From: Methanocellales archaeon | GTDB lineage: Archaea > Halobacteriota > JAWCLZ01 | DNA length: 64,000 nucleotides | Assembly: GCA_038850275.1 (NCBI GenBank) | Contig: JAWCLZ010000006.1 | Coordinates: 393-64,392, forward strand | Direction of reading: 5' to 3' | Shown: positions 1-64,000 of the stretch, piece by piece | How the letters are laid out: each line of letters starts with the position of its first letter | Numbering within the stretch: position 1 is the first letter of the stretch | The notes under the pieces: generated by a model | The model's database searches: none | What the model was told of the DNA's origin: nothing | Seen by the model: the letters and a program-made list of their open reading frames with translations, nothing else | Program-made: the position numbers and the translations under genes

Positions 1-728
1 ATGAATGCAATGTGCTTAGGATGCTTGCCATCCTGCCTCAAAATAGTTCCCTCAGTTGGCCCAGCTGCGTTGAGAAGCCGCTCATATTCCAGGCCTGTTA
101 ATACATTTTCCAACACCCCATAGCCATAATTGCGCAGCACCGAGGGATCATACATGTCAAATCCAGTGGCCACGATTATAGCCCCCACATTTAACTCCAC
201 TATCTCATCCTGCATTGCGAAATTAATTGCCATGCGGTCTCCGCATGCTTCCACGCATTTGAAGCATTTGATGCAGTGCTTCGTATCAATAGTATATACA
301 TTTGGCACCGCTTGTGGAAATGGTACATATATTGCCTTTCGCGATTTGGTATTAGCATCATATTCATTGGGCACTTCCACTGGACACGCTTGAGCACACT
401 CACCGCAACCAGTGCATTTGGCTTTATCAACATATCGAGATTTCTTAATTACCTCGACCTTAAAATCCCCGAGTTTGCCTTTAACCCGCTTCACCTCAGC
501 ATAGCTCAGCAATTCTATATTGGGATGCCTCGCGACCTCAACCATCCTCGGTGCTTCAATGCACATTGAGCAATCTAGCGTGGGCATGGTTTTATCAAGC
601 TGAGCCATTCTCCCGCCTATGCTGGGGAGCTTCTCAACTAAATAAACTTTATAGCCGATGTCCGCTAGATCTAAAGAGGCAACCATTCCAGCGATGCCTC
701 CGCCTATAACTAATACCGATCCCCTCAT
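1..728 (-). CDS. hdrA: Heterodisulfide reductase HdrA-like flavoprotein, lacking the N-terminal Fe-S domain; runs off the window start
   Basis: Manual translation from ATG at 728 gives MRGSVLVIGGGIAGMVASLDLADIGYKVYLVEK...LDKTMPTLDCSMCIE...CTGCGECAQACP...CIKCFKCVEAC...GLEYERLL. ATGA overlap with the upstream gene. Not in the ORF track because its stop lies outside the window. Confidence 0.93.
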   Translation of the reverse strand, partial: MRGSVLVIGGGIAGMVASLDLADIGYKVYLVEKLPSIGGRMAQLDKTMPTLDCSMCIEAPRMVEVARHPNIELLSYAEVKRVKGKLGDFKVEVIKKSRYVDKAKCTGCGECAQACPVEVPNEYDANTKSRKAIYVPFPQAVPNVYTIDTKHCIKCFKCVEACGDRMAINFAMQDEIVELNVGAIIVATGFDMYDPSVLRNYGYGVLENVLTGLEYERLLNAAGPTEGTILRQDGKHPKHIAF

Positions 729-1867
729 TTCATCTGCCTCCCTACTAGTGTAACTATATCTTTAACTTTGATATTATGCTGCACTGGTATTTTTTGCTCC
801 TCGCAGATTGAACAAGAGAAATGAATCAAGCAATGGGGGCAAGCAGTAACCAATGTTTGCGCGCCTGTTTCTCTCGCTTCCTTCAAGCGCTGCTCCCTAT
901 ATACCTTGGTCTCAGGCTCGCAGCTAAGCCAAGCACTTATGCCGCAGCATCCGGCTTTTTCCCTTATGTTCTTCATCTCCACAAATTTACCAAGCCTCTC
1001 CATTATAATCCTGGGAGTATCATAAACCCCGCAGTGCCTGCCAAGGCGACATGGATCTTGATAAGTGAGTACTTCGCTAGATCTAGCGACCTCGATTTTA
1101 CCGCTATTTATGCCCTCTATTATGACCTCAGTTATATGTTTAACTTTTATGTCAAAGCCTTTTATTACCCTTGGGTAATCTAGAAGGAAAGTTCGATAGC
1201 ATTCCGGGCAAAATGTGATTATCTCTTTAACTCCACGTTCCTTGAATACCTTTGTATTTGCATTTGCAAATTCCACGAAAGTTTTATAATCACCAGCCCA
1301 GAATACATCGTGCCCGCAGCACCTTTCATCCGCGAAGATTTGATAGTTTATATTCAACTTGTCCAAGATTTTGACACTGCTTCTCACCATTTCCTTTGCA
1401 TCGAAGTTCAAATCCATGAAGAACATCTCATAGAGGGGGATGCAGCTCACGAAAAAAAGCTTGTCCCCTTTTTTATTCAAATCAATTCCTGTTTCCTCAA
1501 ACCACTTTGTTCTATCAAGAGCCTTGGCTCTCGCCATTATCCTATGCATAGAATGAAAGATGCCCTTATGGGCATAGGGTATATCAACTGCTTGAGTTCT
1601 AGCGCTTCTAACCACTTCTTGGATATTTATACCCTGGGGGCATAGCACTGTGCACTGGCCACAGGTTAAGCAATACCAGAGATATGGGAGTACTAAGTCT
1701 TTTAAGCCATAGTTAATCATCCCCATCATAACATGGGGCTTGAACTCATACTTAGTTTCCCTAGCAACTGGGCAAACTGCAGTGCATTCAGCACATTTAA
1801 AGCACATCTTTGCTTGATCCCCGCCTGGTATTGCGGAGATCTTTTTAATAAATTCCCTAGAGATCAA
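725..1867 (-). CDS. HdrD/GlpC-like Fe-S oxidoreductase (2x[4Fe-4S] plus two CCG domains)
   Basis: CFKCAECTAVCP and CLTCGQCTVLCP motifs; CCG domains ERCCGH...CPEC and DPCRLGR...GCCG...ACPHC. Confidence 0.88.
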   Translation of the reverse strand: MISREFIKKISAIPGGDQAKMCFKCAECTAVCPVARETKYEFKPHVMMGMINYGLKDLVLPYLWYCLTCGQCTVLCPQGINIQEVVRSARTQAVDIPYAHKGIFHSMHRIMARAKALDRTKWFEETGIDLNKKGDKLFFVSCIPLYEMFFMDLNFDAKEMVRSSVKILDKLNINYQIFADERCCGHDVFWAGDYKTFVEFANANTKVFKERGVKEIITFCPECYRTFLLDYPRVIKGFDIKVKHITEVIIEGINSGKIEVARSSEVLTYQDPCRLGRHCGVYDTPRIIMERLGKFVEMKNIREKAGCCGISAWLSCEPETKVYREQRLKEARETGAQTLVTACPHCLIHFSCSICEEQKIPVQHNIKVKDIVTLVGRQMK

Positions 1868-1869
1868 TG

Positions 1870-2337
1870 CTAAACACCCTTTATAGCGCTAAGTGCGGAT
1901 TGAATCTTCTGCGCAAGCTCTTCCTCATTAACATAATCAATTGCTTTAGTCGGGCAGAATTCCAAGCAAACTGGCTTGCCCTCGCATAGATCGCAGGCAA
2001 ATGCTTTCTTTCTGTCAAGATGCATGGACATGGCTCCATATTCACAAGCCTCAACGCACCATCCGCAGCCATCGCATTTATCCTCATCTATTTTTATAAC
2101 CAAAGTTTTTTCATCCTGAGTAATTGCTCTTCTAGGGCACTTCAGCAAGCAGGGTGCTGGTTTGCAAAATCTACATGCTTGAGCGCTTGTCAGCGGAGGT
2201 ATGCTAACTGCTTTAATTCGCGCCTTTTTGGGATTGAAAACATTTTCCTTTTTATAGGAGCAGATAAGCTCGCAAGTGTGGCAGCCAATGCAAAGTGCTG
2301 GATCTGCAGCTAAAAATTTAGTCCCCATAATTATCAC
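1870..2337 (-). CDS. Four-cluster 4Fe-4S ferredoxin (DmsB/HydN type, often AOR-associated)
   Basis: CIGCHTCELIC, CRFCKPAPCLLKCP, CDGCGWCVEAC and CDLCEGKPVCLEFCP motifs. Confidence 0.9.
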   Translation of the reverse strand: MIIMGTKFLAADPALCIGCHTCELICSYKKENVFNPKKARIKAVSIPPLTSAQACRFCKPAPCLLKCPRRAITQDEKTLVIKIDEDKCDGCGWCVEACEYGAMSMHLDRKKAFACDLCEGKPVCLEFCPTKAIDYVNEEELAQKIQSALSAIKGV

Positions 2338-3392
2338 CTTTCCACGGGCAGCGTTTCCCCAGTTACAAGTTTATATAGCTTTGCCAGCTCTATTTCATCG
2401 TAGGGTGCGCGCTTGCATATGATTAGAGAATTGAGTAATTTATCAAGCTTCCCAACCAATGGTTTCACTGATTTTACACCAGCTACTTTTTCCACCCTCT
2501 CCGCTTCTGACTTAACTGCGAGGCTCTTTATAAATTCATTGAGTTTCTTAGCTTTCACTGCTTTTGCGAGAGCACCAGTATAAATCGGATTAAGTCCAAG
2601 TCGCTTGCATAAAGCAATTGCTTCCACAACTTCTTCTGCTTTATAGCCGTTGAATGCTTCAGCCTCCTCTGGAAATATAGCTGTCATCACTCCATTTGCT
2701 TGGAATACCTCTCGGCATGCAATATTGCATTGATAGCAAGAGCGATTCTTCGGGAGTTTTTTGGCAATTAAATCTTTTCTAATTTTACTCGGCACTTCTT
2801 TCTTTAAAATAGCCTTTATCAATTCATCTGGATGGGCTACTTTAACATCCTTCGATCCCCTAACAATAACTGCTTTCAAAAGTTTAGCACCCATGGCATA
2901 GCCAAGTCCACTTGCATCAAGCTGGTCATCGCAGTAGATGCTTGCAAATTTAACCTGATGCTCCCCCGCTGGACCTATAACTGCTACCCCAATTGTTGAA
3001 TCATTGGCATCCTTCAAAATCTGCTCAACTGTCTCACAGCAATCAAGACCCCAGAGTTTATCCGCGCGCTCGATATCCACGCCATCATCATCTATCCAAA
3101 GGGCAACTGGTCTCTCAGCTCTACCGCTAATTACAATGGCATCTAAGCCCACTAGCCTCATTTGTATACCAAAATTCCCAGGGAAGTAATCCTCTCCATT
3201 TATAGAGAAAACACCTACCACGCTTCCCGCAGGTACCAAGGTTCCTGAGAAAACTCCTGTTGCAAATATCAATGAATCTGGCTTCAATAATTTCGATGCC
3301 AATGCAGCGCCACCTATTCCTTCGATTTTCTCCACTTTTATACTTAAGCTATTCTTGGTCAAATTAGCATAGAGCACCTTTTTTTCAATCAT
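2334..3392 (-). CDS. Shortened, divergent aldehyde:ferredoxin oxidoreductase (AOR/WOR)-family protein
   Basis: AOR N-domain signatures GLDAIVISGRAERPV, LWGLD, IGPAGE, GLGYAMGAKLLKAV and CYQCNIAC. About 350 aa versus about 600 aa for typical AORs. ATG at 3392 preferred over the ORF-track start at 3419. Confidence 0.8.
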   Translation of the reverse strand: MIEKKVLYANLTKNSLSIKVEKIEGIGGAALASKLLKPDSLIFATGVFSGTLVPAGSVVGVFSINGEDYFPGNFGIQMRLVGLDAIVISGRAERPVALWIDDDGVDIERADKLWGLDCCETVEQILKDANDSTIGVAVIGPAGEHQVKFASIYCDDQLDASGLGYAMGAKLLKAVIVRGSKDVKVAHPDELIKAILKKEVPSKIRKDLIAKKLPKNRSCYQCNIACREVFQANGVMTAIFPEEAEAFNGYKAEEVVEAIALCKRLGLNPIYTGALAKAVKAKKLNEFIKSLAVKSEAERVEKVAGVKSVKPLVGKLDKLLNSLIICKRAPYDEIELAKLYKLVTGETLPVER

Positions 3393-3559
3393 CAATGAAC
3401 GCTCCCAAGTTTTTATCAATTAACCACAACACTTATACAATTTTCTCTTTGAATCGATTTATTCCTAGCTTAATTAAGGCTTGCTATTTGAAAAAAATCA
3501 ATCAATTTATATGCATGTATATCAAGATCAATGGCTAATCAATAGATTCTGGTGTTGGC

Positions 3560-4600
3560 ATGAGAGGAAAGCCCATTAGACTCGTTAAAGACGAGCAGCA
3601 AATAATTAAGCGAAAGATGTATTTCCGCTCGCATGAGGTAATTCATAATTTACTTAAATGTCAGGGCTGCGAGATATGTAAAACTTCCTGTCCAGAAGAG
3701 GCAATTAGTATCAGTGGCGCGGAGATCAAGGATGGAAAACTGATTAAGAAAAATAAAGCAGTTTTCGATGAAAATAAATGCACCTTCTGCGGTGTTTGCT
3801 CCCAGGTTTGCCCATATCACGCGATTGAATTCAAAATTGACGGCAAGCCCTCTCCACCTGTGCTGCAGGAGGATTTCCCTAAGCTTATTCGAGAAGTCTA
3901 TATAAATCAAGAGAAATGCGATCCCCGCTGCACCCTTTGCCAAGAGACATGCAAATTCGAAGCCTTGAAGTATGAAGATGGAAAAGGTGAAATTGAAATT
4001 TTAGATGTACAAATTAATGATGAACTCTGCAATTTATGCCGAAAATGCGAAGCTCCAGGCGTAGAAATCGCAGATAAAGTTTACATAAACTATGATAAAT
4101 TCACCGATGAAACCCTAAAAGCTCTGGAAAAATGCCCAGAAGGCGCGATTTCGATCAATAAAGAGAAGCGAAAAGAAAGGCTGATTAAAGTAGATCTAGA
4201 CAAATGCGTTACCTGCGGTTGGTGCGAAGGTGTTTGTCCAAATGGTGTGCTTGCGGTTACCACGCCTTTCGAAGGCACCTTAAGCATAGACACAGCTAAG
4301 TGCCCAGAGGCTTGCATAGTTTGCATGGAAGCATGTCCCTGCGGCGCACTACATGGTTCTCCCTTGGTTTATCGAACTGAATACTGCATATTATGTGGCG
4401 CGTGTAAAAATGCATGCCCAAATGGCGCTATTGCGATAACTAGAGAAAGAATTCGGCATACTAAAGCACACTCAGGCACTTGGTTTAGAGCTTTAAGCAA
4501 TTTAACAAGCACTAGAGCTTATGCCAAGGAATTGCAAGCAGAAGGCTATAATAGAACGATAAATACATTATTAAAAATAAGGGGTAGTGGTGGTAAGTGA
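3560..4600 (+). CDS. fwdF: Polyferredoxin, FwdF-like
   Basis: Multiple CxxCxxCxxxCP motifs over 346 aa; the terminal regions and overall layout resemble FwdF. Confidence 0.75.
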   Translation: MRGKPIRLVKDEQQIIKRKMYFRSHEVIHNLLKCQGCEICKTSCPEEAISISGAEIKDGKLIKKNKAVFDENKCTFCGVCSQVCPYHAIEFKIDGKPSPPVLQEDFPKLIREVYINQEKCDPRCTLCQETCKFEALKYEDGKGEIEILDVQINDELCNLCRKCEAPGVEIADKVYINYDKFTDETLKALEKCPEGAISINKEKRKERLIKVDLDKCVTCGWCEGVCPNGVLAVTTPFEGTLSIDTAKCPEACIVCMEACPCGALHGSPLVYRTEYCILCGACKNACPNGAIAITRERIRHTKAHSGTWFRALSNLTSTRAYAKELQAEGYNRTINTLLKIRGSGGK

Positions 4601-7359
4601 CTGAAGTTAAAGCTGAGGCTGAGGCTAAGGCTAAGGGGAAGGAAAAGGAAAAAGTCGCCGGCATTGGGCCAGGTGGCATAGAGATCACTGAACCTAGAAT
4701 AGGGGTATTCCCCTGCTACTGCGGCTCCAATATAGCTGGCACAGTTGATGTGGAAGCAGTCGCTGCCTATGCAAGAACCCTCCCAGATGTAGTATGGGTT
4801 CAGACCAATAAATATACTTGTGCGGATGTTGGTCAAGCGGAGATTCGAAATGCAATCAAGCAGCATAACTTGAATCGCGTGGTAGTAGCATCTTGCTCGC
4901 CTAGAATGCATGAGCCAACATTTAGGAGATGCGTCCAAGATGCAGGATTGAATCCATTTCTCTTTGAAATGGCAAATATTAGAGAATTCTGCTCCTGGAT
5001 TCACTATGCCAATAAAGAGGAGGCAACTGAGAAGGCGAAGGATTACGTTAGAATGGCAGTTGCAAAGGCAAGGTATCTTCAACCCCTAGAGCCATTCTAT
5101 GTACCAATCACCAAGAAAGCACTCGTTATAGGAGGGGGAGTCGCAGGTATACACGCTGCACTTGACATCGCGGATCACGGTTTTAAGGTGTACTTGGTGG
5201 AGAAGGAACCATCAATTGGCGGCAGAATGGCTCAGTTGGATAAAACCTTCCCAACCCTAGATTGCTCCATCTGCATAGAAGGACCTAAAATGGTCGAAGT
5301 GGGGCGGCACCCTAACATTGAATTGCTGGCTTATTCTGAGGTTAAAAAAGTCAGCGGCTTCATAGGCAACTTCAAAGTACAGGTGCTTAAAAAAGCCAAA
5401 TATGTAAGGAAAGAAAAATGCACCGGCTGCGGTGACTGCGCAAAAGCTTGCCCAGTGGAAGTGCCCAATGAATATGATGTAAACCTCGGCCCGAGGAAAG
5501 CCATATATATACCTCTACCGCAGGCTGTTCCAAATACCTATACCATTGACTTGAAGCACTGCATCAAGTGCTTCAAATGCGTGGAAGCATGCGGAGACCG
5601 CATGGCAATTGACTTCACCATGCAGGATGAAATCATTGAGCTCGAGGTTGGCACAATCGTGGTTGCCACTGGCTATTCGATGTGGGATGCCACTCAGAAA
5701 AAAGAATATGGCTATGGTAGATATGAAAATGTCCTTACCTCGCTTGAGCTCGAGCGATTGATCTGCGCTTCAGGACCGCTTGAGGGGCATGTGGTTAGAG
5801 CTTCAGATGGAAAAGAGCCCAAGAAAGTGGCATTCATAACCTGCGTTGGAAGCAGGGAAATGGATCCCAAGGGCATAGCCAAGCCATATTGCAGTAACTT
5901 CTGCTGCATGTTCACCTTAAAACTAGCAAATCTCTGGAAAGACCACTGGCCGGATGCTGAAATATATATAATTTATATGGATATGAGAACCATCTTCAAG
6001 GGCTTCGAGGACTTCTATATCAAAGCACGTGATCAAGGTATAACCTTCATTCGAGGAAGGCCTTCTGAGATAATCGAGCTTCCAAATAAGAACTTGTTAA
6101 TAAAGGTATTTGATACTTTCATAAATCAGCCCGTGGAACTAGAAGTTGAAATGGTTGTGCTAGCGGAGGCAAGCGTTCCTAATCCCGATTCAAAAGAGCT
6201 CGCTGCCATCTTAAATGTACCTACGGATGAGCATGGATTCTTCATAGAATCACATCCTAAGTTAAAGCCAATTGACTTTGCCACAGATGGAATATTCTTA
6301 GCTGGCTGCTGCCAGGGCTTGAAAGATATTCCCTATAGCGTGTCGCAAGCTCATGGTGCTGCATCTAGGGCAACAAGAGTTATGTCTCAAGATAAATGGA
6401 AGATCGATCCCATAGTCGCAGTTGTCGACGATAAACTCTGCATAGGCTGCGGTATGTGCGTTGAGAGATGTGCATATAAAGCAATATCCCTAATAGAAGT
6501 CCCAGGGAGGGAGAAAAAGCTCGCGAAGATCAATCCAGCTCAATGCCACGGCTGTGGCACTTGCGTGGCTGATTGTCCCAGCAATGCAATGCAGCAAATG
6601 CACTTTACTGATGCTCAAATCATGGCTCAAATTAGAGAAGCAACTGCTCGCAATCCAGAGCAAATTATAGTTGCTATGATCTGCAACTGGTGTACTTATG
6701 GCGCAGCTGACTTAGCAGGGGTAAGTAGAATTCAACAGCCTACTTCTGCTAGGGTAATAAGGGTAATGTGCTCAGGGAGAGTTGATAGAGACTTCATTTA
6801 TGAAGCCTTCAGGCGAGGAGCTGGGGCTTTCTTCATGGGTGGGTGTGAAATTGGCACTTGTCACTATGTATCAGGGAACAAGATCTCAGGGCCTAGGTTC
6901 GACAAGGTCAAAGAGGAGTTGGTGAAGCAAGGCTTAACACCTGAGAGAATGCAGAGGCGTTGGATCTCAGCTGCAATGAGCACTGTCTATGCTAATACCA
7001 TTAAAGAACTAGATAGGGTTATAAAGGAACTAGGCGTGGAGAGGATTAGAGCTGAGAATGAAAAATTAAGGCCATATCTAGAGAAGAGACTTGGACTCGT
7101 GCCCAAAGAAGTGCCTCCGCCGGTTGAAAAATTCTTCCCAGCTAAGGGCATCATTGAATCGCTGGAGAAACTGGGACTAGCCCTTGAAATTTCAGATGGC
7201 AAGCTAAAGATCGTGCCGCTTGCAGAGGCAAAAGCTAAGTATGATCGAGATCAAGTTCCAATGAAGGAATTCCTAGCGCTTTTAAAACCAGCTGGACTTG
7301 GTATTACCAAAAAACCTGATGGCACAGTTGAAGTTGTAAAACTAGCTGTGAAGAAATAA
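4597..7359 (+). CDS. hdrA: HdrA-MvhD fusion with an extra C-terminal domain
   Basis: CYCGSNIAG N-domain, GGGVAG FAD motif, LDKTFPTLDCSICI, CVGSR...YCSNFCC and a C-terminal ferredoxin, followed by MvhD motifs CNWCTYGAAD, RVMCSGRV and GCEIGTCHY. Confidence 0.93.
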   Translation: MTEVKAEAEAKAKGKEKEKVAGIGPGGIEITEPRIGVFPCYCGSNIAGTVDVEAVAAYARTLPDVVWVQTNKYTCADVGQAEIRNAIKQHNLNRVVVASCSPRMHEPTFRRCVQDAGLNPFLFEMANIREFCSWIHYANKEEATEKAKDYVRMAVAKARYLQPLEPFYVPITKKALVIGGGVAGIHAALDIADHGFKVYLVEKEPSIGGRMAQLDKTFPTLDCSICIEGPKMVEVGRHPNIELLAYSEVKKVSGFIGNFKVQVLKKAKYVRKEKCTGCGDCAKACPVEVPNEYDVNLGPRKAIYIPLPQAVPNTYTIDLKHCIKCFKCVEACGDRMAIDFTMQDEIIELEVGTIVVATGYSMWDATQKKEYGYGRYENVLTSLELERLICASGPLEGHVVRASDGKEPKKVAFITCVGSREMDPKGIAKPYCSNFCCMFTLKLANLWKDHWPDAEIYIIYMDMRTIFKGFEDFYIKARDQGITFIRGRPSEIIELPNKNLLIKVFDTFINQPVELEVEMVVLAEASVPNPDSKELAAILNVPTDEHGFFIESHPKLKPIDFATDGIFLAGCCQGLKDIPYSVSQAHGAASRATRVMSQDKWKIDPIVAVVDDKLCIGCGMCVERCAYKAISLIEVPGREKKLAKINPAQCHGCGTCVADCPSNAMQQMHFTDAQIMAQIREATARNPEQIIVAMICNWCTYGAADLAGVSRIQQPTSARVIRVMCSGRVDRDFIYEAFRRGAGAFFMGGCEIGTCHYVSGNKISGPRFDKVKEELVKQGLTPERMQRRWISAAMSTVYANTIKELDRVIKELGVERIRAENEKLRPYLEKRLGLVPKEVPPPVEKFFPAKGIIESLEKLGLALEISDGKLKIVPLAEAKAKYDRDQVPMKEFLALLKPAGLGITKKPDGTVEVVKLAVKK

Positions 7360-7384
7360 ATTTTAATTTTTTATCTTTTTTTAA
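7360..7384 (+). terminator. Oligo-T archaeal terminator after hdrA-mvhD
   Basis: T-rich run attttaattttttatcttttttt directly after the stop codon. Confidence 0.5.
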
Positions 7385-7387
7385 TAA

Positions 7388-8364
<977 letters not shown>

Positions 8365-8379
<15 letters not shown>

Positions 8380-8919
8380 ATGTAGAATTTTATCGCAGAA
8401 CATCGAGAGTTTGGATATAACTTGATCATCTTCTTCGCTGAGGGAGATGAAAACTCCATCAATATCCCAGAGCCTGATTTTTCCCGTTAAAAAGTGAATG
8501 AACTTAGTCACGCTTCCAGTTTTATTATAAATCAATAAAGTTGAGAGAGAATCGAAGAATACAAATTTCTCCCTACTTGGAATGGATTTAACCGCTTGAT
8601 CGAGTGCAAAGCTCATTCCAGTTAGATCCTCAATGCTAGTTATATAAAGAACTCCCTCGGTTTTCTCAGGTTTTCCTCCAGCGAGCTTGGTGAATCCATC
8701 GATGAAGATCACTTTTCTCAAATCAATTTTAGGCTCGAGTAGTTTCTTCATTGAGAAAAAAGGCTTGTTTAGAGTTACATATACCCCGAATTCGTTTCTT
8801 TGATTAACTAGATATTCAATGAGCTCAAGCACTGCCTTTTGATAATTCTCCGCCCCGGTTAGCACAAGAGTGATCCCGTGTGATCTAAGTTCATTTAAAG
8901 CCTGGCGGTTAAGAGACAT
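8365..8919 (-). CDS. Degenerate KaiC/RecA-fold domain protein
   Basis: GVYVT, VIFID and FFDSLSTLLIYN (Walker B-like) motifs and SMFCD tail; no intact Walker A. Confidence 0.7.
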
Positions 8920-9011
8920 AATATAAAATATGCTTTATTGAAATATATTAATTTCCATGAAAAAATTTCCAGGCATAACTTTTTTTAAGCTGTTTATCGA
9001 TTGATAGCACA

Positions 9012-12000
9012 ATGCCATACTCAATGCCAAACTCAACCTCAAACTCGATAGAAGCTTACTTCAAATCCCTAGAGCAAGAGCTAAATCGAGCCATGAGTCT
9101 CGCAAATGAGGCTAGGAAGCGCGGAAGCGATCCAGAGCCTAGAATTGAAATACAACCTGCTATTGATCTCGCGGATAGAGTTGAAAAGCTAATGGGAATA
9201 AAGGGAATAGCTAAGAGAATTCGAGAGCTAAATTTGGGCAGAGAGGAACTTGCTCTTCAAATCGGCTATGAAATTGCAAGTGAAAAAATCACTAAATTTG
9301 AAAGCAAAATTCAAGCCATAGAGGGGGCAATTCGCACTGCAGTTGCAATTTTAACAGAAGGCGTAGTGGCTGCACCAATAGAGGGCATCGCTAGAGTGGG
9401 AATAGGAAAGAATGATTGCGGTACAAGTTATCTAAGGATTTACTATGCAGGTCCAATTAGAAGCGCTGGAGGTACTGCTCAAGCCCTCTCAGTCTTAGTT
9501 GCAGATTACGTGCGCAGAGCTTTAGGTATAGATCGCTATCGCCCTAGGAAAGATGAAATTGAGCGCTGCGTTGAAGAAATCCCACTTTATAAACAAGCCC
9601 AGCATCTGCAGTATCTCCCAACTGAAGAAGAAATTCGCTTGGTGGTGCAAAATTGCCCTATTTGTGTGGATGGCGAGCCAACAGAAGACATAGAGGTCTC
9701 TGGGTATCGAAACTTGGAGAGAATTGAAACGAACCGAGTGCGAGGTGGAATGGCACTTGTAATAGCAGAGGGCATAGTGCTCAAAGCGCCTAAAATCAAG
9801 AAACACGTTGAGAAACTAAAGCTAAGCGACTGGGAATGGCTTGACTTTCTTATCTCAAGCAGTAGAGATATAGTTGATATTGAAGATGAAGAAATTGAGA
9901 AACCGAGGGAGAAATTTCTCCAAGATCTAATTGCAGGCAGACCAGTATTTTCACATCCCTCTAGAGCAGGTGGCTTTAGGTTGAGATATGGGCGCGCTCG
10001 CAACTCAGGGTTCGCTGCTGCTGGAATACATCCAGCAACAATGGTGCTTCTCGATGACTTCATCGCAACTGGTACACAGCTGAAGCTTGAGGCGCCTGGT
10101 AAAGCCGCTGGGATTGTACCTGTAGATGGAATTGAGGGGCCAACTGTGAAGCTCTCAAATGGCGATGTATTGCGCGTGCAATCAATAGAGCAAGCATATG
10201 CACTTCGCGGGGAAGTGATGGAGATCTTAGATGTAGGGGAGATTTTAATAAACTATGGCGATTTTATGGAGAACAACCACCCTCTCCTGCCATCTAGTTA
10301 CTGCATTGAATGGTGGATGGAAGAGGTAAAGCAAAAGCAAAAGACAGTAATTAATCCAGAGAATGCAGAGCAAGCTATTCAAATGGCAATGGAACTTGGA
10401 ATTCCACTTCATCCAAACTATACTTATCTATGGCACGATATCGATTTAAATGAATTTAAAACGCTTTCCCAATATGTAGCAGAAAATGGCAAACTCGAGA
10501 AAAACCTCTTGCTGCTCCCAAAAAAACAAGAGATAAAGCAAATTTTAGAGAAACTCTTAGTGCCTCATAAACTTCGGGATTGCATAATAATTGAAGACCC
10601 CATGGCACTTATTCACTGCTTAGGATTGGATAGGAATTTGAAGAAGAAATGGAAATCACTTGAATTTCTAACCACAATTGAAGCAGTTAATGCGCTAAGT
10701 GGATTAATAATACGAGAGAGAGCGCCAACTAGAATAGGGGGGCGAATGGGTAGGCCAGAGAAGTCAAAGGAGAGAGAAATGAGGCCACCTGTACACGTCC
10801 TCTTCCCAATTGGTGAGGCAGGTGGAAGGAGAAGATCCCTGCAAGAGGCAATGGAATACTCAAATTCAAATACAAATAGAGCAGGGGAGATCGAAGTTGA
10901 AATTGGAATTAGAAAATGCCCTAACTGCAAGGAACTAACTTTTAAAAACAGATGTAAATGCGGTTCATTCACAGCCCCAGCGAACATCTGCTCCCACTGC
11001 AACTTGATATCGCAAACTGATACTTGTCCTCGCTGCCATCGAGTTCTCACGAGCGTTGTTAAGCAGAAGATAAATCTAAAAGAACTATACAAAGAAGCCC
11101 TTCGCTCCTTAAATGAGCAGGAGAATTTTGAAATTTTAAAGGGCGTCGCAGGATTGATCTCTAAAAACAAAACCCCAGAGCCAATTGAGAAAGGCATATT
11201 ACGAGCAAAGCACAATGTATATGTCTTCAAAGATGGCACAATTCGCTACGATCTAACAGATTTACCATTAACCCACTTCATCCCAAGAGAAATTAATCTA
11301 TCAATTGAAAAAATCAGAGAACTTGGCTATGAATACGATGCAGCTGGGGAGCCATTGAAGAGCGTGGAGCAATTGGTTGAATTAAAACCCCAAGATGTGA
11401 TCCTCTCTCAAGCAGCCGGGAAGTACTTCGTTAGAGTTGCTAAATTCATAGATGATTTACTTGTTAAATATTACAAACTTGAACCATACTATAATGTTGA
11501 GCAGCCTCAGGATTTAATAGGAAAATTGATAATAGGTCTAGCGCCACATACCAGCGCTGGCGTTCTAGGGAGAATCATAGGTTTTACCAATGCCTCAGCG
11601 TGCTATGCTCACCCATATTTCCACGCTGCAAAAAGGAGAAATTGCGATGGGGATGAAGACAGCGTTATACTTCTCCTTGATGCTCTTCTTAACTTCTCCT
11701 GCTCATATCTACCTGAGAAACGCGGGGGGAAGATGGATGCACCCTTGGTTTTAACCATTCGAGTTGATCCCAAAGAAGTTGATAAAGAAGCGCATAATAT
11801 AGACATAGCAGCTTTCTACCCACTTGAATTCTACGAAGCCACGCTTAAGCATGCAAATCCAAAGGAATTCGAGGGAAAGATCCCCACAATAGCATCTAAG
11901 CTTGAAACTCAATATAAATACCAAGGATTTAAATTCACCCATAGTACTTCTGATATTGCTATGGGACCAGTGGTTTCAGCATATAAAACTCTTTCAACTA

Positions 12001-12395
12001 TGATGGAAAAAATGGAGGCACAGCTGAGGCTTGCACGCAGAATTCGCGCAGTAGATGAAAAAGATGTTGCTGAGCGAGTAATAAACCATCATTTCCTACC
12101 TGATATAATTGGCAATCTACATTCCTTCTCCAAGCAGCAAATGCGCTGCGTGAAATGCAATCAAAAATATAGAAGACCACCACTTCGAGGGATATGCGTT
12201 AAATGCGGCAGCCGAATAATCCTCACCATACACGAGGGCACTGTTAAGAAATATCTAGAAGCAAGTATGAAAATAGCAGAGGAATACGAAGTCTCAGCTT
12301 ATACCAAGCAGAGACTTAAGCTTCTGAGTCAAGAAATAACTTCGCTATTTGAAAGCGATACTTGCAAGCAGAAAGAACTATTTGACTTCCTTTAG
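9012..12395 (+). CDS. polC: DNA polymerase D large subunit DP2
   Basis: [48 protein letters not shown] and Zn fingers; no intein. Confidence 0.98.
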
Positions 12396-12439
12396 ATTGA
12401 CAAATGTTTTATAGCTTAAATTTTAAAGAAAAAATTTAA

Positions 12440-12946
12440 ATGCGCACTCTCTATAAGCAGCAGCGCGTTGGAGTATTCGTGGATGTACAGAATTTATATT
12501 ACTCCGCGCGCTATCTCTACAATAGCAAGGTGGATTTCAAAGAAATATTGAAAGAGGCAGTTCGCGGGAGAAGCTTAATACGCGCTATTGCATATGTGAT
12601 TAGAGCAGATGTAAAAGAGGAAGTGGGTTTCTTCGAAGCACTGCTTAAAATTGGCTATGAAGTTAAAGCCAAGGATCTGCAGGTTTTCTATGGGGGCACG
12701 AAAAAGGGCAACTGGGATATTGGCATAGCGATGGATGCTATAGAACTAGCGCCCAAACTCGATACTGTGGTGCTAGTCTCAGGAGATGGCGATTTCATTC
12801 CCCTTGTGGAGCATTTGAAGAGAGCAATGGGCTGCAAAGTCGAAGTCATGGCATTTGGAAGAAGCACCTCTTCAAGGCTGATTGAGGAAGCAGATGAATT
12901 CATAGATCTCGATAGCAATCCAAGGAGATTTTTACTAATAGAGTAG
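12440..12946 (+). CDS. NYN domain (LabA/DUF88) PIN-fold nuclease-like protein
   Basis: VFVDVQN, KGNWDIGIAMD and LVSGDGDF motifs. Confidence 0.9.
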   Translation: MRTLYKQQRVGVFVDVQNLYYSARYLYNSKVDFKEILKEAVRGRSLIRAIAYVIRADVKEEVGFFEALLKIGYEVKAKDLQVFYGGTKKGNWDIGIAMDAIELAPKLDTVVLVSGDGDFIPLVEHLKRAMGCKVEVMAFGRSTSSRLIEEADEFIDLDSNPRRFLLIE

Positions 12947-12994
12947 TTTAACCATAAATAGTAAAAGTAATAAAGAAAATAATAAAGAAAAAAG

Positions 12995-13792
12995 CTATTT
13001 AAGCAGCTTCAAAGCCTCCTTCACGGTGTAGTTCTCATGCACAATTGCTGCTATAGCACGAGTCATCTTCGTTGGGTCTTTGGCTTGAAAGATATTCCTC
13101 CCAATTGCAACACCTTTGCCTCCAGCTTGTATGGAATCATATACCATCTCAAGAAGCTCAATTTCTGTGGACATCTTGGGACCACCAGCAACAACAATTG
13201 GAGCTGGGCAACCTCTGACTACTTCTTTGAAGCTATCTATATCTCCAGTGTAATTCGTCTTCACAATATCTGCGCCTAACTCTGCACCAACTCGAGCAGC
13301 GTGCTTCACATATTCCACGCCATGCTCCGATTTAACCTTCGCTCCCCGTGGATACATCATAGCAAGTAGTGGCATGCCCCATTCATTGCAACTTCGCGAT
13401 ATTTGACCTAGCATTGCAAGCATCTCAGCTTCATCATTTGCTCCAATGTTAACGTGCACGCTAACCCCATCTGCACCCACTTTTATGGCCTCTTCCACAG
13501 TGGTGACAAGCACCTTATGAAGCGGATCTGGCCCTAGCGTGGTAGAGGCAGTGAGGTGAATTATCAAGCCTATATCACGGCCATATCTCCTGTGCCCATA
13601 TTTAGGCAAGCCCATGTGACCAAGCACAGCATTCGCACCGCCCTCTGCTACCTTATTCACTGCTTCTTTCAAATCCATCAATCCCTCTATCGGTCCCAAG
13701 CTTACCCCATGGTCCATTGGCACGATCACTGTCTTTCCAGTCTCGCGATTGATTATTCTTTCAAGTCTAACAGCTTTTCCAATTAAACTCAT
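12995..13792 (-). CDS. aroA': 2-amino-3,7-dideoxy-D-threo-hept-6-ulosonate synthase (DhnA-type class I aldolase)
   Basis: [33 protein letters not shown] and GRNIFQ motifs. Confidence 0.85.
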
Positions 13793-13865
13793 TATTCCAC
13801 CTTCTATAGAAATCGCTTTTGAAGGGCAAAATCTTTATGTAACATGGAATATAACTTCAATACGC

Positions 13866-13951
13866 GGCCGGGATGGGGTAGTGGTTATCCTTTGGGACTG
13901 TGGAAATCAAGCAGAGATCCCAAGACCTGGGTTCAAATCCCGGTCCCGGCC
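13866..13951 (+). tRNA. tRNA-His(GTG) with encoded G-1 and a 13-nt intron at 37/38 (13904-13916)
   Basis: Acceptor stem GGCCGGGA/TCCCGGCC, anticodon arm TGGGA-CTGTGG[aaatcaagcagag]A-TCCCA and T-loop GTTCAAATC. Confidence 0.92.
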
Positions 13952-13956
13952 TTTTC

Positions 13957-15738
13957 CTATTTTGCCCAGAATGGATTTGTTTTTCGCTTCATAGCAAGAA
14001 ATTCCCTGAGTGCTTCAAGCTCATCTGCAGGTAGAATATCATATAGCTCGTGTTCAAGTATCTTGGCGTGCTTCTCAGGAAGATCTACAAGTAAAACATC
14101 TCCTTCGCGAATCTGCCTGCCAACCGTTGGCCCCTCGATTGAAATTGCAACTTCCTGCTTATAAGTAGCTTCTGGTATATTCTCCCCTTTATTCTGAATG
14201 GTCTTGAGAGTGCCAATCTTTGTGCCATCTTCCCTCAGAAGATCAACGCCTGGCCTTATCCTACCCCCTAATACTTCCACGCCTACTATCGCGGGTTTGC
14301 TAGCGCGAAAAACGCAATCTGGAAGTATCCTTATTTTTCCAGGTCTAATGATTGCCTCAAGGCGCTTCTTCTCTATAGCTGCTTTCTGCTCTTTCACCCA
14401 ATTTTCATAATCCTCAAGGAGCTTGTAAATCACATCACTCTGGAAGATTCGAATTTTTGCTTTAGCTGCTTCTTCTTTTGCATCTGGTAAAACATCGACA
14501 TAGAATCCTAAAATAACTGCATAAAGGGGATCTTTAACTGTGGCTGCATCTATCACATCTCGCTTGGATATATCCCCAACATCAGCTCTGCGTATGGGTA
14601 TCTTCGCTTCTTTCAATTCATTCACAATTGCCTCTAAGCTGCCGAGGGTATCAGCTTTTATTATAACTCCAGTTTGATCGGTTTCAATTCTTACATCGAT
14701 AATTTCAGATTTCATCTCCTTGATTACTTCCTCGATTTCAACATCACTTTTGATTACCCTAAGTGGTGAACCTGCAAGGGCTTTCTCGAGATGGGGCGCT
14801 GCAATTTTAATTCCCGCGGCAGCGGTGACTTTTTGAACTCTCAAAAATTTCTCTTCAACCCTTATCTCGGAGAGAGGCCTTGGTTTAAGCAGCGCTCGAA
14901 CTTTAGTTATAATTGGTTCCTTAACTCCTAGGAGAGCTATGGTATCCCCAATTTTGATCTCCCCATCGTAGAGAATAACATCAATTGTTACCCCAAGTCC
15001 AAGTTCTTCCTTCACTTCTAGTACTGTTCCAACTCCAGCAGAGGCTGCATCGTACTTCAAATCCTTTTCAAGGAAGCGTTGAGCTAGGCCTACTAATACA
15101 AGCAAGAGATCTGCTATTCCCTCTCCTGTTTTTGCACTTATAGGTATTATACCCACATTTCTTTGAAAATCTCGAATTCTATCGTAGCGATCTGAGCTGA
15201 AGCCTGCGTTGAGTAGCTGTGAAATGATGAAATAAATTTTATCATCAAGCGCTAGTCTCACTCGCTCAGGCTGCTTCGAGTAGCTTATTACAAATGGTTC
15301 ATTGTAATTAGGGCGCCAGCCTTGGATGCGGTCTATCTTGTTAACTGCAACCACGAAGGGGGTGCGAAATCTACGTAGGATATTAATTGCTTCAATTGTT
15401 TGAGGTTGAAATCCCTCCATTACATCTACAACAAGAACTGCTAGGTCAGAAAGTGCTCCACCGCGGCTTCTTAAAGTGGTAAAGGCATGGTGTCCAGGTG
15501 TATCTATAAATAGCAGCCCTGGAACTATAAAATTGCCTCGCATTAAATTTCCACATAGTTTTTTGATCACTTCTAATGGTACTTCAGTTGCCCCAATATG
15601 CTGCGTAATTAGCCCAGCTTCTTTTTCAGCAATTGCAGAGCCCCGTATCTTATCAAGTAAAGTAGTCTTTCCATGATCAACGTGTCCGAGAACACAGACT
15701 ATGGGCGTGCGGAGTGCCTTTTCAGCCAACGTTACCAC
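13957..15738 (-). CDS. infB: Translation initiation factor aIF5B/IF-2
   Basis: GHVDHGKTT, ITQHIGA, DTPGH and NKID motifs. Confidence 0.97.
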   Translation of the reverse strand: MVTLAEKALRTPIVCVLGHVDHGKTTLLDKIRGSAIAEKEAGLITQHIGATEVPLEVIKKLCGNLMRGNFIVPGLLFIDTPGHHAFTTLRSRGGALSDLAVLVVDVMEGFQPQTIEAINILRRFRTPFVVAVNKIDRIQGWRPNYNEPFVISYSKQPERVRLALDDKIYFIISQLLNAGFSSDRYDRIRDFQRNVGIIPISAKTGEGIADLLLVLVGLAQRFLEKDLKYDAASAGVGTVLEVKEELGLGVTIDVILYDGEIKIGDTIALLGVKEPIITKVRALLKPRPLSEIRVEEKFLRVQKVTAAAGIKIAAPHLEKALAGSPLRVIKSDVEIEEVIKEMKSEIIDVRIETDQTGVIIKADTLGSLEAIVNELKEAKIPIRRADVGDISKRDVIDAATVKDPLYAVILGFYVDVLPDAKEEAAKAKIRIFQSDVIYKLLEDYENWVKEQKAAIEKKRLEAIIRPGKIRILPDCVFRASKPAIVGVEVLGGRIRPGVDLLREDGTKIGTLKTIQNKGENIPEATYKQEVAISIEGPTVGRQIREGDVLLVDLPEKHAKILEHELYDILPADELEALREFLAMKRKTNPFWAK

Positions 15739-15774
15739 TGCTTAAAAATATAGCCAATCTTAATATAAAAAAGC

Positions 15775-16227
15775 TCACCTTTCATAGATCCAGTCTTCAT
15801 CAATTCGCTTGTAGGATATTAATTCATCTTCCTTGAAATACAGTGCAATCTCTCGCCTTGCTGATTCAAGGGAATCTGAAGCGTGAACAATATTTCTTCC
15901 AGTTTCAAGGGCATAATCTCCACGTATCGTGCCAATATCTGCATTTTGAGGATCAGTTGCTCCTATCATTTTTCTCACAGCTTTCACTGCATTTCTACCC
16001 TCAACAACCATTGCAACCACAGGTCCCGAGGTGATAAATGAAATTAAATTTTGGAAAAATGGCTTAGCTTCATGCTCTGCGTAATGTAATTTAGCTAGTT
16101 CTTCATCAAGCTTCAAAAGCTTCATTCCAATGATCTTAAAACCTCGCTCTTCAACTCGAGAAATAATTCTACCAATTAAACCACGCTGCACCCCATCTGG
16201 CTTAACCATTAAAAAAGTGCGCTCCAA
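15775..16227 (-). CDS. ndk: Nucleoside diphosphate kinase
   Basis: KPDGVQRGL and RNIVHASDS motifs; TTG start. Confidence 0.97.
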
Positions 16228-16251
16228 TTTTTTTCAACCCCTTTTTAATTT

Positions 16252-16425
16252 TTACTTAGCTTTACTGATCCACTTAAGCTTCCGTGGGACTCTACCAAGC
16301 ATCATATTCTTTTCACATTTCGAGGAGCAGAAATAAAAAATGGTGCCATCTTTTTTCACAAACATCTTGCCTGAGCCAGGCTCTATTGCTTTATTGCAGA
16401 ATGAGCAAAGTCTTCCTTCAACCAT
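16252..16425 (-). CDS. rpl24e: 50S ribosomal protein L24e
   Basis: Manual translation [57 protein letters not shown]; conserved position between rps28e and ndk; below the ORF-track length cutoff. Confidence 0.95.
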
Positions 16426-16428
16426 AAG

Positions 16429-16653
16429 TCACCTTGAAATTAGTTTCTTTGCCTCTCGAGCGGTTTCCATTAAAATTAAAATATCTCCAATGCGAACTGG
16501 ACCTATGCAATTTCTAGTTATTATTCTACCCTTATTCATCCCCTCTAAGATACGACATTTCACTTGAATTGCCTCGCCATGCATTCCAGTTCGACCTATT
16601 ATTTCAATTACTTCAGCTGGTATACCGCTTTCCTCAACTACCAATATTTTCAC
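16429..16653 (-). CDS. rps28e: 30S ribosomal protein S28e
   Basis: [24 protein letters not shown]...[13 protein letters not shown]; the true start may be TTG at 16644. Confidence 0.95.
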
Positions 16654-16671
16654 CTCTAAATTTTATTCAAT

Positions 16672-17043
16672 TTATTTCTTCAATGCTCGCACTTTTTGAA
16701 TCACTTCCTCCATTAATTCCTTACCCTTGCCTGGTTCTAGAATAGCTGCCGCAGCAGCACCCACGTCAAGCCCTGCAGCTGCACCAAGCTCGCTTTGCTT
16801 TGGAACATAGACATAGGGAATGTTTTTCTCATCGCAAAGTGGGGGTAGATGGGCAACTATTTCAGGTGGCTGTACATCCTCGCTTATCAGCACAAGCTTT
16901 GCTATGCCTCTCTCGACAGATTTAGTGGCTTCATTTGTACCCTTTCGAATCTTACCTGTATCCCTTGCAAGCTCAAGGGCTTCCAGTGCTTTATTTTGAA
17001 TCTCACTTGGAACTTCGAATTTTACATACACGGGTTTTGCCAT
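16672..17043 (-). CDS. rpl7ae: 50S ribosomal protein L7Ae
   Basis: [20 protein letters not shown] and [12 protein letters not shown] motifs; ATG 17043 follows a GGAG RBS. Confidence 0.96.
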
Positions 17044-17141
17044 TTCCATCTCTCCTTCCAGACCGAGATCTTTCATCATTCATTGATTCAGGGAAATTGC
17101 GTTCTCATGATATAAGCATCGACTCCTTTTAAAACTTCCGC

Positions 17142-17423
17142 TCATTCACTTGTGAAGAAAGAAGCATTTATTAGGAAAAAAGCAGCAGTTCCAATTAAAT
17201 AAGCTACTGCAAGCATTTCATCGAATACTGGGATACGTAAGATATCTATGAAAATAGTGGTTGAAACTATGCTTGCAATTAGCAGAACAAAGCCCAAGAG
17301 AAGTAAAAGCATGTCCCGGCGATAGGTCATGAAAAACGCCTTGGCGATGAGTGAGACTGCAAACAATCCAGAGATTGCAAATGTAAGGCTGAATAAAATT
17401 CGCAGTATAAACCAATTCATCAA
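17142..17423 (-). CDS. Small three-TM membrane protein coupled to the HTH gene
   Basis: Three hydrophobic segments; 4-bp overlap with the upstream HTH gene. Confidence 0.7.
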   Translation of the reverse strand: MMNWFILRILFSLTFAISGLFAVSLIAKAFFMTYRRDMLLLLLGFVLLIASIVSTTIFIDILRIPVFDEMLAVAYLIGTAAFFLINASFFTSE

Positions 17424-17782
17424 ATGTACCTCTTAGTGCGAACTTCTTTAAGTACATCCCACATTTTAACGATTTTTTCACTTGCGGCTTTCCTTATATT
17501 GATTTCAACCCTTAGCTGCTCTCCTTCGAAAGTAACATAAAAGCGAGTGACATTCGATCTATATAATTTGATCCTCTTGCCATCGGGTGTGAGAACGCTA
17601 TCAGCGACTTCTAATAGATTTGCATTTTCTAAATCTCGAACTTTTCGATAGCAGCTTGCCACTGGGATATTTAAATCAATACTTAGCTCTTGAGCCGATT
17701 TAGGACTTTTTAGGGATGCGGATAGTATTTTAATGTTATATTCATCAGCTAGCAATTTCATTATTTCAAGTGCATCTACCAT
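17420..17782 (-). CDS. Winged-HTH (ArsR-like) transcription regulator
   Basis: LLADEYNIKIL...KSAQELSIDLNIPVASCYRKVRDLENANLL...DGKRIKLYRS. Confidence 0.85.
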   Translation of the reverse strand: MVDALEIMKLLADEYNIKILSASLKSPKSAQELSIDLNIPVASCYRKVRDLENANLLEVADSVLTPDGKRIKLYRSNVTRFYVTFEGEQLRVEINIRKAASEKIVKMWDVLKEVRTKRYI

Positions 17783-18062
17783 TGAATCACATCCGCAGAG
17801 GCCTTTTATGCATGTGTAAGCTAGATATAAATAGGTTTTCAAAGGTCGATCTTTAACTCTCACTTATTTTCCCCTTTATTTGAATACTATTAAAAATATA
17901 AATATAATAAAATTTTTTAATTATTTCCTTTTAAATATATGATATAAGATATATATTATAGTAAATAAAAAAAAGAGGGAGAATAATTTTAAAATTTGAA
18001 TATGAATATAATTATAATTTAATTTGTTGAAATAATTATCCAACCATAGTTAGTAAAAAAAT

Positions 18063-18908
18063 CTAAGATGGTTTAACTTTGAGAGGATGAGTTCGATTAT
18101 AAATTTCCTTTAAATCTTCAATGCTGTAATCCGCGTAAATTTGCGTTGTATTCAAAGAAGAATGGCCTAGAAGTTTTTGAATCGCTCTTATATCTGCACC
18201 CATCTGAAGCATATGTGTGGCGAAGCTATGCCTCAATTTATGAGGTGTAACCTCTTTCTTAATACCAGCTTGAGTAGCAGCTCTTTTTATATTCAATTCG
18301 ATTGCTCTAGCAGTGATGTTGAATAATTTATCCATATCACTTTTCTTATTCTCCTCGCAATAACGCTTGATTTCGTCCAATAGCTCTTGTCTTGCTAGCA
18401 CATATCGCTCACGAGAGCCTTTACCAAATACCTTGATAGTGCAGTTTTTAAAATCTATATCTCTATAGCGAATATTTATGAGCTCGCTTACACGCAAACC
18501 AGTGGCATATAGAATTTGAAATATGAGTCTATCTCGAGGATTTTTTGCAGCATTAAAAAGTAGCTCTACTTCTTCAAGGGTTAAATATATAGGTGCTTTT
18601 TGCTCAGGCTTAACATTGTAGAGATTTCTACAAGGATTTTCAGGAATCAAATTATTATTATAAAGATATCCATAGAAAGATTTAATTATGCGCTGATAAG
18701 TTGAAATGCTGCTTTTTTTAAGATTTTTATTATAAAGATGGCTTAAAAAATTTACTATATCCAATTTCGTAGCAGTTTTAAGTTCTCTTCCAGTAAACTT
18801 CCTCAATTCAGACAGAATTTGCTTATACTGTTTTAATGCAATTGGCGATAAAACAAGTTTTTTTTCATTTAAAAAAATTTCAAGTGCACTATCAAGCTCC
18901 AAATCCAT
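18063..18908 (-). CDS. xerA: XerA-type tyrosine recombinase
   Basis: LYATGLRVSEL, GKGSRER, TPHKLRHSFATH and LLGHSSLNTTQIY: the catalytic R-K-H-R-H-Y set is complete. Confidence 0.93.
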   Translation of the reverse strand: MDLELDSALEIFLNEKKLVLSPIALKQYKQILSELRKFTGRELKTATKLDIVNFLSHLYNKNLKKSSISTYQRIIKSFYGYLYNNNLIPENPCRNLYNVKPEQKAPIYLTLEEVELLFNAAKNPRDRLIFQILYATGLRVSELINIRYRDIDFKNCTIKVFGKGSRERYVLARQELLDEIKRYCEENKKSDMDKLFNITARAIELNIKRAATQAGIKKEVTPHKLRHSFATHMLQMGADIRAIQKLLGHSSLNTTQIYADYSIEDLKEIYNRTHPLKVKPS

Positions 18909-18912
18909 CCCC

Positions 18913-18990
18913 TCTTCGCATTATCAGCGTAATCCGAAATTTTTATCTAAATTATTTTAATATTTCGCATTATTTCTATAATCTCGAAAT
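18913..18990. promoter_or_regulatory. Two dif-like inverted-repeat sites upstream of xerA (18913-18940 and 18962-18990)
   Basis: TCTTCGCATTA-tcagcg-TAATCCGAAAT and ATTTCGCATTA-tttcta-TAATCTCGAAAT; 11-6-11(12) geometry. Confidence 0.6.
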
Positions 18991-19046
18991 AAATATAAGT
19001 TTTGTGGTTAGTTAAATTTTAATAGCATTAAAAATAAGATTAACTT

Positions 19047-19120
19047 GGGCTCGTGGTCTAGTTGGCTATGACGTCGCCTTCACACGGCGAAGTTCACCGG
19101 TTCGAATCCGGTCGAGCCCA
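19047..19120 (+). tRNA. tRNA-Val(CAC)
   Basis: GGGCTCG/CGAGCCC acceptor stem, TCGCC-TTCACAC-GGCGA anticodon arm and GGTTCGAATCC T-arm. Confidence 0.96.
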
Positions 19121-19186
19121 TTGAAGACATTGAGGAGCTGCAAAGGATAAATACAAATATTAATTGCTTAGATATCAATTTTTAGA

Positions 19187-19259
19187 AGTCCCGTGGGGTA
19201 GCGGTCAATCCTGCTGGCCTTTGGAGCCGGCGACGGCGGTTCGAATCCGCCCGGGACTA
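19187..19259 (+). tRNA. tRNA-Gln(TTG)
   Basis: AGTCCCG/CGGGACT acceptor stem (A1-U72, typical of archaeal Gln) and CTGGC-CTTTGGA-GCCGG anticodon arm. Confidence 0.96.
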
Positions 19260-19275
19260 TTTTTGAGGTAGAGTT

Positions 19276-20682
19276 ATGATCAAATTTGGCACTGATGGCT
19301 GGCGTGCAGTAATGGATAGTGAATTTACTCTTGAAAGAGTTAGTTTAGTAACTCAAGCTATAGCTGATTACCTTTCTCAGCGAGATCTATGCAGCAGAGT
19401 AATAGCAGTAGGCTTTGATACAAGGAAAAACAGCCAGCTTTATGCTGAAGCAGCTGCTAGCGTGCTTTGTGGAAATAATATCTCGGTAATTTTACCCTCA
19501 AGAGATGTGCCTACCCCAATGATTGCCTTTACAGTTAAACATAGAAAGCTTGGAGGGGCCATTATGATCACTGCTTCGCATAATCCACCCGTTTATAATG
19601 GCATCAAATTCATTCCAGAAACAGGGGCACCTGCACTTCCAGAGGTAACAAGTGCAATTGAAAGAAACATTCAAAAATTAACTCCAGAGAATGTGCAAAG
19701 GATAGAGCTTCAGGAGGCAAAAAATCGCAATTTGCTACTTGAATTCGATCCATTTGAAGATTATAGAAAACACGTTCTTGGCCTTGTAGAGATAGCTTTA
19801 ATTAGAAATGCTAAACTTAAGATAATTCACGATGCGCTTTTTAGCACCTCAAGAGGCTATCTCCCAACGCTTTTGAGAGATGCTGGATGCGAGGTTATAG
19901 AAATCCATAACTGGATTGACCCAATGTTTGGCGGGATGGAGCCAAATCCTGAGGAGAGATTTCTCAGCGACCTTAAGCAAGCTGTGATAGAGCATGGCGC
20001 TGCTTTTGGCGTTGCAAATGATGGAGATGCAGATCGCATTGGCGTTATTGATGAACATGGTAATTATATTACTCCAAATATGGTATTTAGTCTACTTGCA
20101 GAATATATTGCAGCCAAAAGTTCAAGTAAAGGTGCTATAGTTCGCTCAATTGCCACAACTCATCTAGTGGATAGAATAGCTGAATCCCATGGTCTTGAGT
20201 TAATTGAAACCCCAGTTGGTTTTAAATGGCTAGCGAAGGCTATGATTGAAAGAAATGGTTTAATTGCAGGGGAGGAAAGTGGAGGAGTTTGCTTCCGCGA
20301 CCACGTGGCTGAAAAAGATGGATTGCTGACTGCACTTTTCTTGGCTGAAATGATTGCTGCTTGCAAGAAACCCCTATCTCAGCTTGTCCTAGATCTTAAA
20401 AAGAGATATGGCGATTTATTCTTTAGCAGAATTAGTGTAGCAGCTCAAAAAAGCCAAAGGTTAATTGAAAAACTTCAGGTTCCAAGAGAAATCGCGGGAT
20501 ATGAGGTAGTGGGTATTAATACCCTAGATGGTTTGAAACTAATCCTCAAAAATGGAGCTTGGCTTCTAATTCGACCCTCTGGCACTGAGCCTGTGGTTAG
20601 AATCTATGGGGAAGCAGCGAGTGAACAGATCCTGCAGAAAATTCTAGCTGAAGGCAAGAAATTAGTGGAAGGAGTTGATTAA
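19276..20682 (+). CDS. Phosphoglucomutase/phosphomannomutase
   Basis: FGTDGWR, ITASHNP, DGDADR, GEESGG and IRPSGTEP motifs. Confidence 0.93.
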   Translation: MIKFGTDGWRAVMDSEFTLERVSLVTQAIADYLSQRDLCSRVIAVGFDTRKNSQLYAEAAASVLCGNNISVILPSRDVPTPMIAFTVKHRKLGGAIMITASHNPPVYNGIKFIPETGAPALPEVTSAIERNIQKLTPENVQRIELQEAKNRNLLLEFDPFEDYRKHVLGLVEIALIRNAKLKIIHDALFSTSRGYLPTLLRDAGCEVIEIHNWIDPMFGGMEPNPEERFLSDLKQAVIEHGAAFGVANDGDADRIGVIDEHGNYITPNMVFSLLAEYIAAKSSSKGAIVRSIATTHLVDRIAESHGLELIETPVGFKWLAKAMIERNGLIAGEESGGVCFRDHVAEKDGLLTALFLAEMIAACKKPLSQLVLDLKKRYGDLFFSRISVAAQKSQRLIEKLQVPREIAGYEVVGINTLDGLKLILKNGAWLLIRPSGTEPVVRIYGEAASEQILQKILAEGKKLVEGVD

Positions 20683-22015
20683 GAAGGAGTTGATTGAAGT
20701 ATTTGATAACCTTGAGCAAAATATTGGAATCGAGGTTTATGCCACTAAGACTCCTGGCACTGGGGGAAGACTTCGCTGCTTGATCGAGGATTTCAAGGTA
20801 GAGGAAATTTCAAAAGTTGCGATTAATAATATAGGAAGTTTTCTCATCGCTGAGTTGATCAAGAAGAACTGGGAAACAAACTTGGCTATAAAGGCAATTG
20901 CAAGATCACTTGGAATAAGCTATAAACGCATAGGCTTTGCTGGCACCAAGGACAAGCGAGCATTAACCAAGCAACTTATTAGTATTTATAACGTTAGCGA
21001 AGAACTCCTGCAGAATGTAAAGCTGAATGGGATTGAACTCAGGATACTCGGCAGAAGCTCAAGACCAGTTGTTCTTGGCGATCTCAAGGGCAATAAATTT
21101 GAAATCGCGATAAGAGACATAGAGCTCGAGTTTGACATTTTAAAGGATAGAGTGGTTTCTATAACCAGTGAATTACATACTACTGGAGGGGTTCCAAATT
21201 TCTTTGGAATGCAGCGCTTTGGCACGAGGAGGCCTATAACCGCTGAGGTTGGAAAAGCAATTTTAGATGGCGATCTTGAGAGAGCTGCTATGATATATAT
21301 AGCCAAGCCAAGTAATGGGGAACCTGAGGAAGTGAGGGCTATAAGGGAATATGTTTATGAAACCCAGGACTTCAACTGGGGATTGAAGCACTATCCCAAG
21401 TATTTGAAGTATGAGCGGGCAATGATGCACGAGTTATTGAAGCAGCGAGATTTCAAGACTGCTTTTAGAGTACTTCCCTTGAGTCTAAGGCAGATGTTCA
21501 TCCACGCTTATCAAGCGATTATTTTCAACAGGATACTAAGCAGGCGGATAAAAGCTGGGGTTCCACTTAATCAAGCTTTACTTGGCGATATAGTTTGCTT
21601 CGCTGATGAAAATGGCTTGCCAAATCCTAAAGATTTGAGACTTGTAACCCCTGAAAATCTAGATAATACCAATATTTTAATTGCAAAGGGCAGAGCATAT
21701 ATAACTGCACCGATCATCGGGTATGAAACACTTCTATCAGAGGGCAAGCCTGGTGAGATCGAGCGAGCAGTGCTTAGTGAAGCTGGTATAACTGGACAGG
21801 AATTTAAAGTTAAAACCATGCCTGAGTTAAGTTCAAAGGGATTGAGGCGAAGCGTGGTTTTAAAAGTTGATCCAAGTTTTCAGATTTCTATTGATGAGCT
21901 CAATCCTAATAGGCGGAAACTCGTGCTTTATTTCTCACTACCAAAAGGTTCCTATGCAACTTCTTTATTAAGGGAATATATGAAGAGCAAGGATGCGATT
22001 GAAGCTGGGTTTTAA
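20675..22015 (+). CDS. truD: tRNA pseudouridine(13) synthase TruD
   Basis: EDFKVEE, FAGTKDKRA, GNKFEI, PNFFGMQRFG and LPKGSYAT motifs. Confidence 0.95.
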   Translation: MIKKELIEVFDNLEQNIGIEVYATKTPGTGGRLRCLIEDFKVEEISKVAINNIGSFLIAELIKKNWETNLAIKAIARSLGISYKRIGFAGTKDKRALTKQLISIYNVSEELLQNVKLNGIELRILGRSSRPVVLGDLKGNKFEIAIRDIELEFDILKDRVVSITSELHTTGGVPNFFGMQRFGTRRPITAEVGKAILDGDLERAAMIYIAKPSNGEPEEVRAIREYVYETQDFNWGLKHYPKYLKYERAMMHELLKQRDFKTAFRVLPLSLRQMFIHAYQAIIFNRILSRRIKAGVPLNQALLGDIVCFADENGLPNPKDLRLVTPENLDNTNILIAKGRAYITAPIIGYETLLSEGKPGEIERAVLSEAGITGQEFKVKTMPELSSKGLRRSVVLKVDPSFQISIDELNPNRRKLVLYFSLPKGSYATSLLREYMKSKDAIEAGF

Positions 22016-22048
22016 AGATAAATGGTAACAAGTAAAAATTGAAACTTT

Positions 22049-22711
22049 TCACTCTAGTCCCCTTGCTGTAATTGTGAACTCTGCAGAAAGATGCTCTGGT
22101 CTAGAGCGATGCTTTTCAATCGTTGCCCTTCTCTTTCCACTCTCGCTTAGTTTTTCTAGCCTAATGATTACCTTTGAAAGGTGCTCGAGTATGGTGCCAC
22201 CCACTGCTCTAAGTTCATCAGTGGCAATATCTGTGTATACTTGATTTGTGATTGCAATTGCAATGTTATACTTCCTAGCGAGGCCAAGTAAATGGGTAAG
22301 TTGATTTGCAAGTTCTCGCTTTAAATGTAAAGCTCGCTCTCCATTTAGTTCAAAGCGATAATGGGATACTAAGGAGTCAATTATTATCAAGCCAACGTTT
22401 TTCTTTAAAAGTTTTTCAGCATCCCTGATAGCGCTCCACTGCTCTTCAAATGTTAATGGCTCAAAGATGAAGATATCTTGAGCAATCTCCCTCGCGTTCT
22501 CCCCTGCTATTTGAGAAAAACGTTCGGGTGAGAAGCCTTCTGTATCTATGAAAATCACTTTTTTCCCGCTTTTCACACATTCAATTGCAAGCTGCAGGCA
22601 TAAATTGGTCTTCCCACTTCCAGGTTCTCCATAGATCTGCGTTATAGTGCCTGCTTCTATGCCCCCGCCTAGGAGATCGTCAATTGGCTTGCATTTCGTT
22701 GGGAATTTCAC
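22049..22711 (-). CDS. radB: DNA repair protein RadB
   Basis: GEPGSGKT Walker A, IIIDS, TNQV and the RadB KHRS motif. Confidence 0.95.
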   Translation of the reverse strand: MKFPTKCKPIDDLLGGGIEAGTITQIYGEPGSGKTNLCLQLAIECVKSGKKVIFIDTEGFSPERFSQIAGENAREIAQDIFIFEPLTFEEQWSAIRDAEKLLKKNVGLIIIDSLVSHYRFELNGERALHLKRELANQLTHLLGLARKYNIAIAITNQVYTDIATDELRAVGGTILEHLSKVIIRLEKLSESGKRRATIEKHRSRPEHLSAEFTITARGLE

Positions 22712-22790
22712 GACTTTTATGTTATCAAGCCTCGCTCATTAAAATTAATCTATGAATTAGTTATTTTTGATAAATAAGCATTAGTTAATT

Positions 22791-22810
22791 ATTAGAGACA
22801 TATCTCTAAT
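22791..22810. promoter_or_regulatory. 20-bp palindrome between divergent radB and nth
   Basis: ATTAGAGA-cata-TCTCTAAT ends 3 bp before the nth start codon. Confidence 0.45.
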
Positions 22811-22813
22811 GAG

Positions 22814-23419
22814 ATGATCGCTGAAGAGGTAATTCAAAGACTGGCTGCAAATTATTCCACAGGTAGCTATAAAGCAGATCCTTTCAAGGTACTTATCTTC
22901 ACTATTTTATCTCAGCGCACTAGAGATGAAAATACCATTGCTGCTGCAGGGAAATTGTTCTCTAAGTTTAAAAGTGCTAAAGAACTTGCTTCTGCTGATA
23001 TTCGTGATATAGAGGAAAATATTAAAAAAGCAGGTTTTTATAGAGTGAAGGCAAAGCGAATCAAAGCAGTTGCTGAAATAATTGTAGAGAAATTCAATGG
23101 AAAAGTGCCTGATTCTCTAGAAGATCTTCTCAAATTACCTGGAGTAGGGAGGAAAACTGCGAATTGCGTTCTCGCTTATGGGTTTGGAAAAAATGCCTTG
23201 CCTGTTGATACGCATGTGCATAGGATTTCAAATAGACTTGGCTTGGTCAACAGCAAGACTATAGATCAAACTGAGGCTGAGCTTAAGAGGATTGTACCTG
23301 TCAATCTCTGGTCTCAAGTGAACGAGCTATTCGTCAAATTTGGGCAGACCATCTGCAGGCCTGTTAATCCTAAGTGTGAAATTTGCCTCTTAAGTGATAT
23401 TTGCAAGCGAAGACTTTAA
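22814..23419 (+). CDS. nth: Endonuclease III
   Basis: LSQRTRD, LPGVGRKTAN (HhH), VDTHVHRISNRLG and CRPVNPKCEICLLSDIC. Confidence 0.95.
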   Translation: MIAEEVIQRLAANYSTGSYKADPFKVLIFTILSQRTRDENTIAAAGKLFSKFKSAKELASADIRDIEENIKKAGFYRVKAKRIKAVAEIIVEKFNGKVPDSLEDLLKLPGVGRKTANCVLAYGFGKNALPVDTHVHRISNRLGLVNSKTIDQTEAELKRIVPVNLWSQVNELFVKFGQTICRPVNPKCEICLLSDICKRRL

Positions 23420-23496
23420 TATTACGTAGTGCATTATATAAATCACTGCAAATTTGGCCTGCATTCTCATGCAGACTATTTTTGCATTTGAGGTGT

Positions 23497-23706
23497 GTGA
23501 ACTTGTTTAAAGGTGGTAAAAGAGTTGCCCCTGTTACAGTGGGCAATACTTATGACGTGAAAATCGAGGATATTGCACGCGAAGGCGATGGAATTGCTAG
23601 GATTCAGGGATTCGTGATCTTCGTTCCAAATACGAAGGTTGGCGATGAAGTGAAAATCAAAGTAAGCACAGTGAAGCGCAATTTCGCTATCGCGGAAAAA
23701 ATATAG
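23497..23706 (+). CDS. Single-TRAM-domain RNA chaperone
   Basis: APVTVGNTYDVKIEDIAREGDGIARIQGFVIFVP...GDEVKIKV; start GTG 23497 or TTG 23503. Confidence 0.9.
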   Translation: MNLFKGGKRVAPVTVGNTYDVKIEDIAREGDGIARIQGFVIFVPNTKVGDEVKIKVSTVKRNFAIAEKI

Positions 23707-23848
23707 TTTTGTATCGATTTGTTGTTGTTAGAAACTCTAACAACTATATTTTTTATTTAATATTTATTTTATTTAAATTTTTATTTAAATTATTTTCACT
23801 TCCTTTTCCCATAAATTTTAATGTCTAAGGCTCCATTGATTTAAACGT

Positions 23849-26260
23849 ATGAAGATTTCAGGCTGGCTGATAGACGCGGATTATATAACTGAGGATGGCA
23901 GGGCTGTCATTCGCCTATGGTGCAAAGATGGCAGTGGCAGGGATGTAGTTGTATTCGACCGCAACTTTGAGCCTTATTTCTACCTAATTCCCTTCGACCC
24001 AAAGCTTGAAATTTCGAAACTGCAGGAAGTTGAGGTGATAAAGAGTGAGAGGGTTTTCAGGCCTGTGAAAATAGAAATGGTTGAGAGGCGTGATTTTGGC
24101 GTGCTCTTGAAAGCACTAAAGATCTACGTTGAGCATCCTCAGCTAGTGCCAGCTTTTAGAGAGAAGATGGAACAATTTGGCGAGGTTAGAGAAGCTGATG
24201 TACTTTTCGCAGTTCGCTATATCATAGACCACGGGCTATATCCCATGGATGGAATTGAAGTAGAGGGAATAAAGCGTGAGGTGAAATATGGAGACATTGC
24301 GATTGAAGCAAAGAGCGTTAAGCATTTACCTAAAGATAAGACTCCTGAGTTGAAAATGGCTGCTTTTGATTGTGAAATGTGCTCAAGCACGAAGGGAATG
24401 CCTAATCCAAAGACCGATCCTATTGTTATCATTTCTATTGCAACTGAAGAAGGAGTTCAGCTTTATTCATTGGAAGAGTTTTCTGAGAAAGAGATGATTA
24501 AAAAGTTTGTGAAATTCATTCAAGAATATAATCCAGACTTGATTGTTGGCTATAATATTGATGAATTCGACTGGTATTACCTTAAAGAAAGGGCAAATTT
24601 ATATAAAGTTCCCCTCGAGGTGGGGAAAGACAGAAGCCCGCCCTCTTTCAAACCAGGCGGAATGAGGAGACGAGTGTCTATTGCAGGGCGGCCTAACATC
24701 GATTTATATTTCATTGCTGCTCAACAGCTGAATATGGTGAAAGTTAAAACCCTAGAGAATATCGCTGATTACCTAGGAGTTATGAAGAAATCTGAAAGAG
24801 TCCGAATTCCAGGTGCTGAGATCAGTGAGTACTGGAGGGATAGTTCAAAGCGAAGGCTGCTTATGAATTATGCTCGAGATGATGCATTGAGTGCTTATAA
24901 AATAGCTAAAAGCCTCTTGCCAATGCAATATGAGCTGGCTAAGATGACTAGATTACCTCTAGATGAGGTTTCAAAGATTGGTAGAGGGAGGCAGGTTGAA
25001 GCATTTTTAGCAGCTGAGGCATATAAAATCGGAGAGCTAGTGCCTGCTAAAGGAAGTGGGGGAGAGACATATACAGGTGGCTTTGTTCTAGAGCCAAAGA
25101 AAGGCGTGCATGAAAACGTTGTCTGCCTTGATTTCACTTCAATGTATCCCTCAATTATGATAGCCTTCAACATATCCCCTGATACCCTAATTGAGAAAGG
25201 AGATGGCTACGTTGCTCCTGAGGTTGGTCATATTTTTAGAAAAGACGTAGAGGGATTTTTCACGCGTATTTTGAAGAGCTTGGTTGAAAAGAGAAGCGAG
25301 CTTAAAAGAGCTTTGTCTAAAATGGATAGAGATTCTCCTGAGTATAAGCTCCTCGATATTAAGCAACAGACCTTGAAGGTTTTGACAAATGCCTTCTATG
25401 GCTACACTGGCTGGGCATCTGCTAGGTGGTACCGCAGAGAATGCGCTGAAGCAACAGCTGCTTGGGGGAGATATTTTATAAAGGAAGCAATAAAAGAGGC
25501 AGAGAAAATGGGACTCGAGGTTATATATGGAGATACAGATAGCTTATTCATAAAATATCCTAGAGCAAAAAGCAAGGAGGAAGTGCTGGAGAAAGCAAAG
25601 GTTTTTGCAAGTAATATCTCAGCTAAATTTCCCCTAGAGCTTGATATAGAAAATTTCTATAACGTGGTTTTCTTTACAGAGGCGAAAAAACGCTACGCTG
25701 GTTTAACTGATAAAGGAGAAGTGATAGTCAAAGGCCTAGAAGTGAAGCGCGGTGATTGGTGCGAGCTAGCGAAGCGCATTCAAAGCGAGGTAATCAAGAT
25801 TATCTTAAGGGATCGCGATCCAAGTAAAGCTGCTGCTCTCGTTAAAGAAACCGTGAGTAAGATTCGAGAAGCAAAGATTCCCTTCGAGGATTTGGTGATC
25901 TATAAAACTCTTACTAAGGATATCGAGAGCTATGATTCACGACTCGCACACGTGCTTGCTGCTAAAAAAGCCAAGGAGGAGGAGATAAAAGCCGAAGTTG
26001 GTGCAAAGATTGGATATGTAATTGTTAAGGGTTCTGGAATATTAAGTGAGAGAGCTTATCCTGTTGAGATGTTTAAGCATTTTGAGAATAATAGATTAAT
26101 AGGGGTAAATGGAGAAGAATATCAACTAGACATTGATTATTATATTAATAATCAAATTTTGCCAAGTGCTTCAAGGGTCCTTAACTATTTTGATTTTTCA
26201 GAAGCAGAGCTGAAGGGGGAGAGAGAGGCAAGGCAGATAAATCTCGAGCATTTCTTCTGA
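23849..26260 (+). CDS. polB: Family B DNA polymerase (PolB3)
   Basis: ExoI FDCE, YNIDEFD, DFTSMYPS, KVLTNAFYGY, YGDTDS and KKRY motifs; no intein. Confidence 0.97.
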   Translation: MKISGWLIDADYITEDGRAVIRLWCKDGSGRDVVVFDRNFEPYFYLIPFDPKLEISKLQEVEVIKSERVFRPVKIEMVERRDFGVLLKALKIYVEHPQLVPAFREKMEQFGEVREADVLFAVRYIIDHGLYPMDGIEVEGIKREVKYGDIAIEAKSVKHLPKDKTPELKMAAFDCEMCSSTKGMPNPKTDPIVIISIATEEGVQLYSLEEFSEKEMIKKFVKFIQEYNPDLIVGYNIDEFDWYYLKERANLYKVPLEVGKDRSPPSFKPGGMRRRVSIAGRPNIDLYFIAAQQLNMVKVKTLENIADYLGVMKKSERVRIPGAEISEYWRDSSKRRLLMNYARDDALSAYKIAKSLLPMQYELAKMTRLPLDEVSKIGRGRQVEAFLAAEAYKIGELVPAKGSGGETYTGGFVLEPKKGVHENVVCLDFTSMYPSIMIAFNISPDTLIEKGDGYVAPEVGHIFRKDVEGFFTRILKSLVEKRSELKRALSKMDRDSPEYKLLDIKQQTLKVLTNAFYGYTGWASARWYRRECAEATAAWGRYFIKEAIKEAEKMGLEVIYGDTDSLFIKYPRAKSKEEVLEKAKVFASNISAKFPLELDIENFYNVVFFTEAKKRYAGLTDKGEVIVKGLEVKRGDWCELAKRIQSEVIKIILRDRDPSKAAALVKETVSKIREAKIPFEDLVIYKTLTKDIESYDSRLAHVLAAKKAKEEEIKAEVGAKIGYVIVKGSGILSERAYPVEMFKHFENNRLIGVNGEEYQLDIDYYINNQILPSASRVLNYFDFSEAELKGEREARQINLEHFF

Positions 26261-26312
26261 GATATAAAATTAGAACATATTCTAAGATATAAATTGAATT
26301 GTTCTGAGATAT
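26255..26312. repeat. Three direct repeats TTCTRAGATAT with an embedded palindrome
   Basis: Copies at 26255, 26280 and 26302; TTAGAA-cata-TTCTAA at 26270-26285. Confidence 0.6.
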
Positions 26313-26345
26313 TGTTAAATAACATAGGTGGAATTTTATCTAAAT

Positions 26346-27893
26346 ATGACGATTGTAAGCATAACCCCTGATTTAGCACTAGACATAGGCTATACCTACG
26401 CTGGTGGCTTGGGTACACTAGAGGGAGATAGGTTCTATGGCGCTGCAGAAGCAGGACTGGATTACATAGTTATAACTTTTTTCTATTTCAATGGCTATGC
26501 TAAATATGAATTCAATGAAAATAGCGATCCAATTCCAACTCCCCAGCCTCAACCTATTGAGTTCATCAATAAATTGACCCCGGGTGAGAAATTTACCGTT
26601 GAACTCAAAGGCGAGAAGGTCTTAATAGAGCCGCTTGAATATAAGCTTGGCACGGCTAAAGCAGTTTTCATTAAACCAATATCTCCAGAGTGGGCAGTAA
26701 AACTAGTTGATAGATTATATATCGAGAAAGACCAAGAAGAAAAGTTTTATAAATATTTACTTTTAGCCAAGGCAGCCAGTGAGTATATAAGGAGAATTGG
26801 GATTGAAAAAATTGATTACATCGATCTTCAAGAAGCCTATGTAGCTATACTTCCACTTGTATTAAGAATCCCAGGCAAGATTAGACTAGTAATTCACACC
26901 CCAGGTCCCTGGGGGCATCCTAGTTATCCAAGATATTTATTTGAAAGAGAATTTGGATTCAAATTTGTTGAAGAAAACATAGTATCAACAACCTTAGGCT
27001 TGGCCTGCGCTAGAGAGGGAATAACTGTTTCAGCAAAGCACTATGATATCACTTCAAGAGTATTCCCCCATTTTATGGATAAACTCAGGTATATAACTAA
27101 TGGTATTTGCATTGGAAGATGGATGGATCCAGAGCTTCAAAAGCTCTATGAAAAAGGAAAGCTTGAGTTGGAAAATTTTTTAGAGATAAAAAACAAGTTG
27201 AGGCAGGAGCTATTGAAATTGATCAGCACTTATAAGAAGATCGATGCAGATGAGAAAATGATCGTTGCTTGGGCAAGGAGACTTGTGCCCTATAAAAGAC
27301 CTGAGTTCATAACGAGATTCATCGAAGAAAATAGAGATCTACCTATAATATTTATACTAGGAGGGAAAGCACATCCATTCGATGGAATTGGACTGCGGTA
27401 TATGAAGAAATTTAAGGAATTAAGCAAGCAATTTGAAAACGTAGTCTATTTTCACGATTATGATGTAGCAAATGCAAAGGCTATCTTTAAAGGAGCTGAC
27501 TTGCTCTTATTCATGCCATTCTCAGGCTGGGAAGCATGTGGAACAAGTTTTATGAAGGCGGGAGTAAATGGAGTACCAACTTTAGCCTCGAGAGATGGCG
27601 CGGCAATTGAATTCATAGTTGATGGCGTTAACGGCTGGCTATTTGGCACAGACTTAAGAGAACTATGGAGCCTTGAGGAACCGAGGAGTATTGATTTGAA
27701 TGAGAGGGAATATGAAGAATTCAGGTTAAAATTCCTTGAAATTATTAATATCTTCAAATCTCAGCCTGAGCTCTATCATAAAATAGCTCTCAATGCAATG
27801 AGTTCATTTCTCCCAAGGGTTAATATAATGCGAGTGCTTCACGAGTACTATCCCAATTTAATACATATACATAAGATCCCCAAGCAAAGATGA
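26346..27893 (+). CDS. Compact alpha-glucan (glycogen/maltodextrin) phosphorylase, GT35
   Basis: YAGGLGTLEGD, ITNG, ARRLVPYKRP, GGKAHP and the PLP-lysine motif EACGTSFMKA. Confidence 0.88.
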   Translation: MTIVSITPDLALDIGYTYAGGLGTLEGDRFYGAAEAGLDYIVITFFYFNGYAKYEFNENSDPIPTPQPQPIEFINKLTPGEKFTVELKGEKVLIEPLEYKLGTAKAVFIKPISPEWAVKLVDRLYIEKDQEEKFYKYLLLAKAASEYIRRIGIEKIDYIDLQEAYVAILPLVLRIPGKIRLVIHTPGPWGHPSYPRYLFEREFGFKFVEENIVSTTLGLACAREGITVSAKHYDITSRVFPHFMDKLRYITNGICIGRWMDPELQKLYEKGKLELENFLEIKNKLRQELLKLISTYKKIDADEKMIVAWARRLVPYKRPEFITRFIEENRDLPIIFILGGKAHPFDGIGLRYMKKFKELSKQFENVVYFHDYDVANAKAIFKGADLLLFMPFSGWEACGTSFMKAGVNGVPTLASRDGAAIEFIVDGVNGWLFGTDLRELWSLEEPRSIDLNEREYEEFRLKFLEIINIFKSQPELYHKIALNAMSSFLPRVNIMRVLHEYYPNLIHIHKIPKQR

Positions 27894-27907
27894 AATAATA
27901 GTTAATA

Positions 27908-29071
27908 GTGCATATGGTGCAAATGATTGCTCAAGCGTTAGCCTCTGAAAAACTGCAGGCTTACCTCATTATTAGCGAGAGCGTGCACAACGCAAATATG
28001 TACTACGCCACGAGATTTACAGCTCCTGATCCATTTGTGTATATACAAATGGAGAAGAAAAAGGTCTTGCTTGTTTCACATATGGAGTATGAAAGAGCAA
28101 AGAAAGAATCCATCGTAGAAGACGTCAGGTCGCTTCTAGATTATGGAATTAGGGAGAAGCTCCACGAGTTTAAAGACGCAGATAAAGCCCTCGCTCAAGC
28201 TCTTAAGCGATTCTTTGAGGAGGAGCAAATTCAGAAAATAGGTGTACCACGCGATTTCCCAGCTTATTATTTCGAGGAACTCCGAAGTTCAGGTTTCTTA
28301 ATAGTGTTCTTGGATAAAATTATAGAGAGAGCTCGAGAGGTTAAAACCTTGGAGGAAATTGCGTATATAGAAAAAGCTCAATTTGCTTGCGAAGAAGCAA
28401 TGAAGCAAGCTCGAGAAGCCATTAAAGGAAGCGTGGAAAAAAATGGTATTCTGTTTAAAAGAGACGTGGCATTAACATCTGAAAAAATTCGAAGCTTGAT
28501 AGAGGTGAAACTTGCGGAACTTGGATGCAGCGCAGAGGGAACAATCGTGGCTTCTGGAAAGCAAGCTTCAGATCCTCATTGCACTGGCACTGGTTTTATA
28601 TTAAGCGATTCTCCAGTTGTAATAGACATATTCCCTAGGCTTAAAAAGGAAAGATATTACGCAGATATGACAAGAACCTTCTTCCCTGGAACTCCAAATA
28701 GGAAGTTTAAGGAAATGTATAATTCTGTATTAAAAGCTCAGAATTTAGCTCTAAGGCTAATAAAGCCAGGTGTAACTGGAAGAGAAGTCCACGAGGCAGT
28801 TTGCGATTCCTTTGCTGAAGATGGTTACAAGAGCTTGAGAGATGGCAAGATATCGCGTGGCTTTCTACATAGCACTGGCCACGGAATTGGTCTAAGTGTG
28901 CACGAAATGCCTAGTTTGAATGAGATCGGCGGTGATTTAAAAGAGGGCAATGTAGTTACAGTTGAACCTGGGTTATATGACCCTGATGTAGGCGGGGTTA
29001 GAATCGAAGATATAGTAGTGGTGACTAAAAATGGAATTAAAAATTTAACAAGATTTCCCAAGGACTGGTGA
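27908..29071 (+). CDS. Xaa-Pro aminopeptidase (M24B)
   Basis: YYADMTRT, HSTGHGIGLSVHE, VEPGLY and GVRIED motifs. Confidence 0.92.
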   Translation: MHMVQMIAQALASEKLQAYLIISESVHNANMYYATRFTAPDPFVYIQMEKKKVLLVSHMEYERAKKESIVEDVRSLLDYGIREKLHEFKDADKALAQALKRFFEEEQIQKIGVPRDFPAYYFEELRSSGFLIVFLDKIIERAREVKTLEEIAYIEKAQFACEEAMKQAREAIKGSVEKNGILFKRDVALTSEKIRSLIEVKLAELGCSAEGTIVASGKQASDPHCTGTGFILSDSPVVIDIFPRLKKERYYADMTRTFFPGTPNRKFKEMYNSVLKAQNLALRLIKPGVTGREVHEAVCDSFAEDGYKSLRDGKISRGFLHSTGHGIGLSVHEMPSLNEIGGDLKEGNVVTVEPGLYDPDVGGVRIEDIVVVTKNGIKNLTRFPKDW

Positions 29072-29075
29072 TTAA

Positions 29076-29960
29076 ATGGAATTTACTAAGGAGGAGGAAC
29101 TAGAGCGGTATAGAAAAGCTGGGAAGATCTTATCAGAGGTAAGAACAGAGGCTGTGAAAAAAGTTCGAGTTGGAGCGAGCATTCTTGAAACTGCAAATTA
29201 TATTGAAGCACTCATTAAAGAAAAAGGCGCGCTTCCAGCATTCCCCTGCAATATCTCGAGAAATGATGAAGCAGCTCATGCTACACCTTCTAAAAACGAA
29301 ACAGCCTGCTTCAAGGAGGGGGACTTGGTTAAGTTGGATATTGGTGTGCATATCGACGGTTATATAGCGGATACAGCTATAACAGTTGATCTAGGAGATA
29401 ATAAAGAACTTGTTAAAGCAGCGGAATCTGGACTTGCAAGTGCAATTAAAACCCTGCACGCTGGAGTTAGCACTTCAGAGATAGGAGAGGCGATTGAGAA
29501 AGCGATCAATGAATTTGGCTTTAAACCAGTTGTAAATTTAACAGGCCATGGATTAATGCGATATATACAGCATGCTTCACCTCAGATTCCAAATCGAAAA
29601 GTGGAGAAGGGAGTGATTTTAAAGGCAAATGATGTGATCGCTCTCGAGCCTTTTGCAACTAATGGAATAGGGAGAGTGGTTGAGGGCACAGTTGTGGAAA
29701 TCTACTCCCTAATAGAAGCAAAGCCAGTTAGATTACCGCAGGCTAGGCAGCTTTTAAAGGAGATCGAGCCATATAAAACCTTGCCTTTTGCAAAGCGCTG
29801 GCTTCATACCCCTCGCTTGGAGATGGCGCTTAGGCAGCTTGAGTCAATTGGTGCTATTAGAGGCTACCCAGTGCTTCGAGAAGAATCAGGGGGATTGGTC
29901 TCGCAGGCAGAGCATACTGTAATCGTAACTGAAGATGGATGTGAAGTTATAACTCTCTAG
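29076..29960 (+). CDS. map: Methionine aminopeptidase type II
   Basis: AFPCNIS..AAH, DIGVHIDGYIAD, LTGHG, EPFAT and SQAEHT motifs. Confidence 0.96.
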   Translation: MEFTKEEELERYRKAGKILSEVRTEAVKKVRVGASILETANYIEALIKEKGALPAFPCNISRNDEAAHATPSKNETACFKEGDLVKLDIGVHIDGYIADTAITVDLGDNKELVKAAESGLASAIKTLHAGVSTSEIGEAIEKAINEFGFKPVVNLTGHGLMRYIQHASPQIPNRKVEKGVILKANDVIALEPFATNGIGRVVEGTVVEIYSLIEAKPVRLPQARQLLKEIEPYKTLPFAKRWLHTPRLEMALRQLESIGAIRGYPVLREESGGLVSQAEHTVIVTEDGCEVITL

Positions 29961-29962
29961 AG

Positions 29963-30556
29963 ATGCGCACTTTCATATTATATGCTCGAAAAGCTAGAAC
30001 AGATGCGAATTTTAATATTCACGAGCTAGCTAAGAGCGGGCGGCTGGATATAGTTGCTAGATGCCTGCAGGCTTCTCTCTATCTATCTCGAGGAATAAGG
30101 AGAGATGCAGCATTATATGCAGTTTTAAATGGCCCCCCAAATCCACCTAAAACCATTTGGTTCAATGGGAGCGAGTTCAAAGGCATTGCTGTGGATGAAA
30201 TCTCGATCGCAAGGTGCTTGAAAAAAGCCCTCTTTTTTAACATAGGTAAATCGAAGGAATGGAATTTGGTATCAGATGGGGTTTATATCTCCTGTAGAAG
30301 TTTTCAAGAAATAGTTGCTATGGCTGCAGAGAGGGCTGGGCAGATCTATATATTGCATGAGAAAGGGGAGGATATTAGAAATGTTAAACTCTCAATGGAG
30401 GCTTTCTTCATACTTGGAGATCACCTTGGTCTGCCTTTGAAGGAGGAAAGATTCTGCGAGAGATATGGGGCTTTAAAGATCTCGGTTGGCCCTAAGAGCT
30501 ATCTAGCTTCGCAGTGTATAACTTTGATCAATGCGGAGTTAGATAGAATACAATGA
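29963..30556 (+). CDS. trmY: tRNA (pseudouridine54-N1)-methyltransferase
   Basis: GRLDIVARC, LSRGIRRD, LGDHLG and ISVGPKSYLASQC (SPOUT fold). Confidence 0.9.
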   Translation: MRTFILYARKARTDANFNIHELAKSGRLDIVARCLQASLYLSRGIRRDAALYAVLNGPPNPPKTIWFNGSEFKGIAVDEISIARCLKKALFFNIGKSKEWNLVSDGVYISCRSFQEIVAMAAERAGQIYILHEKGEDIRNVKLSMEAFFILGDHLGLPLKEERFCERYGALKISVGPKSYLASQCITLINAELDRIQ

Positions 30557-31012
30557 TACCCCTAATTCGCTTAGGATTAAACCTACAACTTTTTGAAGCG
30601 CCTCATATACCTCGGGAGAGAGTGCCATTCCCTCTTCCACTTTTTGAATTTCCACGCCATAGAACACGATCTCAGGAAGGGGTTTTGTTTTTCCAATTTC
30701 TAGAGTTTGATGCAGATTTATATAGTGGAGGAAGTAAGCTGAGCAATCGCAGGCTTGAAATTGATCAAGGGAGAAGCGAAAAATTCTACCAGGTGTATCG
30801 CCACTACTAACTGCATCAATTATTATAATTTTATCTGCACCCTCGAGATAATTTGCTATTTCGATTTCGCCCTTGCCTCCGTCTATTAACAAGACATTGC
30901 TTGGCAGTTCGTGTTTCATAAGTTCTCCTAGTACGTATATCCCAAAGCCATCATCGCATTTCAGTATATCGCCTAATCCAATGATCTTAATCACAGCTCT
31001 AAGGTGAGGCAT
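30539..31012 (-). CDS. Hydrogenase maturation endopeptidase (HyaD/HycI family)
   Basis: IIGLGDILKCDDGFG, IDGG and IIIDAV motifs. Confidence 0.85.
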   Translation of the reverse strand: MPHLRAVIKIIGLGDILKCDDGFGIYVLGELMKHELPSNVLLIDGGKGEIEIANYLEGADKIIIIDAVSSGDTPGRIFRFSLDQFQACDCSAYFLHYINLHQTLEIGKTKPLPEIVFYGVEIQKVEEGMALSPEVYEALQKVVGLILSELGVSLYSI

Positions 31013-31091
31013 TGAATTTTTATAAATCTATCTCTTCTAAATAAAAATTAAAATAATTAAAAACAAATAAATAAATAATTAATTTAATAAA

Positions 31092-32180
31092 TTAATTAGA
31101 GAAATTGCGTCTGAGTATTAAAGCACTCACTAGTGCGACTGCGATGGTGAATAACTCAAAGCCTGGAACTGCAGATGGGATGCCTGCTTGAATGGTAATC
31201 ACATGCTCTGAGAACTTTTGTACATAGACTATGACTTGAGCTCCATCTGCTCCCAGTGTAACTAGATACTTTGAGGTTTCATTTTTAATTCTTGCATTGA
31301 TAAGATCTTGAATACTACTCGCTTGAGGAATTTCTTTACCATCAATCATTACCTTAAAGTCACCGCTCTGGATAGCCCCTAGAACTTCTTTATCTATATT
31401 GAAAACAATGAATTTACCCTCCGGAGTTGGGGAGTTAACAACAACGCTTATAGTTTTATTTTCCCCGTCCACGCTGGTAATATTTAACGTTAAATCTGTA
31501 TAGATAACTACATCCAGAGCATTCTTGCCTCTTATGTGCAACTCTGCACCTACATGATTCTGCTCCATCTCTCGCATCATCTCTCTATAAGTAACTCGCT
31601 CGCCATAGTCCAAACATGGCTTTGCCCTGAAGATGAGCTTTCCATGAACAAGCGTTGCATTTATAATATTATCTTTAACCTCAAAGCTTCCTTGACCAGC
31701 GATCATTAAGGTGCCATTGAAGTTCATATTGCTGAGTAAAATTGTTCTATTGTTGATGACGTTAATATTTATATCACTTGCAACAGTGAGGTTAACCACT
31801 GTATTTTTCACTGCATCTATCTTGAGCAGTCCAGTTGGATTATCGTGGATATCGACTTTCACGCCATTTGCGATCTCAATCTTTATCTCAGCGCCAGCAC
31901 TCTTGACCTTCTGAGGAGGAGAGATTTCAATGCTCTCAAATACCACTGTGCCATCTATAGTATAGTTCGAGATCTTTTCTTCACACTTAAAATCTGTAAA
32001 GCTACCCATATAGCGGTTTTCGTGCATTTCAAATTTCAATTCCCTTATTTGTTCTCTTACTTGCTCTCTTAGTCTCTCGCGCTCCTGTTCCTGTACTGGT
32101 GTTTTATTCTCCTTAGCAGCAAGTACTCCAATTGATGTAAATAGCACTGCTAGGAGTAATATTGCTATTATTTTCCTCAT
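31092..32180 (-). CDS. Secreted cell-surface protein with PGF-CTERM anchor
   Basis: N-terminal signal peptide; many N-x-S/T sequons; C-terminal VPGFE followed by a TM helix and RR. Confidence 0.85.
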   Translation of the reverse strand: MRKIIAILLLAVLFTSIGVLAAKENKTPVQEQERERLREQVREQIRELKFEMHENRYMGSFTDFKCEEKISNYTIDGTVVFESIEISPPQKVKSAGAEIKIEIANGVKVDIHDNPTGLLKIDAVKNTVVNLTVASDININVINNRTILLSNMNFNGTLMIAGQGSFEVKDNIINATLVHGKLIFRAKPCLDYGERVTYREMMREMEQNHVGAELHIRGKNALDVVIYTDLTLNITSVDGENKTISVVVNSPTPEGKFIVFNIDKEVLGAIQSGDFKVMIDGKEIPQASSIQDLINARIKNETSKYLVTLGADGAQVIVYVQKFSEHVITIQAGIPSAVPGFELFTIAVALVSALILRRNFSN

Positions 32181-32328
32181 TCTTTCTCACCTCTCTTTCG
32201 ATTGAATTGAATCAAATGCTTAAGCCCTAAATTTGCAAGCAATTTTTCTGCGGCTAATGGGAAATCTCGGTCTATATTTTTCATCAAGAGTTCAACCTCT
32301 GATTCGACATCGGATTCGATATCAATAT

Positions 32329-32931
32329 TCATTTTTCAACCCTCCTTCTATTTTCATTGATCCTTTCAATTTTTTGAGTTGGAGTCTCATATCCTTCTTG
32401 AGGCAAAGCAGTTTCATTTACCTTTATCTGCCATTCACTAGTGAACCTATTCTTAAGTTCCCTGTGCCTCTCCTCAAGCACTCTAAATTTTTGCTTCTCC
32501 ACAAACTCCCTTCCCAGCTCAGCGAGTGCTTTCTCTATGGACTGCATTAATCTCGAGTTACACGCTATTTTTAAGCCAAGGGCGCGCATCCCAACTGTAA
32601 ATGCATCTTGAGTTATGGTGTTATTAGCAAGCGCCATTTTCAGCTCCTCTCGCTCTACAGCGATTTCATTCAATGCCAAGCTGAAGCTACTTTGGCGCTC
32701 CTCAATCAGTCTTAAGCGCTCTTCCTTATCTGCTTGAGTGTACTTAGCCTTGAAGATAAAATCCTCTATATCTGCTCTCTGAGCTGCTATGGTTTCTTTG
32801 AATGCTAAGCTTAATTCAAATCCAGTGCCAAATTTTTGCGATTGAGCAGCATTAGTAGAAGCGAGGAGAAGCATAATGATTATGAGGATTCCTTTATGGA
32901 TTCCTTTATGCAGCCTCAATGTTTTAATCAT
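32329..32931 (-). CDS. Secreted alpha-helical/coiled-coil protein
   Basis: Hydrophobic signal ending ASTNAA, then an E/R-rich helical body. Confidence 0.65.
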   Translation of the reverse strand: MIKTLRLHKGIHKGILIIIMLLLASTNAAQSQKFGTGFELSLAFKETIAAQRADIEDFIFKAKYTQADKEERLRLIEERQSSFSLALNEIAVEREELKMALANNTITQDAFTVGMRALGLKIACNSRLMQSIEKALAELGREFVEKQKFRVLEERHRELKNRFTSEWQIKVNETALPQEGYETPTQKIERINENRRRVEK

Positions 32932-33161
32932 CTTTGTTTCACCAAAAAAATATAGAACTTGCTAAGAGATAAAGCTAACTAAAGTTCTGATTGTAAAATA
33001 AAGCTCTATTTTAGTCCAAAATAGTTTAAAAAGAAAAAAAATAGTTTAAATCGATTCAAAACTTAGAATTTGCCTTAGTTTTCTAGGCCATTTTTTATTT
33101 ATTTTGGGTAATTTTTATTTAAATTGAAGATTAACATATAATAGCAGGAGGAAGGTTTGAT

Positions 33162-34682
33162 TTGAAACTTCAAGCTCAGATTCTGGACGTAGAGATCGGG
33201 AAATATAGAGTTATCCTCAATAAACTCGATGCAGATGAAATGGGAATCAGACCAGGGGATAGGGTGAGAGTTCGCAACGCAGATAGCGTTACAGCAATGG
33301 TTGAAATCTCTGAATTCATGTATGAAAAAGGAGTGGCAGGTGTTTATAAAGATGTTAAAGAGAAACTTGGTTTAAAAGGTGGAGAATACATCGAAATTAC
33401 CCCGGCACTTCGCCCTCGCTCTATATCCGCTATTAAGAAAAAAATGAATAGAGAAAAGCTAACTCCCGAGGAAATCCACGCAATAATAAAGGATATTGTG
33501 GATGGGAATCTCAGCGACGTGGAACTCACTGCCTTTGTAACCTCTACCTACATCCACGGAATGGATATGGATGAGATAGAGTGGATGACTCGAGCAATGG
33601 TAAAGACAGGGGAGAAAATTGAGTTCGATACCCATCCTATTATGGACAAACACAGCATTGGAGGAGTACCCGGGAATAAGATTTCCTTGATAGTGGTGCC
33701 AATAGTTGCAGCTGCAGGATTGATGATTCCAAAGACGAGTTCTCGAGCTATCACAGGTGCTGCTGGTACCGCTGATCTAATGGAAGTTCTCGCTCCAGTT
33801 GAATTCAGCGCTAGCGAGGTTAAAAAAATGACCGAGAAAATAGGAGGAGTAATAGTCTGGGGAGGAGCGACAAATATAGCTCCAGCGGATGATAAAATTA
33901 TAGAAGCAGAATATCCCCTTTCAATAGACCCACATCCACAACTACTAGCCTCGGTTATGGCAAAAAAATTTGCTGTAGGCGCGGATAGCGTGGTAATAGA
34001 CATTCCAGTTGGCTCTGGAACGAAGATCTCAACTTTGATGCAGGGCAGAAAAATCGCTCGAGATTTTATCGAGCTAGGCGAGCGCTTGGGAATAAGAGTG
34101 GAGTGTGCTATAACTTATGGTGGCTCTCCAATAGGGAGAACTATAGGCCCTGCCCTCGAAGTTAAGGAAGCATTGAAGGTGCTTGAAACAATGCAGGGCC
34201 CGAAGAGTTTAATTGAAAAATCCACAAATATAGCAGGTATTTTACTTGAAATGGGAGGAGTTGCATCAAGAGGCCTTGGTAAAGAAGTAGCAACTTCTAT
34301 TTTAAGCTCAGGGAAGGCGCTGAAAAAACTTAAGGAGATAATAGAAGCACAGGGCGGCAATCCCAACGTAACCTCGAATGATATTCCAGTGGGCGATAAA
34401 ACTGCAAATATCGAAGCTCAAGCCACGGGCTATGTGATTGAATTCGACAACAAAAGAATAGTTGAAATCGCAAGAGTCGCAGGCGCCCCTAAAGATAAAG
34501 GCGCTGGGGTTCAAATTCATAAGAAGAAGGGGCAGTATGTTGAAAAAGGAGAGCCCATCATTACAATATATGCTGAAAAGGAATGGAAACTAACGAATGC
34601 AATAAAATGCGCCCAGCGTGAGTATCCAGTGGTAGTTGAGGGCATGGTGCTTGAGAAACTTGAGCAAACCAAGGAGCTTTGA
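33162..34682 (+). CDS. deoA: AMP phosphorylase
   Basis: N-terminal beta-barrel extension, DKHSIGGVPGNK, KTSSRAIT and GAPKDKGAG motifs. Confidence 0.93.
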   Translation: MKLQAQILDVEIGKYRVILNKLDADEMGIRPGDRVRVRNADSVTAMVEISEFMYEKGVAGVYKDVKEKLGLKGGEYIEITPALRPRSISAIKKKMNREKLTPEEIHAIIKDIVDGNLSDVELTAFVTSTYIHGMDMDEIEWMTRAMVKTGEKIEFDTHPIMDKHSIGGVPGNKISLIVVPIVAAAGLMIPKTSSRAITGAAGTADLMEVLAPVEFSASEVKKMTEKIGGVIVWGGATNIAPADDKIIEAEYPLSIDPHPQLLASVMAKKFAVGADSVVIDIPVGSGTKISTLMQGRKIARDFIELGERLGIRVECAITYGGSPIGRTIGPALEVKEALKVLETMQGPKSLIEKSTNIAGILLEMGGVASRGLGKEVATSILSSGKALKKLKEIIEAQGGNPNVTSNDIPVGDKTANIEAQATGYVIEFDNKRIVEIARVAGAPKDKGAGVQIHKKKGQYVEKGEPIITIYAEKEWKLTNAIKCAQREYPVVVEGMVLEKLEQTKEL

Positions 34683-35053
34683 TCTTGAGCTGGTATAAGG
34701 AGCTCCTCCCTACGACTTGCTCCATCTCTGATTATATTAAAAAATATTTTAAGAGAGAAGTAAAATTCGAGGTGGTTGCACAATTTGAAGTTTGCGATGA
34801 GATAATGCGAGAGTCTCGATATTCAATTGGAGATAGATCTCTTGTGGAAGCTTCAGAGTTCATACCAATATCGGATAACCCAGCTGACTTCATAGAGCTG
34901 GTTAGAGAGGGATATCTATCTATCGAGGAAATAATTTCATATAAAGGCTATAAAGTGGAATATAGATTGATAGCGAGGGATAATCGCTCCAGAAAACTAT
35001 CCATATATGGAGATATAGTTGTGGACTTGGTTGAGGAATATCTAGAGATATGA
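34679..35053 (+). CDS. Hypothetical protein, possibly chorismate-lyase/UTRA-like fold
   Basis: Coupled to AMP phosphorylase; RES...LVEASE...VEEY pattern loosely recalls UbiC/DUF98. Confidence 0.5.
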   Translation: MILSWYKELLPTTCSISDYIKKYFKREVKFEVVAQFEVCDEIMRESRYSIGDRSLVEASEFIPISDNPADFIELVREGYLSIEEIISYKGYKVEYRLIARDNRSRKLSIYGDIVVDLVEEYLEI

Positions 35054-35099
35054 ATCAAGAGAAATCAAGAACAGATATGAATCAAAAGAAATCAAGAAC
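35046..35099. repeat. 27-bp tandem duplication between convergent genes
   Basis: AGATATGAATCAAGAGAAATCAAGAAC followed by AGATATGAATCAAAAGAAATCAAGAAC (1 mismatch). Confidence 0.9.
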
Positions 35100-35100
35100 T

Positions 35101-36315
35101 CTAATCAATATAACTCAAGTCTAATACCTCTTGCTTTAATTCCTTCTTCACTTGGAAGTAATCTCTCGCTATCTTCCCAACTTTTTCTCTGTATTCAGGA
35201 GGGGTATAAACTCCCATTCTCCAGTTGGCAAGATGCGCTTGACTCAATACTCTAACGATGGGCGAGACCTCCTCAAGTGGCTTTAGGGAAGAGCCTGTTA
35301 ATACCAAGCTTCGCTTTTCCTCGATCTCTGGAAGAGGGGGGATATCAACAAGTACATAGCCATTTTCAAGCTTAGCTATCGAGCAAAGCTCGCTTTCGGC
35401 TCTCAAGATTTTACTGTGAGAGTTATATTCTTTTAAAATGTCCTCTCCAATGGTTTGAAAGTTGATATATAATGCTCTCTTAAAAAGCCTTCGCTCTTCA
35501 ATGCGCTTAATCATCTCCTTCGCATATCCCCCAGCGCGATGCATTTTCATCCATATTTGATAATCATCAAGTTTTCTCAGCTCCTCTGCTTTAAGATCGC
35601 CAGCCTCGATCATGAATTCCAGTGCCCGCACAAACATGGTCTCAGCTATTCGAGAGACGTGATGGAAATAAACAGCTGGATGCATTAAAAATCTTGAAAC
35701 TAGGAGTGATTCAGCAGCTTGAACACCACTTTCTAGTACAACTAATTTCCCTTCGTGCATCTTCATCTGCCGGATCAAGCGCTCAATATCCACTAAGCCA
35801 TATGCAACCCCAGTGTAATGCGCATCTCTTACAAGATAATCCATCTTATCCACATCTAGCTCGCTATTCAAAATCTGACCATAGTTGGTTTTGCCAGCTA
35901 TATACCGTGCAACCTCAAAAATATTCAAACCAAATCTATTTAGTACTTCACCCACCTCAGTATTTTTTAATATAAACGTGATATCTTCATGCCCAGTCCT
36001 TAGATATCTCCGCAGTAGCCGTTCAGTAACGTGAGAATAAGGCCCGTGGCCAAGGTCGTGCAGCAATGCTGCAGCTCGTAATAAGTCCTTGTCCACGTCT
36101 CTCTCAATTGCTATCTTTTTTAATAGAAGTTCAGCTAAATAAAAAGTGCCCAAGGAGTGCTCAAAACGAGTGTGATTTGCTCCTGGATATACTAGGTTTG
36201 CAAATCCAAGCTGCTTGATTCTGCGCAATCGCTGCACTTCAGGAGTATCGATCAAAGCAAGCGCCAAGCTATCAAGTTCGATGTAGCCATGAATTGGGTC
36301 TCTAATCGCCTTCAT
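35101..36315 (-). CDS. HD-superfamily phosphohydrolase (SAMHD1-like dNTPase family)
   Basis: IRDPIHG, QRLRRIKQLG, HTRFEHSLG, LLHDLGHGPYSH and LDVDKMDYLVRD motifs. Confidence 0.92.
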   Translation of the reverse strand: MKAIRDPIHGYIELDSLALALIDTPEVQRLRRIKQLGFANLVYPGANHTRFEHSLGTFYLAELLLKKIAIERDVDKDLLRAAALLHDLGHGPYSHVTERLLRRYLRTGHEDITFILKNTEVGEVLNRFGLNIFEVARYIAGKTNYGQILNSELDVDKMDYLVRDAHYTGVAYGLVDIERLIRQMKMHEGKLVVLESGVQAAESLLVSRFLMHPAVYFHHVSRIAETMFVRALEFMIEAGDLKAEELRKLDDYQIWMKMHRAGGYAKEMIKRIEERRLFKRALYINFQTIGEDILKEYNSHSKILRAESELCSIAKLENGYVLVDIPPLPEIEEKRSLVLTGSSLKPLEEVSPIVRVLSQAHLANWRMGVYTPPEYREKVGKIARDYFQVKKELKQEVLDLSYID

Positions 36316-36417
36316 CTGCCTCAATATTGATTTTCTTTATATAAAAACTATAAATTTTATAAATCTTAAAATTTTCAAGAAAAAGTATATCACTTCAGTT
36401 AAAATAAAACTTAGATT

Positions 36418-37308
36418 ATGAATCTTTCACTTCTCATATTCCTGTTTTTCATCATCAGTTCAACTGTACTCTGCAACAGTCAAGATGCTTATATGGATAT
36501 AAATGAAACCTATTCAAATCAGATTGCTTTGAATATATACATCGATGAAAGTGGAAAGGCTTTAATCACTGGATATATTGAAAATCCCGAAGTGCTAGCT
36601 GAACTTGAGTTCCTTAGAGATGTGCAATATACCTTCGACAGTGAAACTCACCAGCTGGTCTGCCTCACAGATAGGCTTACTTCAAAACAAGCTGAAGTAT
36701 GGAAAATCAACTTAACTATAACTGGCTACTTCACTGAATTTAGCGCAACTATTTACTTCCCTCAAGCTGCAAAAGTGAGTGGAATTGAAATTTCAAGAGA
36801 TCTAAATTATTATATAGTTGCTGAAGATGAATCAGTAGCGGTGGAAATACAAGGATTTGATATAAATGATCCTAGTCTAGCTTTGAACTATAAACTAATG
36901 CCTTCTCAGCCTTCAGAAATTGAAAAATATGAGGTATTAATTATCAGCTTAATTATCAGCTGTGCTTTAATCTTCATATTTGCCCTAGCACTCTGGAAAT
37001 GGCGTGCAAAGGAAACCATAAAGGCAGATATAAGGGAAGAAGAGAAGGAAATTGTTCTAACCCCTGAGATGCAAAAGGTAATTGAGACCCTCAATGAGAA
37101 TGAAAGACAAATCGTAAATGTGCTTTTAAAATACAATGGAAAACTTACTCAGGCGAAAATTCGCCACGAAACAGGCATTCCCAAGTCCTCTCTAACTGGT
37201 ATTATCAATGCACTTGAAAGAAAAAAAATTATAAATAAGATAAAATATGGGAGAACGAACGTGATTGAACTATCTTCTTGGTTTTTAGGTAAAAATAAAC
37301 CGAAATAA
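36418..37308 (+). CDS. Membrane-anchored winged-HTH regulator with extracellular N-domain (COG2512-like)
   Basis: Signal peptide, beta-rich domain, TM helix ending WKWR, then LNENERQIV...TQAKIRHETGIPKSSLTGIINALERKKII...GRTNVI. Confidence 0.85.
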   Translation: MNLSLLIFLFFIISSTVLCNSQDAYMDINETYSNQIALNIYIDESGKALITGYIENPEVLAELEFLRDVQYTFDSETHQLVCLTDRLTSKQAEVWKINLTITGYFTEFSATIYFPQAAKVSGIEISRDLNYYIVAEDESVAVEIQGFDINDPSLALNYKLMPSQPSEIEKYEVLIISLIISCALIFIFALALWKWRAKETIKADIREEEKEIVLTPEMQKVIETLNENERQIVNVLLKYNGKLTQAKIRHETGIPKSSLTGIINALERKKIINKIKYGRTNVIELSSWFLGKNKPK

Positions 37309-37391
37309 ACCCTTTTAAAATCTTGATGGTACATTGGTTCTGGATCAAATTTTTATATCGTTCAAGAAAAATTAAAATCGGAGGTTGAAAA

Positions 37392-37823
37392 ATGAAGAAA
37401 TTCATCTTAGTTTTAATGCTACTTGGAGTTTTAGGAACAGCTGGAATAGCAGCTGCATTTGGAGCTTTCACTATTGACCAGAGAGCAGCGATAAAGCAAG
37501 CAATTGAAAATAATTCCTATGAAGACTGGAGGGAGGCAATGATAGCAACGCTTACTCAAGAGAATTTCAATAAAATTGTGGAGAGATATAAAATAATGAC
37601 TGAAAGAAGAGAGCTTGTGAATGCAATAAAGCAGGCTATTAAAGAAGGCAACTACACAGCATATAAAGAGGCAGCAGAGAGGCTCATAAAAACCTTTAGA
37701 GTTATGAATGAAGAAGAGTTCAACGCCTTTGTGGAACACTGCAAAGAAACGCAGTGGAGATTTAGATATTGGAATGGATGTTGGGGATGGCACTATAAAA
37801 AATGCCGCATATTCTGGTGGTGA
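37392..37823 (+). CDS. Small secreted helical-repeat protein
   Basis: Signal peptide; internal repeat AIKQAIENNSYEDWREA / AIKQAIKEGNYTAYKEA. Confidence 0.75.
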   Translation: MKKFILVLMLLGVLGTAGIAAAFGAFTIDQRAAIKQAIENNSYEDWREAMIATLTQENFNKIVERYKIMTERRELVNAIKQAIKEGNYTAYKEAAERLIKTFRVMNEEEFNAFVEHCKETQWRFRYWNGCWGWHYKKCRIFWW

Positions 37824-37828
37824 CGTGA

Positions 37829-38467
37829 TTGAAGCGCTCCAGCCTTAGTTTAATCACTTGCTCAATCATTTTAATATTTTTTATAGTTATATTATCGCTC
37901 TGCATAACTCAGAGCTTTGCACAGCCAAGTGAAACAGTGAAGTTTGAAGGACAGGCAAAGGTAGTGCCACTTCCCTCCTATAATTTAATTCCAATGGTCG
38001 TAGGCAATGGCTTTGCCTTCTCAGGCGATGAATTCCACGTTGTAAAGTTAAATGTGATTGGAATTAGAAAACTGGCATTTCAAGACCTTCGCTCAATGAT
38101 CGCTGAGCGCAAAAACCTATCGCAGATAAAAGAGGCACTCGTCAAACCAGAGGGAATCACGCCTGTATGGAAGGGATATCTGAAGTTCGGAACCAAGCAC
38201 TTCAGCTTGAAAGTGGAGGAAATCGATAGCAAGCATTTAAAGGCACAGGTATTAAGCATTCCGTCAATTGTGGAGAGCGCTAAAACGCCAATTGCAATTG
38301 GAAATATATCGATGGAGATAAAATTTTACGAGGGAACAATAGTTGGCATAGGTAATATAACTTTTGATTCTGAGGCGATTGAAAATAATTACTACGATGT
38401 CTATCTCTACATCTCACCTGACCGCCCATATTTAGAGCCGCTGCTTAAATCTGTAATAAAAGAATAA
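37829..38467 (+). CDS. Secreted hypothetical protein
   Basis: N-terminal hydrophobic signal followed by a beta-rich body. Confidence 0.65.
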   Translation: MKRSSLSLITCSIILIFFIVILSLCITQSFAQPSETVKFEGQAKVVPLPSYNLIPMVVGNGFAFSGDEFHVVKLNVIGIRKLAFQDLRSMIAERKNLSQIKEALVKPEGITPVWKGYLKFGTKHFSLKVEEIDSKHLKAQVLSIPSIVESAKTPIAIGNISMEIKFYEGTIVGIGNITFDSEAIENNYYDVYLYISPDRPYLEPLLKSVIKE

Positions 38468-38501
38468 TCGATAGCTTTATTCCAAGCTTTAATAGCTAAG
38501 C

Positions 38502-38990
38502 TTAATAGCCAATGTACTTTGCATAGGCATTTTCATATTTAGTTAGAAGTACCTCAGGCTCCTCAAGCATCTCTAGTATCTCAATTGCAGATCGATCTAT
38601 GTTTAAAATATTCTCAACCAATTCAATAAATTCCCTTGCGAGGGAAATCGAGGATTGATCATACTGTCCTTTCTCTATTAGGAATTGTATCCTAGCAGCT
38701 CTATCCCGCAGCTTATTTCTCTGTTTTTCAATCTCAGCTTTCACAAAGCTCATAAGTACTTCGCGCTCGAGCTTCTTATGAGCCCAAGCTTCTATGGCAT
38801 TCTCCAATATTCCCATAAAAATCAAAGCAATCTGTTGCTCTACGTGCACAATTGGATCAGCTTGAAACATAGATTCAAGATAGCGAAAAACAGCTTCCCT
38901 TGCTTCTATCTTTTCTATTCTATCTAAATAATCCAGAACTCCGCCTTTCGCTAAGATTGAAATGAGTTTTCTATCCTCCATCGAATTCAA
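38502..38990 (-). CDS. Hypothetical helical protein
   Basis: 162-aa ORF filling the gap between neighbours; no recognisable motif. Confidence 0.6.
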   Translation of the reverse strand: MNSMEDRKLISILAKGGVLDYLDRIEKIEAREAVFRYLESMFQADPIVHVEQQIALIFMGILENAIEAWAHKKLEREVLMSFVKAEIEKQRNKLRDRAARIQFLIEKGQYDQSSISLAREFIELVENILNIDRSAIEILEMLEEPEVLLTKYENAYAKYIGY

Positions 38991-39076
38991 TCTAAATTTT
39001 TTTAACCTCCCTCCATAAATTTCTTCCGAAGTAGAGATCCAAAAAAATAAGAATGCATATTTCGAATTAGATCTAG

Positions 39077-39727
39077 ATGATCGATGAAGAAGCTCTAGCG
39101 GAGAAACGCAGGAAGCTTATTCGAGAACTGCGGTGGTGCGGGATAGAACCTAGAGTGCTTAAGGCGATGGAGAAAGTCCCGCGTCATTTATTTGTACCTG
39201 AACACCTTCGGGAACAAGCTTATATTGATTGTCCCCTTCCAATTGGTCTAAATCAAACCATCTCCGCTCCCCATATGGTTGCTCTTATGTGCAGCTATTT
39301 GGATCTCCAAGAGGAGATGAAGATTTTAGAGGTGGGCACGGGTTCTGGATATCACGCTGCTGTTATGGCTGAATTAGTTGGCAAAAATGGGCATGTTTAT
39401 ACCATAGAGCGCTTTGAATCTCTAGCCGAATTTGCTAGGGAAAATTTACTTCGCGCTAAAATTGAAAATGTCACTGTTGTAGTGGGCGATGGAACTCTAG
39501 GGCTACCAGAACATGCCCCTTATGATCGAATTTGCATAACAGCTTCAGCACCCGATATACCCCCTCCCTTGCTTGAGCAGCTTAAAAAAGGGGGAAAGAT
39601 GGTACTCCCAATTGGGAGGTATCATCAAGACCTCTATCTGGTTGAAAAAAATGACAAGATAAGGAAAACTTGCAAAGGTGGAGTGCGCTTCGTCCTATTG
39701 ATCGGGAAATATGGATTTCAAGAATAA
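39077..39727 (+). CDS. pcm: Protein-L-isoaspartate O-methyltransferase
   Basis: [25 protein letters not shown] and APYDRI motifs. Confidence 0.96.
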
Positions 39728-39771
39728 ATAGATAAAAATCTTGGTAGGAATTTAAGAATGATGATCAAGGA

Positions 39772-40275
39772 ATGTCGATGAAGAGAAATTATTCCCTGCT
39801 TGCTGCGATTGTGCTAATTCTATCGATACTCATAATAGTAGATAGACTCTTGACGGTGCCCAATATCCAAATCATACTTGAAAATGGCCGGGCAGTGCCT
39901 CTCGAGGGAGCAAGTTATTTTTCAATCAACGATGTCTTGATTTTGATCATATGCGCTTGGATAGGGGGAATGGCATTTATATATCTACTCACAATAACCA
40001 CTACTCCCCCTTCTAAGTTAACCGCGCCACCTGAAGTTATAAAACCTGGAGGTATAAAGCCTGAGGAAATTGCACTAGATATCTTAGATGGCGATGAAAA
40101 GATCATATATGCTGAAATAGTTGGATCTGGAAATGGCATTCTACAGCGGGACTTGGTGCTTAAAACAGGTTTCTCAGAAGCCAAAGTTAGTAGATTGCTT
40201 GATAAACTCGAGCGGAGGCAATTGATCATTCGAAGGAGACACGGTATGGGAAATCTGATAATGCTCAAAAAATAG
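39772..40275 (+). CDS. Two-TM membrane-anchored winged-HTH regulator (COG2512-like)
   Basis: Two TM helices, then LDGDEKII...ILQRDLVLKTGFSEAKVSRLLDKLERRQLIIRRRHGMGN. Confidence 0.85.
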   Translation: MSMKRNYSLLAAIVLILSILIIVDRLLTVPNIQIILENGRAVPLEGASYFSINDVLILIICAWIGGMAFIYLLTITTTPPSKLTAPPEVIKPGGIKPEEIALDILDGDEKIIYAEIVGSGNGILQRDLVLKTGFSEAKVSRLLDKLERRQLIIRRRHGMGNLIMLKK

Positions 40276-40390
40276 TTCCTCAGTTTTACCTATCATTTTC
40301 CACTTTCATTTTTTACTTTTTTAACCTTTCATTTTTTCACAAGTATTTTCACAGAATTTTTTTATGCTCTTTCAAAATAAAATATAAGGC

Positions 40391-40810
40391 GTGAGGATAG
40401 CTAGCTATTTAAGGAAATTGAGCAAGTGGAGAGTTCTCGCTATACTGCTGATCGCTTTTCTCATATTATTCATAGCTGCTCGTATTCTATATATAGAGTC
40501 ACACCGCATTAGCTTAACCCAAGAGCAGCGTGAGCGCGCTGAAAATGCAGCACGTCTTGCATTCGAGGGCAAATTAACCCCTGATTTCAAGAGTTATATC
40601 CAGAATTCAGGATGGTATTTTGATACACCTAGTGGAATTAAAAAAATCGTTTATGTTTCTTTTAACACGAATAACTCAAGCTTGGGAGCGCTTGTTGATC
40701 TTGATACATATGAAGTTGTTCGCATAAGCGAGGTATACTATAAAGGCTGGATGGAGGAATATAATCGCTTGCGACCTGAATATTGGGTTCATCAGAAATT
40801 TCTCAGGTGA
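40391..40810 (+). CDS. Membrane-anchored hypothetical protein
   Basis: Single N-terminal TM helix; first gene of the ABC operon. Confidence 0.65.
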   Translation: MRIASYLRKLSKWRVLAILLIAFLILFIAARILYIESHRISLTQEQRERAENAARLAFEGKLTPDFKSYIQNSGWYFDTPSGIKKIVYVSFNTNNSSLGALVDLDTYEVVRISEVYYKGWMEEYNRLRPEYWVHQKFLR

Positions 40811-40815
40811 AACAT

Positions 40816-41499
40816 ATGGCGGAGATATTGGTTGAACTTGATAATGTCTGGAAAATCTATCGCGTTGGAGAAATCGAAGTACTAGCTCTTCGAGGTTTAA
40901 ATTTGAAGATAGAGCGCGGGGAGTTCCTTGTTATAATGGGACCAAGTGGAAGTGGGAAGACAACTGCTATGAATATGATTGGCTGCCTAGACCTGCCAAC
41001 TAAAGGAAGAGTGCTGTTAGAGGGCAGGGATATTTCAAAGTTGACGGAGAAAGAACTAGCTAGGATAAGAGGCAGGAAAATTGGCTTTGTATTTCAAACC
41101 TTCAATCTTCATCCAACTCTAACAGCTATTGAAAATGTTCAATTACCAATGAGGATCCACGAATTCCCGGAGGAGGAAATTGAGGAGAGATCCTTGGAAC
41201 TCCTTCGCTTAGTTGGCCTTGAGGATAGAGCACACCATCTCCCCTCACAGCTCTCAGGAGGAGAGAGCCAGAGGGTTGCAATTGCAAGAGCGCTCTCAAC
41301 CAATCCATCTATGCTCTTGGCAGATGAGCCAACGGGGAATATCGATACCAAGGCAGGGGGCGAGATTCTAGATATATTCGAGAGTTTGAATCGCGAGGGG
41401 ATTACTATTGTTGTGATAACTCATGATCCACTTGTTGGAAATAGGGCTAAGCGATTGGTCAAAATGAGAGATGGTATGATTGTGGATGGTGAAAAATGA
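40816..41499 (+). CDS. ABC ATP-binding protein (LolD/MacB type)
   Basis: GPSGSGKT, GFVFQTFNL, LSGGESQRVAIARAL and ADEPTGN motifs. Confidence 0.95.
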   Translation: MAEILVELDNVWKIYRVGEIEVLALRGLNLKIERGEFLVIMGPSGSGKTTAMNMIGCLDLPTKGRVLLEGRDISKLTEKELARIRGRKIGFVFQTFNLHPTLTAIENVQLPMRIHEFPEEEIEERSLELLRLVGLEDRAHHLPSQLSGGESQRVAIARALSTNPSMLLADEPTGNIDTKAGGEILDIFESLNREGITIVVITHDPLVGNRAKRLVKMRDGMIVDGEK

Positions 41500-42734
41500 T
41501 GAGAAAAAATATTATAGGTATTGCGATGCTTGCTATCGCTTTAGCGATGGTAAACATTGCCAGCGCGATTGCTACGCCTAGTGGGATAATGGTTTCAAAC
41601 ACGAAGTATGAGCCATATCCAGCTGAGCCAGGGAGTTACTTAGAGCTCTGGTTCTTGGTTAAGAATAGAGGAGACAAAAGTGCTGAGAACATTGTACTCC
41701 AACTAGTGCCAGAGTATCCCTTCTTAGTTGATAGAGAGGAGGAGAGCTATGCTACCATTGGCTTTCTAGCTGGTGGGAGTGAGGCTGTGGTGAGCTTTAA
41801 AGTTAGAGTGGATGCAAATGCAATTGAAGGAGTCAGCGAGATTAAATTGAAATTCTGGGCACGCGGGGAAACAAGTGCTACCACTGAAACATTTTATATT
41901 CAAGTTGCAGGTAAGAAGAACATTGAGATAAGCGAGATCACTCCCCTTATATTGAAGCCTGGTGAAATTGCAAATTTGAACTTCACCATTGCGAATAAAG
42001 GTAAATCACCAATACAAGATATAACTTTCACTTGGCAGGAAAGCAGGGATATGATTCTTCCAATTGGCTCAGATAACAAGCGCTATATCCGATCCCTAGG
42101 CGTAGATGAAAGCGTGCAGATTTCATTCAAAGTTGCCACTAGTGCAAGCGCTACACCCGGGGTTTATTCACTTATGATGAGCATTAGCTATACAGATACC
42201 AATAAAACACAGCGCAATTTGAGCTCAAGAGCTGGCATTGTGATTGGAGGCACAACTGAGTTTGAAGTTAGCCAGCAGGAATCATCGAGTGGCCTAATCT
42301 CACTTGTAATAGTCAATGTAGGTGTGAATCCAGCTTACTCCATAGTAGTATTCATACCTCATCAGCAGGGTATGAGTACAATTGGGAGTTCTTCAACAGT
42401 GATCGGAAACCTTAATCCAGGTGATTACACTTATGCAAGCTTCCAGGTCTCAAGAAACTTTAGCGATATGCGAAGGCCTATTGATACAAGAGTAGATCAG
42501 CCTTTAAATAAACTGCTAGTGGGCATTCAATACACAGATACACTTGGCCATAGGCAAACAATATTTAAAGAATTAGAGCTCCAACCGCAGTCTACAGGTA
42601 CAATTCAACTTAGCGCTAGATCGCAAACTAGTGATACAACTTGGATGTATATCTGGGGACTTGCTGCCATAGTTGTTCTACTAGCCATTTGGAAGAGGGA
42701 TAGAATACTGCGAGCTATTAGAAGGAAAAAATAG
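41496..42734 (+). CDS. COG1361-type S-layer-like Ig-fold protein
   Basis: Signal peptide, YEPYPAEPG, repeated NxG...L.PG Ig-like modules and a C-terminal TM helix with a basic tail. Confidence 0.8.
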   Translation: MMRKNIIGIAMLAIALAMVNIASAIATPSGIMVSNTKYEPYPAEPGSYLELWFLVKNRGDKSAENIVLQLVPEYPFLVDREEESYATIGFLAGGSEAVVSFKVRVDANAIEGVSEIKLKFWARGETSATTETFYIQVAGKKNIEISEITPLILKPGEIANLNFTIANKGKSPIQDITFTWQESRDMILPIGSDNKRYIRSLGVDESVQISFKVATSASATPGVYSLMMSISYTDTNKTQRNLSSRAGIVIGGTTEFEVSQQESSSGLISLVIVNVGVNPAYSIVVFIPHQQGMSTIGSSSTVIGNLNPGDYTYASFQVSRNFSDMRRPIDTRVDQPLNKLLVGIQYTDTLGHRQTIFKELELQPQSTGTIQLSARSQTSDTTWMYIWGLAAIVVLLAIWKRDRILRAIRRKK

Positions 42735-42739
42735 GCGAA

Positions 42740-43987
42740 TTGGAAATGAGGTTCTACGATATATTCAAGCTATCTTTGAATCACGTTCGCAAGAGCAAGC
42801 TCCGAAGCTGGCTCACCATCATAGGTATAATAATAGGTGTAGCTGCAGTTGTAGCCATAGTTTCGATTGGCGAGGGAATGCAGCAAACTGTTTCAATGCG
42901 GCTTAGTACACTGGGAGCTGATATTATTACAATTACCCCTGGTTATACTAGAGCAATTGGAGGTGTTGCCTTTGGACAAGCAGGGCCTTCTATATCGACT
43001 GCTAATCTCACTGAAAAAGATGTTAAAATGGTTAAATCAGTCCCAGGCGTGCTCTTTGTAAATGGAATTGTATCAGGAAGAGAAAAGGTCAAGTATCTCG
43101 ACCAAGAAGCCTCGCTATCTATAAGAGGCGTTGATCCAGCGGTATGGAGGTTCTTTATCACCACAGAACTTGAATCAGGTCGGTTTTTAAACCCAGGGGA
43201 TTCCAATGTTGCAGTTATTGGATATAGAGTTGCGAGGGAAGTTTTCAAGCAGCCCATTACTATAAATAGATTGATCACAATAAATGGACAGGGATTTAGA
43301 GTCGTGGGAGTTTTAAAGCAAACTGGCGGCTTTGGAGGAGAAGATTCAGCCATTTTTATTCCAATTGTGAATGCAAGGAATGTTATTAAAGATATAGCGC
43401 CAGATCAAGTTACCTCTATTTCAGTGAAGGTTGCGAATATAGATGAAGTCGATGCTATTGCTAAAGTAATTGAGGAAAGACTCATGATTTCTAGACACGT
43501 TACTGAGAGAACCAAGGACTTCACAGTTACATCTGCGAAGCAATTGCTGCAGCAGATAAGCGAGGTAATGCAGTCAATAACAATATTTTTAGGAGGGATA
43601 GCTGCGGTTAGCCTATTGGTTGGAGCAGTTGGAATAGCAAATACAATGTTCATGTCAGTATTAGAGCGAACTAGGGAGATTGGTATATTAAAGGCAATGG
43701 GAGCAACGAATGGAGAGGTGCTTCTAATTTTCTTGATTGAATCAGCACTATTTGGAGTTGTTGGCGGAGTAATAGGAATAATCGCAGGAGCAGTTATATC
43801 CATGGTTATCTCCGCCATTGGATTGAGAATGATAGGCCCAGGCGGAGCCATAACCACTGTTATAACCCCTAGTCTTGTACTATTTGCTATTTGCTTCTCA
43901 ATATTTCTAGGTGCTATCTCAGGGTTAATACCAGCTAGGCAGGCTGCAAAGTTAAAACCAGTAGATGCGCTGAGATATGAGCACTAG
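42740..43987 (+). CDS. ABC permease (MacB/FtsX family)
   Basis: RSWLTIIGIIIGVAAV, GIANTMFMSVLERTREIGILKAMGA and PARQAAKLKPVDALRYE motifs. Confidence 0.95.
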   Translation: MEMRFYDIFKLSLNHVRKSKLRSWLTIIGIIIGVAAVVAIVSIGEGMQQTVSMRLSTLGADIITITPGYTRAIGGVAFGQAGPSISTANLTEKDVKMVKSVPGVLFVNGIVSGREKVKYLDQEASLSIRGVDPAVWRFFITTELESGRFLNPGDSNVAVIGYRVAREVFKQPITINRLITINGQGFRVVGVLKQTGGFGGEDSAIFIPIVNARNVIKDIAPDQVTSISVKVANIDEVDAIAKVIEERLMISRHVTERTKDFTVTSAKQLLQQISEVMQSITIFLGGIAAVSLLVGAVGIANTMFMSVLERTREIGILKAMGATNGEVLLIFLIESALFGVVGGVIGIIAGAVISMVISAIGLRMIGPGGAITTVITPSLVLFAICFSIFLGAISGLIPARQAAKLKPVDALRYEH

Positions 43988-43990
43988 CGC

Positions 43991-44716
43991 TTAGAATTTT
44001 TCAATAACTTCCACTATGCTTTTTAAATTCTCCACCTCTCCATCTGGCTTGACATTCACTTCTTCCAACTTCGAAAGTGGTTTATATAATATTGCTTTCA
44101 TCCCAGCATTTTTCGCGCCAAATATATCTGACTTCAAGTGATCCCCTATGTGCACCGCCTCGCTGCTTTGCACTGAGAGCACATTAAGGGTGTGGATAAA
44201 AGGCGCTGGATGTGGTTTTCTCAAGCCAATTTCATTTGAGAATGTAAGGTGTTGGAAATAGGGAATTAAACCTATTTCGCGGAGCATTTGCCTCAATACT
44301 TTACCTGGAGTTCTACCTGTATTGGAGATCAGCCCTAATTTATATCCCCTATCCTTCAAGACCTGCAGGCACTCCTCAGCCCCAGCTATAACAATTGGCG
44401 GTTTCTTAAGCACTACCTCGGTATATGGTTTATCTAACTTGGTAATTAGCCCTCGATCTGACTCTATTCGCAATAGAGAGAGCATTATTTCAATTTGCTC
44501 AGCAACATCGATCTCTTTATCGCTGCGCTTTCTTAGCTCGTCAAAGATCGCTCCAGATCTTTGATAGACCTCTAGTAATTCCCTTCTCTCAACTTCATAT
44601 CCACTGGCAAGGAGGATTTCAAGCATTCCCTCAATTCTCATATTCATCCAATATTCACTTAGCTCTCTAGAGTCATTCACAAGAGTATGCCAGAGATCAA
44701 AAGTCACAGCTTGCAT
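43991..44716 (-). CDS. HAD-superfamily hydrolase
   Basis: FDLWHTL, ISNT, RKPHP and HIGD...DIFGA motifs. Confidence 0.9.
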   Translation of the reverse strand: MQAVTFDLWHTLVNDSRELSEYWMNMRIEGMLEILLASGYEVERRELLEVYQRSGAIFDELRKRSDKEIDVAEQIEIMLSLLRIESDRGLITKLDKPYTEVVLKKPPIVIAGAEECLQVLKDRGYKLGLISNTGRTPGKVLRQMLREIGLIPYFQHLTFSNEIGLRKPHPAPFIHTLNVLSVQSSEAVHIGDHLKSDIFGAKNAGMKAILYKPLSKLEEVNVKPDGEVENLKSIVEVIEKF

Positions 44717-45531
44717 TGCTTCTTCCTCCTCAAGCGATCTATTTCACTTTTCAAGGCATATGCAGCTTCCCTCGCTGTTGAATCAAAGTCCTCTGCTTCA
44801 CCTGCATAGATAATCGCGCGAGCTGAGTTAATGATCGCTTTATCTCCACTTGAATTTGTGCCGAATTTAACTGCGCATTCCAAATCGCCACATTGAGCTC
44901 CTATGCCAGGGATCAAGATCTGCATTTCTTCACCCACTATTTCCCGCGCTCTTTTCAATGCCTCAGGCGAAAGGGCTCCAACCACAAGGCCTAGGTTGCC
45001 TTTTTCATTCCACTCCATTGCCTTTCTAGCAACGATTTCAAATAGCTCCACGCCATCTTTAAATTTTAAATGCTGGAGCTCAAGAGCACTTTTATTTGAA
45101 GTTCTGCAGATTAAGAATACACCCTTATCCTCGTATTCCAAAAATGGCTGCACTCCATCTCGCCCTAGATATGGGTTCACTGTCACTGCATCAAAGCCAT
45201 ATGTCTCGAACACTGCCTTTGCATATACCTTGGAAGCATGGCCAACATCGCAGAATTTAGCATCGCAGATAACTGGGATATCGCGGGGTATATATGCAAC
45301 TGTCCTAGTTAAAGCCTCCACTCCCTTCGCTCCTGATGAGAGATAGAATCCCAAGTTGAGTTTATATGCACATACTAAATCGCAGGTGGAATTTATGATG
45401 CGCTTGTTGAATTCAAATATTGCATCTTCAGAGCTTCGCAGAAAAACTGGAATTTTATCAAGCAATGTATCCAAGCCAATGCATAGCAGAGATTCGCGTT
45501 GTTTTCTCAAGAGCTTGGACTTGAATTCCAT
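44704..45531 (-). CDS. pyrF: Orotidine-5'-phosphate decarboxylase (long, subfamily 2)
   Basis: LCIGLD, DAKFCDVG, TVNPYLG, CRTSN, LIPGIGAQ and INSARAI motifs. Confidence 0.92.
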   Translation of the reverse strand: MEFKSKLLRKQRESLLCIGLDTLLDKIPVFLRSSEDAIFEFNKRIINSTCDLVCAYKLNLGFYLSSGAKGVEALTRTVAYIPRDIPVICDAKFCDVGHASKVYAKAVFETYGFDAVTVNPYLGRDGVQPFLEYEDKGVFLICRTSNKSALELQHLKFKDGVELFEIVARKAMEWNEKGNLGLVVGALSPEALKRAREIVGEEMQILIPGIGAQCGDLECAVKFGTNSSGDKAIINSARAIIYAGEAEDFDSTAREAAYALKSEIDRLRRKKQCKL

Positions 45532-45554
45532 AGAGAAAAAATAAAAAGAAGAGC

Positions 45555-46451
45555 TTATTTAAATAGCTCTGCCAGTTTTATTTGATAGGGCCCTAGTTTA
45601 CCTCCGAAGTTGCCAGCAGTTATCTTCACCACTCCAGGTATTTTAACTGCTGCTTCGATTCCAACCTTTGTTGCCTTCTTTATGGATTCGAGGTCTAATC
45701 CATTGATTACAATTTCATATATTGCTTCAACACCCTCTGGTACCAAGCTGCCTTCAACCTTTGTTCTCAAAGTTGGTGCGAATTTTTCATTAGTAGAAGC
45801 CTTCAAAAATTTATATTTATTTGAGCCAACTTTTGAGCCACTTGCTACTATGCCGCCTGTGAAGGGTGTTATTACATTGTCCACATTTGCAATGGCATCA
45901 ACAGCTGCCTCTGCCGCTGCAAGAGCAGCCATTTGATTCTTGCCCATTATGAAGAAATTACCCCCGGCAATTCCTTGTTGCCAGCCAAAGTTTTCTTCAA
46001 CTATGAACTCACCCTGCATCATAGGTATGCGGTAGACCTTTCGCCCTCCAATGGTGTCAATGGTTTCATAGCCATCTGCAAAGAACTTCAATTTAAATCC
46101 AGTGTTTATTTGCTTCTCAGCATTTGGCAAGCCATTGAATGCAGCGCAAGTTGGCGCTGTTAAAACACATTGACCAATTCTATTTAGCAATTGAGTATCT
46201 AGCTCTTTGGCGCTGCCGTGGCAGATGAATATGCTTACTCCCGGTCTTCCATCAGGTGTTTCAGTATTGGCAAGTATTTTTTCTATTCCAGCTTCAGCAG
46301 GGCAGGCAATGATTGAAGTGCCAAAGCCTGTGGCTTCAGTAGCAGCTGCAAGGGCCCAGCGCTTTGTGGCTGCAGTTATTATCACTCTTGCTATTTTTAT
46401 TGGAAATGCCTCTGCAAAAGTGTCCTCGATTTCAACTCCATTTAACTTCAA
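45555..46451 (-). CDS. ftr: Formylmethanofuran--tetrahydromethanopterin formyltransferase
   Basis: EIEDTFAEAF, TGFGTSIIACPAEAG, TPDGRPG, SGSKVGS and TAGNFGGKLG motifs. Confidence 0.97.
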   Translation of the reverse strand: MKLNGVEIEDTFAEAFPIKIARVIITAATKRWALAAATEATGFGTSIIACPAEAGIEKILANTETPDGRPGVSIFICHGSAKELDTQLLNRIGQCVLTAPTCAAFNGLPNAEKQINTGFKLKFFADGYETIDTIGGRKVYRIPMMQGEFIVEENFGWQQGIAGGNFFIMGKNQMAALAAAEAAVDAIANVDNVITPFTGGIVASGSKVGSNKYKFLKASTNEKFAPTLRTKVEGSLVPEGVEAIYEIVINGLDLESIKKATKVGIEAAVKIPGVVKITAGNFGGKLGPYQIKLAELFK

Positions 46452-46516
46452 TTTAATTCCCCCGACATTTCCATTGTATATGCTTGTTAAAATTTTTTTT
46501 CTTTTGAAACGCTTAT

Positions 46517-47407
46517 TTAAATTCCCAGTTTAGCTAGGCGTTCATCTATGTGTTTCTGTATTTTCTCTATTTCCTCATCAGGCAAATGTCTGAATCTCCC
46601 CTGCAGCCTTAAATATTCTTTAACTGGAACTTTCTTGGCAATTTTCCTAGGCTTGAATTCGCCATTCTCATATTCCGCAAGGATCCACATTCCACTTTGC
46701 ACTGCTAGCCTTGCAATTTCAATAGTCAGCGAGGTATCATATCGCCAGCCAGTTGGACATGGCGAGTGGATTTGAATATACTTGGGGCCTATTATCTTGG
46801 AAGCTTTTTCAATTTTATTAATTAAATCCTGGGGATAGCCAATCGATGCAGTTGCAGCATAGGGAATATCATGAGCAGCGGCTATCTTAGCAACATCTTT
46901 TTTCCAAGTATCCTGCCCAATGCTTATTCTCCCAGGTGGCGAGGTTGTTGTCCAAGCTCCATATGGCGTTGAGCTTGATCTCTGTATCCCTGTATTCATA
47001 TAGGCTTCATTGTCATAGCAGATATACAGGAAATCGTGGCCTCTCTCAAGCGCGCCTGAGAGGGCTTGAAGTCCTATATCTGCAGTGCCTCCATCTCCAG
47101 CTATTACCACCACATTTATTCTCTCCTTGGCTCTTCTGCCCTTCTTCATCTGAATTTTAAGCGCAGCTTCTATCCCGCTTGCTACTGCTGCTGTATTTTC
47201 AAATAAAGAGTGGATATAGGGCACCATCCAAGCATTATCTGGATATGGGGTTGAAACTATTTCCATGCATGAGGTAGCATTCACAATGATTGTTCTTGGG
47301 CCAAGTACTTTGAGTATTAGCCTCAGTGCTATTGGTGCAGCACATCCAGCGCAAGCTCTATGGCCGTGAATGAAATATTCTTCCTTAGGTAGCTCAGTTA
47401 GATTCAT
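46517..47407 (-). CDS. porB: Pyruvate/2-oxoacid:ferredoxin oxidoreductase beta subunit
   Basis: GHRACAGC, AGDGGTADIG (TPP motif), YDNEAYMNTGIQRS and SPCPTGW. Confidence 0.93.
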   Translation of the reverse strand: MNLTELPKEEYFIHGHRACAGCAAPIALRLILKVLGPRTIIVNATSCMEIVSTPYPDNAWMVPYIHSLFENTAAVASGIEAALKIQMKKGRRAKERINVVVIAGDGGTADIGLQALSGALERGHDFLYICYDNEAYMNTGIQRSSSTPYGAWTTTSPPGRISIGQDTWKKDVAKIAAAHDIPYAATASIGYPQDLINKIEKASKIIGPKYIQIHSPCPTGWRYDTSLTIEIARLAVQSGMWILAEYENGEFKPRKIAKKVPVKEYLRLQGRFRHLPDEEIEKIQKHIDERLAKLGI

Positions 47408-48564
47408 TCTCTCACCCCTATGAATTTACAGTCGAAGAATTGCTTTTTCTTCAATGCATCCTCGCATAGTTTAAACATTAGCCTTAGTTCATTCATTGAA
47501 ATATCTCTCCCTCCAAGTCCAGCTATGAAGCCAAGAACTGGAATATCGAGCGCTGCTCTAACTTCAATTGCAACTGGGCCTCCAGCGCCAAAAGAAACAC
47601 TTCTATCAAGCACTCCAACTATGCTCGCATTTCGCAGCGCTGTTTGAAGGGCATTCTTAGGAAATGGTCTAAAGGTTCGCAGCTTTATGTGTCCCACTTT
47701 CTTCCCTTGCTTGCGCAATTCATCTACAATGCTCTTTGCAGCCCCAGCGATTGAACCCATTGTTATGAGGACAACTTCTGCATCTTCAACGAGGTATTCT
47801 TCAATTAAACCATAGCTCCTTCCAAATTTTCTGCCGAATTCTTGGCCTATTTTGGGGATTACTCTTAAGGCACAGCGCATTCCTTCTAACTGCTGGCGCT
47901 TGAATTCAGTGTAATATTCTGGAAATGCATATGCACCTATCGCACTTGGGAAATCCGGGTCGAGTTTAAATCGAGGTTTAAATTCAGGCACAAATTCTTG
48001 AATCGATTCTTTATCCTCTACTAAGACTTTCTCATATGTGTGACTCAAGAAAAACCCATCTAGGTTTACCATAACTGGAAGGTAAACATTTTTATGCTCC
48101 GCTATTCTATATGCTTGAATTATGGTATCGAAAACTTCTTGTGCATTTTCACAGTAAAGCTGAATCCACCCTGAGTCACGCTGTGCCATGGAATCGCTGT
48201 GATCACACCATATATTCAGCGGCGAGCTCAAGGCGCGATTTGAAACACTCATAACTATTGGCAATCTAGAGCCTGAAATTGCGAAGAGCACTTCGTGCAT
48301 TAATGCTAAGCCCTGAGAAGAAGTCGCGGTGAAAGTTCTAGAGCCAACTGCTGCTGCACCAGCGCAAACGCTTAAGGCAGAGTGCTCAGATTCCACTTTT
48401 ATAAAACTGGCATCCATCTCGCCATCTGCAATATATTGAGAAATGTACTCAACAACGTGAGTCTGAGGAGTAATTGGATATGCTGAAACCACATCTATAT
48501 CAATTCTCTTAACTGCCTCTGCAACTGCTATATTGCCGGAAATAAATTTAATTTGACTTGGCAT
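47404..48564 (-). CDS. porA: Pyruvate/2-oxoacid:ferredoxin oxidoreductase alpha subunit
   Basis: AYPITPQT, VESEHSA and TATSSQGL motifs. Confidence 0.93.
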   Translation of the reverse strand: MPSQIKFISGNIAVAEAVKRIDIDVVSAYPITPQTHVVEYISQYIADGEMDASFIKVESEHSALSVCAGAAAVGSRTFTATSSQGLALMHEVLFAISGSRLPIVMSVSNRALSSPLNIWCDHSDSMAQRDSGWIQLYCENAQEVFDTIIQAYRIAEHKNVYLPVMVNLDGFFLSHTYEKVLVEDKESIQEFVPEFKPRFKLDPDFPSAIGAYAFPEYYTEFKRQQLEGMRCALRVIPKIGQEFGRKFGRSYGLIEEYLVEDAEVVLITMGSIAGAAKSIVDELRKQGKKVGHIKLRTFRPFPKNALQTALRNASIVGVLDRSVSFGAGGPVAIEVRAALDIPVLGFIAGLGGRDISMNELRLMFKLCEDALKKKQFFDCKFIGVRE

Positions 48565-48587
48565 TTCACTCCTCCACTCTTCCAGTT

Positions 48588-48863
48588 TTATTCCTCAAGT
48601 TTCATTTCAATTGCCTTTTTCGGACACTCGTGAGCGCAAATTCCACAGCCCTTGCAGTAATCAAGGTTTACATCGTAGTGGGTTGGAAGTTCTACTCTTG
48701 AGCTATCAGGACAGTAAATCCAACATAGCTTGCATTTATTGCATTTCTCAGGATTGGTAACTGGTCTATAGGTCCTCCAACCACCTGTTTTATTAACAAT
48801 AGCTGTACCTGGTTTATCTATATATGCACCAATTGGAAGCTCCTTCCATCCCTTCAATCTCAT
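48588..48863 (-). CDS. porD: 2-oxoacid:ferredoxin oxidoreductase delta subunit
   Basis: KTGGWRTYRP, CNKCKLCWIYCPD and YCKGCGICAHECP motifs. Confidence 0.93.
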   Translation of the reverse strand: MRLKGWKELPIGAYIDKPGTAIVNKTGGWRTYRPVTNPEKCNKCKLCWIYCPDSSRVELPTHYDVNLDYCKGCGICAHECPKKAIEMKLEE

Positions 48864-49402
48864 ATGACCACTGTCTCCTTATAGGCTCTCTCAACGATCT
48901 CAACATTTTTTTCACCGATTTTGCCAAGGAATTTCTTCAGCACCAGTTTCTTAACGGTTTCGAGCTTCACTGCTTCCGTGGCTTTTACAAAAGCACCTAT
49001 TATAGCGGTATTGGTTATGGGAACGCCAACTATTTCCAATGCGATATGCTGTGCATTCACCACAGCTAGTTTTTTAACGTTTAACTTTTCCCTAACGCGA
49101 TTGCTATCTCTACTTGCAACAATAACCAAGCCATTTGTTTTCAATCCACTGGTAACGTCAACAACATTTAGCAAGCTTTCATCCAACACCATAACAACAT
49201 CTGGATTTTTAATAACCCCCCTAATTGGAATTGGCTTATCATCAAGTCTAGCAAACGCCATAACAGGTGCTCCTCTTCGCTCAGGTCCAAATAGAGGAAA
49301 TGCTTGACCATATCTTCCCTCAACCACATTTGCCTCAGCTATGATCTCAGCTGCGGTAACTGCTCCCTGTCCACCTCTACCGTGGAGTCTTACTTCAAGC
49401 AT
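48860..49402 (-). CDS. porC: 2-oxoacid:ferredoxin oxidoreductase gamma subunit
   Basis: MLEVRLHGRGGQG and FGPERRGAPV motifs; ATG 49402 follows GGGGAG. Confidence 0.93.
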   Translation of the reverse strand: MLEVRLHGRGGQGAVTAAEIIAEANVVEGRYGQAFPLFGPERRGAPVMAFARLDDKPIPIRGVIKNPDVVMVLDESLLNVVDVTSGLKTNGLVIVASRDSNRVREKLNVKKLAVVNAQHIALEIVGVPITNTAIIGAFVKATEAVKLETVKKLVLKKFLGKIGEKNVEIVERAYKETVVI

Positions 49403-49412
49403 TTCATCTCCC

Positions 49413-49883
49413 CTAGGATTTCTTCCACTCTTGCTTGGAAAGCCATTCTTGGAATTCTTCATATTGAGCTAGAAATCGACTCATTTCAATCGCTGCTTTT
49501 TCTTTATCAACTTCTCTGATTATATCTCTGATTGAAATTACGCCGACTGGGAATAGATCGCTCTCTTGATAAAAAACATAGAGCTTGCGTTTTTTCTTAT
49601 CCCGCATTATTTTTAATACTTCATCTAAGGTTGTCTCAGGGGTTATCTTCACATCTACCTTCCTCATAACCTCCTTTGCAAGGGTTTTCTCAACGAGTTT
49701 CTTGCCGAAGATCTTAATGATATCGTTGTCTTCCACCACTCCAGCGATTTTTTTAGTGGGGTCAAAAACATATACCCCGTGGATTCCCTCTTCCACCATT
49801 ATCCTCGCTATATCGCTAAGCTTGGTATCTGGTGAGACTGAAACAACGCCTCTTGACATTATATCTTTTGCTTTCTTAGTCAT
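49413..49883 (-). CDS. CBS-pair protein with C-terminal helix
   Basis: AKDIMSRGVVSVSPD, AKEVM and VGVISIRDII motifs. Confidence 0.9.
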   Translation of the reverse strand: MTKKAKDIMSRGVVSVSPDTKLSDIARIMVEEGIHGVYVFDPTKKIAGVVEDNDIIKIFGKKLVEKTLAKEVMRKVDVKITPETTLDEVLKIMRDKKKRKLYVFYQESDLFPVGVISIRDIIREVDKEKAAIEMSRFLAQYEEFQEWLSKQEWKKS

Positions 49884-50299
49884 TTCCTTCTACCCTCTTT
49901 AAGCGAAGTTTCCCTAGCGAGTTCTAGGAGAATATCTGTTACGGAGAGCACGCCGATTGGAAGCTTGTCCTTTAAATCGTTGAAGACAAATAGTCTTCGA
50001 ACCTTTTTAATGCGCATTAAATTCACTGCTTCCTCCAAAGTGGTATCCTTGGTTATGCCTATGATTTTTTTGCTCATTACCTCTCTTGCTTTAACCTTCT
50101 CGAGCTTTTTCTTCCCAACTACTTTTAGAATATCATTATCGCTAACTACTCCTCTACTTCCAGTTCTAGGGTCATAGATGTATACACTTGATATATTTCG
50201 GGAATACATCTTCCTAGCAATTTCATCCAACCAAGCATCAGGCGGGAAGGAAAGCACCCCAGTTGTCATTACATCAACCACATCTTTTCTAACAACCAT
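49880..50299 (-). CDS. CBS-pair protein
   Basis: DVMTTGV, AREVMSK and IGVLSVTDIL motifs. Confidence 0.9.
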   Translation of the reverse strand: MVVRKDVVDVMTTGVLSFPPDAWLDEIARKMYSRNISSVYIYDPRTGSRGVVSDNDILKVVGKKKLEKVKAREVMSKKIIGITKDTTLEEAVNLMRIKKVRRLFVFNDLKDKLPIGVLSVTDILLELARETSLKEGRRK

Positions 50300-50371
50300 T
50301 TTCGTTCCCCTTTACAACACGATATTTGACATTAATGATTAATACTTACAATATTAATATTTTTGCTAGGG

Positions 50372-50809
50372 ATGCAAGAACTTTATATCAGGCAATTTAA
50401 GTTAATTGACCTAGAGAGAATATATGAAATAGAGTGCGCCTCCTTCGAGTATCCATGGGCAAAAGCAGACTTCGCCTATTATTACCTCTCTGCAGATGGG
50501 TTCTTCGTTGCAGTGATGAATAATTTCATTGTAGGATTCATAGTAGCTGAGATTCCATTCCCGAGTACAGGCCATATACTCAATTTAGCTGTAGATCCTA
50601 AATACCGCCGCCTTGGGATAGGTAGTTCTCTTGTAAATCACGTGACTAAATGGTTTAAAGGCAAGGGGGTTAAGAAGATGTGGCTCGAGGTCAGAGTATC
50701 AAATATTGGCGCTAGAGCATTTTACAAAAAACTTGGGTTCAAGGAGGAAAGAATTTTAAGGAATTACTATTACACTGAAGATGCAATTTTAATGGTAAAA
50801 GAAATCTAA
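50372..50809 (+). CDS. rimI: RimI/Ard1-type GNAT N-acetyltransferase
   Basis: IECASFEYPW, HILNLAVDPKYRRLGIG, LEVRVSN and YY..EDAILM motifs. Confidence 0.88.
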   Translation: MQELYIRQFKLIDLERIYEIECASFEYPWAKADFAYYYLSADGFFVAVMNNFIVGFIVAEIPFPSTGHILNLAVDPKYRRLGIGSSLVNHVTKWFKGKGVKKMWLEVRVSNIGARAFYKKLGFKEERILRNYYYTEDAILMVKEI

Positions 50810-50819
50810 TGAGAAGGAT

Positions 50820-51866
50820 CTAATCTGGAAGGACGAAAATCCCCATCGATGTTTTAACAATGGAGATCTCGGTGCCATTTATTGCCTTTAAAAATTTCGG
50901 GCGTGAAAGATAAACTGGGGAAAACGTATCAGGATCGAGGATTTGAATCTCAGTTTCGCTTGCTGCTGTGAGCACAGTTTTTTTCTTATCAGCTATTGAG
51001 CCAATTTTAACAACATTCTTAAGTTCATCAATCTTCTTACAATATCTAGCACCAGTTCTCAGATCTATGCCGTTGATTTTTTTATCTATCTTTTTCACTT
51101 CCACTACATCTCCACCTATAGCTACAATATCCCCTTTTAAAAACTCTGGAAGTCGAATGGAGTAAGTAATTCTATAAACCTCTTTCCCATCTCTCCTCCC
51201 CATCAATTTAGGGGATTGAGATAGTTTACCTCCCATTTGCTCAATAATTGCTTTTGAAATTTGCTTGCCAGCTGCGAGGGTGCCAATGTATATATCAAGT
51301 CCTTCTGCTACTTCTTTTTCATCACTGATGAAAGCCATTTCATCACCATTTTGCTGAAGCTTTTGAATTGCTTCAAAGGCAATTCCCCTAGCGCGAGCAA
51401 GTTCTTCCTTAGTTGGTATTCTTCCCTCCCCGCGAATTTGAATTATAGCACTGTAATATCCAGCGGCAATTCTACTGCATCTCTCACAGACATCTCGCTT
51501 CACACGTACGGTTATGTTGATGAGGTCAGTTACTCTTTTATCCTTCAAATCAGCGGTAATTCTAACATCTGCCTTCCAATTATAGCTATCAATCCTCTCA
51601 GGGTATATTTCAATCTGAGGGTTCCTAGCTTCGCTATCTATCTTTAATTCCTCTTTAACTGCTTCTTCGATGGCTTTCCTCGAACTCATTTCCCTCCACT
51701 TGCCCATTCTATAAATAGCATTGCATTTAGGGCAAATTTTTATCTCAATCAAACTCGGCGCTTTTATGAGCTTTTTTTGAGCAAGATAGCAAGCAGCACA
51801 TATTCCTAAGCCATCATATGGTTTTCCACACTTAGGGCAAAATCTTGTCCTAATCATCGCAATCAA
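50820..51866 (-). CDS. nmd3: NMD3-family ribosome-associated protein
   Basis: FCPKCG..CAAC, ICPKC and CERCSRIAAGYYSAIIQIR motifs. Confidence 0.9.
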   Translation of the reverse strand: MIAMIRTRFCPKCGKPYDGLGICAACYLAQKKLIKAPSLIEIKICPKCNAIYRMGKWREMSSRKAIEEAVKEELKIDSEARNPQIEIYPERIDSYNWKADVRITADLKDKRVTDLINITVRVKRDVCERCSRIAAGYYSAIIQIRGEGRIPTKEELARARGIAFEAIQKLQQNGDEMAFISDEKEVAEGLDIYIGTLAAGKQISKAIIEQMGGKLSQSPKLMGRRDGKEVYRITYSIRLPEFLKGDIVAIGGDVVEVKKIDKKINGIDLRTGARYCKKIDELKNVVKIGSIADKKKTVLTAASETEIQILDPDTFSPVYLSRPKFLKAINGTEISIVKTSMGIFVLPD

Positions 51867-51868
51867 GT

Positions 51869-52159
51869 TTATAAATGATAAATCTGCGCGTGGGGAATGC
51901 CATTTATCCAGATCACATTTTGTTTCTCAACTAAACCATTTTCAATAGCGCACGTAACAGCTTTCTTCCCGAATAGATTCGCAACGGTTGCACTTTCAAG
52001 CGCTTCAATAACTTCTCTAGCAGTGGCAATCTTACCCTTATAGAATCGCTCTGAAATCTCGATTTCCAATTCTCCCTCGCAAATTTTCGTCCCGAGTATC
52101 TCTTTATCGCATACCGCTACTAAGATATGTCCGTGAGTCTTATGAATTTTTAAATACAT
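51869..52159 (-). CDS. DUF424 family protein
   Basis: LVAVCDKEILG, FYKG, ANLFG and GIPHAQ motifs; typical neighbour of NMD3. Confidence 0.88.
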   Translation of the reverse strand: MYLKIHKTHGHILVAVCDKEILGTKICEGELEIEISERFYKGKIATAREVIEALESATVANLFGKKAVTCAIENGLVEKQNVIWINGIPHAQIYHL

Positions 52160-52286
52160 CTTGAAGTATTTTATCCTTCGATCTATATATAAGCTGTTAT
52201 AGAGAACCAATATTTAATTTTGGACACAATGGCGGTTTCGATAGTAATATTGTGGATTTTAAATTTAACTCTAAATTTGATTTTGA

Positions 52287-52400
52287 TGCGGGGAGTGAGA
52301 TTTGAACTCACGAACCCCTACGGGACAGGGTCCTAAGCCCTGCGCCTTTAGTCAAGAGGAATAGAATTCCCCCTCATTGACCTGGCTTGGCAATCCCCGC
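52287..52400 (-). tRNA. tRNA-Leu(TAG) with a 29-nt D-loop intron (52348-52376, position 21/22)
   Basis: Reverse strand reads GCGGGGATTGCCAAGCCAGGTCAA[tgagggggaattctattcctcttgactaa]AGGCGCAGGGCTTAGGACCCTG, then a long variable arm and GTTCAAATC...CTCCCCGCA. Confidence 0.92.
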
Positions 52401-52440
52401 GCAAAATTAAAATATATTACTGCAGAATAAAAAGATATCT

Positions 52441-52542
52441 CTATATTAATCCCTTTTTCCAGAATAAAGCGAGCATCGTGATTATTGCAATCAATATTAA
52501 AATTGCGAGCAATATTTTATAGTAAGTTTCACTATCCATCAT
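52441..52542 (-). CDS. Putative 33-aa single-TM peptide
   Basis: Manual translation MMDSETYYKILLAILILIAIITMLALFWKKGLI*. Confidence 0.4.
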   Translation of the reverse strand: MMDSETYYKILLAILILIAIITMLALFWKKGLI

Positions 52543-52608
52543 TTAAACTCTTTATTACTTATTTTTATACTTTTATTTTTTTATTTCTCTTTTCTTATCT
52601 TTATTTCT

Positions 52609-54264
52609 CTACTTCAAAATTCCACCTTCACTTGCGGAGCTAACGCTTCTCGCATATCTCTGGAGATATCCCTTCAATTCACGCACAGGAGGCTTCCATT
52701 TTTTTTGCCTCGCAGCAATTTCATTTAAGCTTATTTTTAATTCAATTTTCCTCTTGGGAATATCGATGGAAATGATATCCCCGTCTTCCACGAGTGCAAT
52801 CAATCCGCCATCCATAGCTTCAGGTGAGACATGACCTATACATGGACCTCTGGTGCCGCCGGAGAATCTTCCATCAGTTATGAGAGCAACCGAATCGCTC
52901 AATCCCATTCCAGCTATTGCTGAGGTTGGAGTGAGCATCTCAGGCATTCCAGGAGCGCCTTTTAAGCCAACATAGCGTATTACCACAACGCTACCTTTTT
53001 GGATCTCTCCATTTATAATTGCTTTAATAGCTGCTTCTTCTGAGTCGAATACCCTCGCTCTTCCCTCGAATTTAAGCATTTTTTGATCCACAGCTGCAGT
53101 TTTAACCACTGCTCCCTTCTCTGCAAGATTTCCATATAATATTGATATTCCACCAGTTTTACTATAAGGTCTATCAAGCGGCCTAATGATTTCTTCATTA
53201 TAGATCTCTGCTTGATCAGCGATTTCATAAATTGTTTTACCACTAACTGTTTTTTCATTGCTTAGAAGCTCCCTGGCTCGCTTTAAAATCGCTGGTACCC
53301 CACCTGCTTCATCTAGATCTTTCATGGTATATTCCCCTGCTGGATTTAGCCTGCATATATTTGGCGTTTTATTGCTTATGCTTTCAAATAGATCAAGCGG
53401 GAGCTCAATATTCATTTCATTTGCAATCGCGGGGAGATGGAGAACTGTATTCGTGGATCCGCCGATCAGCATATCAACTGTTATGGCATTTTCAAATGAT
53501 TTCTTATTTACAATTTGACTTGGAGTTATATTTGCCTTAGCGAGTTCGACTACCCGCTTTCCACTTTCCCTCGCGATCTCCCTCTTTTTAGCGCTTACAG
53601 CGCTAGTTGTTGCAGAGTAAGGCAGCGATAAGCCAAGTACTTCAGTTAGGATTTGCATGGTATTTGCAGTGTAAAGCCCTTGGCAGCTACCACAGGTGGG
53701 ACAAGCTCTTTCCTCGATAAGCTTGAGCTCTGCCTCGCTTATTTCCCCGCTTAATACTCTGCCAACTCCTTCGAAGACTGAGAGAAGTGTTAGCTCTTTT
53801 CCTTTAAATTTACCTGGTAGCATAGGGCCTCCTGTTATGAAAATCGCTGGTATATTTAATCTAAGTGCAGCCATTAGCATTCCTGGGACAATTTTGTCGC
53901 AGGAGCAAATGCAAACTAGGCCATCGAAACAGTGAGCTTGAACCATGAGTTCAATGGAATCAGCAATGACTTCTCTCGATGGAAGGGAATATTTCATTCC
54001 GCTGTGTCCCATTGCTATACCGTCACATATCCCAATTGTTCCAAATTCAAATGGCACCCCTCCGGCGAGGCGTATACCAACTTTTACATTTTCTGCGAGT
54101 TCCCTAAGATGAAAGTGCCCGGGAACAGCTTCATTCCAAGAATTTGCTATGCCAATGAAGGGGAGGTCGAATTCCTCTGCTGTTATGCCACTCGACTTGA
54201 GCAATGCGCGATGGGGAGCGCGAATTAAGCCTTTTTTAATTATATCACTTCGCATGTTAATCAC
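52609..54264 (-). CDS. ilvD: Dihydroxy-acid dehydratase
   Basis: [33 protein letters not shown] and TDGRFSG motifs. Confidence 0.97.
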
Positions 54265-54352
54265 CTAAGACCTTAAGAGTATAAAAAATATTACCGTCAA
54301 CTTTTTATAGAACCATAAACCAATTTCTCTTAGTTACGCAATTTTAGGAGGG

Positions 54353-55990
54353 ATGCATTTGGCGAATCAACAGGTACAACCAATTATAATTTTGAAAGAA
54401 GGAAGTCAGAGAACTCGTGGTAGAGAAGCACAGAGTATGAATATTCTCGCTGCCAAAACAGTTGCGCAGGCTGTTCGCACTACTCTTGGTCCAAGGGGCA
54501 TGGATAAAATGCTCGTTGATAGCATGGGCGATGTTGTGATCACAAATGATGGTGCTACGATTTTGAAGGAAATGGATATAGAGCACCCTGCAGCGAAGAT
54601 GATGGTTGAAATCGCTAAAACACAAGATGAAGAAGCTGGAGATGGCACAACCACAGCAGTCGTACTAGCAGGCGAACTACTCACAAAAGCAGAAGAACTA
54701 TTGAATCAAGAGATCCACCCAACAGTCGTAGTATCTGGCTATCAAATGGCGGCTCAAAAGGCTCAAGAAATTCTTAGCAGCATTGCAATCCCAGTGTCTG
54801 AGGAGGATGAGGATCTCCTGAAGAAAATTGCCATAACTGCTATGAGCAGCAAAGGGACTCAAGCAGCAAGCGAGAAACTCGCTGAGTTAAGCGTTCAAGC
54901 TGTGAAGAAAGTAGCTGAGAGAGATGGAGATAAGATCAAAGTGGACATCGATAACATTAAAATTGAAAAGGTAATGGGAGCTGGAATAGCAGATTCTCAG
55001 CTTATTGATGGACTAATTATAGATAAAGAAAGAGCGCATCCAGGCATGCCTAAGCTAGTGAAAAATGCAAAGATAGCTTTAATTGGAGAGGCTCTAGAGC
55101 ATAAAAAAACAGAGGTCGATGCTGAGATTTCAATTACTTCTCCTGAACAGCTGAAGGCATTCTTGGATGAAGAAGAAAAAATGCTCAAGAACAAAGTCGA
55201 GAAAATCAAGCAATGCGGTGCAAATGTACTGGTATGTCAGAAAGACATAGATGATATAGCTAAGCACTACTTAGCTAAAGCAGGTATCTATGCGATTAAG
55301 CAAGTTAAGAAGAGTGATATGGAAAAACTTGCAAAAGCAAGTGGAGGAAAAATAATTCAAACAGTTGGAGAACTCAGGGAAAGCGACCTAGGGCAGGCTG
55401 AAATTGTTGAGGAAAGAAAGATAGGGGATAAGACTTTAACATTCATAGAAAAATGTAAGAACCCAAGGGCAGTTTCCTTGCTATTGCGGGGAGGCACGGA
55501 GCACGTTGTAGATGAAACTGAGAGAGCAGTTCACGATGCACTTCGCGTAGTTGGCGTAACATTAGAGGATAGAAAAATCGTCGCAGGAGGAGGTGCTCCA
55601 GAGATCGAGGTTGCACTGCGCCTTAGGAATTATGCTGCAACTGTGGGTGGGAGGCAGCAGCTTGCAATTGAAGCCTTTGCAAGTGCAATGGAGATAATTC
55701 CACGCTCTCTAGCTGAAAACGCTGGTTTGGATCCCATTGATATCTTAGTTGAACTTCGATCTCAGCACGAGCGAGGGAATAAAACCGCTGGACTCGATGT
55801 ATTCACAGGCAAAGTCGTTGACATGCTTAAAGAGGGAGTTGTAGAACCCCTGAAGGTAAAAACTCAAGCGATAAGCTTGGCTTCTGAAGCTGCTACGATG
55901 ATTTTGAGGATAGATGATATCATATCTGCTAAGGGAATTAAACCACAGACACCCCCAGCTCCAGAGCCAAGTGAAGTACCCCAAATGTAG
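54353..55990 (+). CDS. ths: Thermosome (group II chaperonin) subunit
   Basis: [25 protein letters not shown] and GGGAPE motifs. Confidence 0.97.
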
Positions 55991-56003
55991 AGCGCTTTTA
56001 ACA

Positions 56004-57305
56004 ATGGAAGCAATGGTTAAATATGAACTAGCGATTAAAAACGGCAAGGTTTTTTTAAAAGATAAAATAATTCAAGCGGACATTGGCATTGAGAATGGCA
56101 AGATAGCTCGTGCAGCAAAAATTGTGGAGGGCTTTAAAGTTATAAATGCAAGTAAAATGCTCGTACTCCCTGGATCAATCGATGTACACGTTCATTTCAG
56201 AGAACCAGGTTTGACCCATAAAGAAGACTGGTACACTGGGTCTTGTGCAGCTGCAGCTGGAGGAGTAACCTCGGTTATAGATCAGCCAAATACCATCCCT
56301 CCAACTACCACTGCTAAAGCATTTAAGAAAAAGCTCAAACTAGCTAAGCAAAAATCAATCGTGGACTTCGGGATAAATGCAGGTGTGATTGAAAAATCAG
56401 AAATTGAGGAAATGTGGAAGCTTGGCGCTATTGCTTTTGGCGAGATCTTCCTAGCAGATTCCATGGCAGTGGATTACTCATTTTTAAATAGCGCTCTTGA
56501 AAGAATAGGTAAGCTGCAGGGACTAGCTTGTGTTCACGCTGAAGATAGTGGGCTGATAATGCAAAATCTCAAGAAATATAAAAACTTGACTCCCATTTCA
56601 TATTCCAGAGTTCGCTCCCCTAGATGCGAAGCACTAGCTATTCAAAGAGTACTGGGTTTATATGAAAAATTGAAGATTAAACCAAGGCTTCACATCTGCC
56701 ACCTCAGCACTAAGCTGGGTTTAAAATTATTAAAGCAGAGTAGTTGCACTGCCGAAGTTACACCCCACCATCTGCTTCTGAATCTAAAGGACTGCAATCG
56801 CTTGGGGAATTTAGCAAAAGTAAATCCACCATTGAGAAGCAAGGTAGATCAGCTTGCAGTCTTGCGCGCATTCATTAAAGGAGAGGTATCAATACTTGCT
56901 TCCGATCACGCTCCTCATTTACCTATTGAAAAGCAGGATTTATGTAGCTCTCCATCGGGCATGCCTGGAGTTGAAACTATGATACCGCTTTTACTGGCCT
57001 TGGTTAAGAAAAGACTTATCCCCCTTGAAAAACTTGTTAATGCAGCCTCAAAAAATCCAGCTAGGATATTCAAAATCAAAAATAAGGGTGAAATCAAACC
57101 TGGGATGGATGCGGATTTACTAATTACAGATTTAAAACCAATGAAGATAAAAGCAAAGAGGCTACATAGCAAGTGCAACTGGACCCCATTTGAGGGCTTT
57201 GAAGCAATTTTCCCAAAGCTAACGCTTTTGCGGGGCGAGGTAATTTTCCAAGGAAATGTAACTTGCGAGAGGGGATTTGGAAGAATTTTAATGCGAAATG
57301 ATTAA
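56004..57305 (+). CDS. pyrC: Dihydroorotase
   Basis: DVHVHFREPG, AAAGGVT, HAED, EVTPHHL, KVNPPLR and ASDHAPH motifs; start ATG 56004 or 56013. Confidence 0.9.
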   Translation: MEAMVKYELAIKNGKVFLKDKIIQADIGIENGKIARAAKIVEGFKVINASKMLVLPGSIDVHVHFREPGLTHKEDWYTGSCAAAAGGVTSVIDQPNTIPPTTTAKAFKKKLKLAKQKSIVDFGINAGVIEKSEIEEMWKLGAIAFGEIFLADSMAVDYSFLNSALERIGKLQGLACVHAEDSGLIMQNLKKYKNLTPISYSRVRSPRCEALAIQRVLGLYEKLKIKPRLHICHLSTKLGLKLLKQSSCTAEVTPHHLLLNLKDCNRLGNLAKVNPPLRSKVDQLAVLRAFIKGEVSILASDHAPHLPIEKQDLCSSPSGMPGVETMIPLLLALVKKRLIPLEKLVNAASKNPARIFKIKNKGEIKPGMDADLLITDLKPMKIKAKRLHSKCNWTPFEGFEAIFPKLTLLRGEVIFQGNVTCERGFGRILMRND

Positions 57306-57332
57306 GGCATTGGAAATACAAGTTAGCCTCGG

Positions 57333-58151
57333 ATGAAGGTCATTTCCATCACTGGCTATAAAAACTCTGGCAAGACTGATTTAATAGTTAAATTAGTAGA
57401 AGCACTAAAGCGGAGAGGGAAAGTTGGCACGGTGAAGCATATGCATGCTTATCGCTTTGATAAAGAGGGAAGTGATACATATCGACATATGCAAGCAGGG
57501 GCAGATGTGGTTGTGGGCGTTACACCCTATGAACTTGTGAAGCTCACAAATGCAAATAATTTAAAGGCGGCTCTTGACGAACTAGCCAATGCTGGAGTGG
57601 ATTATGCAGTGGTGGAGGGCTTCAAAGATAGCTCGCTTCCTAAAATTGCAATTGGCGAAGTAAAAGCAGTAAATATTGTTAAAATCATAGATCCACGTGA
57701 AGACATAAACATAGATGAATTAGTAGAGCTTGTGGAGAGCCAGCGGGAATGGGTAACATTTAACTCACTTTTAAATAAGGTTAAAAAACATAGAGATATA
57801 GCTAAAGCAGGTGCAATTGCAACATTCACAGGTGTGGTGAGAGGAATAAATAAGGGAGTGAAGATAAAGGAACTTCAATTTGAGCATTACGAAGAAATGC
57901 TAGATATAAGTCTAGAGAAAATCAAGCAAACCCTTAAGAAGCGCGAGGGAATAGTTGAAGTGCTCATACATCATAAAACTGGAGTTATACCCGCTGGGGA
58001 AGACATCATTTATATAGTTGTAGCAGGTTCACATCGCAGAGAGGTATTCAAAGCTCTCAGCGACGCAATTGAAATGGTGAAAAGAGAAGCGCCAATCTGG
58101 AAAAAAGAAGTAACAGAGGAAGGAGAATACTGGGTTCAAGAGGTAGAATAA
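57333..58151 (+). CDS. moaE: MobB-MoaE fusion (molybdopterin synthase large subunit)
   Basis: N-terminal GYKNSGKT...VKH...VEGFK (MobB); C-terminal GAIATFTGVVR...HRREVF...PIWKKE (MoaE). Confidence 0.92.
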   Translation: MKVISITGYKNSGKTDLIVKLVEALKRRGKVGTVKHMHAYRFDKEGSDTYRHMQAGADVVVGVTPYELVKLTNANNLKAALDELANAGVDYAVVEGFKDSSLPKIAIGEVKAVNIVKIIDPREDINIDELVELVESQREWVTFNSLLNKVKKHRDIAKAGAIATFTGVVRGINKGVKIKELQFEHYEEMLDISLEKIKQTLKKREGIVEVLIHHKTGVIPAGEDIIYIVVAGSHRREVFKALSDAIEMVKREAPIWKKEVTEEGEYWVQEVE

Positions 58152-58153
58152 GA

Positions 58154-59482
58154 ATGAAGCGGCTGTTTGGCACAAATGGTGTTAGAGGAATAGCCAATGT
58201 CGATTTAACCCCAGAAATTGCACTCACGCTGGCAAAGAGCTATGGCAGCTTGCTGGAGTTAAACAATACAGTGGCAATTGGGAGAGACACTCGACTCTCC
58301 GGGGAAATGTTCAAGCACGCGGTTATCTCAGGCTTGCTTTCCACTGGCTGCAATGTCGTGGATGCAGGTATAGTTCCAATTCCAGCGCTGCAGTACTACG
58401 TTAGAGATAACGCAGATGGAGGAATTATGATCACTGCATCCCACAACCCTTGGGAATACAATGGGATTAAAATCATAGATAGAGATGGCACTGAGATAGG
58501 CAGCGACTTGGAGGAAAAAATCGAGGCACTTTACTATGCCTCTAATTTTAGAAATATAGAGTGGAATAAAATAGGAGCATTGAGAAATGCAGAGATCATT
58601 CAAAATTACATCAATGGAATTTTAAAGCTTGTAGATAGAGAGAAAATTGCAAGTGCAAAGCTTCGAGTTGCAGTGGATCTAGGCAATGGCGCTGGGTGCG
58701 TGGCAACTCCTAGATTGCTTCAGGAGCTAGGTGTCGAGGTAGTTTTATTAAACGCTGATCCAAAGCCAGTTTCACCAAAACGTGAGCCCGAGCCAAACAA
58801 GGCATCGCTTAAGGAGTTAATGGAACTCGTGGTATCAGCGAGGGCAGATTTTGGAGTAGCGCACGATGGCGATGCGGATAGAGCGGTATTCATAGATGAA
58901 AAAGGGGAATATGTTGAAGACGATGTAACTCTAGCCATCTTTGTCAAAAATACTCTTTCTAAAAAACCTGGACCTGTTGTTACACCCGTGAGTTCCTCTC
59001 AATGCATTGTTGATGTTGCTAATGAATTTGGAGTGAAAGTGGAGTGGACAAAAGTAGGAAGCATACACGTGGCAAGAAAGATGAAGGCAATAAATGCAGT
59101 TATAGGTGGAGAGGGAAATGGGGGTATAATTTTCCCAGAGCATCAATACTGCCGCGATGGCGCCATGGCAGTGGCAAGGATGTGCGAATTAGTCTCAGAG
59201 CAGAGACTATCTGAACTTGCGAGGCAAGTGCCTCGATATTACAATTTGAAAACAAAGGTGCGGTGTGAAGATAAAGAAGCAGTTATGCAGCATGTTAAAA
59301 GCAAGCTCACTGGTGAAATCATAGCTATAGATGGATTTAAAGCTTTCTATGACGATGGCTGGCTATTAATCCGTCCCTCTGGAACCGAGCCAATTATTCG
59401 AATCTTCGCAGAATCCAAGTCAATGGATAGAGCTAGAGAGCTTCTGGAGTATGGCTGCAGTTTGATTAAAAGCTACAGCTAG
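58154..59482 (+). CDS. glmM: Phosphoglucosamine mutase / phosphohexomutase
   Basis: LFGTNGVRG, ITASHNP, HDGDADR, GGEGNGG and RPSGTEP motifs. Confidence 0.88.
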   Translation: MKRLFGTNGVRGIANVDLTPEIALTLAKSYGSLLELNNTVAIGRDTRLSGEMFKHAVISGLLSTGCNVVDAGIVPIPALQYYVRDNADGGIMITASHNPWEYNGIKIIDRDGTEIGSDLEEKIEALYYASNFRNIEWNKIGALRNAEIIQNYINGILKLVDREKIASAKLRVAVDLGNGAGCVATPRLLQELGVEVVLLNADPKPVSPKREPEPNKASLKELMELVVSARADFGVAHDGDADRAVFIDEKGEYVEDDVTLAIFVKNTLSKKPGPVVTPVSSSQCIVDVANEFGVKVEWTKVGSIHVARKMKAINAVIGGEGNGGIIFPEHQYCRDGAMAVARMCELVSEQRLSELARQVPRYYNLKTKVRCEDKEAVMQHVKSKLTGEIIAIDGFKAFYDDGWLLIRPSGTEPIIRIFAESKSMDRARELLEYGCSLIKSYS

Positions 59483-59612
59483 ATAATAGATAATATGTTT
59501 CATTTCTCAAGCTGTATAACAATTTCATCCCATTTTCGCGTTCCTCTTTTATCGCATTTTATCGAAAATTTCAAGGGAATATAAATAATGGAAAGCAAAT
59601 ATCAAGGATTAT

Positions 59613-60578
59613 ATGAAGCTCTCTCTTGGAATAACAACTAGTATGCCATTGGAAAAATCCCTCAATTATGCTAAAATTGCTGAGGAGAATAATTACTATA
59701 GAATCTGGATTGGCGAAGATATACTCTCTAGGGAAGTTTTCACTTATATCTCAATAATTGCATTAAAAACCAAAAGAATAGCAATTGCAACTGGCATAAC
59801 AAGTCCATATGTGAGAAATATAGCAGTAATAGCCTCAAATACCGCTGGCATTCAAATTTTGAGTGAAAATCGCTTCACACTTGGCTTGGGAGTTGGCGGT
59901 ATTCCAGAGATCGAGAGGCTAACTGGTAAAAAGCCTGAGAGAGTTATAGAGGTAATGAAAGAAACAACTCAACTCCTGCGGAGAATCTTTAAAGGAGAGA
60001 GAATAACATATGAAGGTAAATTAGCCAGCTTGAGGGATTACAAACTAAATATAAAACTAAAGGTTGAGCCTAAAATTTACTTTGGAGTGCGAGGAGAGAA
60101 GCTCCTTGCTTTAGCTGGAGAAATTGCAGATGGAGTGATATTCTCAGGACCAAAGCAATATCTCGAGCGAGCCATGCAAATCGTAGATGAAGCAGCGGAG
60201 AAAGCAGGGAGAGATAAAAATGAAATAGATCGCGTGCTTTGGAACTGCACAGTGGAAGTTGAAAATGAAGAGGATTTAAAACTAGCTAGACTAGTATCAG
60301 CCACAATAGCAGCAAGTCTCCCGAAGAGCAGCTTGAGTGGTGTTGATCAAATTCGAGAAAAATTCAAAGTAGGAAAATATGAAGAGGCAGCTGAAATGAT
60401 GAGTGAAGAACTGATGAAGGAATTCTGCATCTATGGCTCAAAGAAGGAGATATTTGATAGCTTTAATCAATTTGAAGCAATGGGATTTAGAGAATTTGTA
60501 GTTGGACCGCCATTCAGTAAAAACCCTATGAGAACAATTAAAGCAATGGGGAGGGCTATCAGTGGAATATGGGATTAA
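59613..60578 (+). CDS. Luciferase-like (LLM), Mer-like putative F420-dependent oxidoreductase
   Basis: WIGED, TGITSPYVR, RFTLGLGVG and LAGEIADGV motifs. Confidence 0.82.
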   Translation: MKLSLGITTSMPLEKSLNYAKIAEENNYYRIWIGEDILSREVFTYISIIALKTKRIAIATGITSPYVRNIAVIASNTAGIQILSENRFTLGLGVGGIPEIERLTGKKPERVIEVMKETTQLLRRIFKGERITYEGKLASLRDYKLNIKLKVEPKIYFGVRGEKLLALAGEIADGVIFSGPKQYLERAMQIVDEAAEKAGRDKNEIDRVLWNCTVEVENEEDLKLARLVSATIAASLPKSSLSGVDQIREKFKVGKYEEAAEMMSEELMKEFCIYGSKKEIFDSFNQFEAMGFREFVVGPPFSKNPMRTIKAMGRAISGIWD

Positions 60579-61509
60579 CTTCAATGGAGACTTGCCCATT
60601 GATCACATAATAGAGGGCACGAGGGTTGCAGAGCAAATAGGCTTCAAATACATCTGGGTTGGAGAGGCAAATGAATATATTCATCCATTCCCAGTACTAG
60701 CAGCTATATGCGAGAACACAACTAAAATTCAAATCGGCTCAGGTATAATATCACCTCAATTGAATTTATGCCGCCATATATTGAAGGCATTTGAAACACT
60801 CCACGAAGCTTATGGACCTAGGTTTATAATAGGCCTAGCACCAGGTGACTTCATAGCTCTTCAATCACTAGGGGTGGAAATTAAGCGGCCTATTGAAAAA
60901 ATAGATCAATGTTTAATGGAGATCACTGGAAGCGTGCCCACCTACATTGCAAGGCAAATTACCAAAACAGAAGAAGTTTGCTTATATGGAGTTATACCGG
61001 TATTCGTCGGAGCAACTGGTCCAAAGGCAATTGAATTTGCTAGTTTAAAAGCAGATGGAATTCTGCTTAACTATTTGAAACCCGAGTATATAAACTGGGC
61101 TTCAAAATACTTTAAAAGAAGAATATATACCGCTGTCTATGGCCCATCGCTACTCCTTCCAGATAGTTATAATGAAAAAAAACTGCTCATAGCTGCAGCA
61201 GTAGTTGCATCAAGCATGCCGATGGAACTTCAAATCGAATTTGAAATCAAAAATGAGATAAATCAAATAAAAACCTATTTAAATCACAGGAACTACAGCG
61301 AGCTTGTTAAGTATAGAGAATTCCTATATAGCAACTTCACTCTTTCAGGAACTCTTGAGGAGATTAATAGGAAGATTGAGGAAATTAAAAGAATGAATAA
61401 AGTAGATCAAGTTATATTTGGCACACCAATTTGCCATAGCCTTGAATCAGTTAAAAAGCTGAGAAAGATAATAGAGGGAGGGGGTAAATGGGTGCACTCA
61501 GAAGAATGA
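60562..61509 (+). CDS. Second LLM/Mer-like oxidoreductase
   Basis: GFKYIWVGE, IGSGIISP, RFIIGLAPGD, VGATGPK and ADGILLN motifs. Confidence 0.82.
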   Translation: MEYGINFNGDLPIDHIIEGTRVAEQIGFKYIWVGEANEYIHPFPVLAAICENTTKIQIGSGIISPQLNLCRHILKAFETLHEAYGPRFIIGLAPGDFIALQSLGVEIKRPIEKIDQCLMEITGSVPTYIARQITKTEEVCLYGVIPVFVGATGPKAIEFASLKADGILLNYLKPEYINWASKYFKRRIYTAVYGPSLLLPDSYNEKKLLIAAAVVASSMPMELQIEFEIKNEINQIKTYLNHRNYSELVKYREFLYSNFTLSGTLEEINRKIEEIKRMNKVDQVIFGTPICHSLESVKKLRKIIEGGGKWVHSEE

Positions 61510-61700
61510 TGAAGAAATATAAACTCACAGAGGGAGATATGCAGGAATGGCGTGAGGTAAAATCTTGGTACTTGAACATGGCTAGTGAATACCCTCAGAA
61601 ATGCTTAAAATGTGGAGATCTATTTTACGTATCACCTTTTGATGCATTTTTAATAAGTCGAAATAAAAAAGCTTGCTTATGTCAAAGATGCTTGAAATAA
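61488..61700 (+). CDS. Small Zn-finger-like protein
   Basis: CLKC...CQRC; GGAGGGG RBS upstream. Confidence 0.6.
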   Translation: MGALRRMMKKYKLTEGDMQEWREVKSWYLNMASEYPQKCLKCGDLFYVSPFDAFLISRNKKACLCQRCLK

Positions 61701-61720
61701 TTAAATAATCAGGAGAACTC

Positions 61721-62383
61721 ATGCGCTTTAAAAACAGAGAGGATGCTGGAAAAAAACTAGCTGAAAAGCTCGCTAACTTGAAAGCTCTAAGTCCAGTGGT
61801 GCTAGCTATACCTCGCGGAGGTGTGGTGGTGGGTGACATTATAGCTAATGCTCTAAATGCAAAGTTAGATTTAGTGGTTCCTCGAAAAATTGGTGCACCT
61901 TATAACCCAGAACTCGCGATCGGCGCAGTTATGCACGATGGAACTTGCTATCTAAATAGAGATATAATAGCAGCATTGAATATATCTGAAAATTATATTA
62001 AAAGAGAGATAGAATTTCAAAAAATGGAAATTGAAAGGAGATTACAGCTATATAGAAAAACAAAGGATTACGATTTAAGAGATAAAAATATCGTACTCGT
62101 GGACGATGGCATCGCCACTGGTGCAACTATGCTTGTTGTGATTAACTGGCTGAAGAAACAGCAGCCTAAAAAATTAGTGGTTGCAGTTCCAGTGCTGCCC
62201 GCTGAAACACTTGAAATATTAAAAAGGGAAGTGGATGAAGTGATCTATGTTTTAGCGCCATATGAATTTGAAGCAGTTGGCGAGTTCTATGAAGATTTCA
62301 GTCAAGTTGAAGATGAAGAGGTCATAAAAATAATGAAAAGTCATATAGGGAAAGGTCATAAACAAATAACAATAACAAAATAA
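61721..62383 (+). CDS. Phosphoribosyltransferase (COG1926 type)
   Basis: FKNREDAG, AIPRGG, PRKIGAP.NPELAIGA and LVDDGIATGAT motifs. Confidence 0.92.
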   Translation: MRFKNREDAGKKLAEKLANLKALSPVVLAIPRGGVVVGDIIANALNAKLDLVVPRKIGAPYNPELAIGAVMHDGTCYLNRDIIAALNISENYIKREIEFQKMEIERRLQLYRKTKDYDLRDKNIVLVDDGIATGATMLVVINWLKKQQPKKLVVAVPVLPAETLEILKREVDEVIYVLAPYEFEAVGEFYEDFSQVEDEEVIKIMKSHIGKGHKQITITK

Positions 62384-62428
62384 CAATAATAAATAAAAAT
62401 AAAGCTTAGAAAGTAAGGGGGAATTAAG

Positions 62429-62605
62429 ATGCCATTCGTACTATGTGAAAAATGCTATGAAAAAATGAAAGAGCAGGTATACATTAGCAGCAAACCAGTC
62501 TATGGGAAATGTGTTCTATGCTCCTACCTTGGCTATGGAGTTATTGTTGTGGAGCCTAGAAATATGCTTGCTTTTGAAACCTTGAGAAAAGCAGCAGCTT
62601 CATAG
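62429..62605 (+). CDS. Small Cys-rich (Zn-binding) protein, 58 aa
   Basis: Manual translation MPFVLCEKCYEKMKEQVYISSKPVYGKCVLCSYLGYGVIVVEPRNMLAFETLRKAAAS*; AGGGGG RBS upstream. Confidence 0.6.
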   Translation: MPFVLCEKCYEKMKEQVYISSKPVYGKCVLCSYLGYGVIVVEPRNMLAFETLRKAAAS

Positions 62606-62831
62606 CTCCGCGTGACCACAGACGGATCTAGAATAGTTTCTCAGGCTTTGAGTGGGGATGCTTGATATCTAAAGCGAAACTTAAGAAAAGTATTCTCCCA
62701 CTCCAACTTTCCTTTCTCGAGCCCGAGTTCCAATCAGATATGCTCTGAAGCACCCAACTGCTTCAACTTCAACATCAATTTTGAGCACGCAATAGAGCTC
62801 CTCACGAGACTATTGCCCTTATACTCATAGG

Positions 62832-62984
62832 TTAAACCTTTCCCTTGATATACATCTCAGGATTTCTATCGAACTTCTGCTTGCACATAGGAGCGCAGAA
62901 GTAGTAAATCTTCCCTTTATATTCAGACTTCCACTTCGCAGTTTTTTCATCAACTTCCATTTTGCAAACTACATCTAGAGCCAA
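62832..62984 (-). CDS. YHS/TRASH-domain metal-binding protein
   Basis: Manual translation (TTG start) MALDVVCKMEVDEKTAKWKSEYKGKIYYFCAPMCKQKFDRNPEMYIKGKV*; AGGTGA RBS upstream. Confidence 0.88.
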   Translation of the reverse strand: MALDVVCKMEVDEKTAKWKSEYKGKIYYFCAPMCKQKFDRNPEMYIKGKV

Positions 62985-63148
62985 GTAATTCACCTATTAA
63001 TAAATTGAACGAAGAATTAATTAGTTATCGCTTCTCTTATAGTCGAGTAGATTCAGCATATAAAGGAAAGAAATGGAATCACATAGGAGAAAAAATACAG
63101 AAAGAGAAATGTAAAAAGAATATGATTTCGTAAAAATAAGGTGGATTT

Positions 63149-64000
63149 ATGGAGAAGAAAAAAATGCTCAAGGAGTTGATCAAGCAGCTGCATGAAGGAG
63201 CAGTGCCAGCTGAGGTTAAAGAAAGATTTAAACAAGTTTTAGAGAGCACAACTCCACTGGAAATTGCTAGAATAGAGGAGGAACTTATAAAAGAGGGAAT
63301 ACCTAGAGAGGAAATTCGAAGACTCTGCGAGGTTCATTTAGCTGTTTTTAGAGAGCAATTGGAGAAGCAAAAAATCGAGGTACCCCTCGGGCACGCTATT
63401 GGAATTCTAATGGAGGAACATAGAATTCTCCTAGAAAGGCAAGAGAAACTAAATGGCATTGCAATTGAGCAAGAACCTGATTTAGCGCAGCTTAATCAAA
63501 TTGCAATAGATTATTTAGAGGCTGAAAAGCATTATTTAAGGGAGGAGAATGTGCTATTCCCAGTCTTAGAGAAACATGGCATAACTGAGCCTCCTGCGAT
63601 TATGTGGATGGAGCATAATCAACTGAGGGAGCAAAAGAAGGCATTTCGCAATTTAATTGAAAACTATAATACCATTAGCCGTGAGGTATTTAAAAAGCAG
63701 CTTGGCGAGAGCGCAAAGGCTTTGAATAGCTTGCTCTCAAGTCATATATTTAAGGAGAATAACATTCTTTTCCCAGCTGCAATGCGCGTGGTCACGGAGG
63801 AGGAATGGAGAGACATTAGAAGAGAATTCGATGAAATTGGATATCCCAGTTTTACCCCTAGGCATTTAATAGCACAAATTCCACTTGAACCTGAAAAGCC
63901 AGTGGCTGCTCTGCCTGAGCTATTGCAGTTTGAAACAGGCTCACTTACAAAAGAAGAAGTTGAAGGGATTCTTAACACCTTGCCAGTTGATATTACATTT
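63149..64000 (+). CDS. DUF438 / hemerythrin-like / PAS protein; runs off the window end
   Basis: Manual translation MEKKKMLKELIKQLHEG...EEELIKEG...LCEVHLAVF...ILMEEH...HYLREENVLFP...IMWMEH...HIFKENNILFP...LNTLPVDITF. Confidence 0.88.
   Translation, partial: MEKKKMLKELIKQLHEGAVPAEVKERFKQVLESTTPLEIARIEEELIKEGIPREEIRRLCEVHLAVFREQLEKQKIEVPLGHAIGILMEEHRILLERQEKLNGIAIEQEPDLAQLNQIAIDYLEAEKHYLREENVLFPVLEKHGITEPPAIMWMEHNQLREQKKAFRNLIENYNTISREVFKKQLGESAKALNSLLSSHIFKENNILFPAAMRVVTEEEWRDIRREFDEIGYPSFTPRHLIAQIPLEPEKPVAALPELLQFETGSLTKEEVEGILNTLPVDITF

Follow-up and report, generated by a model that had tools for sequence, protein, structure and literature searches.

Among the closest described counterparts of the locus analysed here is the class II benzoyl-CoA reductase of Geobacter metallireducens, Bam[(BC)2DEFGHI]2, whose bamBCDEF genes encode, in that order, an aldehyde ferredoxin oxidoreductase (AOR)-family protein, a ferredoxin, an HdrD-like protein, a fused double HdrA and MvhD. 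[quoted passage not shown] Tungsten AORs (PfAOR, 1AOR; WOR5, 6X1O; AorABC, 8C0Z; and the bifurcating WOR, 9MQX) combine a large subunit bearing a [4Fe-4S] site with a four-cluster small subunit encoded alongside, and their further partners are NuoEFG-like or FAD subunits. For ANME and Methanosarcina, the part of Chadwick et al. considered here (PMC9012536) describes HdrA2 with a polyferredoxin and without an AOR cluster. The two back-to-back operons reported here, from an uncultured hot-spring archaeon, appear to encode a variant of the known Bam/Hdr bifurcating core that is new in its AOR-derived subunit, which we read as a relic, and in its attached polyferredoxin arm. The window is the whole stretch analysed, 64,000 nucleotides of contig JAWCLZ010000006.1, and in its coordinates the locus comprises the following features:

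3-728, minus strand: BamE-like fused double-HdrA gene, 5' portion, running off the window
725-1867, minus strand: gene for an HdrD-like (BamD-like) iron-sulfur protein, 380 aa
1870-2337, minus strand: four-cluster ferredoxin gene (BamC / AorA / HydN type), 155 aa
2334-3419, minus strand: AOR-like gene, 361 aa with a TTG start, 352 aa with the ATG at 3392
3393-3559, no strand: spacer, putative shared divergent promoter region, 167 nt
3560-4600, plus strand: FwdF-like polyferredoxin gene, 346 aa
4597-7359, plus strand: HdrA2-type HdrA-MvhD fusion gene, 920 aa

Since 352 aa is the length of all database relatives of the AOR-like protein, its gene is taken as 2334..3392 (-), and the product is referred to below as the mini-AOR. 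Open reading frame coordinates bore out the positions, order, tight coupling and roughly 170-bp spacer (167 nt) given in an earlier note on this DNA, with neighbouring genes within each arm separated by a 4-nt overlap or a 2-nt gap. The domain calls of that note (AOR-like, ferredoxin, HdrD-like, HdrA, FwdF-like and HdrA-MvhD) hold in the Pfam and NCBIfam profiles from which all domains were called here. A gene for NMN adenylyltransferase lies at 7427, beyond the right arm, and a scan with both profile sets found neither hydrogenase genes nor those for Fdh, HdrBC or catalytic Fwd subunits adjoining the locus, in agreement with the note's remark that MvhAG, formate dehydrogenase, HdrBC and catalytic Fwd subunits are missing from its visible part.

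The contig starts 392 nt left of the window and the left arm is truncated there by assembly, so that the source genome has three complete genes of the arm and only 373 aa of its fourth product. These 373 aa align with the N-terminal 373 residues of a 987-aa protein in one relative (G002) at 94.6% identity, and a search for the C-terminal half elsewhere in the source assembly gave no match above 46%. The earlier note had proposed reading further leftward; while only those 392 nt remain on the contig, the arm continues in three relatives from the host's family (G001, G002 and G003) as a fused double HdrA of 987-989 aa and then a separate MvhD gene, beyond which lie unrelated genes. The full bamBCDEF-like order is thus present in 3/3 of these relatives, as well as in three complete loci from Ca. 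Methanoliparia, making the link to Bam drawn in the note not only right but stronger than it had claimed. Likeness to BamD, BamE and BamF was judged by gene order, domain layout and the description in the preprint.

Against the NCBIfam HdrA2 profile, the left HdrA matches positions 141-380 (E 3.4e-103) and begins at the FAD domain, its visible part being the first thioredoxin-reductase-like (TrxR) FAD domain, with a CxxC pair, and an inserted two-cluster ferredoxin domain. In the complete protein, residues 6-411 correspond to TrxR1 with this insertion, residues 416-668 to the N-domain and the start of TrxR2, and residues 673-984 to the rest of TrxR2 and a C-terminal ferredoxin domain; only TrxR1 carries the CxxC pair, and the number and placing of the cysteines agree with seven clusters. 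BamE, as described in sections 5 and 7 of the preprint (bioRxiv 10.64898/2026.04.10.717634), likewise begins with a CxxC-bearing TrxR, the site of its bifurcating FAD, and has cysteines for seven clusters. The left HdrA therefore forms a pseudo-dimer complete within one fused chain and has an MvhD to itself, and the note's description of an HdrA lacking its N-domain stands only insofar as the protein starts at the FAD domain, because the gene is cut by the contig end and the N-domain sits mid-protein in relatives. Its proposal of two unequal HdrA subunits, if taken as the halves of one HdrA dimer, is not supported, since the left protein is such a pseudo-dimer and the right protein a full HdrA-MvhD. 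Proteins of about 1000 aa that provide their own asymmetric HdrA dimer and are followed by MvhD are also seen among the fused HdrA3/HdrA4 of ANME, in the part of Chadwick et al. used here (PMC9012536), and in many tandem-HdrA + MvhD clusters of the host's phylum. However, HdrA3/4 carry the N-domain in the N-terminal half according to the same part of that paper, whereas the first half of the fused HdrA here lacks it, as in BamE. Moreover, no AOR-like or four-cluster ferredoxin gene was present in the examined stretch of 13 tandem-HdrA loci from seven other families.

The remaining left-arm proteins differ from their Bam counterparts in detail. The ferredoxin has 16 Cys in four cluster motifs, compared to three in Bam, with 10 Cys invariant and 6 conserved at ≥90% among 73 sequences; it matches Pfam Fer4_11 and others, and among NCBIfam models it best fits the N-termini of AegA/YgfT/PadI and HydN. 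The HdrD-like protein combines two 4Fe-4S (cubane) motifs (Fer4_8) with two CCG domains (Pfam CCG, 86.6 bits over two stretches), and its 8 + 10 Cys are all kept in 7/7 sequences, four from the host's family and three from Methanoliparia. Both of its CCG motifs are accordingly complete, with all ten Cys, unlike those of most BamD homologues. It scores only 32.5 against the NCBIfam HdrB model, for which the cut-off is 345, so that a CoB-CoM heterodisulfide substrate is not implied. MvhD is a separate gene both in Bam and here, but is of ordinary length here (139 aa) and extended in BamF. No BamGHI-type input was found in the host's family, as NuoF-like PF01512 was absent from all four of its genomes (92-100% complete) but present in a Methanolliviera control. 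The same four genomes had no match to ETF (PF01012), compared to three in Methanolliviera G039, and none to acyl-CoA dehydrogenase. No electron donor module was found, the only match to a [NiFe] large subunit in the source genome being an N-terminal fragment.

The most unusual member of the left arm is the mini-AOR. The AFOR_N domain (PF02730) was detected at residues 14-188 with 127.7 bits (cut-off 29.8), and AFOR_C (PF01314) was matched only at profile positions 52-135 of 385 (29.4 bits). The structure was predicted with pLDDT 91.1 and pTM 0.91, and on this model the 352-aa protein is a true AOR fold, aligning over 352 residues with residues 1-522 of PfAOR (1aor_A; Z 33.8, rmsd 2.0), at Z 29-34 with the tungsten AORs listed above and at Z 30.3 with BamB (4Z3W, the BamBC crystal structure), which has 653 aa. 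Approximately 250 residues are gone from domains 2 and 3, with 252 residues of a 594-aa AOR having no counterpart, and no separate gene for the missing half was found in four genomes. In PfAOR numbering, Cys288, 291, 295 and 494, which we take to be the ligands of the AOR [4Fe-4S] cluster, are kept in the alignment in 6/6 mini sequences and 87/87 full-length AORs, whereas Arg186 and Asp343, invariant in 87/87 full-length AORs, are replaced in 6/6 and 4/6 mini sequences, respectively. The tungstopyranopterin is coordinated by conserved Thr243, Glu313, Tyr427 and His448 according to the part of PMC13328260 used here. Thr243, Tyr427 and His448 are deleted in 6/6 mini sequences, and Glu313 is ambiguously placed, aligning with E in one alignment and with A in another. 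Given that the residues of the tungstopterin site appear lost, we read the mini-AOR from its sequence as a tungsten-free relic, which would carry out no substrate chemistry for want of a tungstopterin pocket and whose role is probably confined to wiring or docking. The earlier note had taken it for a W-pterin subunit, at odds with the deletion or replacement of the residues surrounding the pterin.

All five genes recur, in unchanged order, in Ca. Methanoliparia (Methanolliviera and Methanoliparum), where they are annotated only as AOR and HdrA. The AOR-like protein there, at 521-549 aa, has decayed differently from the 352-aa mini-AOR, and it lacks cluster Cys288 and Cys494 in 3/3 sequences, making an electron-relay role impossible there and leaving only a structural one. 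The two types group in a tree (SH-like 97, subject to a long-branch warning) and both lack Arg76 and Arg186 and have a 2-residue deletion in common. Methanoliparia also have Mcr, ETF and acyl-CoA dehydrogenases, and one of their loci lies beside beta-oxidation genes.

In the right arm, the polyferredoxin has about 7-8 cluster motifs and a conserved C-terminal helical tail. Its best NCBIfam match is FwdF (NF042909) at 164 bits, below the cut-off of 375, and it is only 28% identical to a named FwdF; its nearest relatives outside the host's family are from Methanoliparia (42-45%), followed by others at ≤36%. The right HdrA matches NCBIfam HdrA2 (NF040770) over residues 34-815 (profile 1-774 of 777) with 1069.2 bits, just under the cut-off of 1100, and contains a Pfam FlpD (MvhD) domain at residues 691-813. 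In Methanosarcina acetivorans, we take HdrA2 to be MA2868 and its polyferredoxin MA2867. There too a polyferredoxin gene precedes an HdrA-MvhD fusion ('HdrA14' of Chadwick et al. 2022). The protein here differs from this type, by comparison with the NCBIfam profile, in its slightly lower score, a C-terminal tail of approximately 100 aa that matches no family, and the divergent Bam-type operon beside it.

The two arms are one conserved two-operon unit. The order of short AOR, ferredoxin, HdrD and HdrA is conserved in relatives, and so is the divergent arm, a polyferredoxin + HdrA operon that has no equivalent in Bam and was kept in 7/8 assessable loci (4/4 in the host's family and 3/4 in Methanoliparia), even though the HdrA in it is the 920-aa HdrA-MvhD in the host's family and a 420-aa HdrA without N-domain, C-terminal ferredoxin domain or MvhD in Methanoliparia. 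The exception is Methanolliviera locus G039:C19, where acyl-CoA dehydrogenase genes occupy the site expected for the polyferredoxin arm. None of 80 ordinary AOR loci had a polyferredoxin- or HdrA-like neighbour. The spacer has a mean column identity of 89% in an alignment of four genomes and is identical to that of the other genus in 140/174 columns (80.5%); the flanking genes have a pS of 0.75-0.78 between genera, and their synonymous sites are saturated. TATA-like boxes are present in both orientations, and the motif ATCAAT occurs six times in 3391-3543 compared to 84 times in the 64 kb, counting both strands. We also modeled the mini-AOR, ferredoxin and polyferredoxin as a complex. The polyferredoxin, as partner, scored 0.90, 0.88 and 0.88, and the best of three controls 0.62, which passes a mark reached by 58/80 solved complexes and 2/110 mismatched pairs, although three chains and custom alignments were used here, unlike in that calibration. 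The runs share ≥83% of contacts with a partner pLDDT of ≥81, and place polyferredoxin residues 223-240, 273-310 and 318-341 on the left-arm ferredoxin/mini-AOR pair. With the mini-AOR replaced, however, the polyferredoxin still scores 0.62, implying that ferredoxin-ferredoxin contacts make up much of the predicted interface and may be generic. The claim in the earlier note that the genes encode one assembly is thus partly supported, by the conserved pairing, the conserved spacer and the complex model with its controls, but not in its picture of two unequal HdrA subunits.

The link between the arms could also be confined to the promoter region. Two independent complexes would then be encoded, with the right arm relying on HdrB/HdrC from another locus, in the manner proposed for Methanosarcina HdrA2B2C2, and the left arm forming a separate Bam-type Hdr complex. 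The source genome does have HdrB genes over the NCBIfam cut-off on contigs C22 and C4, HdrA2 and polyferredoxin occur without an AOR cluster in ANME and Methanosarcina in the part of PMC9012536 cited above, one Methanolliviera locus has no divergent arm, and the control with the mini-AOR replaced is consistent with such an arrangement. We nevertheless consider it doubtful, as the divergent pairing persists across two distant lineages despite the differing HdrA type, the closest outside relatives of the polyferredoxin are found only in Methanoliparia loci, and the complex model passes its mark.

Concerning the mini-AOR itself, its gene stands first in the operon, in the position of bamB, purifying selection acts on it (dN/dS 0.15-0.16), the [4Fe-4S] site from which the AOR active site is fed is still present, and Glu313 may be retained. 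It could accordingly still be catalytic and, like BamB, use low-potential electrons to reduce or oxidise a substrate, at a smaller or altered cofactor site that might hold a single pterin or be made whole by an adjacent subunit, but the missing parts of domains 2 and 3 and the replaced or deleted pterin-site residues make this improbable, and the absence of cluster cysteines from the Methanoliparia counterpart fits relaxed catalytic constraint in this branch. At the other extreme, the mini-AOR is the least conserved protein of the locus (72% identity between genera compared to 79-88% for the others), as would be expected if it were a functionless, decaying remnant in an otherwise ordinary Hdr paralogue cluster. 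Yet its frame is intact and its length constant at 352 aa in five database clusters and four genomes, the same dN/dS indicates selection to retain it, the fold is confidently predicted, the four cluster Cys are kept in 6/6 sequences and the gene is translationally coupled to the next, all of which renders the absence of any function highly improbable.

We favor, as somewhat the more probable account, a single complex in which a Bam-type Hdr bifurcating core with an AOR relic is wired by the polyferredoxin to HdrA-MvhD, an assembly suggested by the complex model and synteny. The left operon would encode the core of a Bam-type flavin-based electron-bifurcating complex, with the bifurcating FAD carried by the fused double HdrA and MvhD acting as an adaptor on the input side. 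The HdrD-like subunit, both of whose non-cubane cluster sites are intact, would be the high-potential exit, probably disulfide-reducing, and the four-cluster ferredoxin the low-potential exit. In the place of BamB, the AOR relic, of which the N-terminal domain and a few helices are left along with the [4Fe-4S] site, may act as an iron-sulfur or docking subunit, and the polyferredoxin would dock on the ferredoxin/relic pair, thereby wiring the low-potential branch to the HdrA-MvhD flavoprotein. Within this scheme, the course taken by the electrons, their donor and their high-potential acceptor are inferred. An elaboration that we regard as unlikely is a two-stage machine in which the fused BamE-like HdrA and HdrA2 work in series via a polyferredoxin plugged into a fossil AOR, distributing electrons among ferredoxin, a disulfide and one further carrier with no substrate-converting metal site; in Methanoliparia this would be the missing link carrying beta-oxidation electrons to methanogenesis.

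These results suggest that the Bam core (BamCDEF) is emerging as an electron-splitting module open to reuse, kept while its tungsten enzyme decayed to a small iron-sulfur relic in the host's family and to a cluster-less shell in Methanoliparia. If true, this would clearly illustrate how a catalytic subunit can be kept on to serve as scaffold or wire, and the database label 'tungsten-containing aldehyde ferredoxin oxidoreductase' is probably wrong for the mini-AOR and its Methanoliparia relatives. Ca. Methanoliparum and Methanolliviera are archaea that convert oil alkanes to methane, and enrichment cultures of them have been described. Both carry the two-operon unit, which would be predicted to form one complex, free of tungsten and with the polyferredoxin attached.

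The locus comprises six reading frames, all of which were found at the positions that the earlier note had read from the sequence, and each of its domain assignments was borne out by Pfam and NCBIfam:

3-728, minus strand: left HdrA-like frame, continuing beyond the window edge
725-1867, minus strand: HdrD-like protein, 380 aa
1870-2337, minus strand: four-cluster ferredoxin, 155 aa
2334-3392, minus strand: miniaturised AOR-like protein (mini-AOR), 352 aa, or 361 aa from an upstream TTG
3560-4600, plus strand: polyferredoxin, 346 aa
4597-7359, plus strand: HdrA-MvhD fusion (HdrA2), 920 aa

Within each arm, genes overlap by 4 nt or are separated by 2-nt gaps, and the spacer between the arms is 167 nt long. 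An NMN adenylyltransferase gene, identified with Pfam and NCBIfam, adjoins the right arm downstream. HdrA2 has a C-terminal tail of about 100 extra residues (window 7050-7359, residues ~820-920) that matched no Pfam or NCBIfam model and carries two short motifs resembling each other. The window begins 392 nt from the start of contig C6, in a 1.52-Mb genome of 48 contigs (92% complete), and this assembly encodes no more than 373 residues of the left HdrA. When the remainder was sought with the C-terminal 498 aa of the protein from the relative G002, the best match in the genome reached 46% (contig C41), and local tblastn against the other Hdr loci gave at most 55%. Since no close match to this part was found, the remainder is taken to be unassembled.

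The locus is also present in two genomes of the same genus (G001 and G002) and in one from another genus of the same family (G003; the four genomes are referred to below as the family). In these relatives, an HdrA gene of 987-989 aa is followed by a gene for a 139-aa MvhD. Mapping this HdrA onto the canonical right-arm HdrA2 gave the following domains:

Residues 6-411: thioredoxin reductase (TrxR)-like FAD domain with an inserted two-cluster ferredoxin domain
Residues 416-668: HdrA N-terminal cluster domain and the beginning of a second FAD domain
Residues 673-984: rest of the second FAD domain, without inserted ferredoxin, and a C-terminal two-cluster ferredoxin domain

Because there are two FAD domains, and a CxxC pair (Cys53, Cys56) occurs only in the first, the fused HdrA is, as judged from its sequence, a self-contained asymmetric HdrA "dimer" in a single chain. 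The earlier description of the left protein as an HdrA lacking its N-domain holds for the visible 373 aa, but not for the full protein, in which the N-domain lies within 416-668 in the relatives. A dimer of two unequal HdrA subunits was not borne out, the left HdrA apparently being an asymmetric "dimer" already. Elsewhere, the genome under study encodes another fused HdrA (G000:C41:1752-5138, locus L029; 1128-1131 aa), which shares 46% identity with the left-arm type and is accompanied by an MvhD gene. A third, of 978-985 aa and 40% identity, adjoins a weak FrhB-like match in two relatives (G001:C34 and G002:C20) and may belong to an F420-linked Hdr cluster.

The full gene order of the left arm, namely AOR-family protein, multi-cluster ferredoxin, HdrD-like protein, fused double HdrA and MvhD, is that of bamB, C, D, E and F, which encode the class II benzoyl-CoA reductase (Bam) of Geobacter metallireducens. 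According to a 2026 preprint that presents the Geobacter cryo-EM structure (bioRxiv 10.64898/2026.04.10.717634), BamE is a fused HdrA dimer in which the N-terminal TrxR domain carries a Cys59-Cys62 pair as well as the bifurcating FAD, and the second TrxR domain is structural, BamF is the MvhD adaptor, BamD is the HdrD-like high-potential exit towards ETF, and Bam(BC)2 is the low-potential exit, terminating at the tungsten site. Compared by description, not sequence, the left-arm layout agrees at each point with Bam as described in the preprint. The likeness is one of gene order, domains and cysteines; when the fused HdrA was compared with PDB structures, methanogen HdrA chains were the best matches in a set from which the Geobacter Bam complex was absent. 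There are also differences from Bam: the ferredoxin, with its 16 Cys in four motifs, departs from the three-cluster BamC, the HdrD-like protein has both CCG motifs intact in each of seven sequences, and MvhD is of ordinary length. A NuoF-like gene, ETF and acyl-CoA dehydrogenase were each found in none of the four genomes of the family.

Among the best 7999 word-sharing candidates of 5.8 billion proteins, relatives of the mini-AOR formed five clusters only, all of 352 aa and 71-100% identity, followed by full-length AORs at ~30%; of 41 genomes surveyed in the phylum, all four of the family, and no others, encoded the short form. An AlphaFold2 model (pLDDT 91.1, pTM 0.91) superposed with all 352 residues on residues 1-522 of Pyrococcus AOR (PfAOR; Z 33.8, rmsd 2.0 Å), and BamB gave Z 30.3; for 252 residues of a 594-aa AOR the mini-AOR has no counterpart. 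We aligned 96 sequences: six mini forms, three Methanoliparia forms and 87 full-length AORs. Residues are given in PfAOR numbering, and their roles, except for Thr243, Tyr427, His448 and Glu313, we take to be those assigned in the 1995 structure paper. All mini forms and all full-length AORs have the four [4Fe-4S] cysteines. Arg186, invariant in the 87 full-length AORs, is replaced in 6/6 mini forms; Asp343, likewise invariant, is Asn in four of the six; and Arg76, found in 74/87, is Val. Deletions have removed Thr243, Tyr427 and His448 from every mini form, and the Glu313 position is Glu or Ala depending on which of two alignments is used. These four are listed as conserved tungstopyranopterin-coordinating residues in a 2026 review (PMC13328260).

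Several readings of the mini-AOR were weighed. A split gene was ruled out, as all PF01314 (AFOR_C) matches in the four genomes lie in frames of 531-618 aa or in the mini gene itself. A pseudogene was ruled out by a dN/dS of 0.15-0.16 against the two congeners, with 0.03-0.11 for the other genes of the locus. As for BamB as the specific ancestor, the N-domain is by sequence nearer PfAOR (E 3.1e-33) than BamB (1.5e-19), so the protein cannot be called a BamB orthologue. Nor does it qualify as a tungsten subunit, given the deletion of Thr243, Tyr427 and His448 and the replacement of Arg186 throughout. We conclude that the mini-AOR is a putative tungsten-free relic that retains its iron-sulfur site. 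A 346-aa open frame in an Actinomycetota MAG (locus L146, 9713-10753) matches only the N-terminal part of AORs (38.6% over 228 residues); it could be a further short AOR or the product of gene breakage.

Outside the family, the fused HdrA has its nearest relatives (55-57% identity) in a Methanoliparia family that database names assign to Ca. Methanolliviera and Ca. Methanoliparum, where the five left-arm genes stand in identical order, in three complete loci and in others broken by contig ends. The AOR-like protein there (521-549 aa) has decayed in a pattern unlike that of the mini-AOR: Cys288 is replaced by Phe and Cys494 by Tyr or His in all three sequences, with further replacements at Arg76, Arg186 (in two of three), Glu313 and Tyr427. 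In public records, the Methanolliviera protein is called a "tungsten-containing aldehyde ferredoxin oxidoreductase", a name that its residues do not support. This protein family is also narrow, with five clusters and the next proteins at ≤36% identity. A FastTree phylogeny built from 99 AORs places the two relic groups as sisters (SH-like 97), a result that came with a program warning that two long branches meet; shared indels and the shared gene order agree with this grouping. Since the Methanoliparia relic has lost cluster ligands, a role common to both lineages can, on this reading of the residues, only be structural, such as holding or capping the ferredoxin or providing a docking face. 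At one Methanolliviera locus (G039:C19; L027, 9372-12158), the cluster follows same-strand genes for acyl-CoA dehydrogenase, enoyl-CoA hydratase and 3-hydroxyacyl-CoA dehydrogenase, a neighbourhood that hints at a link to beta-oxidation. Methanolliviera also has a second cluster (locus L065 on G049:C21, 2655-12014), encoding a full-length AOR (614 aa), a four-cluster ferredoxin, a polyferredoxin-like protein on the opposite strand (215 aa), a fused HdrA (989 aa), an MvhD (245 aa) and a GltD/NfnB-like flavoprotein (789 aa).

Whether the two arms belong together was addressed through synteny, as the earlier note had suggested, and gene order proved to be kept: a divergent polyferredoxin and HdrA arm lies beside the AOR-like gene at all four loci of the family and at three of four assessable Methanoliparia loci (G049:C5, G029:C10 and G019:C96, the exception being G039:C19; a fifth begins at a contig end and is outside this count). 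The divergent-arm HdrA of Methanoliparia has 420 aa, with only the FAD domain and inserted ferredoxin, and the polyferredoxins of the Methanoliparia arms are the closest to the right-arm polyferredoxin outside the family (42-45%, the next at ≤36%). As background, a contig scan with the AOR-like alignment, made with generic patterns, yielded at least 80 AOR loci, all ordinary and from many phyla; neither the family nor Methanoliparia was among the matches listed. None of the 80 listed had a gene resembling a polyferredoxin or HdrA within 10 kb, and 22/80 had a four-cluster ferredoxin. Conversely, no AOR-like or four-cluster ferredoxin gene was found in the stretches fetched around 13 fused-HdrA loci from seven other families of the phylum. 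The spacer is 94%, 86% and 80.5% identical to those of the three relatives, and synonymous sites relative to the other genus are saturated (pS 0.75-0.78). It contains TATA-like boxes facing both directions and six ATCAAT hexamers, all on the plus strand within 153 nt (window 3391-3543), compared to 84 on both strands of the whole 64-kb window; the three relatives share these hexamers in part, and an operator role is possible. In one metatranscriptome run (X5; word share 0.09), contigs lay on the genes for the HdrD-like protein, mini-AOR, polyferredoxin and HdrA2, although contigs from an RNA library are no proof of transcription; most were <90% alike, and therefore derive from relatives, and stretches lacking contigs are uninformative.

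The complex modelling that the earlier note had proposed was run on three proteins, with the polyferredoxin as the scored partner of the mini-AOR and ferredoxin, and did predict an interface between left and right arms. Scores were 0.90, 0.88 and 0.88, compared to 0.00 and 0.00 when the partner was replaced and 0.62 when the mini-AOR was replaced, implying that the contact is mostly ferredoxin on ferredoxin. The score mark is reached by 58/80 solved complexes and 2/110 mismatched pairs, a calibration that, unlike our runs, did not involve three chains and custom alignments. At least 83% of contacts agreed between runs, with a partner pLDDT of at least 81. The predicted interface joins the last cluster domain and conserved C-terminal tail of the polyferredoxin (residues 223-240, 273-310 and 318-341) to residues 42-53, 91-110 and 142-149 of the ferredoxin and 94-112, 128-133 and 178-180 of the mini-AOR. 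The model supports binding of the polyferredoxin to the ferredoxin/mini-AOR pair. Solved AOR-ferredoxin complexes exist; to our knowledge, none includes such a polyferredoxin.

Based on these data, we infer a route for electrons through the left arm, which could operate by either bifurcation or confurcation. One electron would pass via the TrxR cluster to the HdrD-like subunit, whose two intact CCG sites suggest that it would reduce a disulfide. The second, low-potential electron would leave via the N-domain cluster and reach the four-cluster ferredoxin by way of the inserted ferredoxin domain. In Bam, the low-potential chain ends at tungsten, whereas here it would end at the relic's single cluster and, according to the model, at the polyferredoxin, leading onward to HdrA2.

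Four DNA runs from one hot-spring study contained 58-86% of sampled locus words. HdrB genes that score above the NCBIfam cut-off are present in the family; McrA and McrB were found in none of the four genomes (92-100% complete) and both were found in a Methanolliviera control. In the literature on BamE, HdrA and AOR in archaea, ANME and Methanoliparia, whose supplementary tables may list the genes, we found no description of the AOR-relic/Hdr cluster. The earlier interpretation holds in part: the locus is a conserved and probably joint, Bam-related and non-standard Hdr system, but no dimer of two unequal HdrA subunits, and its AOR-like subunit is judged to be no tungsten enzyme. The AOR-relic/Hdr locus of this family is apparently an undescribed variant of such systems.
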